Both the position numbers and the translations under genes were made by a program. The notes beneath the pieces were generated by a model. It made no database searches. It worked only from the letters and a program-made list of their open reading frames with translations, and was not told where the DNA came from. From Anaeromyxobacteraceae bacterium (GTDB lineage Bacteria; Myxococcota; Myxococcia; Myxococcales; Anaeromyxobacteraceae): 64,000 nucleotides of DNA. Positions within the stretch are counted from its first letter, which is position 1; each line of letters starts with the position of its first letter. The stretch covers positions 3,072,001 through 3,136,000 of the forward strand of contig JASGHJ010000002.1 in NCBI GenBank assembly GCA_047602405.1, written 5' to 3'. Shown one piece after another: positions 1 to 64,000 of the stretch.

Positions 1-52
1 ACGGAGAGCGATTTCGCCCGTGCGGACGAGGTCCCGGCCGCGAAAGCGCCCG

Positions 53-98
53 AAAACACACCGGGCGGCCACGCTCCTCGCGCAGCCGCCCGGCGGTG
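53..98 (-). terminator. Probable intrinsic terminator downstream of infB
   Basis: Minus strand reads CCGGGCGGCTGCGC-GAGGA-GCGTGGCCGCCCGG followed by TGTGTTTT, about 20 nt after the infB stop. Confidence 0.6.
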
Positions 99-117
99 AA
101 CCTGGAACCTCGAACGG

Positions 118-2922
118 CTAGTCGAGCGAAGGGCGCAGCTCCTCGAGCTCGAAGACCTCGAGCTGGTCGCCGGCCTTCACGTCCGGGAAGTCGACGCCGA
201 TGCCGCACTCGAGCGGCGCCGCGACCTCGCGGACGTCGTCCTTGAGCCGCTTCAGCGAGGTCACCTTGCCGGTGAACACCACCTTGCGGTCGCGGAGGAC
301 GCGCGCGTTGGCGTTGCGCTTCACGACACCCTCGGTCACCGCGGAGCCGGCGATGGGGCCGAGCTTCGGGATGTTGAAGAGCGCGCGGACCTCGGCCTTC
401 CCGAGCGGCTTCTCCCGGATGATGGGCTCGAGGAGGTTGATCATCTCGTCGCGGATCTTGTCGACGGCCTCGTAGATGATGCTGAACAGCAAGATCTTCG
501 CGCCCTGCTGGCTCGCCATCTGCGCGACCTTCACCTCGGGCTTCGTGTTGAAGCCCACGATGACCGCGCTGCCCGCCGCGGCGGTGAGGATGTCGGACTC
601 GGTGATGGCGCCGACGCCGGAGCTGAGGATGCGGATCCCCACCTTCTTGGTGGCCGCCTTCTCGAGCGCCTGCTTCACGGCCTCGGCCGAGCCCTGCACG
701 TCGGCCTTCACGACGACGTTGAGCACCTTCGCGGCGTTGGTCTTCGCCTTCGCGAACAGGTCCTCGAGGGTGGCCTTCTTCGAGACCCCGAGCTCCTTCT
801 GGCGGGCCTTCAGGGCCCGGTGCTCGGCGACCTCCTTCGCGGCGTTCTCGTCCTCGACGACGTTGAACTCGTCGCCGGCGACGGGCACGCCGGACAGGCC
901 CAGCACCTCGACCGGGTAGCCGGGGCCGACGTCGTCCACCTGCTCGCCGCGCTCGTTCATCATGGCGCGGACGCGGCCGTGGTGGATGCCGGTGACGATC
1001 GGGTCGCCGACGCGGAGGGTGCCCTCCTCGACGAGGACGGTCGCGACCGGGCCGCGGCCCTTCTCGAGCTTCGCCTCGATGACGCGGCCGGCGGCGAGCG
1101 TCTCGGGGTTCGACTTGAGCTCGAGCACCTCGGACTGCAGCGAGATGTACTCGAGGAGCTCGGGGATGCCCTGCTTCGTGCGGGCGGAGACGGGCACCAT
1201 GATGGTGGTGCCGCCCCACTGCTCGGCCACGAGCTCGTACTCGGTGAGCTGCTGCATGACGCGCTCGGGCGTCGCGCCCGGCTTGTCGATCTTGTTGATG
1301 GCGACGAGGATCGTCACCCCGGCGGCCTTCGCCGCCTTGATCGACTCGATGGTCTGCGGCATCACGCCGTCGTCCGCCGCCACCACCAGCACGACGAGGT
1401 CGGTCACCGCGGCGCCGCGCTGGCGCATGGCGGTGAAGGCCTCGTGGCCGGGGGTGTCGAGGAAGGTGATCGGGCCGTGCGGCGTGTTCACCGCGTAGGC
1501 GCCGATGTGCTGGGTGATGCCGCCGGCCTCGCCGGAGGCGACGTCGGCCTCGCGGATGGCGTCGAGGAGCGAGGTCTTGCCGTGGTCGACGTGGCCCATG
1601 ACGGTCACGACCGGCGGGCGGATGACGAGCTTCGACTCGTCGACCTCGACCTCGGGGATGAACTCCTCGACCTCGAAGCCCTTCTTCTCGACCGTGAAGC
1701 CCTTCTCGAGGGCGAGCACCGCGGCCGTGTCGGCGTCGATCTGGGCGTTGATGGTGACCATCTTGCCCGACTGCATGAGCTTGCGGATGAGATCGGCGGC
1801 CTTCACGCCCATGGCCTGCGACAGCTCGGAGACCGAGATCGACTCCTCGATCCGGATCACCTTCTTGTGCTCGGCGCGCTCGGTGATCTGCGTCTTGGCT
1901 CCCTTCTTGGTCGGCTTCTTCTTCTTGCCGCGGATGGGGATGTAGGTGCGGTCGGCGGTCGCGGCCTGGAGGAGCTCGCGGCCGGACATGTTCTTCGCGG
2001 CCTCCTCCGACACCGGGCGGCCGGTGCCGCGGCCCTTCTTCTTGTCGCGGCTGACGTCGATGAACTCGCGCTCGCGCCCGAGCATGCCCGGGACGACCTT
2101 GAGCTCGCGGACGGCGCCGAGGGCGCGGGGCCCGGGGGCCATCGGGAAGTTGCCGGGCGCGCGGGTCGGCGGCGTCACGCGGCGGACCGGGATGGTCGGG
2201 CGCGAGATGACGACGGCCTGCGTGGCCGTCGGGCGCAGCGTGCGCGGGTCGACCGGCGGGCGCGGCGGCACGGCGGGCGCGTGCGGCGCGCCGGCGGCCA
2301 TCGGCGCGTGCGCGCCGGCCGGGTGCGCCGCGGCCGGATGTGCGGCGGCCGGGTGCGCCGCCGGCGCGTGCGGCGCGGGCGGGTGGGCGACGGGCGCGTG
2401 CGGCGCGGGCGCCGGGGCCCTCGGGGCGGCGGCCGCCGGGGCCGGCGCCGCGGCGGGCGCGGGCGGCGTCACGGTCGCGCCGGCGGCGGGGGCGGCCTCG
2501 GGCGCGGCGGCAGCGGCCGGGGACGGCTCGGGCGCGGCCTGGGCCGCGATGGCCGGGGCGGCGGGCTCCGGGGCGGCGACCGGCTCGGGCGCGGGCGCCT
2601 CGACGGGCTCCGGCTCCGGCGCCGCGACCGGCTCGGGCGCGGCCGCGACGGGGGCCGGCGCGGGCGCCGGGGCGGGCGCGTCGTGCGCGCGCTTGCGGAC
2701 GACGAAGCCCGGGCCGGACGGCTTGACGGGCGCCGGCTTGGGCTTCTTCTCGTTGAGGATGCGCTCGTACGCGGAAGCCGCCTGGTCGTCCTCCAGCGTG
2801 GACGAGTGGCTCTTCACGTCGTAGCCGAGCGCGTGGAGCTTGTCGACGAGCTCCTGGTTGCTGAGCTCGATCCCGTGCTCCTTGAGCTGCTTTCCGAGCT
2901 CGTGGACCCGCTTCTTGGACAT
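118..2922 (-). CDS. infB: Translation initiation factor IF-2
   Basis: 934 aa; N-terminal KKRVHELGKQL, Pro/Ala-rich linker, G-domain RPPVVTVMGHVDHGKTSLLD, DTPGHEAF, NKID; downstream of nusA. Confidence 0.99.
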   Translation of the reverse strand: MSKKRVHELGKQLKEHGIELSNQELVDKLHALGYDVKSHSSTLEDDQAASAYERILNEKKPKPAPVKPSGPGFVVRKRAHDAPAPAPAPAPVAAAPEPVAAPEPEPVEAPAPEPVAAPEPAAPAIAAQAAPEPSPAAAAAPEAAPAAGATVTPPAPAAAPAPAAAAPRAPAPAPHAPVAHPPAPHAPAAHPAAAHPAAAHPAGAHAPMAAGAPHAPAVPPRPPVDPRTLRPTATQAVVISRPTIPVRRVTPPTRAPGNFPMAPGPRALGAVRELKVVPGMLGREREFIDVSRDKKKGRGTGRPVSEEAAKNMSGRELLQAATADRTYIPIRGKKKKPTKKGAKTQITERAEHKKVIRIEESISVSELSQAMGVKAADLIRKLMQSGKMVTINAQIDADTAAVLALEKGFTVEKKGFEVEEFIPEVEVDESKLVIRPPVVTVMGHVDHGKTSLLDAIREADVASGEAGGITQHIGAYAVNTPHGPITFLDTPGHEAFTAMRQRGAAVTDLVVLVVAADDGVMPQTIESIKAAKAAGVTILVAINKIDKPGATPERVMQQLTEYELVAEQWGGTTIMVPVSARTKQGIPELLEYISLQSEVLELKSNPETLAAGRVIEAKLEKGRGPVATVLVEEGTLRVGDPIVTGIHHGRVRAMMNERGEQVDDVGPGYPVEVLGLSGVPVAGDEFNVVEDENAAKEVAEHRALKARQKELGVSKKATLEDLFAKAKTNAAKVLNVVVKADVQGSAEAVKQALEKAATKKVGIRILSSGVGAITESDILTAAAGSAVIVGFNTKPEVKVAQMASQQGAKILLFSIIYEAVDKIRDEMINLLEPIIREKPLGKAEVRALFNIPKLGPIAGSAVTEGVVKRNANARVLRDRKVVFTGKVTSLKRLKDDVREVAAPLECGIGVDFPDVKAGDQLEVFELEELRPSLD

Positions 2923-2933
2923 TGCGTTGACTC

Positions 2934-3218
2934 CTAATCCTTACGCGCGTTTCCCGTCAACCCGACGCGGAGCGCCGACTCGTCCACCGCCACGTCGAGG
3001 CGACGGAGCGCCCGGGGGATCGCGCGCCGCTTCACGGCCGCGGACAGGCAGGCCTCGCGCCCGTGCAGCCAGGCGCCCCGCCCTCCCCGCGTCTTCTCGC
3101 GATCCACGATCACCCGGTTCTCCTCCACCGCGATCCTCACCAGCACCGACCGTTCGGCCCGCTTCCCGCAGCCCAGGCAGGTCCGGACGGGACCTGCGCT
3201 CGGGGTGAGCGGACTCAG
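2934..3218 (-). CDS. ylxR: YlxR/DUF448 family RNA-binding protein
   Basis: PVRTCLGCG...LVRI...GGRGAWLH...C motif; lies between nusA and infB; start uncertain (CTG overlapping the nusA TGA). Confidence 0.88.
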   Translation of the reverse strand: MSPLTPSAGPVRTCLGCGKRAERSVLVRIAVEENRVIVDREKTRGGRGAWLHGREACLSAAVKRRAIPRALRRLDVAVDESALRVGLTGNARKD

Positions 3219-4876
3219 ATGGGCGCCCCGCCGCGCAGCTTCTCGGCGTCGAGCTCGGCGCGGAGCTTCGCCTCCTCCTCGAGGTAGACGCCCGCGGCGT
3301 GCTTGATCTGCCGGACCTTCTTGATCCCGAGCCCGCTCGAGTCGGCCAGCTTGTTCATGTCGGTCTCGGCGTGGATCGCCTCGACCGTCGGGTAGCCGGC
3401 GTTCTTGAGCGCCTCGATGGTCTTCTCGCCGACGCCGCGCACCCGGGCCATCCGCTCCTCCTGCGAGAGCGAGTCGGGGTGCCGGCGCGCCTCGGCGATG
3501 CGGGCCGCCTCGCGCTCCTGCTCGAGCTGCATCTCCTTCTCGGCGTCCACGATGGCCTGCTCGCGGGCCCGCTTCTGCAGGTCCGGGATCATGTCCATCG
3601 TGAAGCCCGGGAACTGGGTCAGCATCTCGGGCGCGGCGTTGGCGACGTCCTGCGCCTTGCGGAAGCCGTGGGCGTAGAGCATCTCCTGCGTCTGCTCGGG
3701 GATCTCGATCGCGCCGAAGCTCTCGATCGCGAACTCGTGCATCTCCTTCACGCGCGACTCGGAGTTGATGTCGAGCTTCCACCCGGTGAGCTGGGAGGCG
3801 AGGCGCACGTTCTGGCCGCGGCGGCCGATGGCCAGCGAGAGCTGGTCGTCGGGGACGATGATCTCCATCGCGCCGTTCTGCTCGTCGAGGAGCACGCGGC
3901 TGACCTCGGCGGGCGCGAGCGCGTTGCACACGAAGCGGGCTGGGTCCTCGTCCCAGGGGACGATGTCGATCTTCTCGCCGCGGAGCTCCTGCACGACCGC
4001 CTGCACGCGGGAGCCCTTCATGCCGACGCAGGCGCCGACCGGGTCGACGTCGCTGTCGCGCGAGGAGACCGCGATCTTGGCGCGGCCGCCCGGCTCGCGG
4101 GCGGCGGCCTCGATGACCACCACGCCCTCGGCGATCTCGGGCACCTCCATCTCGAACAGCTTGCGGAGGAGCTCGACCGAGGCGCGGCTGAGGATGATCT
4201 GCGGCCCCTTCGACTCGCGGAGCACGTCGACCACGAACGCCTGGACCCGGTCGCCGGCGCGGTAGCTCTCGCGCGGCACCTGCTCGCGGACCGGGAGCAC
4301 CGCCTCGGCGCGGCCGAGGTCGACGATGACGTTGCCGCGCTCGAAGCGCCGCACGATGCCGGTGATGACCTCGCCCTTGCGGTCCTTGTACTCGTTGAAG
4401 ACGTTCTCGCGCTCGGCGTTGCGCGTCCCCTGGATCATGACCTGCTTCGCGGTCTGGGCCGCGATGCGCCCGAACGAGCGCCGGTAGGTCTTGAGCTTCA
4501 GGAGATCGCCCCACTGCTCGTCCTGGGCGCGCGCCTCGGCCTCGTCCTCGGACCGGTAGTAGATCGGGAAGTCGAGCTCGTCGCCCGGCTCCACCTCGAT
4601 GCCCTTCTCGTGCGCGACCGACACCGGGATCATGTTCACCGGGTCGGCGATGGGCGCCTCCTCGGTCGGCTCGGCCACGATGGTGAGGACCTGGAAGAGG
4701 TCGACCTGGCCCTTGTCCTCGTCGTACTTCGCCTTGACGTTCCGCTCCATGCCGAAGTGGCGCTTGGCGGCGGAGGCGATCGCCTCCTCGAGGATCTCGA
4801 TCAGCTTGGGCCGATCGATGCCCTTGTCCTTGGCGACCTGGTCGAGGATGAGGTTCAGGTTCACGTTCTGCTGCAT
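3215..4876 (-). CDS. nusA: Transcription termination/antitermination factor NusA
   Basis: [13 protein letters not shown]1 and KH domains ([33 protein letters not shown]), C-terminal HhH-like repeats; ATG at 4876. Confidence 0.98.
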
Positions 4877-4878
4877 GG

Positions 4879-5394
4879 TCAGTCCTTCCTGCGGAGATCG
4901 GCCTCGACGTCGTACTCGAGGTGGGCCTTCGCGATCCGGTCGTGCGGAATGCGGTGGAGGGTGCCGTCCACGTCGACGAGGACGGCGCGGTCCTCGTACC
5001 CGCGGAGCACGCCGGTCCAGCTCTTGCGGGCGGGGGAGCCCGGCGCCGTGTCCGCGAGCGGACCGTACGCCTTCACCACCACCCGCTGGCCGGCCCAGCG
5101 GACGAAGTGCTCGGGCTTGCGGAGCGGCCGGTCGAGGCCCGGCGACGAGACCTCGAGGTCGTACGCCGGCTCGATGAAGTCCTCGACGTCGAGCATGGGC
5201 TCGACCGTGCGCGAGACGGTCTGGCAGTCGTCGACGCCGACGCCCCCCTCGCGGTCGATGAAGAGGCGCAGCGTCCACCGGCCGCCGCCGCGGCTCCACT
5301 CCACCTCGACGAGCTCGTAGCCGTCGCGCAGGAGCACGGGCTCGAGGAGAGCTCGCGCGCGCTCGGCGATGTTGTCCTGGGCAATCCCGGACAT
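4879..5394 (-). CDS. rimP: Ribosome maturation factor RimP
   Basis: LRLFIDREGGVGVDDCQTVSR and YDLEVSSPGLDRPL motifs; first gene of the nusA-infB operon. Confidence 0.97.
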   Translation of the reverse strand: MSGIAQDNIAERARALLEPVLLRDGYELVEVEWSRGGGRWTLRLFIDREGGVGVDDCQTVSRTVEPMLDVEDFIEPAYDLEVSSPGLDRPLRKPEHFVRWAGQRVVVKAYGPLADTAPGSPARKSWTGVLRGYEDRAVLVDVDGTLHRIPHDRIAKAHLEYDVEADLRRKD

Positions 5395-5413
5395 CGTTGG
5401 TTTCAGCGCTCCC

Positions 5414-5447
5414 AAAAACAAAAAAGTGGGCCGACCGCGCCCACTTT
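5414..5447 (-). terminator. Terminator/attenuator hairpin in the rimP leader
   Basis: Minus strand AAAGTGGGC-GCGGTCG-GCCCACTTT followed by TTTGTTTTT, about 20 nt upstream of the rimP ATG. Confidence 0.75.
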
Positions 5448-5486
5448 CGGCCCCGGCGCCCGCCGGGTCTCGAAAATGTGGGTGGG

Positions 5487-5515
5487 TGAGTAACAGACCC
5501 CGACGGACGCGTCAA
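5487..5515 (-). promoter_or_regulatory. Putative sigma70 promoter of the rimP-nusA-infB operon
   Basis: Minus strand TTGACG-N17-TACTCA with TG extended -10; the -10 is imperfect. Confidence 0.5.
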
Positions 5516-5586
5516 GGAACGCCCGGGAGCCCGCCGGCCCGGCAGCGCCGACGAGAATGGCCAGTCCCCGCGAGGGGTTGCGTCGC

Positions 5587-6337
5587 TCAGGCCGGCAGCT
5601 TCAGGTGCAGGAGCCACTCCCGGTTGCCGGCCGGCCCCTCGATCGGGCTCTCGGCGTGCCCGAGCACGAGGAAGCCGAGCAGGCGCGCCGCCTCCGACAC
5701 CGCCTCGAGCGCCTCCCGGCGCTTCCCGTCGTCCCGGACCACGCCGCCCTTGCCGACCTCGCCCTTCCCCACCTCGAACTGCGGCTTCACGAGCAGGACC
5801 GCCTCGCCGCCCGGCCGCAGCACGTCCCTCACGGCGGGCAGGACGAGCTTCAGCGAGATGAAGGAGGAGATCGCCCACCACGAGCTCGACCCGCTCGCCG
5901 AGCGCGGCCGCGGTGAGGTGGCGGGCGTTCTCGCGCTCCCGCACCACCACCCGCGGGTCGTCGCGCAGCTTCGGGTGGAGCTGGCCGTAGCCGACGTCGA
6001 CCGCGTACACCCTCGCGGCGCCGCGCTGCAGGAGGAGGTCGGTGAAGCCGCCCGTCGAGGCGCCCAAATCGGCGCAGGTCTTCCCGGCGGGATCGAGCGG
6101 GAACGCCGCGAGCGCGCCCTCGAGCTTCAGGGCGCCGCGCGAGACGAACCGCTTCGGCGCGGCGTCCTCCTTGAGGCGGATGGGCGCGGCGGGGTCGACC
6201 AGCGCGCCGGGCTTGTCGACCCGGGCCTCGCCCACCACCACCGCGCCCGCGATCACGAGCGCCTGCGCCTGCGTGCGCGAGGCGGCGAGGCCGCGCTCGA
6301 CGAGCACGAGGTCGATCCGCTCGCGCCGCGGCTTCAC
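5587..6337 (-). CDS. tlyA: TlyA family rRNA methyltransferase (frameshift near 5866, probable sequence error)
   Basis: S4 domain RIDLVLVERGL, FVSRGALKL, DLGASTGGFTD, DVGYGQL; removing one base restores DLSFISL and joins LVKPQFE...GPAGNREW; GTG overlaps the dxs stop. Confidence 0.9.
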
Positions 6338-8244
6338 GCCGTCGCGCGCCGCGCGCGCTCGCCGACGATCTCGCGGCAGGCGCGGGCGATGCCGGCCTGG
6401 TCGAAGCCGAGCTCGGCGCGCTGCTTCGCGGCGTCGCCGTGGGTGATGAAGGCGTCGGGGAGGCCGAGCCGGCGCACCGGCAGGCCGTCGGCGACGAGGC
6501 CGCGCTCCTCGAGCGCCTCGAGGCACGCCGCGCCGAAGCCGCCGGGCAGGCAGCCCTCCTCCACCGTGACGAGCCGGCCCGCGCGGCCGACCTCGGCCAC
6601 GAGGAGCTCCACGTCGAGCGGCTTCACGAAGCGGGCGTCCACGACCGTGACCGCGAGGCCGTCGGCCGCGAGGGCCTCCGCCGCGGCGACCGCCGGCCGC
6701 ACCGTGGTGCCGACGGCGAACACGCAGACGTCCGGCTTCCCCGGCACGTTCCGGACGATCCGGCCCTTGCCGACCGGCAACGCCTGGGGCTCCGGGTCGA
6801 GCTGCACGCCCTCGACGGCGTTGCGCGGGAAGCGCAGCGCGGCCGGGCCGTCGACGGTGAGCGCGGTGCGGAGCATGTGCCTGAGCTCGTTCTCGTCGGA
6901 CGGCGCCATCACGACGAGGTTCGGCACGCAGCGCAGGTAGGCGAGGTCGAACGCGCCCTGGTGCGTCTTGCCGTCGGCGCCCACGAGGCCGCCGCGGTCG
7001 AGCGCGAAGGTGACCGGGAGCTTCTGCAGCGCGACGTCGTGGATGATCTGATCGTAGGCGCGCTGCAGGAAGGTCGAGTAGATGGCCGCGACCGGGCGGA
7101 TGCCCTCGCAGGCGAGGCCGGCGGCGAAGGTGACCGCGTGCTGCTCGGCGATGCCGACGTCGTAGACGCGCTCGGGGAAGACCTTCTTCGCCTTGATGAG
7201 CCCGGTGCCCTCGAGCATCGCGGCGGTGATGCCGACCACCTTCGGGTCGCGCTCCATCTCGGCGATGAGCGCCTCGGCGAAGGCGTCGGTGTACTGCTTC
7301 GCGCCGCCCTTCTTCACCGACTTGCCGGTCGCGACGTCGAAGAACGAGAGGCCGTGGCCGCGGGTGGCGGTGTCGGACTCGGCGAAGTGGTAGCCCTTGC
7401 CCTTCGTGGTGATGGCGTGCAGCAGCACCGGCCCGTCGAAGACCGCGAGCTTCTGGAGGCACTCGACGAGCGCCGCGACGTCGTGGCCGTCGACCGGGCC
7501 GACGTAGTGGAAGCCGAGCCCCTCGAAGAGGATCCCCGGCGTGACGAGCGCCTTCGTCGCGTTGATGCCGTGGCGGATCATCTCGATCGCCTCGGGCCCG
7601 CGCGGCACCTGCGAGAGGAACTCCTTCACGGCCTTGCGCCAGCGGTTGTAGGTCCGCGAGGCGAACTTCTTCGAGAACCACTCGCTCATCGCGCCGACGT
7701 TCGGCGAGATGGACATCTCGTTGTCGTTGAGGACGACGAGCAGGTTCCGGCCGAGGTAGCCGGACTGGTTGAGCCCCTCGAACGCGACGCCGCCGGTGAG
7801 CGCGCCGTCGCCGATGAGGGCGACGACCTTGCCCGGCTCGCCGGTCATCCGCTTCGCCTCGAGCATGCCGAGCGCGGCGGAGATGGAGGTGGAGGCGTGG
7901 CCCACGCCGAACGCGTCGTGCTCGGACTCGTGCCGCTCCGGGAAGCCGGCGAGGCCGCCCGGCGTGCGGATGGTGCGGAAGCGGTCGCGCCGCCCGGTGA
8001 GGAGCTTGTGCGCGTAGGCCTGGTGGCCGACGTCCCAGACGAGCTTGTCGGTCGGGGAGTCGAAGACGTAGTGCAGCGCCACGTTGAGCTCGACCGCGCC
8101 CAAGGACGACCCGAGGTGGCCGCCGGTCCTGGCGCAGGTCTCCACGATCTCGTCGCGGATCTCCTGGCAGAGCCCGGGCAGGTCGGCGACCGGCACCTTC
8201 TTGAGATCGGCGGGCGAGTCGATGGTGTCGAGGATGCGGCTCAT
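6334..8244 (-). CDS. dxs: 1-deoxy-D-xylulose-5-phosphate synthase
   Basis: GGHLGSSLGAVEL, WDVGHQAYAHK, GDGALTGG, DVGIAEQHAV, DRGGLVGADGKTHQG. Confidence 0.98.
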   Translation of the reverse strand: MSRILDTIDSPADLKKVPVADLPGLCQEIRDEIVETCARTGGHLGSSLGAVELNVALHYVFDSPTDKLVWDVGHQAYAHKLLTGRRDRFRTIRTPGGLAGFPERHESEHDAFGVGHASTSISAALGMLEAKRMTGEPGKVVALIGDGALTGGVAFEGLNQSGYLGRNLLVVLNDNEMSISPNVGAMSEWFSKKFASRTYNRWRKAVKEFLSQVPRGPEAIEMIRHGINATKALVTPGILFEGLGFHYVGPVDGHDVAALVECLQKLAVFDGPVLLHAITTKGKGYHFAESDTATRGHGLSFFDVATGKSVKKGGAKQYTDAFAEALIAEMERDPKVVGITAAMLEGTGLIKAKKVFPERVYDVGIAEQHAVTFAAGLACEGIRPVAAIYSTFLQRAYDQIIHDVALQKLPVTFALDRGGLVGADGKTHQGAFDLAYLRCVPNLVVMAPSDENELRHMLRTALTVDGPAALRFPRNAVEGVQLDPEPQALPVGKGRIVRNVPGKPDVCVFAVGTTVRPAVAAAEALAADGLAVTVVDARFVKPLDVELLVAEVGRAGRLVTVEEGCLPGGFGAACLEALEERGLVADGLPVRRLGLPDAFITHGDAAKQRAELGFDQAGIARACREIVGERARRATA

Positions 8245-8262
8245 CGTCGTCTTCCTCCGCGG

Positions 8263-9141
8263 CTACTTCCGACGGGAATACACGAACCGGGCCAGCGCGC
8301 GCAGCGGCTCCGCGCGGGGCCCCAGCTCGGCGAGGCCCGAGAGGGCCCGCGTCACGAGCCCCTCGGCCCGGCGGCGTGCCTCGTCGGGCCCCACCACCGC
8401 GTGCAGCGTGGACTTCCCCGCCTCGGCGTCCTTGCCGGCCCGCTTGCCGAGGGTGGCGCTGTCGGCGGTGAGGTCGAGGAGGTCGTCGGCGATCTGGAAC
8501 GCGAGCCCGAGGTCGAGGCCGATGCGCTGGGCGGGCGCGAGCGGCGCGCCGGCGCAGACCGCGCCGCCGGCAACCGCGGCCGCGACGAGCGCGCCGGTCT
8601 TGGTCGCCATGAGCTCCATGACCTCGCGCTCGCCGAGGTGGGCGTGCTCGCCCTCGATGTCGCGGACCTGGCCCTCGACCATGAGCATCGCGCCCTCGGC
8701 GAGCAGCCGCCCGAGCGTGACCGCGCGCGGATCGTCGGCCCCGAAGAGGTGCCTGAACGCGAGCGCCTGCAGCGCGTCGCCCACGAGGATCGCGGTCGCC
8801 TCGTCGAAGGCCTTGTGGACGGTGGGGCGGCCGCGGCGCAGGTCGTCGTCGTCCATCGCCGGCAGGTCGTCGTGCACGAGCGAGTACGTGTGGATCGCCT
8901 CGAGCGCGACCGCGAACCGGAGCGCGAGCGGGTCGTCGCCCGCGCCGCCGTGCGCCTCGCAGGAGGCGAACACGAGCGCGGGGCGCAGGCGCTTGCCGCC
9001 GCCGAGGAGCGCGTAGCGCACGGCCTCGGCGAGCCGCGGCGGGCCCTTCCCGGCGCGCTCGTCGGCGAGCGCCGCGAGGCGCGGCTCGACCCGTCCGGCG
9101 ACCTCGTGGAGGTAGGCCTCGATGGAGAGATCGGGCTCCAA
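8263..9141 (-). CDS. ispA: Farnesyl/geranylgeranyl diphosphate synthase
   Basis: GGKRLRP, HTYSLVHDDLPAMDDDDLRRG, FQIADDLLD, GKD; xseB-ispA-dxs synteny. Confidence 0.93.
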   Translation of the reverse strand: MEPDLSIEAYLHEVAGRVEPRLAALADERAGKGPPRLAEAVRYALLGGGKRLRPALVFASCEAHGGAGDDPLALRFAVALEAIHTYSLVHDDLPAMDDDDLRRGRPTVHKAFDEATAILVGDALQALAFRHLFGADDPRAVTLGRLLAEGAMLMVEGQVRDIEGEHAHLGEREVMELMATKTGALVAAAVAGGAVCAGAPLAPAQRIGLDLGLAFQIADDLLDLTADSATLGKRAGKDAEAGKSTLHAVVGPDEARRRAEGLVTRALSGLAELGPRAEPLRALARFVYSRRK

Positions 9142-9266
9142 GCGGGACCGGTTCTAGCAGAATTCGGGGGGCCGGGCATGGCCGGCGGGCGTGTCGAAAC
9201 GTCCATTTCGCCCGTGTCCGGGCGGACACGCGGGGCGGCGTCCGCCGCCCGCGGCGGGCCCGGGGC

Positions 9267-9674
9267 TCAGACGGCGGGAGACGCGCCCTGCCGCCGGTGG
9301 AGGATCTCCCAGATCCGCCCCACCAGCCGGTCCATGTCGAGCGGCTTCGTGAAGTAGTCGATGGCGCCCGCCTCGAGGCCCGCGCGCTCGTCGTCGGGGG
9401 TGCCGCGCGCCGAGATGAAGATGACCGGCACGTCGCCGAAGGTGGGGTTCTTCTTGATGGCGCGGCAGAGCTCGTAGCCGTCAATCCAGCTCATCATCAC
9501 GTCGAGCAGGATCACGTCGGGCCGGTCCACGTGCATCGCGGAGATGAGCCGCAGGCCGTTCGCGGCCTGGCCCACGTCGAACCCCTCGAGCTCGAGCGCG
9601 AGCGTGAGCATCTCGCGCGTGTCGCGGTCGTCGTCGACGATGATGACGCGCGGCTTCGGGGTGGAGTCCGACAT
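9267..9674 (-). CDS. Single-domain response regulator (receiver only)
   Basis: IVDDD, ILLDVMM, FISA, TKP motifs; 135 aa. Confidence 0.92.
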   Translation of the reverse strand: MSDSTPKPRVIIVDDDRDTREMLTLALELEGFDVGQAANGLRLISAMHVDRPDVILLDVMMSWIDGYELCRAIKKNPTFGDVPVIFISARGTPDDERAGLEAGAIDYFTKPLDMDRLVGRIWEILHRRQGASPAV

Positions 9675-9682
9675 GCGGGGGC

Positions 9683-9961
9683 TCAGGACTTTGCCGCTGA
9701 GGCCGCTGCGGGCTCGAAGGGGACCGCCTCCTCGCCCCCGTCCGCCGACCGCACGAGCTGCTCCACGCGGGCCTCGGCCTCGTCGAGCTTGCGGGAGGCG
9801 TCGCGCGCGAGCCGCACGCCCTCCGCGAAGCGCTCGATCGACTGCTCGAGGGTCAGCTGCCCGCCCTCGAGCTCGCCCACGACCTTCTCGAGGCGCTCGA
9901 CCAGCGCGTCGTACGACGCGGCGCCGCTGCCTGACTGCTCCGCCTTTGCGGGCTCGCTCAC
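9683..9961 (-). CDS. xseB: Exodeoxyribonuclease VII small subunit
   Basis: YDALVERLEKVVGELEGGQLTLEQSIERFAEG...LDEAEARV. Confidence 0.93.
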   Translation of the reverse strand: MSEPAKAEQSGSGAASYDALVERLEKVVGELEGGQLTLEQSIERFAEGVRLARDASRKLDEAEARVEQLVRSADGGEEAVPFEPAAASAAKS

Positions 9962-9999
9962 GTGTCGGTTCCCCGTCCCCTGCTGCGCGATTCCTCTAC

Positions 10000-11601
10000 T
10001 TAGCGACGCTTTCCGCCCGGATCAACGGGGCTCCGGGGATCCGCCGTCCCGCCGGGCGGGCCCCGCCCCGGCAGTGGGTCCTCGCCCCGGTCCCGCGCCT
10101 CGACCCGGGCGTCGAGCCAGCCCTCGGCGAGGGCGATGCGGACCGGGTCGCCCTCGTTCACCGCGGCGCTGCGCGCCACGAGGTGCCCCCGGTCGAGCAC
10201 GAGGGCAAACCCGCGGGAGAGCAGCTTCGCCACGTTCGCAGGCTCCAGACGGGCGGCGAGCCGTTCGAGCCTGAGCTCCTCGCGCCGGAAGGCCTGCGCC
10301 TGCCAGGCCCCCATGCGCCGCGCGGCCGCCTCGACCCGGCGCCGGAGCTCGGTGAGGCGGCGCCGGGGTTCCTGGCGCAGGAGGCGCGGCCGGAGCGCCT
10401 CGAGCCGGGCCCGCTCGCGGCGGAGCGGCACGCGGACCGCGGCGGCGGCCCGGTGCGAGAGGTCGTCGAGCCGGTGGCGGCCGTGGGAGAGGAGCTGGGC
10501 CGGGTCGGCGAGCTCGGCCTTGAGCGCGCGCAGCTCGGCGCGGCGCGAGGCGATGCCCCCGAGGAGCGCGCGCTCGAGCCGGGCGCGCAGCCCGGCCACC
10601 TCGGCGAGGAGCTCGTCCCGGACCGGGGCGACGAGCTGCGCGGCGTGGGTCGGCGTCGCCGCGCGGAGGTCGGCGACGAGGTCCGCCACGGTGACGTCGG
10701 TCTCGTGCCCGACCGCCGAGACCACCGGCACCGGGCAGGCCGCGATCGCCCGGGCGAGCCGCTCGTCGTCGAACGCCGCGAGCTCGTCCGGCGAGCCGCC
10801 CCCGCGGGTCACCACGATGACGTCCACCCCGGCCCGGCAGAGCGCCCTCACCGCCTGGACGACGGTCGCCGCCGCGCCCTCGCCCTGCACGCGGCAGGGC
10901 GCGACCAGCACCGGCAGCGACGGGAACCGCGCGTGCACCACCCGGAGGAAGTCGCGCACCGCCGCGCCGGTCGGGCTCGTCGCGACGCCGATGCGCCGGG
11001 GCAGGAACGGGAGCGGCCGCTTCTTCGCGGGATCGAGGAGCCCGTCCGCCTGCAGCCGCGCCTTCACCTGCTGGACGAGGAGCGCGTGCGCGCCCGCGCC
11101 GCGCGGCTCGAGGTCGTCGACGATGAGCTGGTACTTGCCGTGGGGCGCGTAGATCTCGACGAAGCCGCGCGCGAGGACCTCCTGGCCGTCCTCGGGCTTC
11201 CACCCGAAGCGGCGCGCGGTCGAGGCCCAGGCCACCGCGTTGATGGTGGCGTCGTCGTCCTTGAGCGCGAAGTACACGTGGCCGGAGGACTGGCGGCGCA
11301 GGTTCGTGATCTCGCCCGCGACCCACACGCTGCGGAACTTCGGCTCGACCGCGTTCTTGAGCGCGCGGGTCAGCTCGCCCACCGTGAGCGGCTTCGCGAG
11401 CTCCGCGCGCGGGGGAGGAGGGGGCGCGGGTGGCTCGGCCGCGCGCGGGGGGTCCCTCGACTCCGGGCCCGCTTCGCGGGCCCTGCGCTCGGGATGGGCG
11501 GGCGGGGGGGCCGGCGGCTCCGCCGGGCGCGCCGGCTCGCGCGGCGCGAAGAGATCCCCGGTCGCGCCGGCGTCCGGGGCCCCCCGGCGGCGGGCGCTCA
11601 C
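10000..11601 (-). CDS. xseA: Exodeoxyribonuclease VII large subunit
   Basis: VWVAGEITN..SGHVYFALKD, IGVATSPTGAAVRD, RGGGS, SAVGHETD, RAATPT; GTG overlaps the otsB stop; Pro-rich N-terminal extension. Confidence 0.95.
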   Translation of the reverse strand: MSARRRGAPDAGATGDLFAPREPARPAEPPAPPPAHPERRAREAGPESRDPPRAAEPPAPPPPPRAELAKPLTVGELTRALKNAVEPKFRSVWVAGEITNLRRQSSGHVYFALKDDDATINAVAWASTARRFGWKPEDGQEVLARGFVEIYAPHGKYQLIVDDLEPRGAGAHALLVQQVKARLQADGLLDPAKKRPLPFLPRRIGVATSPTGAAVRDFLRVVHARFPSLPVLVAPCRVQGEGAAATVVQAVRALCRAGVDVIVVTRGGGSPDELAAFDDERLARAIAACPVPVVSAVGHETDVTVADLVADLRAATPTHAAQLVAPVRDELLAEVAGLRARLERALLGGIASRRAELRALKAELADPAQLLSHGRHRLDDLSHRAAAAVRVPLRRERARLEALRPRLLRQEPRRRLTELRRRVEAAARRMGAWQAQAFRREELRLERLAARLEPANVAKLLSRGFALVLDRGHLVARSAAVNEGDPVRIALAEGWLDARVEARDRGEDPLPGRGPPGGTADPRSPVDPGGKRR

Positions 11602-12377
11602 GCGCGGGCCCTCCGCGCGCGGCGGGGCTCGCGCGCCTCGACGAGCAGCTCGAGGAGCTCGTCCATGCGGTCCTGCGCGGGGACCTTCCAGGCGGCGAGC
11701 GACGGGCCCTTGCCGACGTGCACGCCGAACACGAGCGGCGGGCCGACCTCGAAGACGTCCTCGTCGGTCACGTCGTCGCCGGCGTAGAGCGCGCCCGTGC
11801 AGCCCAGCTTCGCGACGAGCGCCCGGACGGCGTCGCCCTTGTTCGGGAACGAGGCGGGGAGGACGTTCAGCACCTTCTTGCCCGGGACGAGCCGCGTCCC
11901 CGAGAGCCGGTTCGCGGCCTCGTACACGCGGAGCTCGGAGGTGCGCCAGGCGCGGGTGAGGCCGTAGTGGACCGCGAGCGTGGAGCGCTTGTCCTCGAAG
12001 AACACGCCCGGGACGCCGGCGAGCGAGCGCTCGAGCGTGCGGCGCCAGGCCTTCACCTGCCGCAGCACCGCGGCGGGGACCGGGAGCGGCCGGCCGAGCT
12101 CGTAGCCGTGGTTGCCGACGATGGTCGAGACGACGTCTCCGACGAAGCGGTGCGTGTCCCGCCAGGCACGCCCCGACACGACCGCGACGGGGTACCGCGT
12201 GCCCAGGCGGGTGAGGAGCTGGCGCGTCTGGGGACGCATGACCGCCCCGGATGGTTCGCGGACGAGCGGCGCGAGCACGCCGTCGTAGTCGAAGGCCAGG
12301 AGGACGCGCTCCGGGTGTGCCTCGCCGACGAAGCGGAGCAGGGAGGCGCGGTGGCGTGGTTGCAAAAGGTCCTTCAT
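11598..12377 (-). CDS. otsB: Trehalose-6-phosphate phosphatase (HAD family)
   Basis: FDYDGVLAP, VVSGR, GNHG, EDK, NKG, YAGDDVTDEDVF. Confidence 0.9.
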   Translation of the reverse strand: MKDLLQPRHRASLLRFVGEAHPERVLLAFDYDGVLAPLVREPSGAVMRPQTRQLLTRLGTRYPVAVVSGRAWRDTHRFVGDVVSTIVGNHGYELGRPLPVPAAVLRQVKAWRRTLERSLAGVPGVFFEDKRSTLAVHYGLTRAWRTSELRVYEAANRLSGTRLVPGKKVLNVLPASFPNKGDAVRALVAKLGCTGALYAGDDVTDEDVFEVGPPLVFGVHVGKGPSLAAWKVPAQDRMDELLELLVEAREPRRARRARA

Positions 12378-12451
12378 GTCGCGTCGATCGGGGACAGGAC
12401 GAGTCTATCACCGCCCCCCCTGGCGCGCCCCCGGCCCTGTACGATGCTCGA

Positions 12452-14278
12452 ATGCCACGCATCCTGGTCGCCGAGGGGCACGCCCCCACGCGCGACTACG
12501 TCCAGCGCAGCCTGGGCGACGCGGGGTTCGAGGTGCTCGCGGCGAACGACGTCGGTTCGGCCTTCGAGCTCTTCTCGACCCGGCGTCCGGACGCCGTGGT
12601 GCTGGGCAGCGACTTCGCGGAAGGTGAAGGCTACGCGCTGGTGCGCAAGCTCCGCGACGCGGACCCGCGCGTCCTCCTCGTCGTCGCCGACAAGCAGCAG
12701 CTCCACGGGTCGACGCCGCCGGACCTCGTCGAGCGGGTCTCCCGCCTCGTCTCTCGCGGGCGCGCGCAGGCGCCGCAGCGGCGGACGCCGCGGCCCTCGA
12801 GCCCGGCGCTCGCGGCGGCGCCGGACTGGCAGGGCGAGCTCGCGCTCGGCGCCGTGGCGCGCCTCTTCCACCAGCTCTGGGAGAACCGCTCCGACGGCGT
12901 GCTCGTGCTCGCCGAGGGCGACCTCGAGCGCCACTTCCTCTTCCACCGCGGCGTCGCGAACGGCTTCTGGTCCCCCGCCGCCGACGAGTCGCTGCTGCGC
13001 TGGATCTGCGGCGAGCGCCACGTCGCCGAGCGGGCGCGCACCATGGCCCTCGAGGCGATGGCGGGCGGGCTCTCCGCCTGCACCGCGCTCGTGGCCGCCG
13101 GCGTCGTCGAGCCGGGCGACGCGCTCGCCGCGCTCCTGCGCCGCCACCTCGGCGCCCGGATCGTGCGCGCGGTGGGCGCGCGCGAGGGGCGCTGGCGCTT
13201 CCACGCGGGCCCGCCGACCGGCGGCGACTGGAGCGCCGTCGAGCTGCGCGCGCCGCTCGCGCCGGTGCTCGAGGGCGCCCGCGGGGCGGTGCACGCGAAC
13301 CACCAGATCGAGGCCCTGCGGAACGTCGCCGAGGCCTTCCCGGTCCGCGGCGCCGCCTTCCAGGCCATCGCCCAGGCCGCGGCGCTCTCGCCCACGGACC
13401 TGAGGCTCGCGCTCTCGATCGGCGGCCGGCAGACGACCCGCACGTGGCTCGAGGCGCGCCGGGCCGAGCTCCGCGACGGCCTCTCGCTCCTCTGGTTCCT
13501 CTCGCTCACCGGCGCGGTCATCTTCCCGGTCGAGCCGGCCGGGGCGACCCCGCCGCCCCACCAGGGCCCGCGCGGCCTGCCCCCGCTCCCGCCCGAGCGC
13601 GCCGAGGCGCTCCGCCAGGCCGCGCTGCAGCTGTTGCCCGCGAGCCCGTACGGCGTGCTCGGGGTAAACGTCACCGCGGACACGGACGAGGTCGAGCGCG
13701 CGTACCACGCGCTCGCGAGGCGGTTCCACCCGGACGCGTACGCCGGGCACGACCTCGGCGACCTCGAGGACCTGCTCGTGGCCGTGCAGGACCGGATCTC
13801 CGCGGCGTACCGGGCGCTCGCGACCGGCGAGCGCCGGGCCACGCAGCTCGCGCTCATGACCAGCCGGCTCGAGCAGGCGGGGGTCCGCAGGCCCGGGCTC
13901 GACCCGCTCGCGGAGCTCGCGCTGTTCCGGGCGTGGAGGGCGCTCGAGGAGCGGCGGCCGGGCGACGCGGTGGAGGCGCTGCGGACCGCGTGCGTGCTCG
14001 CGCCGCGCGAGGCCGAGTACCACGCGATGCTGGCGTTCGCGACGCTGCACGACCCGGCGCTTCCGCCCGGGGCGCAGGCCCGCGAGGCGCTGCGGATCGC
14101 GGAGAAGGCCCTGGGCATGCAGCCGGACCACCCGCGGGCGATCGCCGCGCTCGCGCTCGCCGAGGACCGGCTGGGCGACTCCGTCGAGGCCCGCCGCGTG
14201 CTCCTCGCGGGGCTGAGGGTCCACCCGGAGCACGCGGTGCTGAAGGAAGCGCTGGCCCGGATGCTGGCGCGGCGGTAG
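12452..14278 (+). CDS. Multidomain protein: degenerate receiver, DUF4388/PatA-like region, DnaJ J-domain, TPR repeats
   Basis: N-terminal RILVAE...DAVVLG; middle WQGELALG..ARLF..L....SDGVL; J-domain PYGVLGV...YHALARRFHPD; C-terminal helical TPR-like repeats. Domain names from pattern recognition. Confidence 0.72.
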   Translation: MPRILVAEGHAPTRDYVQRSLGDAGFEVLAANDVGSAFELFSTRRPDAVVLGSDFAEGEGYALVRKLRDADPRVLLVVADKQQLHGSTPPDLVERVSRLVSRGRAQAPQRRTPRPSSPALAAAPDWQGELALGAVARLFHQLWENRSDGVLVLAEGDLERHFLFHRGVANGFWSPAADESLLRWICGERHVAERARTMALEAMAGGLSACTALVAAGVVEPGDALAALLRRHLGARIVRAVGAREGRWRFHAGPPTGGDWSAVELRAPLAPVLEGARGAVHANHQIEALRNVAEAFPVRGAAFQAIAQAAALSPTDLRLALSIGGRQTTRTWLEARRAELRDGLSLLWFLSLTGAVIFPVEPAGATPPPHQGPRGLPPLPPERAEALRQAALQLLPASPYGVLGVNVTADTDEVERAYHALARRFHPDAYAGHDLGDLEDLLVAVQDRISAAYRALATGERRATQLALMTSRLEQAGVRRPGLDPLAELALFRAWRALEERRPGDAVEALRTACVLAPREAEYHAMLAFATLHDPALPPGAQAREALRIAEKALGMQPDHPRAIAALALAEDRLGDSVEARRVLLAGLRVHPEHAVLKEALARMLARR

Positions 14279-14309
14279 CGGGGCGGGCCTCCCTGGAAGC
14301 CCGCCCCGC
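14278..14309. terminator. GC-rich hairpin between convergent genes
   Basis: GCGGGGCGGGC-N10-GCCCGCCCCGC, a perfect 11-bp stem with no U-tract. Confidence 0.4.
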
Positions 14310-14347
14310 CCACGCACGACTGCTCCTCGCTGCGACCGCGTGCTGCG

Positions 14348-16381
14348 CTACCTTCCCCGCCCCGCCATCACCTGCGCGATCTTGAAGAACACGTCCGTGT
14401 TCTCGTACGTCCCCGCGAACGGCAGCCACGCCTCCGGGTCCCGCGCGTACGCGGACAGCGCCACGTCCGAGGCCGTGTGGACCGCCTGCTCCTTGCCCAC
14501 CGCCTGCCCGCGGAGGAACGCGCCGTCCGCCTTCTCGCTGCGCCCGACGGGGCTCGCCGCGTACCCCTTCCCGCCGAGCAGGGTCGAGAGCGCCGCCGGC
14601 GTCAGGCTCTCGCGGCTCGGCCTCGAGGGCGTGAGCCAGTTCTCGTGGCGGTCGCCCGAGGCGCCGAAGCCGACGAGGAGCTTCCCGTCGACGTCGTACG
14701 TCGCGGGGTAGCCGTCCGGCTGGATGGCGTAGGCCGGGAACCTGGCGGCGTCGTACGTCCCGACGAGGCCCTGACGCTTCGGGGCCGTGGCCGGGTCGAG
14801 CGCCGCGGCGTCGGAGGGGGTGGCCCTCAGGTTCGCGATCGTCGTGTTGAGGCCGCCGATGAGCGCGAAGCCGGAGCACTCGTGGTCGGCGGTGACGAGG
14901 ACGAGGGTGTTGCCGTCGCGGCGCGCGAAGTCGAGCGCGGCGCCGATGGCCCGGTCGAACTCGATGACCTCGCCGATGGCGCGCTCGGCGTCCATCTGGT
15001 GCGACTGCTTGTCGATGTGCGCGCCCTCGACCATGAGCACGAAGCCCTGGCGGTCCTTCCTGAGGACGTCGATGGCGACCTTCGTCATCTCGTCGAGCAT
15101 CGGCTGGTCGGGCGAGAGGTGGTCCTGCACGACCGCGTCGGTGTATCCGGCCTGGCCGGCGCGGAACCGGCGCGCGGCGACCTTGTCGAGGGCGACGTTC
15201 ATGTTGCCGTACGCGAAGAGGCCCAGGAGCTTCCTCGGGGGGTTCGACGAGACGGCCTGGAGGCCCGCCGCGTCGGCGACGTAGCCGAAGCCGGCCGCCC
15301 GGAAGCCGGCGACGACGTCGCGGTTCCTGTCGAGCGCGCCCGCCGCGGCGGCCGGGAGCTTCCAGCCGGCGAGGAGGTCGGCCGGGAGCGGACCGTAGTC
15401 GGAGCCGTCGGCGCGCGAGGAGAAGGCGTCGGTCGCGGGCAGGAACCAGCGGCGGCCGCCGCCCATCAGCACGCGGAGGCCCGTGCCGCCCACGCCGGTG
15501 TCCGCGGCGTCGGCCTCGTCGAGGTACTGGTCGATGATGCCGGTGCCGTTGCCACGGGCCTGCGTGAAGACCGCGTTCGCCGCGGGCGTCGCGTCCTCGA
15601 TGTCGGCGGTGGTGACGATGCCGAGCGAGGTGCCGCGGGTGCGGTGGAGGTAGTGGCCGAGGTACTCGATGCGCGGCGCGTAGAAGGGGTTCGTGACCGT
15701 GGCCGGCCACACGCCCTCCTGGTTGTTGTTCTGGTGGTTGCCGGTCGTGTAGCAGCTCATGCCCGGCGCCGAGTCGGTGATGATCGAGTTGAGGGAGTGG
15801 GTCGAGACGAGGCCGACGCCCGGCATCGTGTCCATCGCGAGGCGGCCGTTCGGCGTCCCGCCGGTCACGCCGCGGGACACGATGCGGCCCGCGGTGCGGT
15901 GCGCGACGCCCATGCCGTCGCCGAGGAAGATGACCACGTTCTTGATGCCGCCGCCGCGGCGCTGGTCCCGCCCGCCCCGCCCGTCCTCGTCGCCGCCGAC
16001 GTCCTCGACCCCGATGAAGGAGGTCCTCGTGACGGCGACGCCGGAGCCGTCGACGAACGTCGCCTCGAGCACGTGGGTGCCGGGCTTCACGAGCGAGAAG
16101 CCGCGCACGTTGAAGCCGCCCCAGCCGGCCGGTGAGATGCCGTCGGTGGCGACGTGGTCGAGCGCGCCCGAGGTGAAGTTGACGATCCGGCCGTCCACCT
16201 TCAGCGAGGCCGAGTAGGGCGCGGCGCCCTTGCCCTCGACGCGGATGTCGAAGCGCTGCCCCGGCAGGAAGCGGGCGCCGTTCGGCGGGAAGACGGCCAC
16301 GTTCGTGGCCTGGGCGCTCGCGGCGCCGGCCGTGCAGAGCACGGCGGCGACGACCGAGAGCGGGAGGAGCTTCTGCGTCAT
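14348..16381 (-). CDS. Secreted alkaline phosphatase (PhoA family) with N-terminal accessory domain
   Basis: Signal peptide; NVVIFLGDGMG, ITDSAP (catalytic Ser), DATPA, VEGAHIDKQSH, TADH, HT motifs. Confidence 0.9.
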   Translation of the reverse strand: MTQKLLPLSVVAAVLCTAGAASAQATNVAVFPPNGARFLPGQRFDIRVEGKGAAPYSASLKVDGRIVNFTSGALDHVATDGISPAGWGGFNVRGFSLVKPGTHVLEATFVDGSGVAVTRTSFIGVEDVGGDEDGRGGRDQRRGGGIKNVVIFLGDGMGVAHRTAGRIVSRGVTGGTPNGRLAMDTMPGVGLVSTHSLNSIITDSAPGMSCYTTGNHQNNNQEGVWPATVTNPFYAPRIEYLGHYLHRTRGTSLGIVTTADIEDATPAANAVFTQARGNGTGIIDQYLDEADAADTGVGGTGLRVLMGGGRRWFLPATDAFSSRADGSDYGPLPADLLAGWKLPAAAAGALDRNRDVVAGFRAAGFGYVADAAGLQAVSSNPPRKLLGLFAYGNMNVALDKVAARRFRAGQAGYTDAVVQDHLSPDQPMLDEMTKVAIDVLRKDRQGFVLMVEGAHIDKQSHQMDAERAIGEVIEFDRAIGAALDFARRDGNTLVLVTADHECSGFALIGGLNTTIANLRATPSDAAALDPATAPKRQGLVGTYDAARFPAYAIQPDGYPATYDVDGKLLVGFGASGDRHENWLTPSRPSRESLTPAALSTLLGGKGYAASPVGRSEKADGAFLRGQAVGKEQAVHTASDVALSAYARDPEAWLPFAGTYENTDVFFKIAQVMAGRGR

Positions 16382-16830
16382 CGGGTGTTCTCCTGGGTCG
16401 TGGGGGTGCTGCGGGGAAGGTCGACGAGGATCCGGATCCACGAGACGCGGCCGTCCGCGTCCTCCGCGCGGCCGACGTCGAGGAGGCCCTCGACCTCGAC
16501 GGCCCCGTCGAGCGCGGGCAGCGGGCCCTCGAGGCCGCGGACCTCGACGCGCACGGCGCCCGGCGGGAGATCGCCCGTGCCGCCGCCGCTCTCGTCGGCC
16601 TCGACCGGCCGGGCGGCGAGGTAGAACGCGCCGCGGGGCGGCTCCTCCATGTGCACGGGATGACCGGCGAGCCTGACCCGCCGGCCCGCGAGCGCCGCGA
16701 CCTCGGGCGCGACGCGCGCGCCCGACGGGCCGGTCACGAACAGGTGCTCGAAGGCGAGCGCCGGCGGGGGCGGCGCGGCCGGCGAGGACGAGAGGTTGAG
16801 CGCGAGCGCGGCGGCGAGGGCGAGGGGCAT
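16378..16830 (-). CDS. Hypothetical exported protein
   Basis: 150 aa with a signal-like N-terminus; stop overlaps the phosphatase ATG (ATGA). Confidence 0.7.
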   Translation of the reverse strand: MPLALAAALALNLSSSPAAPPPPALAFEHLFVTGPSGARVAPEVAALAGRRVRLAGHPVHMEEPPRGAFYLAARPVEADESGGGTGDLPPGAVRVEVRGLEGPLPALDGAVEVEGLLDVGRAEDADGRVSWIRILVDLPRSTPTTQENTR

Positions 16831-16913
16831 CGATCCTCCGTGGGACGGAGGACGTTCTCTCGCGGGCGCTTGGCTACCGCGTGGCGGCCGGGTGAAGGAT
16901 CAGCGACGCCGGC

Positions 16914-17880
16914 TCAGGGCTTCATCCCCTGCCCGGCCATGCCCCTCTTGACCACGTCGGCCATCGCCGCCACGAAGTCCGGCCGCACGCCGAGCGCGGG
17001 GACCCGGCTGAAGCCGAGCGCCCCACCCTTCGCGCACGCCTCCTTCGCGAGGATGTCCATGTCGTAGAGCGTCTCGAGGTGCTCGGAGACGAAGGCGATC
17101 GGCACGCCGACGATCCAGCGGCCCTTCGCGTTCGCGGCGAGCCACTCGGAGGTGTCCGGGCCGAGCCACTGCGCGGGGCCGACCTTCGACTGGTAGGTCA
17201 CCTGGAACGGCAGGTCCCCGGCGCGGCGGGCGCTCTCGCGCGACGAGTGCTCGATGTACTGCGGGTAGGGATCGCCCTTCCGCACCTGGCTCATCGGGAG
17301 GCCGTGCGCGGAGAAGACCACCAGCACCTTCTCGCGGTGCTCGGCCGGGACCGTCGCGACGGTCTCCCGGAGCGCGGCCGCGGACGACGCGAGGTAGCCC
17401 TCGTGGTCGTGCCAGGTGCAGACCTCGGCGAGCGGCCGGTCCTTCGGCCAGAGCCGGCGGAGCTCGAGCAGCGACGACTTCGTGGTCGCGTTCGCGTACT
17501 GCGGATAGAGCGGCAGCGCGAGCGCCCGGGTCGCGCCGGCGGCGAGCGCCGCCTTCACGCCCTCCTCGGTGTTCGGATGCCCGCAGCGCATCGCGAGGTG
17601 GCAGCTGAACCCCGGCCCGAGCACCTTCGCGAGCGCGGCGGCCTGCGCCTCGGTGCCCTCGACGATGGGCGACTTCCCGCCGATGAGCGCGTACTTCTCG
17701 GCCGAGGACGGCGCGCGGAAGTGGCTGATGAGCCAGGCGACGAGCGGCCGGAACGGGCCGAACGGCGCCGAGATGAGGAGCGGGTCGCTGAAGAAGCTCG
17801 TAGAGGTAGGGCTCGACCTCCTCGAGGTTCCGCGGACCGCCCAGGTTCATCAGGAAGACCGCGGTCTTCTCGGTGGCCAT
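16914..17880 (-). CDS. hemH: Ferrochelatase (frameshift near 17794, probable sequence error)
   Basis: LMNLGGP; after correction ELFSDP, IGGKSPI, LPLYPQY, VFSAHGLP, YQSKVGP..WLGP, FVSEHLETLYDMD. Confidence 0.93.
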
Positions 17881-17886
17881 GCCGGG

Positions 17887-19269
17887 CTAGACGGTCCTGG
17901 AGAACGTCGGCTTCTTCTCGCCCGCGTGCTTCTCGAGGTACGCGTCGAAGAGCATCGCGACGTTGCGGACGAGGAGCTGGCCCATCGGCGTGACCCTGAG
18001 GACGTCCCCGTCGAAGGTGACGAGGCCGTCCGCCTCGAGCTCCGCCCGCCCCTTCGAGAGCGAGTGCTCGACCGCGGCGCGCGCGCCGGGCCCGAACTTC
18101 TCGGCCACCTCGCGGAGGTCGAGCTTGAGCAGGCACATCACCCGGTTGATCACGAACCGGCGCATGAGGTCGTCGTCGGTCATCGACGCGCCCTTCGCGA
18201 TCGGCAGCTCGCCCGCGAGCACGCGCTCGTTCCAGTCCTTGAGCCGGTGCTGGTTCTGGGCGTAGGCGCCGCCGATGTCGGAGATCGACGTCATGCCGAA
18301 GGCGACCGTGTCCGGCGCGGGCCGGACGGTGTAGCCCTGGAAGTTCCGGAACATCGTGCCGGCGTCCTGGGCCTGCGCGAGCTCGTCGGTCTCCAGCGCG
18401 AAGTGGTCGAGGCCGATCAGGCGGTAGCCGGCGCCGGTGAAGGCGCCGACCGACTGCAGGAACAGCTCGACGCGCTGCTCGGTCTTCGGCAGCGCCTCCT
18501 GGGGCAGGAGCCGCTGGTGCGGCTTCGCCCACGGCACGTACGCGAACCCGAAGACCGCCATGCGATCGGGGTGGATCTCGAGGATCTGGTCGAGCGTCTT
18601 CTTCCAGGTCTGGGGCGTCTGGTACGGCAGGCCGTAGATGAGGTCGAGGTTGACGCCCTTGAAGCCGTGCTCGCGCGCGGCCTTCACGAGATCGGCGGTC
18701 TCGCCGTAGCCCTGGATCCGGCCGACGACCTCCTGCACCTTGCCGTCGAAGTCCTGCACGCCCATCGAGATGCGGTTGAAGCCGAGCGACGCGAGGAGCG
18801 CGATCTGCGAGCGGGTCGTGATGGCCGGGTCGATCTCGATGGCCTTCTCGCCGCCGGGCACGAGCTCGAAGTGCCGCATGATGATCGCGTGGCAGCGCTC
18901 GAGCTGCTTCTCGTCGAGGAAGGTCGGCGTGCCGCCACCCCAGTGGAGCTGGGTGAACTTCCGGCGGTTGGGCAGCCGCTTCGCGACGAGCTCGACCTCC
19001 TTCTCGAGGACGTCGAGGTACGCGTCCGCGCGGGAGCGGTCGTGGGTCGCGACCACGTTGCACCCGCAGAACCGGCACATCTCCTTGCAGAACGGGAGGT
19101 GCACGTAGATCGAGAGCGGCTCGGGGCTCCGGTCGGCCTTCGCGAGGTGCTCGGCGTACGCGCCCGGGCCGAAGTCCTCCGACCACTCGGGCGCGGTCGG
19201 GTAGCTCGTGTAGCGCGGGCCCGGACGGTCGTACTTCTTGATCAGCGCGGGGGACGGGATTCGGATCAC
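17887..19269 (-). CDS. hemN: Oxygen-independent coproporphyrinogen III oxidase (radical SAM)
   Basis: KYDRPGPRYTSYPTAP, YVHLPFCKEMCRFCGC, HWGGGTPT, IGLDHFA, RNFQGY. Confidence 0.97.
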   Translation of the reverse strand: MIRIPSPALIKKYDRPGPRYTSYPTAPEWSEDFGPGAYAEHLAKADRSPEPLSIYVHLPFCKEMCRFCGCNVVATHDRSRADAYLDVLEKEVELVAKRLPNRRKFTQLHWGGGTPTFLDEKQLERCHAIIMRHFELVPGGEKAIEIDPAITTRSQIALLASLGFNRISMGVQDFDGKVQEVVGRIQGYGETADLVKAAREHGFKGVNLDLIYGLPYQTPQTWKKTLDQILEIHPDRMAVFGFAYVPWAKPHQRLLPQEALPKTEQRVELFLQSVGAFTGAGYRLIGLDHFALETDELAQAQDAGTMFRNFQGYTVRPAPDTVAFGMTSISDIGGAYAQNQHRLKDWNERVLAGELPIAKGASMTDDDLMRRFVINRVMCLLKLDLREVAEKFGPGARAAVEHSLSKGRAELEADGLVTFDGDVLRVTPMGQLLVRNVAMLFDAYLEKHAGEKKPTFSRTV

Positions 19270-19283
19270 TTAGGACCTCTCGT

Positions 19284-20324
19284 CTACTTCCAGGAGTACG
19301 CGTGGACGGCGTCGACGACCGCCTTCACGGTCTCCGTCGGCGTCCCCGGCTGGATGCCGTGGCCGAGGTTGAAGACGTAGCCCGGCGCGGTGCCGGCTTC
19401 ACGGCAGATGGCGAGCGCCCGCTCGACCGCGGCCTCCTTCGGGCCGAGCAGCAGGGTCGAGTCGAGGTTGCCCTGGAACGCGAGCTCCGGGGCGAGCGCG
19501 CGGGCCTCGCCGATCGGCATGCGCCAGTCGATCGAGATGACGTCGAACCCGAGCCCCGCGAGCCGGCGGATGTGCCCGGTCGTGCCGGTCGAGAAGAAGA
19601 TCGCGGGGACGCCCGCCTTCTTCACGGCCTCGGCGATGCGGGCGAGGTACGGGAAGCTGAACCGCTCGAGGTCCTCGCGGTCGAGCTCGCCGAGCCAGCT
19701 CTCGAAGATCTGGGCGGCCTCCGCGCCGGCGTCGATCTGCGCCTGGATCTGGACGATGGCGGCCTGGGTCAGCTTCTCGAAGAGCGCGTGCGCCGTCTGC
19801 GGCTCGGCGTAGAGCATCGTCTTGAGGCGCGTGAAGCCCTGGCTGCCGCCCTCGACCGCGTAGGACGCCACCGTGAACGGGCCGCCCACGAAGCCGATGA
19901 GCGGGACGCGGCCCGCGAGGCCGGCCTTGATGGCGCGGACGCCGTCGAGGACGTACGGGAGGTCGCGCCTCGGGTCGGGGATCTTGAGCGCCTCGACGTC
20001 GGCGCGGGAGCGGACCGGGTTCGCGATCTTCGGGCCGCCGTCGCCCTTGCCCTTCTCGCCCTTCTCGAACGTGAGGTCGAGGCCCATCGCCGGGAGGTGG
20101 ACGAGGATGTCCGAGAAGAGGATGGCGGCGTCGAAGCCGAACTCGTCGATGGGCGCGCAGGTGACCTGCGCGATGAGCTCCGGCGAGCGGCACAGCTCGA
20201 GGAAGCCGACCTTCTCGCGGACGGCGCGGTAGGAGGGCTGGTAGCGCCCGGCCTGGCGCATCATCCAGACGGGGAGACGATCGACGGGCTGGCGGCGGCA
20301 GGCCGCGAGAAAGCGGTGGGTCAT
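19284..20324 (-). CDS. hemE: Uroporphyrinogen decarboxylase
   Basis: PVWMMRQAGRY, DAAILFSDIL, QGNLD, FNLGHGI. Confidence 0.97.
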   Translation of the reverse strand: MTHRFLAACRRQPVDRLPVWMMRQAGRYQPSYRAVREKVGFLELCRSPELIAQVTCAPIDEFGFDAAILFSDILVHLPAMGLDLTFEKGEKGKGDGGPKIANPVRSRADVEALKIPDPRRDLPYVLDGVRAIKAGLAGRVPLIGFVGGPFTVASYAVEGGSQGFTRLKTMLYAEPQTAHALFEKLTQAAIVQIQAQIDAGAEAAQIFESWLGELDREDLERFSFPYLARIAEAVKKAGVPAIFFSTGTTGHIRRLAGLGFDVISIDWRMPIGEARALAPELAFQGNLDSTLLLGPKEAAVERALAICREAGTAPGYVFNLGHGIQPGTPTETVKAVVDAVHAYSWK

Positions 20325-20436
20325 GAGGGGGCGCATCCTACTGCAAGTGCCTCCCCGATCGCACCCGGATGGCCGGGCGTTTTGCCGCGCGCCCGCGCAG
20401 GTTTTTCGCGAGCGGGAACCGACCCTTTGCCGCCGC

Positions 20437-20673
20437 TCACCCGCCCCCGGGCCGCCCCGCCGCCACCCACAGCAGCGCCGCGCCGAAGGCGATCATGAGC
20501 CCTCCCCACGCGAGGAGCCCCACCCCGCCGAGCGTGACCCACGGGCCGCGGCGGTAGCTCCGGCCCTGCACGACCAGCGGCCGGCCGCGCAGCGTCCCGA
20601 CGCCGCGGGCGAGGGTGGCGAGGCCGGGGCCGACGAGCAGCACCGCGGCGAGGACCAGCGCGACCTTGCCCAC
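20437..20673 (-). CDS. Small hypothetical membrane protein (2 TM)
   Basis: 78 aa with two hydrophobic stretches; abuts the DUF167 stop. Confidence 0.55.
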   Translation of the reverse strand: MGKVALVLAAVLLVGPGLATLARGVGTLRGRPLVVQGRSYRRGPWVTLGGVGLLAWGGLMIAFGAALLWVAAGRPGGG

Positions 20674-20973
20674 CTACCCACCCTCCCCGAGCGCCGCCTC
20701 GACCGCCGCCGCGGCGACGCCCTCGACATGGATCGACTTGCGCTTCCCGGTCTCGCCGCGCAGGAGCGCGAGCGCGGTCCGGCGCACGCCGAGCGCGTCC
20801 GCGAGGAACGCGAGCAGGGCCTCGTTGGCCGCGCCGTCGACCGGCGGCGCCGCGAGCTGGAGCTTGAGGCGCCCGTCGTGCTCGCCGACCACCCGGGTGC
20901 GCGAGGCGCGCGGGACCACCACCACCTCGAGCACGGCGCCGCCGCGCTCGTCGCGCACCCAGCCGGCCGCCAC
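20674..20973 (-). CDS. DUF167/YggU family protein
   Basis: VVPRASR...[18 protein letters not shown]...GETGKRK. Confidence 0.88.
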
Positions 20974-20975
20974 GG

Positions 20976-21785
20976 TCAGCCCTCGAGCCCGAGGAGCACG
21001 ATCTTCGCCCGGTCGGCCTTCTCGATCATGCGCGCCTCGTCCATGACGAGCGTGTGGCCCGCCTCGACCGCGAGCACCCGGCCGGCCGCCGCGCGGAGCG
21101 ACTCGACCGTGTCCGGGCCAACGGCGGGCAGGTCGAAGCGGCGGTCCTGCTGCGGCTTCACCGCCTTCACCACGGTGAACCCGCCGCTCTTCGCGAGCTC
21201 GCCCCCGCGGCGGATGCACGCGTCGGTGCCCTCGAGCGCCTCGACCGCGAGCGCGACGCGGTCCTTCACGCAGACCGTCTGGCCGAGATCGAGCCGGCCG
21301 ATGCCGCGGGCGAGCTCGAGGCCGTAGCGCGCGTCGGCGGCCTCGTCCTCGGTCGGCCGGTGCTTCCCGAGCACGCCGGCGCGGGCGAGCCGGTCGGCGA
21401 GGTACGGGGTCGGGTCGACCACCGGCAGCCCCTCCTCGTCGAGGAACCGCGCGAAGCCGGAGAGCAGGTTGTCGTCGGAGCGCACCGCGATGCGGGCGAT
21501 GACCTTGAGGCCGGTCGCGTCGAGCATCGCGTCGGCGAAGAAGCGCTTCTTCGTGATGGCGCCGAGCATCACGGTCGAGGTCGCGCCGCCCTTGCGCAGG
21601 GCCTCGAGCACGTGGCCGATCTGCCCGAGCTTCACCCAGGTGAAGGCGTCGACCACCGCCTCGAGCGCGGGGTCGGTCTCGTTCCGGTGCGCGACCGCGA
21701 CGACCCGGTGCCCGGCCCTCCGGGCGCTCTCGGCGAAGAGGATCGGGAAGCGCCCCCCGCCCGCGATGAGGCCGATGGTCGCCAC
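20976..21785 (-). CDS. lpxI: UDP-2,3-diacylglucosamine hydrolase LpxI
   Basis: [44 protein letters not shown]; follows lpxA. Confidence 0.93.
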
Positions 21786-21794
21786 GGCGCGGCC

Positions 21795-22569
21795 CTACCG
21801 CGTGACGCCCCGCTGCGTGCCCTTCAGGAACGCGACGAGGTGCGCGATCTCGGGGTGCGCGGCGAGCTCCTTCTCGAGCTCGGCGATCGCCTCCGCGAGG
21901 CCGAGGCCGGAGCGGAACACGATTCTTGTAGGCCTGCTTCACGCGGGCGAGCTGCTCCTCGCCGAAGCCCGCCCGCTGCAGGCCGACCGTGTTGAGGCCG
22001 CCGAGCTCCGCGCGGGGACCCGCCACCGTGGTGTACGGCGCGACGTCCATCGTGACGCCGGTGAGGCCCGAGACGAACGAGAGCCGGCCGATGCGCACGA
22101 ACTGGTGCACGGCGGCGAGGCCGGAGAGGTGCACGTGGTCCTCGATCGTCACGTGCCCGGCGAGCGCCACCGAGTTCGCGACGATCGCGCCGTCGGCGAT
22201 GCGGCAGTCGTGCCCGACGTGGCTGTTCGCCATGAACAGGCCGCCCGACCCGATGACCGTGACGCCGCCGCCGCCGACCGTGCCGAGGTTCACCGTCGCG
22301 TACTCGCGGAAGGTGTTCCGGTCGCCGATCTCGAGGCGGGTGGGCTCGCCCCGGTACTTGAGATCCTGGGGCACGCCGCCGAGGGCCGCGAACGGGAAGA
22401 TCCGGTTCTGCTTGCCGAGGGTGGTGTGGCCCGAGACGACGGCGTGGGCGCCGACGGAGGTCCCGGCGCCGAGCTTCACGTTCGCGCCGACGACGGCGTA
22501 GGGGCCGATCTCGCAGCTCGGATCGACTTCGGCCCCGGCCTCGACGATGGCGGTGGGGTGGATGGCCAT
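21795..22569 (-). CDS. lpxA: UDP-N-acetylglucosamine acyltransferase (frameshift at 21921-21925, probable sequence error)
   Basis: MAIHPTAIV, hexapeptide repeats, [24 protein letters not shown]; corrected C-terminus ...[11 protein letters not shown]. Confidence 0.95.
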
Positions 22570-22582
22570 TCGGTGCTCCCCG

Positions 22583-23059
22583 TCAGGGCTTCGGTGGATC
22601 TGCGAGCATGGCCATGAAGTCGGCCTCGGCGACGAGCTCGCCGTCGACCTTGGCCTCGCCGCGCTCCTTCCAGACCGCGCCCTTGCCCTTCACGATCTCG
22701 ACGACGAGCTCGAGCCGGTCGCCCGGCACGACCGGCTTGCGGAAGCGCGCGCCGTCGATGCCCATCAGGTAGGTGATCTTGTTCGCGCCCTGCGCCGGAT
22801 CCATCGACTTCATGGCGAGCAGCCCGGCGGCCTGGGCGAGGGCCTCGAGGATGAGCACGCCCGGCATCACCGGGTGCCCGGGGAAGTGCCCCGGGAAGAA
22901 CGGCTCGTTCATCGTGACCGACTTCCACGCGACGAGGCGCTTGCCCGGCTCGAGCTCCACCACCCGGTCGACGAGCAGGAACGGCGGGCGGTGCGGCAAC
23001 AGCCGCATGATCTCCTCGATGTCGAGGACGGGCTTCTTCTTGCCGGCGGCGTCGTTCAC
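22583..23059 (-). CDS. fabZ: 3-hydroxyacyl-ACP dehydratase
   Basis: [49 protein letters not shown]. Confidence 0.97.
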
Positions 23060-24147
23060 GGCTTCTCCTTGCTGGCGTCGCCCGCGGGCTTCGGCTCGTC
23101 CCCGGGGGCGCCGCCGAGCGCGGCGACCTGCTTCTGGAGCGCGCGGAGCTCGCGGCGCATCTCGGTGAGGCGGTTGAAGACCGCCGCGTTGCGGGCCCAG
23201 GTGACGTCGGGGCTGGACGGCGAGCCGGCCACGCGGGCGCCCGGCTCGAGGTCGCCCTGGACGCCGGCCTGCGCCGCGATGTTGGCGCGGTCGCCGATGG
23301 TGACGTGGCCGACGATGCCGGCCTGGCCCCAGACCGCGACGCCCATCCCGAGCTTCGTCGAGCCGGAGATGCCGGCCTGCGACGCGATGATGCAGAGCGG
23401 CCCGATCTGCACGTTGTGGGCGACCTGCACGAGGTTGTCGAGCTTGGCGCCGCGGCCGATGCGGGTCGAGCCGAGCGCGGCCCGGTCGACCGTGGAGTTC
23501 GCGCCGATCTCGACGTCGTCCTCGACGACCACGTTCCCGACCTGCGGGATCTTGTAGTGGCGCGGCCCCCGCCCCTCGCCCTCGAGGTCGAGCGCGAAGC
23601 CGAAGCCGTCCGAGCCGATCACGCAGCCCGGCTGGAGGATCACCCGGTCGCCGAGGGCGCACTGCTCGCGCACGACCACGTTCGCGTACAGCAGGCAGTC
23701 GGCGCCGATCCGCGCGTCCGCGCCGACGTGGACGCCGGGGTGCAGGATGGTCCGCGGGCCGACCACGGCACCCGGCCCGACCGAGGCGAGCGGGTACACC
23801 TGGGCGGAGGGATCCACCCGAGCCGTCGGGTGGACCGACGCGCCGGGCGCGACGCCGGGCACGGCGGCCGGGGGCGGGTGGAAGAAGGTCTGGAGCTTCG
23901 CGAAGGCGAGGTACGCGTTCGGCGCGCGGACGACGGTCCGGCCGGCCGGGACCTGCTCGCCCGGCTCGACCAGCACCGCGCCGGCCCTCGAGGCGAGGAA
24001 CGCCTCGCGGTACTTCTTGTTCGAGAAGAAGGAGAGGTGCGCGGGCCCCGCCTGCTCGAGGGCGGCGACGCCCTCGACGACGAGGGCACCGTCGCCCTCC
24101 ACCTCGCCGCCGACGCGGGCGGCGAGCTCGCGGAGCGGGACGCCCAC
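23056..24147 (-). CDS. lpxD: UDP-3-O-acyl-glucosamine N-acyltransferase
   Basis: IGSDGFGF, KIPQVGNVVVEDDVEIGANSTVDR, KLDNLVQVAHNV. Confidence 0.97.
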   Translation of the reverse strand: MGVPLRELAARVGGEVEGDGALVVEGVAALEQAGPAHLSFFSNKKYREAFLASRAGAVLVEPGEQVPAGRTVVRAPNAYLAFAKLQTFFHPPPAAVPGVAPGASVHPTARVDPSAQVYPLASVGPGAVVGPRTILHPGVHVGADARIGADCLLYANVVVREQCALGDRVILQPGCVIGSDGFGFALDLEGEGRGPRHYKIPQVGNVVVEDDVEIGANSTVDRAALGSTRIGRGAKLDNLVQVAHNVQIGPLCIIASQAGISGSTKLGMGVAVWGQAGIVGHVTIGDRANIAAQAGVQGDLEPGARVAGSPSSPDVTWARNAAVFNRLTEMRRELRALQKQVAALGGAPGDEPKPAGDASKEKP

Positions 24148-24149
24148 GG

Positions 24150-24770
24150 CTACTTCTTGTCGCCCGCGGGGGCGGACGGCTTCGCCTTGTCGCCCGCCGG
24201 CGCGGCGGGCTTGGCCGGGGAGGCCTTCCCCTTCGCGGCGGCCGCGGCCGGGGCGGCGCCGGTCGAGGGGTGCTTCCCGTTGTACTTGCGGATGAGCTCG
24301 TTCGTGAGGTCGAGCGACGGCTGCGCGTACACGAGCGAGCGGTCCTCGATCACCATCGCGAAGCCGTCGGCCTCGGCGATCTCCTTCACGATGACGCGCA
24401 TCTTGGCGTAGATGCCGCCGGTCATCTCCTGCTCGCGGTTCGCGAGGTCGCCCTGGAGCTGCTGGTAGATCCGCTGCAGCTCGACCATCCGGCGCTGGAG
24501 ATCGGTCGCCTTGTCGCGCTTGGCGCCCTCGGAGAGCACCTGCTGCTGCTTCTCGAACTCGGCGTTGAGCTTCTCGAACTCGGCCTTGCGGCCGTCGAGC
24601 TGCTTCTGCTTCTCCTCGAAGTCCCGCTTGAGGAGCGCCTTCGCGGCCTTGCCCTCGTCGACCTCGTTGAGGGCGCGCTGCAGGTCGACGTAGCCGAGCT
24701 TCACCTGGGCCGCGGCGGGCGTGGCGGCGAGCGCCAGGCCGAGCGCGGCGATGCGGAGCGTGAGGGTCAT
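24150..24770 (-). CDS. skp: OmpH/Skp periplasmic chaperone
   Basis: Signal peptide, KLGYVDLQRAL, coiled coil, DLTNELI; bamA-skp-lpxD synteny. Confidence 0.93.
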   Translation of the reverse strand: MTLTLRIAALGLALAATPAAAQVKLGYVDLQRALNEVDEGKAAKALLKRDFEEKQKQLDGRKAEFEKLNAEFEKQQQVLSEGAKRDKATDLQRRMVELQRIYQQLQGDLANREQEMTGGIYAKMRVIVKEIAEADGFAMVIEDRSLVYAQPSLDLTNELIRKYNGKHPSTGAAPAAAAAKGKASPAKPAAPAGDKAKPSAPAGDKK

Positions 24771-24793
24771 GACGTTCGATCTCTCCAACGGGA

Positions 24794-27205
24794 TCAGAAG
24801 AAGTTGCCGATCGTGAACTGGAAGTCCAGGGCGTTGTCCAGGTAGACGTTCGTGGACGGATCCTTGCGGCGGTCGAGCGGGATGCCCCACTCGAACCGGA
24901 GCGGACCCACCGGCGAGACCCACCGGAAGCCGAAGCCGACCGAGCGGTAGAGATCCTTCTCGTACGGCTGCCGCTCGTACTTGGACGCCTTGTAGGCCCA
25001 GGCGTTGCCGGCGTCGAAGAAGACCACGCCGCGCACGCCCACCTTCTCGATGAGCGGGAACTCGAGCTCGGTGTTGAGCACCGCGTTCCAGTCGCCGCCG
25101 GCGGTGAAGATGCCGAGCGCGCTCTGGGGGTCGCCCTTCGTCCCGCCGATGCGGCGGCTGGGCGAGATCGAGAAGTACCGGTAGCCGCGGATCGAGTTGA
25201 TGCCGCCCACGTAGTAGAGCTCGGAGATGGGCGGCTGGTGGGTCGCGTCCCAGGCGCGGATGGCGCCGAGGGTCAGGCGCCCGCGGGCGATCAGGCCGTC
25301 GAAGAAGACGGGCCGGTAGCCGCGCAGCTCGAGCGCGTAGCGGGTGAAGAGGATCACGCTCCCGAACACCTTCTCGGGCGCGAGCAGCGGCGGCGCGACC
25401 TCGGCGCTCGCGCTCGCGAACCAGCCGCGGGTCGCGAAGATGCGGTTGTCGCGCTTGTCGACCTGGAGCGAGAGGCGGAACGAGCTCGTGGTGCCGCCGG
25501 AGAGCTGGTTCGCGAGCGTGGTCGAGGTCGTGCCGGTGACGTTGACGCGCTCGTTCGTGTAGGTGCCGATGAGGCGGACGTCCTCGAGGTGCCGCGCGAA
25601 GCTCCACCAGGGCTCGAGGCCGTTCAGCTCGTAACCCCAGGTCAGGGAGCCGCCGACCGTCCGGCGGGTGAAGTTCGTGTAGACGCCCTCGGTCGCGTAG
25701 ATGTCGAAGGCGAAGGTCCACTTCGTGTCGAGGAAGTACGGCTCGATGAACTGGATCTGCCCGAGCTGGCGGACCGACGACCACTGCACCTGCAGCGAGA
25801 GCGTCTGGCCCCAGCCGAAGAAGTTCTGCTGCGAGATCTGGCCGGTGAGGACGAAGTTCTCGTAGGAGGAGAAGCCCGCGCCCACCTGGAAGGTGCCGGT
25901 GGCGCGCTCCTTCACCTCGACCACCGCCACGATCTTGTCGTCGGCGGAGCCGGGCTTGGTGGTGATCTCGACGGTCTCGAAGTAGCCGAGCGCGGTCACC
26001 CGCTGCTTCGACACCTTGATGCCGGTGCCGGAGTAGAGCTCGCCCTCGTAGACGCGCATCTCGCGCCGGATGACCTTGTCCCGGGTCTTCTCGTTCCCGA
26101 TGACGTCGATCCGCTCGAACTTCACGCGGACGCCGGGCTGGACGTTGTAGTCGATGTCGATGGTGCGCTTCGCGGCGTCGGTGTTGGTGATGGGCGTGAC
26201 GTTCGCGTACGCGTAGCCGAGGTCCTTGTAGACGTCGGTGACCGCGAACAGGTCCTGGCCGACCCGGGAGCGGACGAAGCCGTCGCCCGCCTTCGACCTC
26301 ACCACCCGCGGCAGCACCGCCCCCATGTCGAGCAGCTGCCCGGAGAACTTCACGTTGCCGATGGTGTAGGGCTCGCCCTCCTCGATCGGGATGGTGATGT
26401 AGATCCACTTCCGGTCGGCGGAGAGGGACACGGTGGGCTTGCCCACCTTCACGAGCACGTAGCCGCGGTCGAGGTAGACGGCGCTCACGGCCTGGAGGTC
26501 GTGCTCGAACGCGTCCTCCTTGAACGTCCCCATCGACGTGAGGCCGGAGAAGTAGTTCCCCGGCCGCGTCTGCATGTACTGGAGGATGTCCTCGTCGGAG
26601 ATGTGGTCGTTGCCGACGAAGCGCACGTCCTTCACGAGGACCTTGGCCTTCTCGTCGATCGTGTAGACGACGTCGACCTGGTTCTCGGGCTTCGGCACGA
26701 TGCGGTAGCCGACCTCGGCGAGGTAGTACCCCTTCTCGACGTACTTCTCCTGGATCTTCTTCACGTCCTTCTGGACGCGCGCGAGATCGAGGAGGTCGAA
26801 GGGCTTGAGCTCGATGGTGTCCTTGAGGTCGTCGTTCGTGAGCTCGTCGTTCCCCTCGTGCTTCACCTCGGCGATCGTGGGCCGCTCGGTGACGACGTAG
26901 ACGAGCACCGGGGCGGTCTTCGGCCCCTCGAGGCGCGCCACCACGTCCGCGAAGTAGCCCAGCTTCATGAGCGCCTTCACGTCCTTCGCGACCGCCTTCG
27001 GGTCGTAGGTCGCGCCCTTCTTCTGGGAGACGGCCCCGCGGACGACGTCCACCTCGACGCGGCGGTTGCCCTCCACGCGCACGTCGGCGAGCTTCGCGCC
27101 CTCCGCCGGCCTGGCATCGGGCGCGAGCTGGGCGAGCGCGGCGGCGGGCGCGAGGGCGACACAGAGCGCCAGGAGGGCGCCCCGGATGAGGGTGACGGAG
27201 CTCAC
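24794..27205 (-). CDS. bamA: Outer membrane protein assembly factor BamA
   Basis: Signal peptide, multiple POTRA repeats (VEGNRRV, GNEKTRDKVIRRE), IRGY, WVSPVGPLRF, terminal FQFTIGNFF; start approximate. Confidence 0.95.
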   Translation of the reverse strand: MSSVTLIRGALLALCVALAPAAALAQLAPDARPAEGAKLADVRVEGNRRVEVDVVRGAVSQKKGATYDPKAVAKDVKALMKLGYFADVVARLEGPKTAPVLVYVVTERPTIAEVKHEGNDELTNDDLKDTIELKPFDLLDLARVQKDVKKIQEKYVEKGYYLAEVGYRIVPKPENQVDVVYTIDEKAKVLVKDVRFVGNDHISDEDILQYMQTRPGNYFSGLTSMGTFKEDAFEHDLQAVSAVYLDRGYVLVKVGKPTVSLSADRKWIYITIPIEEGEPYTIGNVKFSGQLLDMGAVLPRVVRSKAGDGFVRSRVGQDLFAVTDVYKDLGYAYANVTPITNTDAAKRTIDIDYNVQPGVRVKFERIDVIGNEKTRDKVIRREMRVYEGELYSGTGIKVSKQRVTALGYFETVEITTKPGSADDKIVAVVEVKERATGTFQVGAGFSSYENFVLTGQISQQNFFGWGQTLSLQVQWSSVRQLGQIQFIEPYFLDTKWTFAFDIYATEGVYTNFTRRTVGGSLTWGYELNGLEPWWSFARHLEDVRLIGTYTNERVNVTGTTSTTLANQLSGGTTSSFRLSLQVDKRDNRIFATRGWFASASAEVAPPLLAPEKVFGSVILFTRYALELRGYRPVFFDGLIARGRLTLGAIRAWDATHQPPISELYYVGGINSIRGYRYFSISPSRRIGGTKGDPQSALGIFTAGGDWNAVLNTELEFPLIEKVGVRGVVFFDAGNAWAYKASKYERQPYEKDLYRSVGFGFRWVSPVGPLRFEWGIPLDRRKDPSTNVYLDNALDFQFTIGNFF

Positions 27206-27255
27206 GAGGCGGGGGAATCTAGACCGGGCCCCGGAAAAGCTCAAACCCGTTTCGG

Positions 27256-27931
27256 TCACGCGAGGCGCCCCTGGTTGAGGTGGAGGCGCCGCGGCAGGGA
27301 CGCCGCCAGCGCCTCGTTGTGGGTGACGACGACCGCGGTGATCCCGAGCTTCTGGTTGAGGTCCACGATGAGCCGGTGGATCCCCTCCGCCGTGGCGGGG
27401 TCGAGGTTGCCGGTGGGCTCGTCGGCGAGGAGGAGCCTGGGCTCGAGGCAGAGCGCCCGCGCGAGCGCGACCCGCTGCTGCTCGCCGCCGGAGAGCTCCC
27501 CGGGGCGGTGCTCGAGGCGCTCCCCGAGCCCGACGACGTCGAGCATCGCGGCGGCCTTCTTCCTCGCCTCCGCCCGCGGCACCCGCCGGATGAGCGCCGG
27601 CATCATGGCGTTCTCGAGCGCGGTGAACTCGGGCAGGAGGTGGTGGCTCTGGAAGACGAGGCCGATGGTCGCGTTCCGGAAGCCCGCGAGCCCCTCCTCC
27701 CCCAGCGTGAACGGGTCGCGCCCGTCGAAGAGGATCCGGCCGCGGGTGGGCACGTCGAGCGTGCCGAGGAGGTGGAGGAAGGTGGTCTTCCCGGCGCCCG
27801 ACGGCCCGGTGAGCGCGAGGAGGTCGCCGGCCTCGATCGTGAGATTCGAGCCCGCGGAGCACCTCGAGGCGCCTTCGGTCCATCGCGTAGGCCTTCTCGA
27901 GCCCCTGGACCTCGATGAACGGGGTGGTCAC
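27256..27931 (-). CDS. lolD: Lipoprotein-releasing ABC ATPase LolD (frameshift at 27843-27847, probable sequence error)
   Basis: GPSGAGKT after correction, [43 protein letters not shown]. Confidence 0.9.
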
Positions 27932-29863
27932 TCGGCCCTCAGGCCGTCGACGGGACGGAGCCGGGCCGCCTTCGTGGCCGGGTAGAGCGTCGCGAGGTAG
28001 GCGATCGCGAGCGCGAGCAGCGCCACGAGGCCGAACTGCCCGGGGTCGATGAGCACCGGCAGGTTGTTGATGTAGTAGACCTCGGGATCGAGCGGGATGC
28101 CGACCCGGTCGACGAACAGGCAGGTGCCGTAGCCGAGGAGCAGGCCGAACCCGGTGCCGACCGCGCCGATGATCACGCCCTCGGCGACGAAGATCTTCAT
28201 GACGCTCGGCACGCCCGCGCCCATCGACTTCAGGATCGCGATCTCGCGCCGCTTCTCGAGCACGAGCATGATGAGCGTCGCGACGATGATGAAGCTCGCG
28301 ACGAGCACGATGAACCCGAGGATCACCGCCATCACCACCTTCTCCATCTGCAGGGCGGAGAAGAGGCTGCGGTTGAGCTCGCTCCAGTCCTTCGCGCGGT
28401 AGGGCCACCCGCCGAGCTCGAAGACGATCCGGCCCATGATCCGCTTCGCCTGGTCGACGTCGGTCACCTGGATCTCGAGGCCGGTGACCTGCTCGCCCGC
28501 GCCGAAGAAGCGCTGCGCCTCGGCGAGGTCCGTGTACGCCCACTTCGAGTCGTACTCGTACATGCCGGTGTAGAACACGGCGGCCACCCGGAACGGCCGG
28601 CTCTTCGGCTGCGGCCCCGCGGGGCCGAGGTCGCCGAGCGGCGAGACGACGTTCACCTCGTCCCCCACCGCGACCCGCAGCGACGCCGCGAGCTCGCGGC
28701 CGATGGCGATCCCCGGGAGGACCTTCCCGCCGGACCCCGGCTCGCCGCCGAGCGGCGCCGTCGGCACCGGGATCTTCTCGGGGTGGCGCAGCCCCTCGAG
28801 GCTGCCGTCCTCGACGTTCCGGGGGAGGTCGGTGACGGTGCCGACCGTGTCGACGTCGATCGCCTCGACCACCGCGCCGGTCAGGTTCTGGCCGGCCGAG
28901 ACCATCACCTCGTTGTAGAGGAACGGCGTCGCGCCCTTCACGCCGGGGACCGCGAGCACCTTCGAGCGCACCTCGCGCCAGTCGCCGAAGTCGTCCTGGC
29001 CGTAGGCGAGCACCATGCCGTGCGCCTTGTGGCCGAGGATCTTCCGCTTCAGGTCCGCCTCGAACCCGCTCATCACGGAGAGCACGACCGTGAGCGCCCA
29101 CACCCCGATCGCGACGCCGCCGATCGAGATGAGCGTCATGAGGAGCGTGGCCGGCATGCCCTTCCCCTCGATGAGCTCGCCCTTGCGGTAGGCGCGGCGC
29201 TGGCGCAGGTCGCGCACGAGGGAGAGGACGAGGAGCACGAGGAGGCCCGGCACGAGCCCGGTCACCACCAGCACGAAGAGCGCGGCGAGCGTGCGGGGGT
29301 CGAGCCTCAGGTGGCTGCGCGCGACGAAGAAGCTCGTAGGAGAGCGAGAGGTCGAGGCGGCCGCCGCCGGCGAGGAGGTAGGCGATGGAGGCGCCCACGA
29401 ACACCGCGATGCCGGAGATGAGGCCCGCGCCGAGCAGCGCGAGGACGAGCACGAGCGTGCCCTGCGCCGCGAGGTTCGCCAGCGTCTCGGAGGCGCCGCG
29501 CAGCGTGGGGAGCCCGAGCACGACGCCCGCGACCGCCGCCGTCCAGAGCAGCCCCGCCGCGGTGAGCTCGTAGAACGCGAGCCGGCGGCCGGCCACGCCG
29601 GCCGCCGCCCCGAGCCCGCCCGCGAGGAGCGCCGCCGCGACCCAGCCCAGGCCGGACGCGAGCGCGCCGGGCAGCGCGAGCCGGTCGGCGAAGAGCGTCT
29701 GGAGCGCCGGCACGCCGAGCGCCCCGCCGAACAGGCCGACGAGCACGAGGAGGAACGGCCCCCACGCGAAGACGGGCGGCGCCGGGTGGCCCGCCTCGGG
29801 CCCCCGCGCCGGGGCGACCCCGACCCCCTCGCCTGCGCGCGTGGCTTCCAAGGGGCTCGTCAA
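27928..29863 (-). CDS. LolC/E-family lipoprotein-releasing permease with N-terminal membrane extension (frameshift near 29330)
   Basis: ISIGGVAIGVWALTVVLSVMSGF, TGMYEYD, EKRREIAILKSMG, ATLYPA.KAA; upstream hydrophobic frame joins after removing one base; TTG overlaps the lysS stop (start uncertain). Confidence 0.82.
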
Positions 29864-31434
29864 TCGCGGGGTTTCAGGAGCGGGAAGAGGATGACGTCGC
29901 GGATGGAGGCGGCGTCGGTGAGGAGCATCGTGAGCCGGTCGATGCCGATGCCCTCGCCGGCGGTGGGCGGCATGCCGTGCTCGAGCGCCCGCACGAAGTC
30001 CTCGTCGAACGGCATCGCCTCGTCGTCGCCGGCGGCCTTCGCCTTCATCTGCGCCTCGAAGCGGGCGCGCTGGTCGACGGGGTCGTTGAGCTCGGAGAAC
30101 GCGTTCGCGAACTCCATCCCGGCGATGAAGATCTCGAACCGGTCGACGAGGCGCGGGTCGGCGTCGCGGCGGCGGGAGAGCGGGGAGGTCTCTATGGGGA
30201 AGTCGACGACGAACGCGGGGCGGTCCTTCGGCAGCCTCGGCTCGCAGAAGATCTCGAAGGCGAGCGCGATGGCCTCGCCCGGCGACTTCTTCGCGGCCTG
30301 CTCGAGCTTCCAGGCGCCCTCGGAGTCCTTCTCGCTCGCGGCGGCGCGGGCGAGCGCCTCGGCGAGCCCCTTGCCCGCGAGCGCGTCCTCCGGCGAGAGC
30401 CCGAGCGCCTTCGCGCCCTCGGCGAGCATCGAGACCCGCGGGTACGGCGGGGTGAGGTCGATCTCCTGCCCCTGGTAGACGACCTTCGGGCCGCCCGTCA
30501 CCTTCACCGCGAGCTCGTGGAAGAGCGCCTCGGTGAGCCGGATGAGGTCCTCGCAGGTCGCGTGGGCCTCGTAGAACTCGATGGTCGTGAACTCCGGGTT
30601 GTGGCGCCGGTCGATGCCCTCGTTGCGCCAGATGCGGCCGATCTCGTAGACGCGCTCGAGGCCGCCCACGACGAGGCGCTTCAGGTGCAGCTCGGTCGCG
30701 ATGCGCAGCTTGAGGTCGAGGTCGAGCGCGTTGTGGTGCGTCTCGAAGGGCCGCGCCGCGGCGCCGCCCGCCTCCTCCGGCTTGTGGAGGGTGGGCGTCT
30801 CGACCTCGAGGTAGCCGCGGTCGTCGAGGAAGCGGCGGATCGTCGACACAATCCGTGAGCGCCGCCGGAAGGTCTCGCGGACGCCCTCGGTGACGATGAG
30901 GTCGACGTACCGCTGGCGGTAGCGCTGCTCGACGTCGCCGAGGCCGTGCCACTTGTCCGGCAGGGGGCGCATCGCCTTCGTGAGGACCGTGAACGTCCGG
31001 GCCTCGATCGTCAGCTCGCCGGTCTTCGTCCGGGTGGCCGGGCCGCTCGCGCGCACGACGTCGCCGATGTCGGTGAGCTTGAAGACCTCGAAGTCCCGCT
31101 CGGAGACCTTGTCCTTCTTCACCCAGACCTGGAGGTCGCCGGAGCGGTCGCGCACCTTCAGGAAGGCGGCCTTGCCGAAGGACTTGAGCGCGAGGACGCG
31201 GCCCGCGACGGCCCAGTCGCCCGGGTCCTTCGCGATCTCGTCGGCGGGCGCCTCGCCGTACCGGGCCTGGACGTCGGCCGCGAGGTGCGCGGGCGGCTGG
31301 CCGTTGCCGTAGGGGTTCACGCCCAGGGCCCGGAGGGCCTCGGCCTTCTTCAGGCGCTGCGCGATGATCTCGCGCTCGTTCGCGCCGAGGTCATCCCGGT
31401 CACCGGGGGTCTCAGGGGTCGTCTGGTCTCGCAT
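29860..31434 (-). CDS. lysS: Lysyl-tRNA synthetase (class II)
   Basis: OB fold, RYRQRY, GGAAARPF.THHNAL, RNEGIDRRHNPEFT, GMPPTAGEGIGIDRL. Confidence 0.98.
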   Translation of the reverse strand: MRDQTTPETPGDRDDLGANEREIIAQRLKKAEALRALGVNPYGNGQPPAHLAADVQARYGEAPADEIAKDPGDWAVAGRVLALKSFGKAAFLKVRDRSGDLQVWVKKDKVSERDFEVFKLTDIGDVVRASGPATRTKTGELTIEARTFTVLTKAMRPLPDKWHGLGDVEQRYRQRYVDLIVTEGVRETFRRRSRIVSTIRRFLDDRGYLEVETPTLHKPEEAGGAAARPFETHHNALDLDLKLRIATELHLKRLVVGGLERVYEIGRIWRNEGIDRRHNPEFTTIEFYEAHATCEDLIRLTEALFHELAVKVTGGPKVVYQGQEIDLTPPYPRVSMLAEGAKALGLSPEDALAGKGLAEALARAAASEKDSEGAWKLEQAAKKSPGEAIALAFEIFCEPRLPKDRPAFVVDFPIETSPLSRRRDADPRLVDRFEIFIAGMEFANAFSELNDPVDQRARFEAQMKAKAAGDDEAMPFDEDFVRALEHGMPPTAGEGIGIDRLTMLLTDAASIRDVILFPLLKPRD

Positions 31435-31476
31435 GTCTCGGTTTCGCCTGGGATTTGTGCCAGAGGCGAACGGGCG

Positions 31477-31505
31477 AGGCTAGTGCGCCGGCGCCGGTGC
31501 GTCAA
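31477..31505 (-). promoter_or_regulatory. Putative sigma70 promoter of the lysS-lol-bam-lpx operon
   Basis: Minus strand TTGACG-N17-TAGCCT about 40 nt upstream of the lysS ATG. Confidence 0.6.
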
Positions 31506-31619
31506 CGCGAGAACGCTCGCCGGACCGGGGGATTCCCGCGTACCGCGGCGGTCCGGTCCGGGGGGGCCGCGAACGGCGGCGGGTTCGCACCCCCCCGCGC
31601 CGGCTGCTACGCTCCGGCG

Positions 31620-32195
31620 ATGCAGCCCAGGGTCCGCGCGCGCCACATGAAGAACCTGCTCGCGGCCATCGACCGGATGCCGTCGCACGACCGGGATCCC
31701 GTCCACGCGCGCATCGCGGTGACCACGGGGCGGACCGTCCAGGACGCCTCCGCCGTCGACTGGCTGCCCGCGCAGGTGAACCTCGAGGTGACCCGGGCCG
31801 TGTTCGCCGGGCTCGGGCCGGAGGGCGGCGCCCGGTTCTTCCGCGGGACCATGCGCGACGCGTTCACCGGGCCGCTGCTCCGGATCATCACCGACGCCGC
31901 CCGCAGGGTGCTGAGGCTCGACCCGGCCTCGTTCGCGGGCTGGGTGGGCACCGGCTGGACGCTCGTGTTCCGCGACTGCGGCCGCTGGACCGTGCAGCGC
32001 GCCGGGTCGGGCGAGGCGCACGTGCGGCTCGAGGAGCTCGCGCCGGAGTACGCGAAGGACCGGATCTGGCTCGCCTCGCACGCCGCCTCGTTCGAGGCGT
32101 TCTTCGACGTCGCGGCGACCGTGGGCTCGGTGGTGCTGCAGGAGGTCGAGGCCTCGCACGGCCGCGCCCTGTACGTGATCCGCTGGAGGGTGTAG
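31620..32195 (+). CDS. Hypothetical protein (resembles myxobacterial DUF2378/V4R-like family)
   Basis: 191 aa, high GC3, WLP motif and terminal IRW; family assignment is tentative. Confidence 0.6.
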   Translation: MQPRVRARHMKNLLAAIDRMPSHDRDPVHARIAVTTGRTVQDASAVDWLPAQVNLEVTRAVFAGLGPEGGARFFRGTMRDAFTGPLLRIITDAARRVLRLDPASFAGWVGTGWTLVFRDCGRWTVQRAGSGEAHVRLEELAPEYAKDRIWLASHAASFEAFFDVAATVGSVVLQEVEASHGRALYVIRWRV

Positions 32196-32245
32196 GCCCC
32201 CGCCGGCCCGTTGCGCCCACCTCCGCGCCCCTGCTAACGCTCGGA

Positions 32246-33067
32246 GTGCACGTGACCCCGGTCCTCGCCCTCGCCTGGCTGCTCGCGATCGCGCCCGCCG
32301 CCGATCCCGAGGCGGCCTACCTCGAGTCCCGCGCGCTCCTCGCCGCGGGCGGCGAGGCCGGCGTGGACCGCGCGATCGACCGCGCCCAGGAGGCCGTGGC
32401 CACGTCCCCGGACGTCGCGCGCTACCAGCACCAGCTCGGCACCGCCTGCGCGCGGAAGGCCATGACCGGCACGTTCGCGGCGGTGCGCTACGCGGGGCGC
32501 ATCGAGCGCGCCTTCGAGCGCGCGGTCGCGCTCGAGCCCCGCTGGATCGAGGCGCGCCAGTCGCTGCTCGGGTTCCGCCTCATCGCGCCGCGCCTCCTCG
32601 GCGGCTCGATCGACGCGGCCGAGGCCCAGGCCCGCGCGATCACCCAGCTCGATCCGCTGCTCGGCGCGATGGCCTTCATGGCCGTGCACCACGCGCGCGG
32701 CGCGTGGGCCTCGCTCGAGCGCGACGCGCTCGCGGCGGCGCCGATGGCCGTCGCGCCCGCCCACCGCCGGCAGCTCCTCGCGCTGCTCTCCGCCGCCGGG
32801 TACCCGGTCGTCGACGACGGCGCGTTCGGGCCGCTCTGGCTCGTGGCCCTGCCCGCGCGGCGGGGCACCGAGACGAGCGTGGCGGACGCGTTCAAGGCGT
32901 CGGAGGCGGCGTACCGGACCGCGCTCGCGCTGTCGGGGCCGGCGGCCTCGAGCCCTGCCCCCACCACGGTGGCCGCCACCGAGCCTCCCGCGGCCGCGAA
33001 GCCGCCCCAGAAGGCGAAGGTGCGCGGGAAGCGGAGGGCGCAGGCGAGGCCGGCGGGCGAGGGGTGA
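32246..33067 (+). CDS. Exported TPR-like hypothetical protein
   Basis: Signal-like N-terminus, AFERAVALEP...APRLLGGS helical repeats. Confidence 0.65.
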   Translation: MHVTPVLALAWLLAIAPAADPEAAYLESRALLAAGGEAGVDRAIDRAQEAVATSPDVARYQHQLGTACARKAMTGTFAAVRYAGRIERAFERAVALEPRWIEARQSLLGFRLIAPRLLGGSIDAAEAQARAITQLDPLLGAMAFMAVHHARGAWASLERDALAAAPMAVAPAHRRQLLALLSAAGYPVVDDGAFGPLWLVALPARRGTETSVADAFKASEAAYRTALALSGPAASSPAPTTVAATEPPAAAKPPQKAKVRGKRRAQARPAGEG

Positions 33068-33071
33068 GGAC

Positions 33072-34673
33072 CTACCCCCTGGGCGCCCAGAGCCGGTAGT
33101 CGATCTCCGGGAACAGGTTGTCCCGGGACTCGACCTGGGCGAGCCAGGCGGGGTCGACCTGGCGCTGGCGAAGCTGGTCGTGCAGGCGCGTGAAGCGGAG
33201 CACGTGCTCCTTCGTGCGGCGGATGGCGTAGTCGACCATCGTGCCGGTCTTCATGATGAAGGCCCAGTCGGAGGACTGCGCGAGCAACAGCTCGCGGCCG
33301 GCCTGGTCGAGCGCGCGGCGCTCGAGGTCGGTCGGCTCCCGGAAGTCCTTCGCGAGCGCGATCATGCGCTCGGCGGCCTTCGTGAGGTGCCGGTAGATCC
33401 AGTCGTTCGAGCCGTCGAGCCAGACGCCGCCGTAGCCGCCCGCGCCCCAGCTGCAGAGCGGCGGGGTGGCGAGCTGCTGCTCGGGGTTCTCGCGCAGGTA
33501 CTCGCCCGGCGTGGCGAGCCGGAAGATGCGCTGGTCGAAGGCGACCTTTCGCACGAGGTGGTCGATGAAGGTCGGCCCCTCGTACCACCAGTGGCCGTAG
33601 AGCTCGGCGTCGTACGGCGAGATCACGATCGGCCGCACGCCGTTCATCCGCGAGGCGAGGTGCTCGATCTGCCGCTCGCGGTTGAACATGAAGTTGCCCG
33701 CGTGGGCGGCGGCGCGCTCCCGCGCGCGGACCGGATCGTACGGCTGCTTGTGCGCGGTCTTGCCGGTGATCCGGTAGTACTTGATGCCGACGTTCTTCCG
33801 CTGGCCGGTCGGCTGGATGTACGGCTTCACGTAGTCGTAGTCGAGGTCCCAGCCGACGTCCCGGTAGAACTCGCGGTAGTCGGGATCGCCGGGGTAGCCC
33901 GACTCGGCGCTCCACACCTGCAGCGACGACTCCGGATCGCGGCCGAACGCGGCCGGCCCGGTCGGCGTGTAGATCGGCGCGTACACCCCGAAGCGCGGGC
34001 GCGGCGTCGCGTCGGTGATGCCGTGCGTGTCGACGAAGAAGAAGCGGATGTTCTCCTCGGCGAGGAACGCGTCGAGCCCGGGGAAGTAGCCGCACTCGGG
34101 CAGCCAGATGCCCGCCGGATCCTTCCCGAAGTGGCGCCGGTGGTGGCGCGCCGCGACCGCGATCTGCGCGCGGACCGCCTCGGGGTACTGCTGCATGAGC
34201 GGCAGGAACCCGTGCGTCGCGCCGCAGGTGACGATCTCGAGGCGCCCCGCCTCCTCGAGGCGCCGGAACGCGGCCACGAGGTCGCGCCGGTAGCGGTCGT
34301 CGAAGAGCGCGCGGAGCTCCCGGAACTCCGCCTGGTGGTGCAGCGCGAGCCCGTGGAACGTCGGGTCGCTGCGGGTGCGGTGGACCTCCTTGTCGGCGAG
34401 CTCGCACAGCCGCTCGAGGCGGCGCGCGTAGCGCGTCATGAGGAGCTCGTCGCGCAGCATGGCGACGAGCGGCGGCGACATGGTGAGCGAGACCCGGAAC
34501 GGGATCCCCTCGTCGGTCAGCCGGTCGAACACCCGGAGGAGCGGGAGGTACGTCTCCGAGATGGCCTCGTAGAGCCAGTCCTCCTCGAGGAAGTCCTCGT
34601 ACTCCGGGTGACGTACGAAGGGGAGGTGGGCGTGGAGGTGGAGGGAGACGTAGCCGAGCACGTCGGGGCCCAT
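33072..34673 (-). CDS. GH57 1,4-alpha-glucan branching enzyme (DUF1957 C-terminus)
   Basis: LHAHLPFVRHP, ETYLPLL, GIWLPEC, YDAELYGHWWYEG, LLAQSSDWAF. Confidence 0.92.
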   Translation of the reverse strand: MGPDVLGYVSLHLHAHLPFVRHPEYEDFLEEDWLYEAISETYLPLLRVFDRLTDEGIPFRVSLTMSPPLVAMLRDELLMTRYARRLERLCELADKEVHRTRSDPTFHGLALHHQAEFRELRALFDDRYRRDLVAAFRRLEEAGRLEIVTCGATHGFLPLMQQYPEAVRAQIAVAARHHRRHFGKDPAGIWLPECGYFPGLDAFLAEENIRFFFVDTHGITDATPRPRFGVYAPIYTPTGPAAFGRDPESSLQVWSAESGYPGDPDYREFYRDVGWDLDYDYVKPYIQPTGQRKNVGIKYYRITGKTAHKQPYDPVRARERAAAHAGNFMFNRERQIEHLASRMNGVRPIVISPYDAELYGHWWYEGPTFIDHLVRKVAFDQRIFRLATPGEYLRENPEQQLATPPLCSWGAGGYGGVWLDGSNDWIYRHLTKAAERMIALAKDFREPTDLERRALDQAGRELLLAQSSDWAFIMKTGTMVDYAIRRTKEHVLRFTRLHDQLRQRQVDPAWLAQVESRDNLFPEIDYRLWAPRG

Positions 34674-35738
34674 CTACGGGCCCCTCCCTGCCCCCGACCC
34701 GGCCATGCCGGAACCCGAGCCCGAGCCCATGCCCGGGCCGCGGGTGCTCATCGCCGCGCCGATCCCGCCCTGGCTGCCGCCGCCGACGCCGAAGCGCGAC
34801 CAGTCGGAGAGCCGGGCGAGGAGGGAGCGCGCCTCGTCGGAGAAGGGGCCACCCGCGTGGCCGGGCCCGAGCAGCCGCCCGAGCGGCATGTCCCAGGGGA
34901 TGCGGATGAAGCGGTCGTCGATCACCGGCGACGGGCCGAGCGGCGGGAGCATCATGTCGTTCGTGGGGTTGCCCACGAGACGATCGCCCCCGCGGCCGAC
35001 CGCGTGGATCTCGGCGCGGTACACGCGCCCCGGCTCGAGGTCGTGCACGTAGTAGCCGCGCGACTCGAGCGCGAAGTCGACGCGGCGGACCTCCTCCCAG
35101 CCGGAGCCGGCGCGGGCGAGCACGCGCAGCTCGGCGCGCGCGCCGTCCAGGCCGTCGAACGCGCGCGCGGACGTCTCGCTCGAGAAGTCCCAGAAGAGGA
35201 AGAGCGTCCGCGGATTGCGCGGGAGCGCCATGAAGGTGTCGTCGCCGTAGCCCCAGGGCAGCTCGCCGAGCCCCTCCTCCACCGGCTGCGCCTCCGGGTC
35301 CGACGGGGCGTCGCCCACCGTCTCGGTGAGCGGGTGCGGGGCCTCGCGGGCGGCGTCCTCGCCGCGCACGCGCGCGACGAAGTAGCCCTCGGCGCCCGGC
35401 GTTCCGTCGGCGACCGCCTGCTTCGCCGCCGCCGGCTTCGGGGCGGCCTTGCGCGGCGCGCGCGGCTTCTTCTCGGCCGGCGCCTTCTTCCCGGCGGGCG
35501 CGGTCGTCGCGGCGGGCGCCCGCTTCGCGACGGGCGCCTTCGGCGCCGCGGCAGGCTTCTTCCCGGCGGCGGGGCGGGGGGCGGCGGCCTTGCGGGCGGC
35601 GGGCTTCTTCTCCGCGGCCGGCTTCGCAGGCTGCTTCGGCTCCGCCCTGGGCTTCGGCTCCGCCTTCGGCTTCGGGGCCGCGTTCGCGGCCGACCGGGAC
35701 GCCGCGGGCGCGGCCTTCTTCTTCTTCGTGTCGGCCAT
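34674..35738 (-). CDS. DUF4912 domain protein with Lys/Ala/Pro-rich N-terminus
   Basis: LGELPWGYGDD...LPRNPRTLFLFWD...YRAEI; abuts the GH57 gene. Confidence 0.78.
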   Translation of the reverse strand: MADTKKKKAAPAASRSAANAAPKPKAEPKPRAEPKQPAKPAAEKKPAARKAAAPRPAAGKKPAAAPKAPVAKRAPAATTAPAGKKAPAEKKPRAPRKAAPKPAAAKQAVADGTPGAEGYFVARVRGEDAAREAPHPLTETVGDAPSDPEAQPVEEGLGELPWGYGDDTFMALPRNPRTLFLFWDFSSETSARAFDGLDGARAELRVLARAGSGWEEVRRVDFALESRGYYVHDLEPGRVYRAEIHAVGRGGDRLVGNPTNDMMLPPLGPSPVIDDRFIRIPWDMPLGRLLGPGHAGGPFSDEARSLLARLSDWSRFGVGGGSQGGIGAAMSTRGPGMGSGSGSGMAGSGAGRGP

Positions 35739-35878
35739 GGCTCTCACCGGGTAGGAATCAGCCTTGTACCTGGATCGTCAAGGTGTTTCGAGGGTCCGCG
35801 GCACGTCGTCCGGGCACCGCCGGAAGCCTGCGGCCGGTCCGGTCGTCTGGTAGGCTGACCCCAGGACGGCAGGCCCCC

Positions 35879-38023
35879 TTGGACGACCCCGGATCCTCCG
35901 AGAAGAATCCCGCGAAGTGCGAAAACTGCGGGGAAGCGCACCGCCCCGAGGACCCGTGCCCACGGTCCGCGTCGGGGACGCTGCTCTTCGAGGTGCCGCA
36001 GGAGGTCCTCGCGGCGCGCCGGACGGCCGCGACCCGGCCGCCTCCCCCGCGCGAGGCGTCCCTGCCATCGCCCGCCCCGTCCACCGAGGCCGTCCAGCCC
36101 GACACCGTTCCCCCCGGCGCCACGCCGGCGCGCGCCGGCGAGGCCGCGGCGGGGCCCGACCCGCTCGTCGGCCAGAAGGTCGGCAGCTTCATGGTGCAGC
36201 ACCTGCTCGGCAAGGGCGGGATGGGCACGGTGTACCTCGCCGAGCACCCGGTCATCGGCTCGAAGGTCGCGATCAAGTTCCTGCACGAGTCGCTCGGCTC
36301 CGAGCCGCAGACGGTGGCGCGCTTCTACGACGAGGCGAAGGCCGTCAACCTCATCGGCCACGAGAACATCGTCGGCATCTACGACCTCAACCTGCTGCCG
36401 CCGAACCGCTACTACTACGTGATGGAGTACCTCGAGGGCTCGACGCTCGCCGCCCTCGAGAAGCAGGGTCGCCTCCCGGTGAAGGTGCAGCTCGACGTCC
36501 TCAACCAGCTCTGCGACGCGCTCCAGCGCGCTCACGAGCGCGGCGTCGTCCACCGCGATCTCAAGCCCGAGAACGTGTTCCTCGTGCAGCGCCGCGGCAA
36601 GGCCCACTTCGTGAAGCTCGTGGACTTCGGCATCGCGAAGCTGCGCGGCGCGGCCGGCGCGAACCGCGTCACCGGGCGCACCGAGGCGGGCGTCATCATC
36701 GGGACGCCCGAGTACATGGCCCCCGAGCAGTGCGAGGACGGGACCATCGACGCCCGCACCGACGTGTACGCGCTCGGCGTGATGGCGTTCGAGATGGCGA
36801 CCGGCCGCCTCCCGTTCGGCGGCCGCAGCGTCACCCAGCTCCTCCTCGCGCACCTCCAGAAGGCGCCGCCGCGGCCCTCCGAGCTCGCCCCGGTCGAGGC
36901 CTCGCTCGAGCGCGCCATCCTCCGCGCGCTCGAGAAGGATCCCGCCGACCGCTTCCAGGACATGGCGAGCTTCGCGGAGGCGCTGCGCGACGTGCCCCGC
37001 GAGCCGCGCCGCGCGGCGCCCGCGCCGGTCGTCGCGCCGGTCGCGGCGCCCGCCGTCGCGCCGGCCACGTCCGGGAAGCCGCCCGCCGCCGCGCCCGCGC
37101 TCACCCCCGCCCCGGGGCAGGCGCCCGCGATCACGCCGCTGCCCACCCCGCCCATCGTCACGGCGGAGGTCCGGTCCGGCGACGCGGCGCCCGTGTCGCT
37201 GCCCATCACCGAGATCACCCGCGCCGGGCTGTTCCTCGGGGCCGAGAAGGGCCTGCCCCCGCTGATGTCGCGGGTGCTCCTCTCGCTCTCGCACCCCTCG
37301 CTGCGCGGGAGGGTGGAGCTCGCGGGGCAGGTCGTGCGCCACGTCACGCCCGCCGAGGCGCACGCCTGGAAGATGCTCCCCGGCTACGCGGTCCAGTTCA
37401 TGGACCCCGCCCCCGAGGCGCGCGCGGTGATCACGCTCCTCGCCGACGAGCAGCGGCGCGATGTCGGCCGCGAGGCCGCGCCGGTGCGGCCGGCCCGGAG
37501 CCCCGAGGAGCGCCTGCGCGTCCTCGAGGCGCGCGCCGGCCAGACGCCGTACGAGCTCCTCGGCCTGAAGCCCGACGCCGAGTTCTCGGAGGTGCGCCGC
37601 GCGCTGAAGGCGCTGCGCGACGACCTCGAGGACGTCCGCACGCGGCCCGGCGCGCCGGAGCACCCGTCCCGCGCCGCCGCGCTCCTCGCCCGGGTCGACG
37701 CGGCGCAGGCGGCGCTCGGCGCGCCGCCGGCGCGGCTCGCCCACGACGCGCAGCGCGGCAACTTCCGCGGCGTCGCGCGCTGCGTCTCCGCGGGCGTCCC
37801 CGCCGCGCTCATCGAGGCCCGCCGCCGGTCGCTCCTCGCCGAGAAGCCCGAGCGCGCGGCCGAGGCCCAGCGGCAGCTCGCCCGCGCCCAGGTCGCCCGG
37901 CGCCTCGGGAACCCCGGGGCGGCCCTGGCCGCCTACGAGGCCGCGCTCGCGGCGGATCCCCTCGATCTCGCGACGCTCGAGGCCTGGCAGGCGTACCGGC
38001 GGGAGCACCGCGCCGATGAATGA
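35879..38023 (+). CDS. Hanks-type Ser/Thr protein kinase with PilZ-like, J-like and TPR C-terminal regions
   Basis: LGKGGMGTVY, VAIK, HRDLKPEN, DFG, GTPEYMAPEQ; start uncertain. Confidence 0.92.
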   Translation: MDDPGSSEKNPAKCENCGEAHRPEDPCPRSASGTLLFEVPQEVLAARRTAATRPPPPREASLPSPAPSTEAVQPDTVPPGATPARAGEAAAGPDPLVGQKVGSFMVQHLLGKGGMGTVYLAEHPVIGSKVAIKFLHESLGSEPQTVARFYDEAKAVNLIGHENIVGIYDLNLLPPNRYYYVMEYLEGSTLAALEKQGRLPVKVQLDVLNQLCDALQRAHERGVVHRDLKPENVFLVQRRGKAHFVKLVDFGIAKLRGAAGANRVTGRTEAGVIIGTPEYMAPEQCEDGTIDARTDVYALGVMAFEMATGRLPFGGRSVTQLLLAHLQKAPPRPSELAPVEASLERAILRALEKDPADRFQDMASFAEALRDVPREPRRAAPAPVVAPVAAPAVAPATSGKPPAAAPALTPAPGQAPAITPLPTPPIVTAEVRSGDAAPVSLPITEITRAGLFLGAEKGLPPLMSRVLLSLSHPSLRGRVELAGQVVRHVTPAEAHAWKMLPGYAVQFMDPAPEARAVITLLADEQRRDVGREAAPVRPARSPEERLRVLEARAGQTPYELLGLKPDAEFSEVRRALKALRDDLEDVRTRPGAPEHPSRAAALLARVDAAQAALGAPPARLAHDAQRGNFRGVARCVSAGVPAALIEARRRSLLAEKPERAAEAQRQLARAQVARRLGNPGAALAAYEAALAADPLDLATLEAWQAYRREHRADE

Positions 38024-38096
38024 GCGGCGACCCGGGGCCGTCTCCCCGTGGGCGGTGGCCTCGCACCACGCACTCCTGCCGTAGAATGCCCGAGCC

Positions 38097-39521
38097 ATGA
38101 CCGCGCTCCTCGTCCTCGCGCTCGCCCTCGCCGCCGATCCCGCCGCCGCCGCGGCCACGGCGGCGCCGCCCGCCGCCGAGCAGGCGCCCGCGCCCGAGCC
38201 GGCGCCCTCCGAGCCGCCCACCACCTTCGCGGACCGCGGCGCCCGCCGCTACCAGGTCGAGAAGATCGAGCTGCGCGGGCTCGAGCACACCCACGCGAGC
38301 GAGGTCCGCCGCCACGTCCTCGTCGCCGAGGGCGACCTGCTCGATCCCGAGCGCGTGTCGCTCTCGCGGCTGCGCCTCCTGCAGCTCGGCTGGTTCTCGC
38401 GCGTGGAGAGCCGCGTCGAGAAGGGCAGCGCGCGCGGCCTCGTGGTGGTCGTGTTCCAGGTGCAGGAGCGGAACACGCTCGTCATCACCGACCTCGTCTT
38501 CGGCTCGACCCCCGCGCAGTCCTTCTACGGCGGCCTGGGCCTCTCGCAGCAGAACTTCCTCGGCCGCGGCCTCGGCCTGTCGGGCGCGTTCGCCTACGGC
38601 GGCTCGCCGCAGGGGCGGCCGCAGGACCCGGCCCGCTTCGCGCTCCGCTCCGGCTTCTTCGCGCCGGACGTGTCGCTCTTCGGGCGGCGCGCGGTGCTCG
38701 GCGCGAACGCGTGGTTCCTGCGGGGCGAGGAGTTCGCCTGCCCCGACGCGGGCTGCGCCGGCTACCCGGAGCTCGCGGACGCCCCGCGCCTGCGCTACCA
38801 GCGGCTCGGCGGCGAGCTCTCCGGCGGCCTGCGCGCCGGCGCGTTCGAGCGGCTGCTCGCGGGCTACCGGTACGAGCGGGTCCGCGGGAAGGCGGTGCTC
38901 CCCTCCCCGCTCGCGTCGGTGACGACGCGCCCGGCCCAGCTCCTCCCGGGCTGGTCGGACGTCTCGGCCCTCTCGCTCACCTACGAGCTCGACACCCGCG
39001 ACGACTTCTTCTTCCCGACCGAGGGGCACCGGGTGCTCGCGCAGATCACCTTCGCGTCCCGCCTCCTCGGGAGCGACTACGAGTACTCGAAGTACCTCCT
39101 GCAGGCCGAGTCCTCCTTCGGCCTCCTCGGCATCCCCCTCCGCTTCCAGTCGGCGCTCGGCGCGGTGCAGGGCGGCGCGCCGTTCTTCGACCGGTTCTAC
39201 GCCGCGGACTGGTCGTACTTCGCGGTGGGCCCGGCGCTCGGCCGCGCGATGGACCTCAACTTCTCGACCGACCCGCGCTACGACGCCTTCCTCGCCATGG
39301 GCGGCCTCGAGTACGCGGTGCCGCTCTTCAGCGGCTCCGGCTTCTTCCGGCGGGGCTACCTCGCCCTCGGCGCGCGCGGCGTCTTCACGACCGAGACGCT
39401 CGGCGGCGCGCGCACCCGCAGCTCCCGCTCGCCGGTCTCGTGCGACGTCGCCCTGCGGCTCGACACGCCGGTCGGCGACTTCAACGCCTCCCTCGGCTAC
39501 GCGCTCGACAACGTCCTGTGA
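38097..39521 (+). CDS. Omp85/BamA-TamA family outer membrane protein, single POTRA
   Basis: Signal peptide, IELRGLEHT..VRR..L...SRLRLLQLGWF.RV POTRA, QQNFLGRG, DTRDDFFFPTEG, TPVG.F terminal strands. Confidence 0.85.
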   Translation: MTALLVLALALAADPAAAAATAAPPAAEQAPAPEPAPSEPPTTFADRGARRYQVEKIELRGLEHTHASEVRRHVLVAEGDLLDPERVSLSRLRLLQLGWFSRVESRVEKGSARGLVVVVFQVQERNTLVITDLVFGSTPAQSFYGGLGLSQQNFLGRGLGLSGAFAYGGSPQGRPQDPARFALRSGFFAPDVSLFGRRAVLGANAWFLRGEEFACPDAGCAGYPELADAPRLRYQRLGGELSGGLRAGAFERLLAGYRYERVRGKAVLPSPLASVTTRPAQLLPGWSDVSALSLTYELDTRDDFFFPTEGHRVLAQITFASRLLGSDYEYSKYLLQAESSFGLLGIPLRFQSALGAVQGGAPFFDRFYAADWSYFAVGPALGRAMDLNFSTDPRYDAFLAMGGLEYAVPLFSGSGFFRRGYLALGARGVFTTETLGGARTRSSRSPVSCDVALRLDTPVGDFNASLGYALDNVL

Positions 39522-40186
39522 CCGCCCCGGCCTCCCTCCGCGGGCCCGCCCGCGCCCTGGCGCTCGCCGCCGCCCTCGCGCTCGGCCTCGGCGCCGGCCG
39601 CGCGCGGGCCGCCGCGCCGCTCCAGGTGGACCTCGCGGTCCGGGGCGACCGGCTGCAGGCGACGCTCGACCTCGCGCCCGCGTTCCCGCCGGAGGTGCTG
39701 CGCGAGCTCGGCAACGGCCTCTCGAACGTGGTCGCCGTCTACGTGGTGGTGGTGCCCGAGGGCGGCGGCGCCCCGGTCGCGGGCTACCTGCGCACCGTGG
39801 ACGTGCTCTGGGACGTCTGGGAGGAGAGCTTCGCGGTCACGGTGCGGGACCCGCGCAACCCGCGCGGCCTGCAGCTCGTGGTCCCCACCCCGGCCGGCCT
39901 GCGCGCCCTGCTCGCCTCCGCCCGCGACCTCGACCTCGGACCGGCGGCGTCGCTGCCCCCCGGCAAGCTCGTCCTCGAGGCCCGCGTCGAGCTCAACCCG
40001 GTCTCGAAGGAGCAGCTGCAGCGCACCCGCGAGTTCATCGCCTCGGCCGGCCCGCGCGCCGCGGGCGGCGGCTCCCGGTCGGTGCTCGGCGCCATGGCGA
40101 GCTTCCTCCTGCGCGAGCCGGCGGCCGACGCGGACGTCTGGAGGCTGCGCTCGAAGGCCTTCACCGCCGCCGAGGTGGCGAGGTGA
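39518..40186 (+). CDS. DUF4390-like exported protein
   Basis: Signal peptide; GTGA overlaps on both sides; WDVWEESF and ARVELNP; directly upstream of a sensor kinase. Confidence 0.65.
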   Translation: MTAPASLRGPARALALAAALALGLGAGRARAAAPLQVDLAVRGDRLQATLDLAPAFPPEVLRELGNGLSNVVAVYVVVVPEGGGAPVAGYLRTVDVLWDVWEESFAVTVRDPRNPRGLQLVVPTPAGLRALLASARDLDLGPAASLPPGKLVLEARVELNPVSKEQLQRTREFIASAGPRAAGGGSRSVLGAMASFLLREPAADADVWRLRSKAFTAAEVAR

Positions 40187-41739
40187 CCGCAGCCGGGACC
40201 TCCCCGGGCCGGCTCCGCCGCGCGCTCCGCGCCCTCCGCCCCTCCCGCTTCGAGGCGCCCATCGCCGGGGCGCTCGTGGTCGCGGCGGTGCTGCCGCTCC
40301 TCGGCGGCCTGTGGCTCGCCACCGACCTCGCGAAGCGCAACGTCGCCATCTCGCTCGAGCCGCGGGTGGTGGACCGCCTCGAGGGCATCCCGCTCCTCTA
40401 CGGCGACCTCTTCCAGGCGCGAAAGCAGCTCTACCAGGAGCAGACCCGCACGCTCTCGCGCTTCCTCCCCGAGGCGCCCGGCCGCGCGAAGGCGTACCTG
40501 GCCGAGGCCATCGAGCGCACCCCGCGCCTCCGGCGCGCGGCGTGGTACCGCGCGGACGGCACGCCGGTCGCCGAGGCCGAGGCCACCGCGCCCTTCGAGG
40601 GCGGGGAGTTCCGCCCCTGGACGGCCCGCGCGCGCCGGGCCGACGGCGGGCTCCTCGAGTGCACCTTCGCGGTCGAGGCGCGCTTCTTCGCCGAGGTGGA
40701 GGAGGCCCGCATGCTCGCCGAGCAGGTGCGCGGGCTCGAGCGCTTCTCGACCGAGGTGCCGCGCAGCTACCAGCTCGCGTTCTTCGTGCTCCTGCTCGGC
40801 ATCTCGGCCGTCGCGGCGGTGGTCGGCATCTGGCTCGCCCGCCGCACCACGAAGCGGGTCACCCGGCTCGTCGGCGCCGTGCAGCGGCTCGCCGCGGGCG
40901 ACCTCAACGTGCGGGTGGACCCCGACGGCGCGCGCGACGAGGTGCACGGCCTCGCGGTGGCGTTCAACGAGATGGTGCGCGAGGTGCGCGAGAGCCGGGA
41001 CCGGATCGTCTACCTCGAGAAGATCTCCGGCTGGCAGGAGGTCGCCCGCCGGCTCGCCCACGAGATCAAGAACCCGCTCACGCCCATCCAGCTCGCCTTC
41101 CAGCAGCTCGAGGCGCGCTGGAAGCAGTCGCCGGAGGCCTTCCGCAAGGGCGACGAGAAGTTCGGGAGGCTCGTCGAGGACGCCGGGCAGATCGTGCGCG
41201 AGGAGATCGCGACGCTCCAGCGCCTGGTGGCCGAGTTCTCGAGCTTCGCGAAGCTGCCGGAGGTGAAGCCGGACCCGGCCGACCTCGGCGACTTCGTCGA
41301 CGAGTTCCTGAAGACGAGCCCGCAGCTCGCCGAGCAGGCCCGGCTCGAGGCCGTCCACGCCGCGGGCCCCTGCCCGGTGCGGCTCGACCGCGCGCTCTTC
41401 CGGCGGGTGCTCGCGAACCTCTGCCAGAACGCGATCGAGGCCTCGCCGCCCGGGGAGGCCTGCATCCACCTCGGGGTCGCCCGCACCCGCGACCGCGGCG
41501 TCCTCACGGTGGCCGACGAGGGCCCGGGCATCGAGCGGGCGCTGCGCGAGCGCATCTTCGACCCCTACTTCACGACGAAGGGCACCGGCACGGGCCTCGG
41601 GCTCGCGATCGTGAAGAAGATCGTCCTGCAGCACGGCGGCGAGATCCAGTGCGGGGAGCGCCCGGGCGGCGGCGCGTCGTTCACCGTCGCGCTCCCGCTC
41701 GTGGCAGACTCGCCGCCGGCCAGTGACCAGGGAGGGTGA
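40183..41739 (+). CDS. Membrane sensor histidine kinase (HAMP-HisKA-HATPase, NtrY-like)
   Basis: 2 TM, HAMP DEVHGLAVAFNEM, H-box WQEVARRLAHEIKNPLTPI, NLCQNA, DEGPG, FTTKGTGTGLGL. Confidence 0.93.
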   Translation: MTAAGTSPGRLRRALRALRPSRFEAPIAGALVVAAVLPLLGGLWLATDLAKRNVAISLEPRVVDRLEGIPLLYGDLFQARKQLYQEQTRTLSRFLPEAPGRAKAYLAEAIERTPRLRRAAWYRADGTPVAEAEATAPFEGGEFRPWTARARRADGGLLECTFAVEARFFAEVEEARMLAEQVRGLERFSTEVPRSYQLAFFVLLLGISAVAAVVGIWLARRTTKRVTRLVGAVQRLAAGDLNVRVDPDGARDEVHGLAVAFNEMVREVRESRDRIVYLEKISGWQEVARRLAHEIKNPLTPIQLAFQQLEARWKQSPEAFRKGDEKFGRLVEDAGQIVREEIATLQRLVAEFSSFAKLPEVKPDPADLGDFVDEFLKTSPQLAEQARLEAVHAAGPCPVRLDRALFRRVLANLCQNAIEASPPGEACIHLGVARTRDRGVLTVADEGPGIERALRERIFDPYFTTKGTGTGLGLAIVKKIVLQHGGEIQCGERPGGGASFTVALPLVADSPPASDQGG

Positions 41740-41744
41740 AGGCG

Positions 41745-42521
41745 ATGGCTCAGGAGCTCCTCGGCAGGATCGCGCTCGTGACGGGCGCGAGCGCGGGGTT
41801 CGGCGAGGCGACCGTGAGGCGGCTCGCCGCGATGGGCGCGAAGGTCGTCGCCGCCGCGCGGCGGCGCGACCGGGTGGAGGCGCTCGCCCGCGCGGTCGGG
41901 GACGACGCGGTGCTGCCGCTCGCGCTCGACGTCCGGGACCGGGCCGCGGTGATGGCCCTGCCGGCCTCGCTGCCGGCCCCCTTCGCGGCGGTCGACGTCC
42001 TCGTCAACAACGCCGGCCTCGCCCTCGGCCTCGAGCCCGCCCACCGCGCCTCCCTCGACGAGTGGGAGACCATGATCCAGACCAACTGCCAGGCGCTCGC
42101 GACCGTCACCCGCGCCTTCCTGCCCGGCATGGTCGAGCGCGGCCGCGGCCACGTCGTGAACCTCTCCTCGGTCGCCGGCACCTACCCCTACCCGGGCGGC
42201 AACGTCTACGGCGCGACGAAGGCCTTCGTGCACCAGTTCTCGCTCAACCTCCGCGCCGACCTCCTCGGCACCGGCGTGCGCGTCACCTCCATCGAGCCGG
42301 GCATGGCCGACACCGAGTTCTCGGTGGTCCGCTTCCAGGGCGACCGCGCGAAGGCCGGCAAGGTCTACGAGGGCATGACCCCGCTCTCCGCCGACGACGT
42401 CGCCGACGCGATCGCCTGGGCGGTCACGCGGCCGCAGCACGTGAACGTCAACACGATGGAGCTCATGCCGACGCAGCAGGCCTTCTCCGCCTTCGCGGTG
42501 TCGCGCAAGCCGCAGCCCTGA
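41745..42521 (+). CDS. YdfG-like NADP-dependent short-chain dehydrogenase
   Basis: VTGASAGFG, NNAGLALG, YPGGNVYGATKAF, IEPG. Confidence 0.9.
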   Translation: MAQELLGRIALVTGASAGFGEATVRRLAAMGAKVVAAARRRDRVEALARAVGDDAVLPLALDVRDRAAVMALPASLPAPFAAVDVLVNNAGLALGLEPAHRASLDEWETMIQTNCQALATVTRAFLPGMVERGRGHVVNLSSVAGTYPYPGGNVYGATKAFVHQFSLNLRADLLGTGVRVTSIEPGMADTEFSVVRFQGDRAKAGKVYEGMTPLSADDVADAIAWAVTRPQHVNVNTMELMPTQQAFSAFAVSRKPQP

Positions 42522-42531
42522 GCCAGCCGGG

Positions 42532-42650
42532 CCCCCGGCACCGTCCGTCCCCCGGCACCGTCCGTCCCCCAGCACCGTCCGTCCCCCAGCACCGTCCGTT
42601 CCCCAGCACCGTCCGTTCCCCAGCACCGTCCGTTCCCCAGCACCGTTCGT
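42532..42650 (+). repeat. Tandem repeat, 7 x 17 bp (YCCCCRGCACCGTYCGT)
   Basis: Units start at 42532, 42549, 42566, 42583, 42600, 42617 and 42634, with no spacers. Confidence 0.95.
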
Positions 42651-42660
42651 CCCGAGCGTA

Positions 42661-42680
42661 GGGCCCGCGTCAGCGGGCCC
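42661..42680. other. Short perfect hairpin
   Basis: GGGCCCGC-GTCA-GCGGGCCC. Confidence 0.5.
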
Positions 42681-42731
42681 GGAGACGAGGGACGCCCGTG
42701 CTGATCCCCTCTCCTGGTGGCGTTTCCGATG

Positions 42732-43001
42732 GGCCGCCTCGCGGGGTCTCTCCGCTCCTCGGGCGCAAGGCAAAGGCCCGCCGCGTCGGGGAGCCTGGAG
42801 GCGGCGCCGAGGACGGGCAGGCCGCGGCACCACCACGCGCGCCGGGCGAGACGGGGGAACGTTGGGGAACGTGGCAGAAGCGCGTCGATGATGGAGGTGC
42901 GGTGCTGGCCGCCTCGCCCGTCACGCTTGGTGCAGATCGCGGCTCCGATCTCGGGCGGGCCTGCCGGCGCCCTGCGGGGCGGAGAGACCCCGCAGGCGGC
43001 C
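42732..43001 (+). repeat. Structured ~270-bp element with terminal inverted repeats, copy A (MITE/REP-like or ncRNA)
   Basis: Ends GGCCGCCTCGCGGGGTCTCTCCGC and GCGGAGAGACCCCGCAGGCGGCC are near-perfect complements; homologous to the reverse complement of 43097-43338. Confidence 0.75.
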
Positions 43002-43096
43002 TACGAAGCGTGGAGATGTGGTGAGGCCGAGACACGAGCGGGGGAGCGACGAAGGTATCGCCGGGCCTCTCCCGCCCCCACGCCACCGCCCCTCGC

Positions 43097-43338
43097 GGCC
43101 GATCGCTGGGCCTCTCCGCCCGGAGGGCCCTCGGCAGGCCCGCCCAACATCGGAGCCGCGATCTGCGCGGAGCGTGCCAGGCGAATCACGGTGCCCTCAC
43201 CTCCACGGTAAGGTCCCGCTCGCCTGGCACGCGTGGACGCGCCGCGGGTCACCACCAGCTCCGTACCGCCTACCAGGATCCCCACGCGGCGGGCCTTTGC
43301 CCAAGGGCCCGAGGACGGAGAGGCCCAGCGAGGAGGCC
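43097..43338 (-). repeat. Structured ~242-bp element with terminal inverted repeats, copy B (inverted relative to copy A)
   Basis: CGCTGGGCCTCTCCG and CGGAGAGGCCCAGCG termini; internal 13-bp stem GCGTGCCAGGCGA/TCGCCTGGCACGC; two exact 18-nt matches to copy A. Confidence 0.75.
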
Positions 43339-43460
43339 GCCACGGTGACGACGGCAGGACCGCCGGGGAAGGATCGAACGATCCGGCTGGCCGCCACGGT
43401 GACTGCGGCAGGACCGCGGCAGGACCGCCGGGGAAGGATCAGTCGATCCTGCTGGCCGCC
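43335..43460 (+). repeat. Imperfect ~54-bp direct repeat overlapping the sigma factor 3' end
   Basis: GGCCGCCACGGTGAC...GCAGGACCGCCGGGGAAGGATC...GATCC.GCT at 43335-43388 and 43389-43453; the second copy has an extra 11-bp duplication. Confidence 0.85.
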
Positions 43461-44339
43461 TCGGCGCCGTCCGGCCAGCCGATCTGCTCGGCGACCGGCT
43501 CGAGCTCGCGGCGGAGCTTCTCGAGCGCCCGGATCTCGAGCTGGCGGGCGCGCTCGCGCGAGAAGCCGAAGTGGTGGCCGAGGTCGCGCAGGGTCTCCTT
43601 GCCGTCGCCCATGATGCGCGCCTGGATGATGTGCCGCTCCCGCGGGTCCAGGCGGGCCATGGCCTCCTGGATGCGCCGGGCCACGAGGGCCTCCTCCTCG
43701 GCGCGCGCGAGCTCCTCGTCCTGGGGCTCGGCCTCGGCGGGGGTGAACTCGAGGTGGGTGCTCGTGCCGTCGGCGACCGGGGCGTCGAGGGAGAGGTCGC
43801 GCCCCTCCATCCGCTGCTGCATCTCGACGACGTCGGACGGGCGCACGCGGAGCTTCTTCGCGACGAGGTTGACGTCGAGCCCCTCCGACTCGAGCCCCTT
43901 GCCGGGCGTCATGCGCTCGATCTCGTGCCGGGTGCGGGCCAGCGAGAAGAAGCTTCCGCTGGGCCTGGGTCGTCCCGATCTTCACGAGCGACCAGGACTT
44001 CAGGATGTGGTTCTGGATGTAGGCGCGGATCCACCAGACCGCGTACGAGATGAGGCGGATCTCCTTGTCGGGATCGAACTTCTGGACCGCCTTCATGAGG
44101 CCGATGTTGCCCTCCTGGATGAGGTCCGCCATGCGCAGGCCGTAGGAGCGGTATTCGAAGGCGACCTTCACCACGAAGCGCAGGTTCGCCTCGACGAGGC
44201 GGTGGGCCGCGCGGCCGTCGCCCTGGTCGCGGAACTGGCGGGCGAGGCTCCGCTCCTCCTCCACGGTGAGGAGCTTCACGCGGTTGATCTCGCGGAGGTA
44301 CTGGTCGAGCGTGCTCGTGCTGGTCGGCGTCCGGTTCAT
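43439..44339 (-). CDS. RpoH/sigma32-family RNA polymerase sigma factor (frameshift near 43950, probable sequence error)
   Basis: [40 protein letters not shown], RpoH box TTQAQRKL, region 4 [27 protein letters not shown]. Confidence 0.92.
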
Positions 44340-44375
44340 CGAGCCTCCTTGGCCATCCTGGACCGGCCCGACGAG

Positions 44376-44391
44376 AGCAACCCCCGTGCCG
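44376..44391 (-). promoter_or_regulatory. Sigma54-type -24/-12 promoter upstream of the RpoH-family gene
   Basis: Minus strand CGGCACG-GGGG-TTGCT versus consensus TGGCACG-N4-TTGCW; 36 nt upstream of the ATG. Confidence 0.72.
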
Positions 44392-44691
44392 GGCGGCGTT
44401 CGTCCTCCCGACGGCGGTTTCGAGGCCTCCCGCGGACGCGCCGTATGTCACTCCCTGTAACTTCGTCCGCCGCCGCGCCGTAACGCCGACAGGCCCGCCC
44501 GCCGCGGGGGCCGTCGGCCCGGCGCCCGCACGCCCCGTCACTGGGGGTGCGATACCTTCCTACCGATCGCGCCCGGGTAGGGCCCCGGCAGGCGCAGGGT
44601 GCGCGGGGTGGGGAGCGAGAGGCCCCCGCGAGCACGGCGTGCACGCGACGGGACGCCCGCCCGTGTGGTCCGGTGCGCCCCACCCGGCCGG

Positions 44692-46476
44692 TCAGGCGGC
44701 GAGCGGCAGCAGCCCGCGCGCCTGGCGGCGCACCATCGAGGCGTAGAGCCCCCCGCGGGCGACGAGCTCGGCGTGCGTGCCGGCCTCGGCGACCCGCCCG
44801 TCGGCGAGCACCACGATCCGGTCGGCGGTGAGCACCGTCGAGAGCCGGTGCGCCACCACCAGCGTCGTCCGCCCCGCCGCGACGCGGTCGAGGGCCTCCT
44901 GCACGAGCGCCTCCGACTCGGCGTCGAGGGCCGAGGTCGGCTCGTCGAGGATCAGGATTGCCGGGTCCTTGAGGAGGGCCCGCGCGATCGCGATGCGCTG
45001 GCGCTCGCCCACCGAGAGCCGCCCGCCGCGCTCGCCGACCCGGGTGTCGTAGCCCTCCGGGAGGCGCGACACGAAGCCGTGCGCGTGGGCCGCCCGGGCG
45101 GCGGCCTCGACCTCGGCGCGGGTGGCGCCGGGCCGGCCGTAGGCGATGTTCGCGTGGACCGACTCGTCGAAGAGCAGGGGATCCTGCAGCACCGTGCCGA
45201 TCTGGCGGCGGAGCGACAGCTGGCGCATGCGGCGGACGTCGACGCCGTCGATCCGGATGCGCCCCTCGGCGGGGTCGAAGAAGCGCTGCACGAGCTGCAC
45301 GAGCGTGGACTTCCCGGCGCCCGACGGGCCCACGATCGCGACCCGCTCCCCCGCCCGGACCTCGAGGTCCACCCCGCGCAGGATGGGCGGGCGGCCCGGG
45401 TGCCCGAAGTGGACGCCCTCCCAGGCGACGTCGCCGCGCAGGCCGACCACGTCGACCGCGTCCGGCGCGTCCCCGAGCGAGTCCTGCGCGTCGAGGATCC
45501 GGTAGACCTCCTCGGCGGACACCCGCGCGGCGCGCACCGTGCGGTACGCCCCGGCGAGGCCGAGCACCGGGCCGAACAGCCCGCCGACGTAGCCGAGGAA
45601 CGCGACGAGCGTGCCCACCGAGAGCTCGCCCCTCGCCACGAGCACGCCGCCGTAGGCGAGCGCCGCGAGGCGCGCGGCGAGCTGCACCGCGCTCTGCGCC
45701 GCGGAGACGCCGGTGTCGGTGCCCACGCCGCGCACGACCACGCCGTTGGCCTCGCGCACCGCGCCGAGGAAGCGCTGCTTCTCGGCGTCCTCCATGGCGA
45801 AGCTCTTCACGGTGAGGATCCCCGAGAGGACCTCGTTGAACCGCGAGTAGATGCTCACCCACCGCTCGAGGAGGGCGCGCTCGCGGCGCGCCTGGCCGGG
45901 CGCGGCGGCGCGCGCCACCAGCGCGGGGATCGGCGCGAACGCGAGCACGAGCAGCGCGAGGCGCGGCTCGAGGCGGAACATGATCACCGTGGAGAGGACC
46001 AGGTAAAGGAGGGCGGGGGCCGTGGAGAACGCGAGCTCGGCGAGCGCGGCCACCAGCCCCTGGATCGAGCGCTCCAGCCGCGTCATCGTCGCGCCCACGC
46101 CCTCGGCGCGGTGGAACTCGAGCGGGAGGCGGTGGAGCCGCCCCACCGTCGCCTCGGTGAGCCGGTAGTGGACGCCGATGCGCGTCCGCCAGGTCAGCCA
46201 GCCGGAGAGGGCCTGCATGACCTCGCGGGCGAGGCCGACCGCGGCGAGCGCGGCGAGCGCCCCGAGCGCGGGCCCGAGGCCGCCGGCGCCGAGCCGGTCG
46301 AGCACGCCGCGCAGGGCGAGCGGCTCGGCCGCGCCGGCGAGCGCGACGCCGGCGGCGAGCAGGAGGATCGCGACGACCGACCCGCGCGACGGCGCGAGGA
46401 ACTCGGCCGCGCGGCGGAGGCCGGGGCGGGTGTGGGCGGCACGCCCACTTGCACCTTCACGATTGGTGATATCCAC
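44692..46476 (-). CDS. ABC exporter, fused permease/ATPase (MsbA-like)
   Basis: N-terminal TM domain; GPSGAGKS, LSVGERQR, ILILDEPTSALD, VAHRLST. Confidence 0.93.
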   Translation of the reverse strand: MDITNREGASGRAAHTRPGLRRAAEFLAPSRGSVVAILLLAAGVALAGAAEPLALRGVLDRLGAGGLGPALGALAALAAVGLAREVMQALSGWLTWRTRIGVHYRLTEATVGRLHRLPLEFHRAEGVGATMTRLERSIQGLVAALAELAFSTAPALLYLVLSTVIMFRLEPRLALLVLAFAPIPALVARAAAPGQARRERALLERWVSIYSRFNEVLSGILTVKSFAMEDAEKQRFLGAVREANGVVVRGVGTDTGVSAAQSAVQLAARLAALAYGGVLVARGELSVGTLVAFLGYVGGLFGPVLGLAGAYRTVRAARVSAEEVYRILDAQDSLGDAPDAVDVVGLRGDVAWEGVHFGHPGRPPILRGVDLEVRAGERVAIVGPSGAGKSTLVQLVQRFFDPAEGRIRIDGVDVRRMRQLSLRRQIGTVLQDPLLFDESVHANIAYGRPGATRAEVEAAARAAHAHGFVSRLPEGYDTRVGERGGRLSVGERQRIAIARALLKDPAILILDEPTSALDAESEALVQEALDRVAAGRTTLVVAHRLSTVLTADRIVVLADGRVAEAGTHAELVARGGLYASMVRRQARGLLPLAA

Positions 46477-46504
46477 GCAGCCGGAACGCGGCGGGCGCGG
46501 GCGG

Positions 46505-47402
46505 TCATTCCCCCGCGGCGCGGTCCGGCGCGGGCCGGGCGGGCGAGCCCGCGCCCGGGAGCGCCTCGAGCTGCCGGGCGTGCGCGCGGGCTGTGCGCGC
46601 GATGGTGCGGAAGTCCTGGAGCTGGTGCCCGAGCCGGTCGAGGCACTCCCGCGTCTCCTGGATCACCTCGAGCACCTCGCCCCTGTCGGCCTCGAGGCGG
46701 TCCTGCTCGGCGGCCTCGCGCAGCCAGTCGAGGTTGCAGCGCATGGAGGCGAGCGGGTTCGACATGTCGTGCGCGCAGCTCGCCGCCTTCGTGCCCGCGG
46801 CCGCGAGCTGCTCGACCTCGACCTGCCGCTGCTGGCTGGCGGCGAGCGCCTCGAGGGCGCGTGCGCGGTCCGCGGCGAGCCCGATCTCGGCGGCGCGCAC
46901 GCGGCGGGCGGAGACCGCCCCCAGCACCGCGAGCGTGCCGGAGGTGGCCGCCCGGATGAGAATCCATCCCCGCGTCCCAGGCGCCGCCGCCGCCGAGCAG
47001 GCGGGTCGTCACGACCGCGACCCCGGTGACGACGGTGGCGAAGACGAGCGAGCGGGTCGCGTCCGGGACGAGGAGCGCGAAGAAGATGGGGGCGACGAGG
47101 AGGTAGACGCGCGCGGCGGTGCGCGCCCCGCCGGTCACGTCGATGACCGCGAGCGCCGCGATGGTCACGAGGAAGCACGCGTCCACGACCGGCTCGGTCA
47201 GGCGCGAGGGCCGCGCGAGGAGCCTGGCCGAGACGAAGAGCGCGCCCGCCCACGCCAGCCGCGCGACGAGGATGATCCCGGAGTCCGGCGCGCCCCGGAG
47301 CGCCTCGGCGGTCGCGAAGACGAGCAGCACGCAGCCGCCCACGAACGCGATCCGGCTGCGGACCCGCGCGGTCTCCTCGATGGGCAGGCCAGTGTGCGGC
47401 AC
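46505..47402 (-). CDS. Multi-TM protein with HisKA/DHp helix pair but no ATPase domain (frameshift at 46960-46964)
   Basis: Hydrophobic N-terminal frame joins LIRAATSGTLAVLG...AASCAHDMSNPLASMRCNL after removing one base; about 298 aa. Confidence 0.65.
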
Positions 47403-47534
47403 CTTGCAATCATGCTCTGAACCGCGGGCGCCGCCTGTCCCCTGTCCTTGGCTAGTCCGGTCGGGGAGCGTCAGCGGATTGACGGCGAGTAAGATCGCAG
47501 GCGTACCGGGACGTTCACCGCGCCGCGCGATCGC

Positions 47535-48620
47535 TCAGAGGCACCGCAGGATCTCGAACAGCTCGTCGACGCGGTGCGCGCACGTGTGTCGCGCCCGCAC
47601 CGTCTCGAGGCCGGAGGCGGCGAGCGAGCGAGCGAGCGCAGGCTCGTCCAGGACCGCCCGAAGGTGTCGGGTCATCTCCGCCCCGTCCCGGGCGATGAGG
47701 AAATCGACACCGGGCCGGAACGAATCCTCCGCGTCCTGCCAGGGTGCCGAGAGCAGCGGGATGCCGCAGGCGAGCGCCTCGAAGACGCGGATCGTCGGGA
47801 TGCCGGGGAGCGCCTCCGCGTAGGGCCGGCGCGGCACGTGGATCGTGACGCGGTGGCGGGCGAGCACCTCGGGCGCGCGGAAGTTGGGCAGGTAGCCGCC
47901 GTGCGCGAGCCCCGCCGCCGCGACCGCCCGCCGCCCCTCGTCCGGGTAGCGCACGCCGTGGACGGTGCCGGACGCGCGCGCCGCGCGCGCGGGCTCGAGC
48001 AGGAACTCGCGCAGCTCGGCGCTGCGCTCGCCGTCGCCCCAGTTCCCGATGAAGGCGAGGTCGCCGCCCTTCCCGGAGGGCCGCGGCGCGAACCGGCGCA
48101 GGTCCGCCGCCTCGTGCCAGGTGAACGCGTTGCGGATCCAGCCCGCCGCGAGCCACCGGTCGCGCAGCACGCGGCCGAAGGCGAGCACCGCGTCGTAGCC
48201 GGTGAGCTCCAGCCCGGCGAGCTCGGCGGGCGCGGTGATCGCGCGGTGGTGGGTGTCGTGGAAGAGGAGCCGCAGCGAGGGCCGCCGCCGGCGCGCCTCG
48301 CCGAGCCGCGCCACGAGCGCGGGCGGGCTCCACTCGTGGACGAGCGCCACGTCCACCCCGCGGAGCGCGTGCTCGAGGTCGAGCGTGGCCGGGTCCTCGT
48401 GGACGTGGGCGGTGAGCTCCGGGTAGGCGGCGCGCCACGCCTCGAGCGCGCTCGCGCCCTCGTCGCGGGCGAGGTTCACCGCGCTCCAGGCGGCGGCGTG
48501 CTCGTGGGCGACCACCTCGTGGCCGCGCGCGACGAGCTCGGAGGCGACCCCGCGCAGGAAGTGGGCGTTCCCGTGGTTCCAGTCGGAGCGCAGCGAGTGG
48601 ACGAAGAGCGCGAACCTCAA
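47535..48620 (-). CDS. CgeB-like glycosyltransferase
   Basis: HSLRSDWNHGNAHFLRG, FHDTHHR, PGIPTIRVFEALACG, HTCAHRV; TTG overlaps the upstream stop. Confidence 0.85.
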   Translation of the reverse strand: MRFALFVHSLRSDWNHGNAHFLRGVASELVARGHEVVAHEHAAAWSAVNLARDEGASALEAWRAAYPELTAHVHEDPATLDLEHALRGVDVALVHEWSPPALVARLGEARRRRPSLRLLFHDTHHRAITAPAELAGLELTGYDAVLAFGRVLRDRWLAAGWIRNAFTWHEAADLRRFAPRPSGKGGDLAFIGNWGDGERSAELREFLLEPARAARASGTVHGVRYPDEGRRAVAAAGLAHGGYLPNFRAPEVLARHRVTIHVPRRPYAEALPGIPTIRVFEALACGIPLLSAPWQDAEDSFRPGVDFLIARDGAEMTRHLRAVLDEPALARSLAASGLETVRARHTCAHRVDELFEILRCL

Positions 48621-49726
48621 GGGCGCGCCTCCTCGCGCACGGCGGGGCGCGAGGTCACGGCGCGCCGGTAGAGCGCGAGGGTCCCCTCGAGCATCCGGCC
48701 AGGGTCGTAGGAGAGCGCGCGCGTGCGGGCGCGGAGCGCGAGCGCGGCACGGCGGCGCGGCTCCGTGATGAGCGCGCCGAGCGCGGACGCCAGCCCGGCC
48801 TCGTCGTCCGGCGTCACGTAGACCGCGGCGTCGCCCCAGACCTCCCTGAGGCTCGGGATGTCGCCGAGCACGAGCGCGTTGCCCGCGAGCGCCGCCTCGA
48901 GCACCGCGAGGCCGAACGGCTCGTAGCGCGCGGGGTGCACGAAGATCGAGGAGCGCCCGAGCCAGGCCGCGAGCTCCGGCTCGCGCAGCCGGCCCAGCAG
49001 GCGCGCGCCGGGGCCGTTGGGGCGGAGCGGCGGCGGGGGCGCCCCGGGCGCGACCTGCTCGCCCGCGACCGCGACGGGCCAGGCGAGGCGCGGGGCGAGC
49101 CGCACGAGGAGCGCCACGTTCTTCGCCTCGTCCCAGACGCGCCCCGCCGCGGCGATGAGCGGCTGCTTCGTGCCGGGCAGGAACCGGCGGGCGGTCCGGC
49201 CGTTCGGCACGATCACCGGCTCGGGGATGGGCCCGTGGTGGCGCTGCAGCGCCTGCGCCATCGCGCGGGTCGGCGCCGCGATCGCGTGGACCGAGAGCAG
49301 GCCCGCCCGGGCCTCGCGCCGGTAGCGGTCCCACTCCGGCCCGGGCGCCTCCCCGCGGACCGCCTCGAGCCACGAGGGCACGCAGGAGTGCGCGGTCAGC
49401 ACCTTGCGCGCGCGGAACGGGAGCGCGCCGTGCGCGTAGGACGAGAGGTGCACGACGTCGGGCCGGTGGCGGCGCTCGAGGTCGAGGAGCCAGCGGCCGG
49501 CGGCCGCCACGTGCGCCCACGGGTCGGGCATCCACTCCAGCCGGAAGTAGCCCTCCTCGTGGGCGAGCCCCTCCACCGCGAGCACCTGCAGCCGCTGATC
49601 GGGCGCGAGCCGCGCCCCCTCGGTCGCGAGCACCACCTCGACGCCGCGCGCGCGCAGCGCGCGGGCGAGCTCCATCGCCCACGTGAACACGCCGCCCACG
49701 GCGTCCGCCACCACGAGCACCTTCAT
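48617..49726 (-). CDS. GT4-family glycosyltransferase
   Basis: DAVGGVFTW, GRVWDEAKN, PARYEPFGLAVLEAA. Confidence 0.9.
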   Translation of the reverse strand: MKVLVVADAVGGVFTWAMELARALRARGVEVVLATEGARLAPDQRLQVLAVEGLAHEEGYFRLEWMPDPWAHVAAAGRWLLDLERRHRPDVVHLSSYAHGALPFRARKVLTAHSCVPSWLEAVRGEAPGPEWDRYRREARAGLLSVHAIAAPTRAMAQALQRHHGPIPEPVIVPNGRTARRFLPGTKQPLIAAAGRVWDEAKNVALLVRLAPRLAWPVAVAGEQVAPGAPPPPLRPNGPGARLLGRLREPELAAWLGRSSIFVHPARYEPFGLAVLEAALAGNALVLGDIPSLREVWGDAAVYVTPDDEAGLASALGALITEPRRRAALALRARTRALSYDPGRMLEGTLALYRRAVTSRPAVREEARP

Positions 49727-49757
49727 CGCCGACTCCTCTCCGGATGCGCCCGCTGCG

Positions 49758-50777
49758 TCACCGCCCGTAGAGGCGGTCGAGCGTGGCCTGCACCTTCACC
49801 ACCGACGCGACCTCGGGATCGAACCGTCCGCCCGCCGCGAGCGCCCGCGCCCAGGCGACCGCGGCCCGCCCGCCCCACGCGTCGGGGGGCGAGGCGACCC
49901 GCTCGCGCGCGGTCCCCCGCGTGCGGTCGAGCGCGAAGTCGAGGAACGAGCCCTCCACGTTGCGGAGCACCGCCCCGCCCCGCGTGCCGTAGAACGCGAC
50001 CTCGAGCTCGCAGTCCCGCCCGGCGGGGAGCCACCAGGAGCAGGCGAGCTCGACCGTGGCGCCGTTCCCGAGCTCGAGCAGCGCCACGGCGTGATCCTCC
50101 ACGACGCCTGGCGCCCCCGCCTTCACCGGCCGCCCGCCCGCGTGCAGGGACGCCGTCGCGGTGCGGACCTCCGGATCGCCGAGCACCCAGAGCGCGAGGT
50201 CGACGAGGTGGATGCCGAGGTCGACGAGGCAGCCGCCACCGGAGAGGGCCGGGTCGCGGAACCACGCCTTGTCCGGGCCGTAGGCGTTGTGGAACGCGAG
50301 CCGCGCCGCGTAGACCTCGCCGAGCGCCCCGGCCCGCACGTCGTCCCGGAGGCGGGCGAGCCCGGCGACGTGCCGGTAGGAGAGGTCGACGCCGAGGAGC
50401 CGGTCGGCCGCGCGCGCCGCGTCCACCACCCGCCGCGCCTCCGCCGCGCTCCGCCCGAGCGGCTTCTGGCAGAAGACGGGGACGCCCGCCTCGAGCGCGC
50501 GCACCGCCTGGTCCGCGTGCAGGGCCGAGGGCGTCGCGACGACGACCCCGTCGACGCCCCGGGCGAGGAGGTCGTCGAGCGAGCCCGCGCGCTCGCAGCC
50601 CGGCGCCTCGGCGAGCGCGGCCCGCGCGGCGTCCTCGGAGGTGTCGACGAGGGCCACGGCGCGCGCCACGCCCGCCTCGAGGAGCGCGCGCATCCGGTGG
50701 CGGCCGATCCACCCCACCCCGAGGAAGCCGAGGCGCGGGGCGGCGGCGACGGCCGCGGCGGGGGCGGCGGGCGTCAC
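49758..50777 (-). CDS. Gfo/Idh/MocA family oxidoreductase
   Basis: GFLGVGWIG, VATPSALH, VFCQKP, GGGCLVDLGIH. Confidence 0.9.
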   Translation of the reverse strand: MTPAAPAAAVAAAPRLGFLGVGWIGRHRMRALLEAGVARAVALVDTSEDAARAALAEAPGCERAGSLDDLLARGVDGVVVATPSALHADQAVRALEAGVPVFCQKPLGRSAAEARRVVDAARAADRLLGVDLSYRHVAGLARLRDDVRAGALGEVYAARLAFHNAYGPDKAWFRDPALSGGGCLVDLGIHLVDLALWVLGDPEVRTATASLHAGGRPVKAGAPGVVEDHAVALLELGNGATVELACSWWLPAGRDCELEVAFYGTRGGAVLRNVEGSFLDFALDRTRGTARERVASPPDAWGGRAAVAWARALAAGGRFDPEVASVVKVQATLDRLYGR

Positions 50778-51730
50778 GGCGTCACCACCGCCTTCACGAA
50801 CGTGCCCGGCCGCTCCTCCATCGCGAGGAACGCCTCGTCGAGCCGGTCGAGCGTGAACGCGGTGTAGAGGCGGGACGGATCGAGCCGGCCCGCGGCCACC
50901 GCCTCGACGGCCGCCGCGAGCCCGGCCCGCTGCACGGCCGGGTCGCGCTCGTGCGCATTCACGATCTCGAGGCCCCGCCAGTTCCAGGCGCCGAGGTCCA
51001 CCGTCCGCGTGCCGTCCTGGTGGAAGCCCGCGATGACCAGCCGGCCGCCCTCCCGCACGAGCGCGGTCGCGAGGTCGAGCGAGCGCTGGTCCCCGACGGC
51101 TTCGACCACGACGTCGCACCCGCGCGGCCCTGCGATGGCCTCCACCGACGCGATCGCCTCGGCGGGATCGACGCTCGGCACCGCGGCGGACGCGCCCTGC
51201 CCGCGCGCGTGGGCGAGCGCCGCGCCCCGCCGCGAGACCGCGATCACGATCGCCCCGGCCGCCGCGGCGAGGCGGCAGACCGTGAGCCCGATGAACCCCG
51301 CCCCGACGACCGCCACGACCTCGCCCGGCCGCACCCGGCAGCGCTGGAAGACGTTCACGCCGCAGCCGAGCGCCTCGCCCGGGAACGGCCCGCGCACGGC
51401 CTCGGGCAGCGGGATGAGCCGATCGGCCGGCGCGACGTCCGCCTCGGCGAACGCGTGGCCGGAGAGGAGCGCGACGCGGTCGCCCTCCCGCAGGCCCGCG
51501 ACGCCGGCCCCGAGCGCCTCGACGCGGCCCCAGCCCTCGTGGCCCGGCGCCCCGGCGCGGAACGGGTACCGGAACCACGGCCGGCCCTGCCAGGGCACGA
51601 GGTTCGAGCCGCAGACGCCGGAGCCCTCGAGGCGCACGCGGACCTCGCCCGGCCCCGGCTCCGGGAGCGGCACCTCGTGGAGCTCGAACCGACGGGGGCC
51701 GGCGAGCACGGCGGCGCGCATGGAAGTCAC
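50774..51730 (-). CDS. Zinc-binding (MDR) dehydrogenase
   Basis: GVCGS, GHEGWG, VVGAGFIG, DVVVEAVG; the structural-Zn loop appears absent. Confidence 0.88.
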   Translation of the reverse strand: MTSMRAAVLAGPRRFELHEVPLPEPGPGEVRVRLEGSGVCGSNLVPWQGRPWFRYPFRAGAPGHEGWGRVEALGAGVAGLREGDRVALLSGHAFAEADVAPADRLIPLPEAVRGPFPGEALGCGVNVFQRCRVRPGEVVAVVGAGFIGLTVCRLAAAAGAIVIAVSRRGAALAHARGQGASAAVPSVDPAEAIASVEAIAGPRGCDVVVEAVGDQRSLDLATALVREGGRLVIAGFHQDGTRTVDLGAWNWRGLEIVNAHERDPAVQRAGLAAAVEAVAAGRLDPSRLYTAFTLDRLDEAFLAMEERPGTFVKAVVTP

Positions 51731-52845
51731 GGGGCCGCCGCCCCCGGCTGCGGGTCGCTCCCGGAGGCCGTGCCACCCTGCCCCGCCGGACCGTCCATCC
51801 CGAGCGAACGCACGTCCTCGGCGGGAGGGAGCCACCCATCGAGCCACCCGTCGAGGCGCGCGAGCCCGGCCCGCACCGGCGTGCGCGGCGCCCAGCCCGT
51901 CGCGGCACCGAGCGCCGCGGGATCCGACACGTACCAGCGCTGGTCCGCCACCCGCCAGTCGTCGAAGTCCACCCCCACGTCCTCGCCGCGGAGGAGCCCG
52001 ATGAGCTCGACGAGCTCCACGAGGCTCACGGCGTTGGCGGGGCCGCCGCCGACGTTGAACGCCCGCCCGGCGACCTCGCGCGGCCGGGCCCGCGCCGCGA
52101 GCATCGCGTCCACGAGGTCGTCGACGAAGAGGAGGTCCCGCACCTGCTTGCCGTCGCCGTAGAACGTGAGCCGCCGGCCCCGCCGCGCCTCCATGAGGAA
52201 GTGCGCCACCCAGCCCTGGTCCTCGGTGCCCCACTGCCGGGGGCCGTAGATGCAGCTCATCCGGAAGACGGTCGCGGGCACGCCGAACGTGTGCGCCCAG
52301 TCGAGCACGTACTGCTCGGCCGCGCCTTTCGAGCAGCCGTAGGGCGAGTGGAACGCGATCGGCCGCGCCTCCGAGATCCCGCGGCGGAGCGTCGGCTCGG
52401 CGGGCGCGTAGCGGCGGCCGAGGTCCACGAGCGCGACGTCGCCGAGCGCGCCGTAGACCTTGTTCGTGGAGGTGTAGAGGAAGAAGGGCGCCGGCCGCCG
52501 GCGGCGCGCCGCCTCGAGCAGGTTGAGCGTGCCGCGCGCGTTCACCTCGAAGTCGTGGATCGGATCCTCGAGCGAGGTGGTCACCGCGACCTGGGCGGCG
52601 AGCTGGAAGACCGCGGTCGCGCCGTCGACCGCCTCGTCGACCGCCACCGGGTCGCGGACGTCGGCGACGAGCGGCTCCACGAGGTCGCCGTGCTCGGCCC
52701 GGAGCCACGCGAGGTTGCGCTCCACGCCCGGGCGGGAGAGGTCGTCGAGCACCCGCACGCGGGCGCCGCCCGCGGCGAGCCGGTGCGCGAGGTTGGAGCC
52801 GACGAAGCCGGCGCCGCCGGCCACGAGGACGAGATCGTCGTTCAC
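51727..52845 (-). CDS. NAD-dependent epimerase/dehydratase (CDP-paratose 2-epimerase-like)
   Basis: GGAGFVG, AAQVAVTTS, TSTNKVYG, PYGCSKG, RMSCIYG, EDQGWVAHF. Confidence 0.9.
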   Translation of the reverse strand: MNDDLVLVAGGAGFVGSNLAHRLAAGGARVRVLDDLSRPGVERNLAWLRAEHGDLVEPLVADVRDPVAVDEAVDGATAVFQLAAQVAVTTSLEDPIHDFEVNARGTLNLLEAARRRRPAPFFLYTSTNKVYGALGDVALVDLGRRYAPAEPTLRRGISEARPIAFHSPYGCSKGAAEQYVLDWAHTFGVPATVFRMSCIYGPRQWGTEDQGWVAHFLMEARRGRRLTFYGDGKQVRDLLFVDDLVDAMLAARARPREVAGRAFNVGGGPANAVSLVELVELIGLLRGEDVGVDFDDWRVADQRWYVSDPAALGAATGWAPRTPVRAGLARLDGWLDGWLPPAEDVRSLGMDGPAGQGGTASGSDPQPGAAAP

Positions 52846-53960
52846 AGCGTGAGCCCCCGCGCCGCGAGCTCCGCGGACGCCTCGCCCACCCGGTCGTGCG
52901 CGATCTGCCCCTCCAGCCAGCCCGCGAGCTCGACGAGCCCGTCCTCGAACTCGACCCGCGGCTCGAAGCCGAGCAGCTCCCGGGCCCGGGTGACGTCGGC
53001 GAAGCAGTGCCGGATGTCCCCCACCCGGAAGCGCTGCGTGATCTCGGGGAGGAGGTCCTCCCGCCCGACCGCCGCGGCGAGCATGCGCGCCACCTCGAGC
53101 ACGGTGCGGCTGCGCCCGCTGCCGACGTTGATCACCTGGCCCGCGGCGCGCTCCGCGACGAGCGCGAGCCGGCAGGCCGCGGCGACGTCGCCCACCGCCA
53201 CGAAGTCGCGGCGCTGCAGGCCGTCCTCATGCACGAGGGGGCTGCGCCCGTTGAGGAGGCGGGCGGCGAAGATGGCGAGCACGCCGGTGTACGGGTTCGA
53301 GAGCGCCTGGCGGGTGCCGAACACGTTGAAGAAGCGGAGCGCGACGGTGGGGATGCCGTAGGCCTCGCCGACGAGGAGCGACATCCGCTCCTGGTCGAAC
53401 TTCGAGAGCGCGTAGATCGACGCGAGCGCCGGGGCCTTCGTCTCGGGCGTCGCCACCGGCGCGAGCGGCTGGCCGTCCTCGCCGAGCGGCTCCCAGCGTC
53501 GCGCGAGCAGCTGGCGGCGCGTGCGCCCGCCGTGGACGGGCCGGCCGGCGCCGTCCCGGTAGAGCCCCTCCCCGTAGAGGCTCATGGAGGAGGCCACCAC
53601 CAGGCGCTCGACCGGCCGCTCGACGAGCGCCTGCAGGAGGACCGCGGTGCCGTGCGCGTTCACCGACACGTAGCGATCGACCTCGTACATCGACTGGCCG
53701 ACGCCCACCGCGGCGGCCAGGTGGACGACGGCGTCGATGCCGCGCAGCGCGCGGCGCACCGCCTCGGGGTCGCGCACGTCGCCCACGACGAGCTCCACCG
53801 CGGGGTCGAGGTAGGCCGGGCGCGCGCGCGCCTCGCCGTGCACCTGAGGTGAGAGGTCGTCGAGCGCGCGGACGGCGTGGCCGCTCGCGAGCAGGTGGTC
53901 GGCGAGGTGGGAGCCGATGAAGCCCGCGCCACCCGTGATCAGGACGCTGCGTGCGGTCAT
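52842..53960 (-). CDS. NAD-dependent epimerase/dehydratase
   Basis: ITGGAGFIG, VGVGQSMY, ASSMS, YALSK, LSNPYTGV. Confidence 0.9.
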   Translation of the reverse strand: MTARSVLITGGAGFIGSHLADHLLASGHAVRALDDLSPQVHGEARARPAYLDPAVELVVGDVRDPEAVRRALRGIDAVVHLAAAVGVGQSMYEVDRYVSVNAHGTAVLLQALVERPVERLVVASSMSLYGEGLYRDGAGRPVHGGRTRRQLLARRWEPLGEDGQPLAPVATPETKAPALASIYALSKFDQERMSLLVGEAYGIPTVALRFFNVFGTRQALSNPYTGVLAIFAARLLNGRSPLVHEDGLQRRDFVAVGDVAAACRLALVAERAAGQVINVGSGRSRTVLEVARMLAAAVGREDLLPEITQRFRVGDIRHCFADVTRARELLGFEPRVEFEDGLVELAGWLEGQIAHDRVGEASAELAARGLTL

Positions 53961-54107
53961 GCACCGGGAAACTTGGGCGTCCGAGCGAGCGGGGCAACGC
54001 CACCCCGCATGGGAGCAACCGGGCCACCTGGGGGGGAGTGCTCCGAGCGAGGAGACGAGCACACATTCGGTGAACGGGGTGCGCCCGGCCGGGCCACCCC
54101 TTTCGCC

Positions 54108-55205
54108 ATGCCCGATCGCCTGCGCATCTCCTTCTTCGTCTCGTCCCTGGTCTCCGCCTACTGGAACGGGGCGGCGACCTACTACCGGGGCCTCGGCCGG
54201 GCGCTGGCCGCCCGCGGCCACGCGCTCACGTTCTACGAGCCCGACGCCTGGGACCGGCAGCGGCACCGCGACATCCCCGCGCCGGACTGGGCGCGCTCGG
54301 TCGTGTGGGATCCGGGCGCTCCCGGGGCCCTCGAGCGGTGCCTCGAGGAGGCCGCCCACGACAATCTCGTCGTGAAGGCGAGCGGCCTCGGCGTGGACGA
54401 CGCGCGGCTCGAGGCGCTCCTCCCCGAGGCGCGCCGCCCGGGCGGGCGGATCGCGTTCTGGGACGTCGACGCGCCCGCGACGCTCGACCGGGCCGAGCGC
54501 GACCCCACCAATCCCTGGCGGGCGCTCCTGCCCCGCTACGACCTCGTGTTCACCTACGGCGGCGGCCCGCCGGTGGTGCACCGCTACCTGGCCCTCGGCG
54601 CCCGGGGCTGCGTGCCGGTCTACAACGCGCTCGACCCCGAGACGCACCACCCGGTGCCGCCCGACCCGCGCTTCGCCTGCGACCTCGCGTTCCTCGGGAA
54701 CCGGCTGCCCGATCGGGAGGCGCGCGTCGACGACTTCCTCCTCGGCGCGGCCTCGCGGCTGCCCGGCCGCGCCTTCCTGCTCGCCGGCTCGGGCTGGGGC
54801 GACAAGCCGCGGCCCGCCAACGTGCGCGTCCTCGGCCACGTCGGCACCGCCGATCACAACGCGTTCAACCGGACGCCGCTCGCGGTCCTCAACGTGTCGC
54901 GCGACGGGATGGCCTCGAACGGCCACTCCCCGGCGACGCGCGTCTTCGAGGCGGCCGGGGCCGGGGCCTGCCTCGTCACCGACGCCTGGGTGGGGCTCGA
55001 GGCGTTCCTCGCGCCGGGCGAGGAGGTCCTCGTCGCCCGCGACGGGGCCGAGGTGGCCGAGCTCGTCGCGGGGCTCGAGCCCGCGCGTGCGCGGCGCATC
55101 GGCGAGGCCGCCCGGCGGCGGGTGCTCGCCGGGCACACCTACGCGCTCCGGGCGGAGGTGGTCGAACGCGCGCTCGGGGTGAAGGGCGGTCGGTCCGCCG
55201 CATGA
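54108..55205 (+). CDS. CgeB-like glycosyltransferase
   Basis: SSLVSAYWNGAATYYRG, WDVDAP, SPATRVFEAAGAG, HTY..RA. Confidence 0.87.
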   Translation: MPDRLRISFFVSSLVSAYWNGAATYYRGLGRALAARGHALTFYEPDAWDRQRHRDIPAPDWARSVVWDPGAPGALERCLEEAAHDNLVVKASGLGVDDARLEALLPEARRPGGRIAFWDVDAPATLDRAERDPTNPWRALLPRYDLVFTYGGGPPVVHRYLALGARGCVPVYNALDPETHHPVPPDPRFACDLAFLGNRLPDREARVDDFLLGAASRLPGRAFLLAGSGWGDKPRPANVRVLGHVGTADHNAFNRTPLAVLNVSRDGMASNGHSPATRVFEAAGAGACLVTDAWVGLEAFLAPGEEVLVARDGAEVAELVAGLEPARARRIGEAARRRVLAGHTYALRAEVVERALGVKGGRSAA

Positions 55206-56326
55206 GCGCCGCCCTCGACGCCCTCTTCATCGGCCTCTCGATCACCTCCTCGTGGGGCAACGGCCACGCCACCACCTACCGCGCGCTCCTCAGGGCGCTC
55301 GCCGCGCGCGGCCACCGGGTGCGCTTCCTCGAGCGCGACGTGCCCTGGTACGCGGCGAACCGGGATCTGCCCGCGCCGCCGTACGCCTCGACCGCGCTCT
55401 ACCGGTCGGTGGACGAGCTCCGCGACCGGTTCGGCCCGGCGATCCGCCAGGCGGACCTCGTCGTCGTGGGCTCCTACGTGCAGGAGGGCGTCGCCGTGGG
55501 CCGGCTCGTGCAGGAGCTCGCCCGCGGCGTGACCGCATTCTACGACATCGACACGCCGGTGACGCTCGCGGCGCTCGAGCGCGGCGACTGCGCCTACCTC
55601 TCGGCCGCGCTCGTCCCCGGCTACGACCTGTACCTCTCCTTCACCGGCGGCCCCGCCCTCGCCCGGCTCGAGGGCCGGCTCGGCGCGCCGCGCGCGCGGG
55701 CGCTCTACTGCTCCGCCGACCCCGAGCTGCACCGGCCGTCCGCCGCGCCGCCGCGCTACGACCTCGGCTACCTCGGCACCTACGGCGCCGACCGCCAGCC
55801 CGCGCTCGACGCGCTCCTCTGCGAGCCGGCGCGCCGCCGGCCGGGGCTCGCCTGCGTCGTCGCGGGCGCCCAGTACCCGCCCTCGATCGCCTGGCCCGCG
55901 AACGTCGCGCGGGTGGAGCACCTCCCGCCCGCCGAGCACGCCGCGTTCTACGCGTCGCAGCGGTTCACGCTGAACGTCACGCGCGCCGACATGGTCCGCG
56001 CCGGGTGGTCGCCGAGCGTGCGGCTCTTCGAGGCCGCGGCCTGCGGCGTCCCGGTCATCTCGGATCCCTGGCCCGGGCTCTCCTCGGTGTTCGCGCCCGG
56101 GCGCGAGCTCCTGGTGGCGCACGGGGCGGCGGACGTCATCGAGGTGCTCGACACGATGCCGGAGGAGGCGCGGCGGGCCCTCGGGGAGCGCGCCCGGCGG
56201 CGCGTGCTCGCCGAGCACACCGCCGCGCACCGCGCCGAGGCGCTCGAGGGCTACGTGGCGGAGGCGCGCGCGCCGGGCCGGCGGGGCCGCCGCGCGGCGC
56301 GGGGCGCGACGAGGACGGCCACATGA
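55202..56326 (+). CDS. CgeB-like glycosyltransferase
   Basis: SITSSWGNGHATTYR, YDIDTP, SPSVRLFEAAACG, HTAAHRA. Confidence 0.87.
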   Translation: MSAALDALFIGLSITSSWGNGHATTYRALLRALAARGHRVRFLERDVPWYAANRDLPAPPYASTALYRSVDELRDRFGPAIRQADLVVVGSYVQEGVAVGRLVQELARGVTAFYDIDTPVTLAALERGDCAYLSAALVPGYDLYLSFTGGPALARLEGRLGAPRARALYCSADPELHRPSAAPPRYDLGYLGTYGADRQPALDALLCEPARRRPGLACVVAGAQYPPSIAWPANVARVEHLPPAEHAAFYASQRFTLNVTRADMVRAGWSPSVRLFEAAACGVPVISDPWPGLSSVFAPGRELLVAHGAADVIEVLDTMPEEARRALGERARRRVLAEHTAAHRAEALEGYVAEARAPGRRGRRAARGATRTAT

Positions 56327-57625
56327 AGGTGGCGGTGATCGGGGCCGGCTACGTGGGGCTCGTCACGGGGACGTGCCTCGCGGAGTCCGGGAACGACGTC
56401 TGGATCGTGGACGTGGACGAGGCGCGGATCGCCGGGCTGCAGGCTGCGCGGGTCCCCATCCACGAGCCCGGCCTCGAGGAGCTCGTCGCGCGCAACCTGA
56501 AGGAGGGCCGGCTCCGCTTCACGGCCGACGCCGCCCAGGCCGTGGCCCGGTCGAAGGTCGTGTTCCTCGCGGTCGGCACGCCGGAGGGGGACCAGGGCGA
56601 GGCCGACCTCGACCAGGTCGTCGCCGCGGCGGAGGACGTCGCCCGGCACGCGAGGCACGCGACGGTGCTCGCCGTGAAGAGCACCGTACCGGTCGGCACC
56701 TGCGACCGCCTGCAGGCGCTCGTCGAGCGGCGGGCCCGGGCCGAGGTCGAGGTGGCCTCGAACCCGGAGTTCCTGAAGGAGGGCGCGGCGCTCGAGGACT
56801 TCCAGAAGCCGGACCGGGTCGTGGTGGGGGCGCGCTCCAATCGCGCCCGCCGGCTGCTCCGGGAGCTCTACGCGCCGTTCGTGCGCACCGAGCGGCCAAT
56901 CCTCTTCATCGATCCGCGCTCCTCCGAGATGGTGAAGTACGCCTCGAACGCGATGCTGGCGACGCGGATCTCGTTCATGAACGACATCGCGCTCCTCTGC
57001 GAGCGGCTCTCGGCCGACGTCGAGCAGGTCCGGCGCGGGATGGGCGCGGACCGCCGCATCGGCTACCCGTTCCTCTTCCCCGGCATCGGCTACGGCGGCT
57101 CCTGCTTCCCGAAGGACGTGAAGGCGCTCGTCGCGACCGCCCGCCGCGCCGGCCTGGACCTCGACCTCCTGCGCGCGGTGGAGAAGACGAACGAGCGGCA
57201 GAAGCGGCTCCTCGTCACGCGCGCGGTGCGCCACTTCGGCGACCTGGCCGGGCGGACCTTCGCGGTGTGGGGGCTCGCCTTCAAGCCGCGCACCGACGAC
57301 CTCCGGGAGGCGCCCGCGCTCGAGGTGGTGGAGGGCCTGCTCGCGAAGGGCGGGCGGGTCCAGGCGTTCGACCCGGTGGCGGGCCTGCGCGCGCGGGCGC
57401 GGTTCGGCGACCGGATCCGGCTCGCGCCGGGGCCCTACGAGGCGCTCGAGGGCGCCGACGCGCTCTTCGTGGTCACCGAGTGGAGCGAGTTCCGCACGCC
57501 CGATCTCGAGCGCATGCGCGCGCTCATGAAGGAGCCGGTGATCTTCGACGGGCGGAACGTGTTCGAATCCGGCCGAGGTGCGCGAGGCCGGCTTCCGGTG
57601 GTTCGGCGTCGGGCGGCCCTCCTGA
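56323..57625 (+). CDS. ugd: UDP-glucose 6-dehydrogenase (frameshift at 57565-57569 near the C-terminus)
   Basis: IGAGYVG, KSTVPVGT, SNPEFLKEG, GYGGSCFPKD, GLAFKP.TDDLRE, DGRN; corrected end FDPAEVREAGFRWFGVGRPS. Confidence 0.93.
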
Positions 57626-57668
57626 GCCGCCCTGCCGCCCCGCCGCCGCGTGGCCAACCTGGGAGCGT

Positions 57669-59831
57669 ATGGAAGAGCCCGCGGTCTGGCCGGGGCGACC
57701 TTTCCCCCTCGGGGCCACGCTCGACGCCGGCGGCGTCAACTTCGCGGTCTTCTCGCGCGACGCCGAGCGGATCGAGCTGTGCCTCTACGACCCCGCCGAC
57801 CACCGCCGCGAGACCCGGCGCGTCCGCCTGCGCGAGCGCACCGGGCACGTCTTCCACGGCTACCTGCCGGGCGTGAAGCTCGGGACGCCCTACGGCTACC
57901 GGGCGCACGGCCCCTACGCGCCGGCGGAGGGGCTCCGGTTCAACCCGGCGAAGCTGCTCGTCGACCCGTACGCGCGCGCGATCTCCGGCGAGGTCGACCT
58001 GGACGGGCCGGTCTTCGGGTACCCGCTCGGCGGCGCCGACGAGGACCTCGTGCCGTGCGAGCGCGACAGCGCCCCGTGGATGCCGCGCTCGATCGTCTGC
58101 GACGGCGAGGCGTTCGACTGGGGCGACGACCGGCCGCCGCGGACCCCGTGGCACCGCTCGATCGTCTACGAGGTCCACGTGAAGGGGTTCACGCAGCGCC
58201 ACCCCGGCGTGCCCCCGGAGCTCCGCGGCACCTACAGCGGCTTCGCCTCCCCGCCCGCCATCGACCACCTCGTGAAGCTCGGGGTCACCGCCGTCGAGCT
58301 CCTGCCGGTGCACGAGTACGCCGAGGAGCCGTTCCTGCGCGGGCGCGGGCTCACCAACTACTGGGGCTACTCGACCCTCGGCTACTTCGCCCCGGAGCAG
58401 CGCTACGCGCGCGAGAGCGGAGGGCAGCAGGTCGAGGAGTTCAAGGAGCTCGTGAAGGCGCTCCACCGCGCCGGGCTCGAGGTGCTCCTCGACGTCGTCT
58501 ACAACCACACCGCCGAGGGCAACCACCTCGGGCCGACGCTCTCCCTGAAGGGCCTCGACAACCGGACCTACTACCGGCTCTCCCCGGAGAACCCGCGGTT
58601 CTCGTGGGACGTGACCGGCACCGGCAACACCCTCGACACGACCGACCCCCAGACGCTGAAGCTCGTCATGGACTCGCTCCGCTACTGGGTCGAGGAGATG
58701 CACGTCGACGGGTTCCGCTTCGACCTCGCCGCCGCGCTCGCCCGGGACCCGGAGGCCTTCGATCCCGCGTCGCGGTTCCTCGCCGCCGTGCACCAGGACC
58801 CGGTGCTCGAGCGGGTGAAGCTCATCGCGGAGCCCTGGGACGTCGGGCCGGGCGGGTACCAGGTCGGCGGCTTCCCGGTGCGCTGGTCGGAGTGGAACGG
58901 CCGCTACCGCGACGTCGTGCGGCGGCTGTGGAAGGGCGACTGGGACGTGGCGCGGGAGCTCGGCTACCGGCTCACCGGCTCCGCCGACCTCTACGAGGCG
59001 GCGGGCCGGAAGATCTACGCGTCGGTGAACTTCGTGACCGCGCACGACGGCTTCACCCTGCGCGATCTCGTCACCTACGAGCACAAGCACAACGAGGCGA
59101 ACGGCGAGGGCAACCGCGACGGGACCGACGAGAACCACGCCTGGAACTGCGGGGTGGAGGGCGAGACCGACGACCCCGCGGTGAACGCGCTCCGGGACCG
59201 GCAGATGCGGAACCTCCTCGGCACGCTCCTCGTGTCGCAGGGCGTCCCGATGATCTCGGCCGGCGACGAGCTCATGAAGACGCAGGGCGGGAACAACAAC
59301 GCCTACTGCCACGACGACGCGCTCTCGTGGCTCGACTGGGACCTCGACGACCGGCGCCGCGCGTTCCTGGGCTTCGTGCGGCGGATGATCCGCCTCAGGC
59401 TCTCGCAGCCGGTGCTGCAGCGCCGCCGCTTCTTCCGCGGCGCCCAGCTGTGGGACTCGTCGCTGAAGGACCTCGCCTGGTTCCGGCCCGACGGCGACGA
59501 GATGCGCCCGGACGACTGGACGAAGCCCTACGCGCGCTCGCTCGCGTTCCTCCTCGGCGGGGACGCCATCGCGACCCCCGACGAGCGCGGCGTGCGGATC
59601 GTGGGCGACACGCTGCTCGTGCTCATCAACGCCGCGCCGGAGCCGGTGACCTACCGGCTGCCCGACGTGACCTGGGGCGAGGAGTGGGAGATCCTGGTCG
59701 ACACCGCGGGGGCTTCCGACGCGAAGCGCGACCACGTGGCGGCGCGGGGGACGGTCCCGGTCGAGGCCCGCTCGCTGGTGGTGCTGTCCCGGCCGGCCTC
59801 GCAGCCGGGCGGGCGCGTGGCGCGGTCGTAG
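57669..59831 (+). CDS. glgX: Glycogen debranching enzyme (GH13 isoamylase)
   Basis: PLGAT, NYWGY, DVVYNHTAEG, DGFRFDLA, IAEPWD, NFVTAHDGFTL, GNNNAYC. Confidence 0.97.
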   Translation: MEEPAVWPGRPFPLGATLDAGGVNFAVFSRDAERIELCLYDPADHRRETRRVRLRERTGHVFHGYLPGVKLGTPYGYRAHGPYAPAEGLRFNPAKLLVDPYARAISGEVDLDGPVFGYPLGGADEDLVPCERDSAPWMPRSIVCDGEAFDWGDDRPPRTPWHRSIVYEVHVKGFTQRHPGVPPELRGTYSGFASPPAIDHLVKLGVTAVELLPVHEYAEEPFLRGRGLTNYWGYSTLGYFAPEQRYARESGGQQVEEFKELVKALHRAGLEVLLDVVYNHTAEGNHLGPTLSLKGLDNRTYYRLSPENPRFSWDVTGTGNTLDTTDPQTLKLVMDSLRYWVEEMHVDGFRFDLAAALARDPEAFDPASRFLAAVHQDPVLERVKLIAEPWDVGPGGYQVGGFPVRWSEWNGRYRDVVRRLWKGDWDVARELGYRLTGSADLYEAAGRKIYASVNFVTAHDGFTLRDLVTYEHKHNEANGEGNRDGTDENHAWNCGVEGETDDPAVNALRDRQMRNLLGTLLVSQGVPMISAGDELMKTQGGNNNAYCHDDALSWLDWDLDDRRRAFLGFVRRMIRLRLSQPVLQRRRFFRGAQLWDSSLKDLAWFRPDGDEMRPDDWTKPYARSLAFLLGGDAIATPDERGVRIVGDTLLVLINAAPEPVTYRLPDVTWGEEWEILVDTAGASDAKRDHVAARGTVPVEARSLVVLSRPASQPGGRVARS

Positions 59832-59867
59832 CCGCTGGGCAGGGGGCCGCGCTATCATCCGCGCCCC

Positions 59868-61322
<1,455 letters not shown>

Positions 61323-61337
61323 CGGGAAGCCGCGGCC

Positions 61338-64000
61338 GTGGCCGAGACGCACCTCCTCCCCGGCGTCCCCGCGGCGGACCTCGCGCCCGCCTCGGCGGAG
61401 CGCGTCCATCGCCTCGAGCGGCGGCTCGGCCCGTCCTCGGCGGAGCTCCTCGAGGCGTGCCGGCTGACCGCCGACCCCGACCTCGCGCTCGCGGGCGTGG
61501 AGCGCTACCTCGACGCGGCGGGCGCGCTGCCGGGCCGGCGCGATCTCCTCGAGGCGCTCGCGCTGCTGTGCGGCTCCTCCGCGCTCGTCGCCACCCTGCT
61601 CGCCCGCGCCCCGCACCTGCTCTGGCGCGCCGCGCGGCCGCGCCGGCTCGCGCGGCCGCGGGCGGAGGCGGAATCTGAGGCGCGTGCTCGAGCGCGCCGT
61701 GCGCAGGCTCGCGCCCGACGACGTCGCCGGGTTCCACCGGCTGCTGCGCCGGCTGCGCGCGCGGGAGGTGGTGCGGATCGCGCTCCGGGATCTGCGGCGC
61801 GCGCGGGTGACGGAGGTGACCGGCGAGCTCTCGGCGCTCGCCTGCGCCTGCCTCGACGCCGCCATCCGGTTCCACGAGCGGCGCCTGCGCCTGCGTCACG
61901 GCGCGCCGGCCGGGTTCGAGGGGGCGCCGTACGGCAGCGGCTTCTGCGCCATCGCGATGGGGAAGCTCGGCGCGCGGGAGCTCAACTTCTCCTCCGACGT
62001 CGACCTCGTCTACGTCTACGGGCCCGACGGGCAGACCGCGGGCGTGGGCGGCGAGCGGTCGACCACGCACTTCGCCTACTACGCGAAGCTCGCCGAGCAC
62101 GTCACCGAGGCCATCAACCGGCCCACCGAGGACGGCTACGTCTTCCGCGTCGACCTCAACCTGCGGCCGGACGGGCAGAACGGCCCCATCGTCAACAGCG
62201 TCCGGGCCGCCGGCCTCTACTACGAGACCTTCGGCCGCAGCTGGGAGCGCAACGCGCTCGTGAAGGCCCGCGCCGCGGCGGGCGACGTCGCGGTGGGCGA
62301 GGAGCTCCTGCGCGGGCTCGAGCCGTTCGTGTTCCGCTCGAGCCTGGACCTCGAGGTGGTGCAGGAGATCCACGCGATGAAGGCGCGCATCGACGCGCGC
62401 GCCGGCGCGGAGGGGCGCGAGGACCTGAAGCTCGGGCGCGGCGGGATCCGGGAGATCGAGTTCTTCGTGTCCGCGCTGCAGCTGCTGCACGGGGGGCGCA
62501 AGGAGGGGCGCGCGCTGCGCGAGCGTTCGGTGATCCCGGCGCTGGACCGGCTGCTGTTCGCCGGCATCGTCCCGGTGCGGGACCGGGACCGGCTCGCCGA
62601 CGCCTGGCTCTTCCTGCGCCGCGCCGAGCACCGGGTGCAGATGGTGGAGGGCGCGCAGACGCACCGCCTGCCGCCGCCCGGGGAGCGGCTGCCGCTCGCG
62701 CGCTCGATGGGCTACGCGAGCGAGGCCGCGTTCGAGCAGGCGCTCGGGCTCCACCGCGACCGGGTGGCGGAGCTGTTCGGCGGGCTGCTCGGCGCCGCGG
62801 GCGCCGACGCGCCGAAGCTCGACCCGGAGCTCGCGCTCCTCGCGGACCCGGAGGTCGCCGCCGACCGGCGCGCCGCGATCGCGACGCGGCGCGGGCTCGC
62901 CGACCCGGAGCGCGCGCTCGCGGCGATCGACGCGATGGCGCGGCGGCGCACGCCGTTCGGGCGGCTCGGCGACGTCCACGCGGCGGTCGCCCTCCTCGAG
63001 GACGCGCTCGGCACGCCCGACCCGGACCAGGCGCTCGCGCACCTCGCCGACTTCTCCGCCGCGCTCCGGAACCCGGAGCCGTACTTCACCGTGCTCCGCG
63101 AGCGGCGGCAGGTGTCGCGCCTCCTCCTCTCGCTGTTCGGCACCTCCGACTTCCTCTCGAAGCGGTTCCTCCGGCACCCGGAGCTCATCGACGCGCTGCT
63201 GCGCGAGGGCCGGGTGGAGGTGAAGGGGGCGGAGGCGTTCCGGCGCGAGCTCGACGAGCGGCTCCTCGCGCTCCCGTCCGGGCCGGCCGACGGCATCGAC
63301 GTGCGGCTCGAGGACGAGCTCGGCGAGCTGCGCCGGTACCGCAACGAGGAGATCCTGCGGATCGGCCTCTCGGACATCGCCGGCACGCTCGAGCTCGAGC
63401 CGGTGGCGGCGCAGCTGACCGCGCTCGCCGAGGCGTGCCTCGACCGGTGCCTCGACGCCGCGGAGCGCGAGGCGCGGGCGCGCGGCGGGGCGCCGCCGGG
63501 GCGGCTGTGCGTGGTGGGCATGGGGAAGCTCGGCGGCCGGGAGCTCGGGTACCACTCCGACCTGGATCTCATCTTCCTGTACCCGCGGGAGGCCGGACCG
63601 GAGCTGCACCACGCGTACGCGCGGATCGCGCAGCGGTTCCTCGCGTTCCTGCAGATGCCGCTGCGCGAGGGGCGGCTGTACCAGATCGACACCCGGCTGC
63701 GGCCCTCCGGGAACCAGGGCGCGCTCGTGGTCGGCGTCGACGGGTTCACCCGGTACCACCTCGGCGACGGGGCCGCGGTGGGCGGGGTGCGGTCGCAGAC
63801 GTGGGAGCACCAGGCGCTGCTCCGCGCGCGCCACGTGGCCGGGGATCCGGCGCCGTTCCGGGAGGTCGAGGAGCGGGTGATCCAGCCGGTGGTGTACGCG
63901 CCCCGGCCCGACCGCGCCGCGCTCGCCGGGGAGATCCGGCGGATGCGCGAGCGGATGGAGAGCGAGATCGGGAAGGAGGCGTCGCGGGGCCGGAACCCGA
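61338..64000 (+). CDS. glnE: Bifunctional glutamine synthetase adenylyltransferase/deadenylase, truncated by the window end (frameshift at 61671-61675)
   Basis: AMGKLGARELNFSSDVDL, FRVDLNLRPDG, KLGRGGIREIEF, second domain GMGKLGGRELGYHSDLDL and IDTRLRPSG. Confidence 0.93.
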   Translation, partial: MAETHLLPGVPAADLAPASAERVHRLERRLGPSSAELLEACRLTADPDLALAGVERYLDAAGALPGRRDLLEALALLCGSSALVATLLARAPHLLWRAARPRRLARPRAEAESEARARARRAQARARRRRRVPPAAAPAARAGGGADRAPGSAARAGDGGDRRALGARLRLPRRRHPVPRAAPAPASRRAGRVRGGAVRQRLLRHRDGEARRAGAQLLLRRRPRLRLRARRADRGRGRRAVDHALRLLREARRARHRGHQPAHRGRLRLPRRPQPAAGRAERPHRQQRPGRRPLLRDLRPQLGAQRAREGPRRGGRRRGGRGAPARARAVRVPLEPGPRGGAGDPRDEGAHRRARRRGGARGPEARARRDPGDRVLRVRAAAAARGAQGGARAARAFGDPGAGPAAVRRHRPGAGPGPARRRLALPAPRRAPGADGGGRADAPPAAARGAAAARALDGLRERGRVRAGARAPPRPGGGAVRRAARRRGRRRAEARPGARAPRGPGGRRRPARRDRDAARARRPGARARGDRRDGAAAHAVRAARRRPRGGRPPRGRARHARPGPGARAPRRLLRRAPEPGAVLHRAPRAAAGVAPPPLAVRHLRLPLEAVPPAPGAHRRAAARGPGGGEGGGGVPARARRAAPRAPVRAGRRHRRAARGRARRAAPVPQRGDPADRPLGHRRHARARAGGGAADRARRGVPRPVPRRRGARGAGARRGAAGAAVRGGHGEARRPGARVPLRPGSHLPVPAGGRTGAAPRVRADRAAVPRVPADAAARGAAVPDRHPAAALREPGRARGRRRRVHPVPPRRRGRGGRGAVADVGAPGAAPRAPRGRGSGAVPGGRGAGDPAGGVRAPARPRRARRGDPADARADGERDREGGVAGPEP

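Follow-up and report, generated by a model that had tools for sequence, protein, structure and literature searches.

The closest described relatives of the element reported here are the REPINs, or HH/TT dimers of REP sequences. As set out in two accounts of these repeats (PMC3116915, PMC3733652), the spreading unit is an extragenic, non-coding inverted doublet that can be a heterodimer and has a variable spacer. Compensatory changes, two alternative folds, a preference for the 3′ ends of genes and the lack of a target duplication are further properties given there, and our element has all of these in common with them. A second point of comparison is provided by the ends of IS200/IS605 elements and the substrates of TnpA-REP (PMC8266576, PMC6006769). 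These are imperfect hairpins with conserved mismatches or bulges and unlike left and right ends, again as found here, and HUH enzymes read such irregularities in REPs and in the ends of IS608 (PMC8266576). MITEs with terminal inverted repeats resemble our element in being non-autonomous and intergenic with inverted ends. Lastly, Frpo1 and Frpo2 of F and their ColIb-P9 homologues are long non-coding stem-loops, like those below, in which promoter boxes are predicted to be assembled only in single-stranded DNA; they lie in the plasmid leading region, rebuild -35/-10 boxes and are shown to work (PMC9849209).

We have analysed a stretch of 64,000 nucleotides (the window; C2:3072001-3136000) from an Anaeromyxobacteraceae genome of 74% G+C. 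Within it two long imperfect hairpins point inward at each other. Arm A (42732..43001, + strand) is of a long-tip (A) type, and is downstream of and co-oriented with an SDR gene (41736..42521, +) that itself follows a histidine kinase gene. Arm B (43097..43338, - strand) is of a short-tip (B) type, and has the same relationship to an RpoH-like gene of the sigma-70 family (43439..44339, -). A first-pass annotation of the window had described two inverted ~250-bp copies at this place, and these are real. Arm A aligns with the reverse complement of 43097-43338 at 70% identity over 274 columns (E=7e-23), and the exact 18-nt matches are present at both positions given (42769-42786 with 43284-43301, and 42932-42949 with 43149-43166). 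The 95-nt spacer and the 28-nt difference in length are upheld, the difference being located in the hairpin tip (arm A 270 nt, arm B 242 nt). Identification of the flanks agrees with a position between the convergent 3′ ends of the kinase-SDR genes and the RpoH-like gene, and the lack of a credible ORF stands, since a codon-usage gene model calls no gene within 42732-43338.

The limits of the arms need correction, as the conserved unit reaches ~20 nt outside and ~25 nt inside each of them. The conserved outer end of arm A (42711..42731, +) is predicted to pair with the arm tail, lengthening the stem. That of arm B (~43339-43360) is followed by tandem re-duplications with a 65-nt period, the whole (43339..43464, -) reaching into the 3′ end of the RpoH-like gene. 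The gene-free spacer (43002..43096) comprises the purine-rich tail of arm A (to ~43026), a variable middle and the tail of arm B. Beside arm A is a small REP-like hairpin (42643..42695, +) belonging to a numerous family of its own (216 matches that form 195 clusters), and a 17-bp tandem array (42516..42670, +), a neighbour outside the doublet that resembles the start of that hairpin. The window contains two tandem stutters of repeat ends, one being the 17-bp array beside the small REP-like hairpin (42516-42695) and the other the 65-nt re-duplications at arm B's outer end (43347-43464), and similar stutters flank arms at C2:505k, 639k, 1208k and 2590k. Compared with a relative, the RpoH-like gene has a 2-nt gap that divides it between two frames; assembly indels are possible, as the Lon gene in locus L001 and other genes also change frame.

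How general is this structure within the genome? A profile search with nhmmer finds 22 arm copies, 20 of them near full length, at 14 loci. Three further arms have collapsed to their two ends, giving a family total of 15 loci: seven full doublets, two doublets with one collapsed arm, and six single arms. The repeat is ~650 bases in length and non-coding. The REPIN layout is therefore found as doublets at 9 of the 15 loci, with all 15 extragenic. The arms point inward in every case, every arm is downstream of and co-oriented with a gene, and all nine doublets have differing types of outer end on the two sides (judged by eye). In 6 of the 7 full doublets the spacers are 93-156 nt, gene-free and without a common gene remnant.

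The window locus is closely related to others in the family. Arm A is 90-91% identical to arms at C2:2325k and C2:2589k, and arm B 89% identical to one at C2:2590k, so that each has 89-91% identity to arms of distant loci as against 67-70% to its own partner. The stretch in common with the closest other locus, at C2:2589k, is 730 bp in length (42638-43367) and includes the small REP-like hairpin, which has been copied together with the doublet. The arms in the window are only 70% identical, as might be expected of a decayed local inverted duplication without function. That reading is ruled out by the existence of 15 loci, by covariation (below), and by an identity to arms 0.5-0.8 Mb away that is far above that to the partner; its probability is negligible. 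The earlier proposal of a dispersed, unannotated, non-autonomous and structured family is thus sustained by the profile search of the genome, by the covariation and by the lack of an Rfam match.

The placement of the loci is strongly non-random. All 15 lie between convergent genes, compared with 866 of 5195 gaps (17%) in the background by our own gene calls, and with 76 of 153 extragenic clusters for the small REP-like family taken as a control. Fourteen of the 15 are on contig C2 (p=0.007), where orientation relative to the replichores is unbiased (7 of 14 loci, by a hand count in which the partner side was assumed for single B or C arms). The neighbouring genes have no common function and none is a transposase. 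No target-site duplication was found at the outer ends of the seven doublets; the longest common repeat there is 3-7 nt, against a control mean of 4.9 and maximum of 9, with the outer ends defined approximately. No locus of the family lies within ~0.5 Mb of a dif-like site at C2:1702039.

Comparison with a close relative (G010, 92-98% identical in the flanking genes) reveals sites without the element. It is missing from all six orthologous loci tested, where G010 has 10-113 bp in place of the 540-1628 bp of our genome. The junctions show replacement of the whole gap rather than clean insertion, and repeated loss in G010 instead of gain in our genome is possible. A partial arm running in the opposite direction is retained by G010 at a seventh locus, and three others that are partial or variant are found elsewhere in it. 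In G010 the window's own site is without the RpoH-like gene: comparison of window 44336-46476 with G010:C8:60.3k shows that both this gene and the ABC transporter gene are missing there from the interval that separates the SDR gene from the next conserved one.

What is the unit that spreads? Over the seven doublets the left and right arm ends and their flanks co-descend (Mantel r=0.76, p=0.002), and in this the doublet corresponds to the replicating unit of the REPINs. The same test on whole arms is negative (r=-0.17) because inner segments have been exchanged between arm types. Taken together, we conclude that the doublet moves as a unit and recombines inside.

The pairing of one arm with the other is another matter. 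The two folds described in the first-pass annotation, a single rod or two separate domains, are real predictions, and the same alternatives are proposed for REPINs in the legend of Fig. S11 of PMC3116915. As RNA, the complete 607 nt are predicted to fold at -442 kcal/mol (z=-17.7, 20 shuffles), arm A at -191 (z=-6.9) and arm B at -169 (z=-8.6), with the rod ~60 kcal/mol lower. Yet the identity of arms within a locus is 0.718 compared with 0.713 between loci (permutation p=0.23), so that partners are no more alike than non-partners, and therefore the A:B rod is not maintained. With six of the 15 loci having a single arm, and no U-tailed terminator present, a regulatory RNA switch between the rod and the two domains is unsupported.

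On this basis we consider the element in the window to be one copy of a non-coding doublet, comprising two facing hairpins of 240-270 nt, that has spread as a unit into convergent gaps. It probably did so as folded single-stranded DNA by means of an enzyme encoded elsewhere, most likely of the HUH/Y1 kind, with tips that carry a predicted sigma-54-type box mostly complete only when folded. We would put the probability of this reading at about 55%. The element is an oversized REPIN-like element: it behaves like a REPIN, but fails in the size and tag of the unit and in the cognate RAYT. Its arms of 240-270 nt compare with REPs of 20-40 bp (PMC3116915, PMC3733652). End alignments inspected by eye reveal no conserved counterpart of the terminal GTAG/CGTC tetranucleotide of REPINs at the arm ends, and none of the 11 Y1 loci of the genome provides a cognate RAYT flanked by the repeat. 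Moreover, in contrast to REPINs, the family has 15 loci, all convergent, with a sigma-54-like box inside. It differs from IS200/IS605 in that the arms enclose no transposase gene, orientation is unbiased with respect to the replichores and the hairpins are some 10 times longer, and from MITEs in lacking a target-site duplication and in having arms that are each self-complementary and only 70% alike. No published description of the family was found in the papers searched, most subscription papers and supplements lying outside that search.

The hairpins themselves are well conserved in structure. Across 20 arms 95.9% of the cells are paired and 22 of 58 pairs have two-sided changes, a level reached in 0 of 500 shuffles, while control alignments that have been slid pair at only 37-47%. 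Covariation alone is no proof of selection, as palindromes can gain matched changes by self-templated repair, and the conserved irregularities are more telling. The mismatch at the tip position denoted -24 is conserved in 15 of 20 arms, a 4-nt bulge follows the -12 GC in the 17 arms of A and B type, a 6x3 internal loop is present in all 20, and there are two invariant unpaired adenines in the lower stem. We suggest that a single arm rather than the rod would be the recognised unit, because the pairs within arms covary while A:B complementarity is not maintained; the long rod would then be a by-product.

Do the arms act as DNA or as RNA? For 17 of 20 arms the predicted DNA fold of the tip is better on the antisense strand, and the other three have an intact GG at -24; as RNA there is no strand bias (12 of 20). 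Whole arms fold slightly better on the sense strand (15 of 20 as DNA, 20 of 20 as RNA), which has 62 G-T pairs compared with 14 A-C, a count biased by the choice of structure. The consistent preference as RNA, and the location of each arm downstream of and co-oriented with a gene, would fit arms that act as 3′-UTR hairpins to end or stabilise the two converging transcripts, the rod being a second possible fold. For REP dimers, transcription and a role at the RNA level have been proposed (PMC3733652). We regard this as quite unlikely. The gene pair of the window is kept in 22 other genomes of the genus, with an aligned gap of 29-460 nt compared with 956 here and no match to the element in any of them, and the adjoining genes have no common function. 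There is no U tract and no intrinsic terminator (short stem plus U run) in 42400-43600, the rod is not under selection, and an Rfam search (Rfam 15) gives nothing in the window at the gathering score, the best weak match having E=0.11. The doublet may nonetheless affect the flanking SDR and RpoH-like transcripts. For the spread of the doublet, DNA would be the substrate, since the upstream mRNA does not contain the strand on which the tip folds better.

Which enzyme might move such a substrate? An HUH/Y1 enzyme acting in trans is our best guess, because of the features of the substrate and the likeness to REPINs as these are presented in PMC3116915, PMC3733652 and PMC6006769. Eleven Y1/RAYT-like genes are present in the genome, none of which reaches the NCBIfam cut-off. 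The distance from the family to the nearest of them is 22 kb, and none is flanked by it or by the sister family described below. The arm profile gives no match in these 11 loci. Against 30 Y1 loci of the genus (the best per genome) together with six of our genome, it gives two weak partial matches (E 0.75 and 1.7). No transposase is found beside or between the arms at any locus, and in the Y1 loci compared the arms have no homology to the ends of an autonomous IS200/IS605 element. The mover would act in trans, and convergent gaps would be the only sites that are tolerated or targeted.

Other candidates were rejected. There is no DUF559 gene in the genome, and of eight copies of a group II intron reverse transcriptase none is adjacent to the arms. 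Retron msDNA is a single rod, and with no reverse transcriptase next to the arms this candidate was dropped as well. The cargo ORF at C2:278k, also considered as a mover, encodes a TPR protein. The intron copies (L073-L080) are seven that score identically and one that is internally deleted. Among the Y1 genes, one of 295 aa and RAYT-like is carried by 1.24-kb elements that are 97-98% identical and have short terminal inverted repeats (L069, L070, L071, L067 and C2:581.8k), and a divergent copy lies just beyond the end of the window. A multi-copy gene family of ~2 kb (C1:210k, C2:657.6k, C2:2927k and others) has several members directly behind a small REP-like hairpin, and is a possible REP partner.

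The same genome contains a sister family of ~690-bp non-coding doublets of facing long hairpins, at 16 loci of which 15 are convergent and 13 are on C2 (e.g. C2:1349684-1350375, 2877905-2878590, 2889777-2890444 and 3365488-3366193, plus 12 more). The interiors of the two families are unrelated, and their outer ends are similar, with a tandem stutter at the outer end. Bar two single matches with 2 mismatches, the sister family is confined to our genome and G010 among 363 genomes of the order. A near-identical IS110 gene is present in the spacer of 4 of the 16 sister doublets (C2:480k, 980k, 1994k and 2508k). Together with the similar outer ends and narrow host range of the two families, this transposase gene between the arms invites the view of the doublet as a MITE-like unit whose inverted ends are very long and whose movement depends on a recombinase, of the IS110 type or another; the absence of a target duplication, and the small REP found within 80 bp at 4 of the 15 loci of our family (p=0.04), would agree with it. 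We consider it very unlikely, since the four IS110 copies are near-identical while the arms flanking them differ by 10-30%, pointing to insertion into the spacer as a target, and no doublet of our own family contains an IS110. The IS110 element itself (L224-L227) has short sub-terminal inverted repeats, and looks like a site-specific insertion into the repeat.

We turn now to the tips of the arms, where a putative sigma-54 site is divided between the two strands of the hairpin. The genome encodes sigma-54. A scoring matrix was built from 136 upstream sites of the genome, seeded with the consensus and with the GG and GC fixed; this number compares with 69 sites on the opposite strand, and a strict pattern occurs 12 times at the canonical spacing compared with 1-2 at others. 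The comparison assumes which of the strands is read by sigma-54 at a given position. One and the same site, on the 3′ strand of the tip, gives the highest matrix score of the sense strand in 19 of 20 arms. The -12 GC is invariant in this box and correctly spaced, with the spacing of the partner strand 3 nt too long. The -24 GG is on the box's own strand in 4 of 20 arms, and on the complement of the partner strand in all 20. Thus the box is predicted to be completed only by the fold in 16 of 20 arms, and is intact in four, including arm B of the window. The conserved mismatch falls at -24, the bulge begins directly after the -12 GC, and the large internal loop covers the predicted start.

In arm A the predicted box (42918..42935, +) has the right spacing and an intact -12 GC, with the second G of the -24 GG replaced. 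Its partner (42838..42845, +) has a complement that supplies the missing GG, but lies 3 nt too far from the -12 GC of its own strand. The box is the best-scoring window of the arm, at 5.0 bits alone and only 7.8 with the partner strand. The predicted box of arm B (43163..43180, -; partner 8-mer 43224-43231) has the GG and scores 11.5 bits. The median of the hybrid, two-strand score is also 11.5 bits, reached by 3 of 120 shuffles (p ~0.025) and to be set against 3.45 bits in eight arms of the sister family as a matched control. Position -15 is off consensus in 17 of 20 arms, and the 20 arms are descended from few ancestors, and are not 20 independent tests. A loose scan of the genome for the split motif gives no overall enrichment (116 at the right spacing compared with 94-105), and a stricter one gives 29 intergenic matches compared with 7-12, the 29 being explained by the two repeat families (18) plus background. 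Judged from the sequence, we slightly favour the motif being a sigma-54 site, though it could be the site of another protein.

Whether the motif would work as a promoter on a single strand is a further step, and on balance we doubt that it does. If one strand became exposed, an arm folding on it would present the -24/-12 box with unpaired bases just downstream, and sigma-54 holoenzyme might bind there. The bound enzyme could possibly start an inward RNA, serving as a primer or as the mRNA of a cargo gene, for instance the TPR gene at C2:278-279k. An inward transcript requires the folded antisense strand, which is also the one that 17 of 20 tips prefer when folded as DNA. Against this step, wild-type sigma-54 requires an activator ATPase to open DNA (PMC7057263); an early-melted state at -12/-11 is described for sigma-54 initiation (PMC10083551). 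In its full form the idea would be that the arms are sigma-54 promoters existing only in single-stranded DNA. The -24 box would be split over the two strands of the hairpin, the bulge and internal loop would pre-melt the DNA downstream of -12, and each doublet would have one live promoter whichever strand is exposed, priming or expressing a selfish element; the module would be reused before four-helix-bundle genes across Myxococcales. We hold this to be rather less probable than its converse. It would differ from Frpo in that a -24/-12 box is used, the arms are chromosomal and paired and mostly lack a downstream gene, and the boxes are predicted only. The promoter step would be an add-on that is unnecessary for movement, because the sister family spreads in the same manner without the split box.

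The two-strand motif is not restricted to the doublets. It is also found in the hairpin leaders of genes encoding four-helix-bundle proteins (TIGR02436), eight in our genome, two in G010, and a single one in each of G253, G259 and G427, of which G427 belongs to a different family from our genome. Of 26 such leaders examined, two of them from our genome, most of the others lack such a hairpin, and in two members of the gene family without a hairpin the box is intact and close to the start codon. Our genome has four cassettes in which two four-helix-bundle genes converge, both of them preceded by a hairpin leader that carries the motif (L138:2330-3400, C2:7.6-8.6k, C1:316.5-317.6k and C1:2167.0-2168.1k); no published description of these leaders was found in the literature searched. 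Like the arms they are facing hairpins, with the same -24/-12-like two-strand motif and the same mismatch. Unlike them they are ~130 nt, precede real genes, and have no detectable sequence in common outside the motif. The 4-nt spacers and stems of the motifs are different from those of the arms, and the partner strand is correctly spaced, where that of the arms is 3 nt too long.

These cassettes raise the question of whether the doublet might be the gene-less remnant of a similar two-gene cassette. The arms would then be single-strand-specific promoter leaders, the spacer the residue of two convergent small genes, and the purpose the expression of cargo from exposed DNA. The layout of facing hairpins with a two-strand motif is that of the four cassettes, and the arm tails are purine-rich. 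An intact TPR gene with four homologues lies behind a B arm, and gene fragments or low-GC or orphan DNA are found on the inner side of several other arms. We nevertheless think this origin unlikely. The arm profile gives no useful match to the four-helix loci (E 0.42 at best), the gene-free spacers of 6 of the 7 full doublets have no common remnant, the ATG in the tail of arm A runs into a stop after one codon, and only 2 of the 4 cassettes lie in convergent gaps. The TPR locus is the only one with a cargo gene between co-oriented arms, where integron attC sites would belong to a cassette array with an integrase and R/L boxes. There (L001:3413-4618), the intact low-GC orphan gene is found inside the doublet, with a full B arm on one side and a partial, co-oriented arm on the other, in the manner of a captured cassette.

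Returning to the doublet as a mobile unit, it is at the least an undescribed, lineage-restricted selfish repeat some 10-fold larger than a REP, and the genome contains another family that is built in the same way. The two families offer 31 natural insertions that can be used to study the mover and the absolute preference for convergent gaps. Were the split box real, sigma-54 could be recruited by folded single-stranded DNA, for which we found no description in the papers searched. If the arms did act as promoters in single-stranded DNA, Frpo would have in them its first sigma-54 counterpart, and the doublet would be the first promoter-bearing REPIN-like element. An oligonucleotide of 140 nt would be enough to probe the split box. 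The present analysis adds the co-descent of the ends, the finding that the rod is not under selection, a sister family with the same layout, and a split sigma-54-like box common to a family of gene leaders.

How widely is the doublet distributed? The searches, which use patterns or BLAST and would miss distant relatives, suggest that the family is restricted to one lineage. A pattern search of 37 genomes of the genus and 92 of the family finds no true copies beyond our genome and G010. Single matches in G009, G014 and G020 look like chance, one of those in G009 having been checked with the profile. BLAST of 41 relatives and 401 genomes of the phylum, in which 17 and 2 candidates were scored per genome respectively, gives matches only in the same two genomes. 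There are no pattern matches in IMG/VR or in plasmids, and four pattern loci in JGI metagenomes, none with more than the pattern itself. A pattern scan of 185,579 GTDB genomes, allowing only 139-169 nt between the boxes and using a collection that may omit near relatives, finds two loci. One is a Streptomyces locus without a profile match, and the other is a true copy in Anaeromyxobacter (L037). Among 24 sequencing runs none contains this strain (best share 0.12), and in the four whose reads were mapped the element is almost without coverage. A short variant of the arm is present in one contig of sequencing run X7, and likewise in locus L034.

Follow-up and report, generated by a model that had tools for sequence, protein, structure and literature searches.

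A large, REP/REPIN-like intergenic repeat with a nested, covarying fold in an Anaeromyxobacteraceae genome

Two inverted units, A and B, that lie between convergent genes in a 64,000-nucleotide stretch of an Anaeromyxobacteraceae bacterium (the window) very probably belong to a dispersed repeat instead of forming one RNA gene. The repeat carries no gene, is lineage-specific and varies in position, and its fold and a set of unpaired bases are conserved. Most likely it is selfish mobile DNA moved in trans rather than an RNA gene. We give roughly even credence to a fuller reading, in which a genus-restricted, gene-less intergenic repeat with a nested fold spreads in the manner of REP/REPIN elements, without TSD, via an enzyme encoded elsewhere. 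No published description of this repeat family was found in open-licence papers, supplements aside. The features of the locus are as follows (window coordinates, strand).

41745..42521, plus strand: upstream gene, short-chain dehydrogenase (Pfam adh_short), with its stop 210 nt upstream of unit A
42533..42652, plus strand: seven tandem copies of a 17-nt unit, a separate feature that runs into the head of the small REP
42643..42694, plus strand: small REP-like hairpin of ~50 nt, from a different, abundant family
42713..42730, plus strand: leader of unit A, conserved; starts CCTG, 17-20 nt outside the stem
42731..43002, plus strand: unit A; the outer stem contains conserved internal loops and leads through an asymmetric central bubble to the inner hairpin at 42822-42942
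42741-42754/42980-42993 and 42774-42782/42954-42962: outer-stem arms of unit A
42843-42849/42914-42920: inner stem of unit A noted in the initial annotation
43003..43095, no strand: spacer between arms A and B
43096..43339, minus strand: unit B, an inverted paralog of A, ~70% identical; inner hairpin 43156-43247
43105-43118/43316-43329 and 43136-43144/43288-43296: outer-stem arms of unit B
43178-43184/43220-43226: inner stem of unit B noted in the initial annotation
42774/42954 (A) and 43136/43288 (B): the AGGCCCGCC/GGCGGGCCT stem
43340..43464, minus strand: leader of unit B with local 54-65 nt tandem duplications of the leader
43439..44339, minus strand: downstream convergent gene, sigma-70-family factor; its stop lies 100 nt from unit B

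The unit A leader likely marks the outer boundary of the element. All motifs quoted in the initial annotation were located in the sequence, with the terminal stem of B ending at 43329 instead of 43330. The 9-bp stem that was described there as invariant is indeed perfect in A and B, but its second position varies across the family and is mismatched in some copies. Each unit by itself folds far better than its shuffles, with z scores of -7.1 for A and -8.3 for B (0 of 200 shuffles in each case). The sigma-70-family gene, which we take to be rpoH-like, is frameshifted near 43950 in the assembly, and related contigs have 2 extra bases there; this is either an assembly indel or a recent break.

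Units A and B are two of 20 full units which, together with 2 fragments, occupy 14 sites in the genome of the window (G000; 6.16 Mb, 74% GC). The units are 243-274 nt long and 57-92% identical to each other (median 72%). Seven of the 14 sites are doublets, all seven of them tail-to-tail; the spacer is 91-154 nt in six and ~1 kb, of lower GC and with foreign cargo, in the seventh. One doublet partner has collapsed to its outer stem, and 6 full copies have no full partner. These partnerless copies and the median identity imply that complementarity between A and B is not what is being kept, in line with the initial annotation. A coding role was rejected, the ORFs over the units being frameshifted between copies, and a tRNA/tmRNA search returned nothing. 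One doublet in this genome encloses a lower-GC ORF without a Pfam match (L012, C2:278533-279363), and so does one doublet in another genome of the genus (G012, L224:3285-4640).

With genes predicted by a simple home-made caller (5090 genes in G000), all 14 sites lie between convergent genes, compared with 689 of 4208 intergenic regions (16%; p 1e-11); for the small REP the corresponding figure is 70 of its 144 intergenic sites (p 4e-5). Units start 22-210 nt after a stop codon in the sense orientation, with a leader that begins CCTG 17-20 nt beyond the stem, and at all seven non-doublet sites it is the 5' end that is nearer a stop. Thirteen of the 14 sites are on C2, which makes up 61% of the sequence (p 0.01), whereas the small REP is distributed evenly between C1 and C2. 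That ~50-nt family forms 227 blast clusters in G000, and its association with the units (4/14 versus 73/675, p 0.056) is not significant. Inverted copies of it stand on either side of a small GIY-YIG nuclease gene, with 6 tandem copies upstream (G000:C1:1892788-1893592), which makes the two a candidate REP-nuclease pair. In addition, the small REP is often found ~1.5 kb upstream of the HNH domain in a second multi-copy HNH family, present at 16 loci of G000 (for example, C1:428379 and C2:2929023).

From A and B alone it had been proposed that each unit keeps its own nested pairing, and the larger family bears this out. In an alignment of the 20 copies, 95.9% of the cells are paired and 21 of the 58 pairs have changed on both sides. 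None of 500 shuffles equalled this, a count which overstates significance and is not an R-scape-grade p-value, since the sequences are related and also served to derive the structure; slid partners were 37-47% paired. On module trees, parsimony requires a minimum of 32 Watson-Crick swaps, spread over 20 pairs. Fifteen of them fall in the inner hairpin, where they affect 10 pairs, and these are not explained by terminal homogenisation. Covariation neither disappeared in the larger alignment nor was limited to the termini, the two outcomes that the initial annotation had named as speaking against its claim; it extends into the inner helices. In a core alignment of 36 sequences from four species, double changes are seen at 11 of 15 pairs. 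The outer stem and the inner domain give conflicting trees, which suggests that inner domains are exchanged.

The repeat appears to be restricted to the genus. A model of the core structure matches 15 of 37 genus genomes, 4 of which were used to build it, and none of 39 genomes from other genera of the family. In the 11 genomes beyond those four, sister families have their own outer stems. Through weak matches, multi-copy sister families were recognised in G011, G012 and G020; they combine different outer stems with the common inner core. A first model (R1), run under stricter filters, had matched 4 of the 37 genomes of the genus and 2 of 151 from the order. A motif scan for the G000-type outer stem, which is blind to the sister families, found three true homologs in 21 GTDB stretches (L060, L069 and L075, all Anaeromyxobacter sp.) and none in 38 metagenome and 2 viral stretches, and a plasmid search gave no match. 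Doublets are also present in G048, G051 and G012. In G020, three near-identical units stand in direct tandem (L227:2962-4263).

Comparison of orthologous sites indicates how variable the positions are. Among 19 loci examined for the junction between the dehydrogenase and sigma-factor genes, 15 relatives keep the gene order; the junction measures 34-113 nt in 13 of them and 396 and 431 nt in the other two, versus 924 nt in G000. The nearest relative, G010, has no element at four of four tested orthologous sites, one of which retains a leader-like remnant. Positional orthology of units across species was found neither at the junction nor at these G010 sites. At a fifth site (tsf), a copy is present in both genomes. 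This common copy and the leader-like remnant suggest that some of the differences are losses and not new insertions. In G010, what we take to be an IS21-like remnant directly follows a unit that has lost most of its inner hairpin (L024:3385-3660).

The initial annotation suggested looking for transposase or RAYT genes flanked by the same termini, and none adjoins any copy, in G000 or, as regards Y1_Tnp, in 12 other genomes. In G000 no gene of the Y1_Tnp, RT, GIY-YIG, HNH or DDE type was found next to a unit. In G000 and the 12 further genomes, every Y1_Tnp match is more than ~15 kb away from the nearest unit, by a comparison of positions by eye that is constrained by weak family scores and fragmented assemblies. 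The 6 Y1_Tnp matches of G000 have unrelated flanks. The best share of a public sequencing run was 0.13, the organism being absent from these runs; no excision reads were seen, and in four runs no piece spanned the element, which speaks neither for nor against expression. Its 8 RT matches are all group II intron copies away from the units, and none is a retron RT: seven are identical (for example, C2:1212228-1213682), the intron in each of the two that were read stopping directly in front of a start codon, and the eighth is a deleted copy. No DDE_Tnp_1 element with the exact TIR described below was found in G000, G051 or G050. Two units in G011 adjoin truncated HNH genes.

HNH genes also occur in ~1.8-kb cassettes bounded by the IS50-type TIR that is described below for G051, with inverted arms of 150-200 nt and a lone ORF of ~380 aa, helical plus HNH (L306-L308, L321-L324, L331, L334, L342 and L344); in G021, two of three copies show TSD-like repeats of 9 and 11 bp. 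This HNH gene was considered as a transposase and rejected. The cassette arms show no homology to the units (4.2 bits at best versus 3.5 in shuffles), the cassette ends are IS50-type, and the HNH genes of G000 lack TIRs and lie away from the units. A structural model of the protein (pLDDT 77, pTM 0.43) matched nothing at E<=0.001 and gave only weak HNH and ParB-like hits, and no phage relative of the ORF was found. The gene is likely a passenger or cargo of the cassettes.

In one genome, G051, the repeat is a platform for other elements and has received IS50-type ends, an IS1111-type element in the linker and, at its end, a group II intron. The model has 46 matches there, mostly inverted pairs 400 or ~1790 nt apart, and 20 loci were retrieved. 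One subfamily forms a discrete element of 780-800 bp, 91-98% identical between copies and collinear with the doublet of the window, with 19-bp TIRs. Both TIRs are present at 12 loci, 9 of which have a group II intron at one end; the three intron-free copies all have exact TSDs, of 8, 12 and 10 bp. Group II introns at or just inside an IS50-type TIR were seen in G051, G020 and G050 (L292:608-902, L320:710-2708, L348).

The long pairs of G051 carry an IS110-family element whose sub-terminal repeats are 7 and 3 nt away from the element's ends, a signature of IS1111 (PMC11187229). It sits at the same 3'-linker position in eight of eight copies (L286:1386-2777 and seven other G051 loci). The non-coding region downstream in the element contains 8- and 9-nt guide-like matches to both target flanks. 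This element targets the repeat and does not move it; as a mobiliser it was rejected, given that it interrupts one arm.

These findings raise the question of whether the doublet as such is an old IS50-type (IS4 family) MITE, inserted by a DDE transposase acting in trans into hairpins between convergent genes, with ends since eroded in G000 and arms that keep a fold ending or protecting both transcripts. We regard this as unlikely. The TIR, which resembles IS50-type ends, was scored with a matrix trained only on the ends of intact IS50-type elements (99th percentile 9.1). All nine scanned ends of the G051 subfamily exceed the 99th percentile, with TIR scores of 13.7-22.5. Intact IS50-type elements, which are found in 8 of 37 genus genomes, G000 and G010 included, match the G051 TIR at 11-14 of 19 positions and have TSDs of 8-11 bp in five of six cases. 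Several A leaders begin with CT at -17 and match in part.

However, only 2-3 of the 20 G000 leaders exceed the 95th percentile, none of the seven G000 doublets has a TSD, and no G051-type TIR is present in that genome. None of 50 other units, the older G051 doublets included, exceeds the 99th percentile. An IS50-type transposase was not found in G051 itself (assembly 81% complete), and DDE transposition needs no invariant inner bulges. Intergenic flanks turn over fast, so that the missing TSDs may reflect erosion. The IS50-type footprint in G051 is the only direct trace of movement in the repeat family. Since clear ends of this type are seen in one young G051 subfamily and no TSD is seen in the family of the window, they are most simply explained as secondary capture of one doublet.

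It is also rather doubtful that each unit serves as a domesticated 3'-end RNA element acting in cis (a terminator, a stabiliser or an RNase III site) under selection in the mRNA. The arrangement would suit such a role: units follow stop codons directly in the sense orientation, most of those at 18 further loci do so again, and in doublets each transcript receives one unit. Moreover, the bcr1 repeat is transcribed and shows compensatory changes (PMC3184786). On the other hand, a few copies in G020 and G011 face a gene start, the host genes are unrelated housekeeping genes, and their orthologs manage without a unit. Taken as RNA, the sense strand gives the better fold in all 20 copies, but this difference is confounded by G-richness; departures from Watson-Crick pairing comprise 17 G-T and 14 A-C, so neither strand is favoured. 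Rfam gave no hit at the gathering threshold in the window, the matches by E-value being at chance level, and none for the sister units. The lack of an Rfam match and of a G-U preference, together with the 20 copies and the empty sites in G010, tells against the non-coding RNA that the initial annotation had offered as one option.

In quasi-palindrome correction, one arm of a hairpin can template the other during replication. The paired changes could then be mechanical and the fold unselected, an explanation that we consider improbable. The stems are long and GC-rich, blocks are common to partner arms in modular mosaics, and the collapsed partner and the local tandem duplications next to unit B suggest that the hairpins disturb replication. 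Nevertheless, 20 unpaired positions are invariant in all 20 copies, and mismatches persist across species without being perfected. Column identity is 0.89 for paired and 0.74 for unpaired positions. Paired columns are less variable even in the young copies of G051, where 7 of 206 paired against 13 of 86 unpaired columns vary, and 15 of 204 against 14 of 81. Finally, it is very improbable that the unit derives from a SINE-like RNA which the RT of the resident group II intron has retro-inserted, or is a relic of a retron ncRNA: the identical RT copies of G000 and an outline of outer stem, bubble and long hairpin like that of the retron msr-msd would fit, but no intron domain or msr match was found, G012 has ~10 units and no RT match (assembly 56% complete), and the inverted doublets would be left unexplained.

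For the preferred reading, a REP/REPIN-like repeat moved in trans, the following course may be envisaged. A folded single strand would be recognised and moved by an enzyme encoded elsewhere, with the bulges and linkers possibly serving as the protein recognition surface. Insertion would leave no target duplication, as with HUH (RAYT/IS200-type) enzymes, and the HUH/REP-type substrate mentioned in the initial annotation would fit the anatomy of the units. Convergent gene ends may be used because insertion is harmless or the DNA single-stranded there. Inner domains may be swapped between copies by gene conversion, and singles would arise partly through hairpin deletion. A more specific and much more tentative proposal is that the units are the folded substrate of an undescribed in-trans mobiliser: a hairpin at two levels (unit and doublet), with conserved bulges and without RAYT, TIR or TSD, which serves genus-wide as a landing platform where an RNA-guided IS1111, a group II intron and IS50 ends converge.

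Several known systems resemble the repeat in part. Retrons and integrons differ clearly: no retron RT adjoins a unit in G000, and integron attC sites have GTTRRRY/RYYYAAC core ends, which were not seen by eye in the alignment, and form direct-repeat arrays after cassette genes, while the hosts here are housekeeping genes and the arrangement is inverted. The G051 subfamily is similar to IS50-type (IS4 family) MITEs in its 19-bp TIRs and TSDs of 8-12 bp, neither of which was clearly seen in the window copy. IS1111 elements target REP and attC hairpins (PMC11187229), and the G051 element is similar in the spacing of its inverted repeats, its guide-like region and its fixed site in a foldable repeat; here, in contrast, the target is a new repeat family, and the association is seen in G051 and not in G000. 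The bcr1 repeat of the Bacillus cereus group (PMC3184786) is likewise a dispersed repeat, of 150-400 nt, with a stable fold, compensatory changes and non-conserved positions. It differs in its 5-bp direct repeats and demonstrated transcription, the G000 repeat lacking TSDs, and it is a precedent for covariation in a dispersed repeat.

REP/REPIN elements provide a close parallel. REPINs are inverted doublets with compensatory changes (PMC3116915), and REP dimers and convergent placement are described in PMC3733652. Shared with the present repeat are gene-less intergenic palindromes, inverted doublets or heterodimers, variable spacers and compensatory changes, as well as the bias to gene 3' ends and convergent regions, the lineage-specific families and the singlets as remnants (PMC3116915, PMC3733652). 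By contrast, the unit here is 240-350 nt with nested stems as opposed to 20-40 bp, the arms are ~70% alike, the GTAG/CGTC tag was not seen at the stem foot of the G000 units in the alignment, and RAYT adjacency, the REPIN hallmark, was found beside no copy. Given its unit size, the missing tag and the lack of any RAYT found beside a copy, the repeat is not filed as a REPIN; we describe it as non-autonomous and REP/REPIN-like, but large. It adds a further family to that group, and provides a natural combination of an IS1111 guide region and a new kind of target repeat and, in G051, a structured repeat recruited into an IS50-type MITE. Strong covariation arises here without an RNA gene, which is a warning for ncRNA screens in GC-rich genomes.
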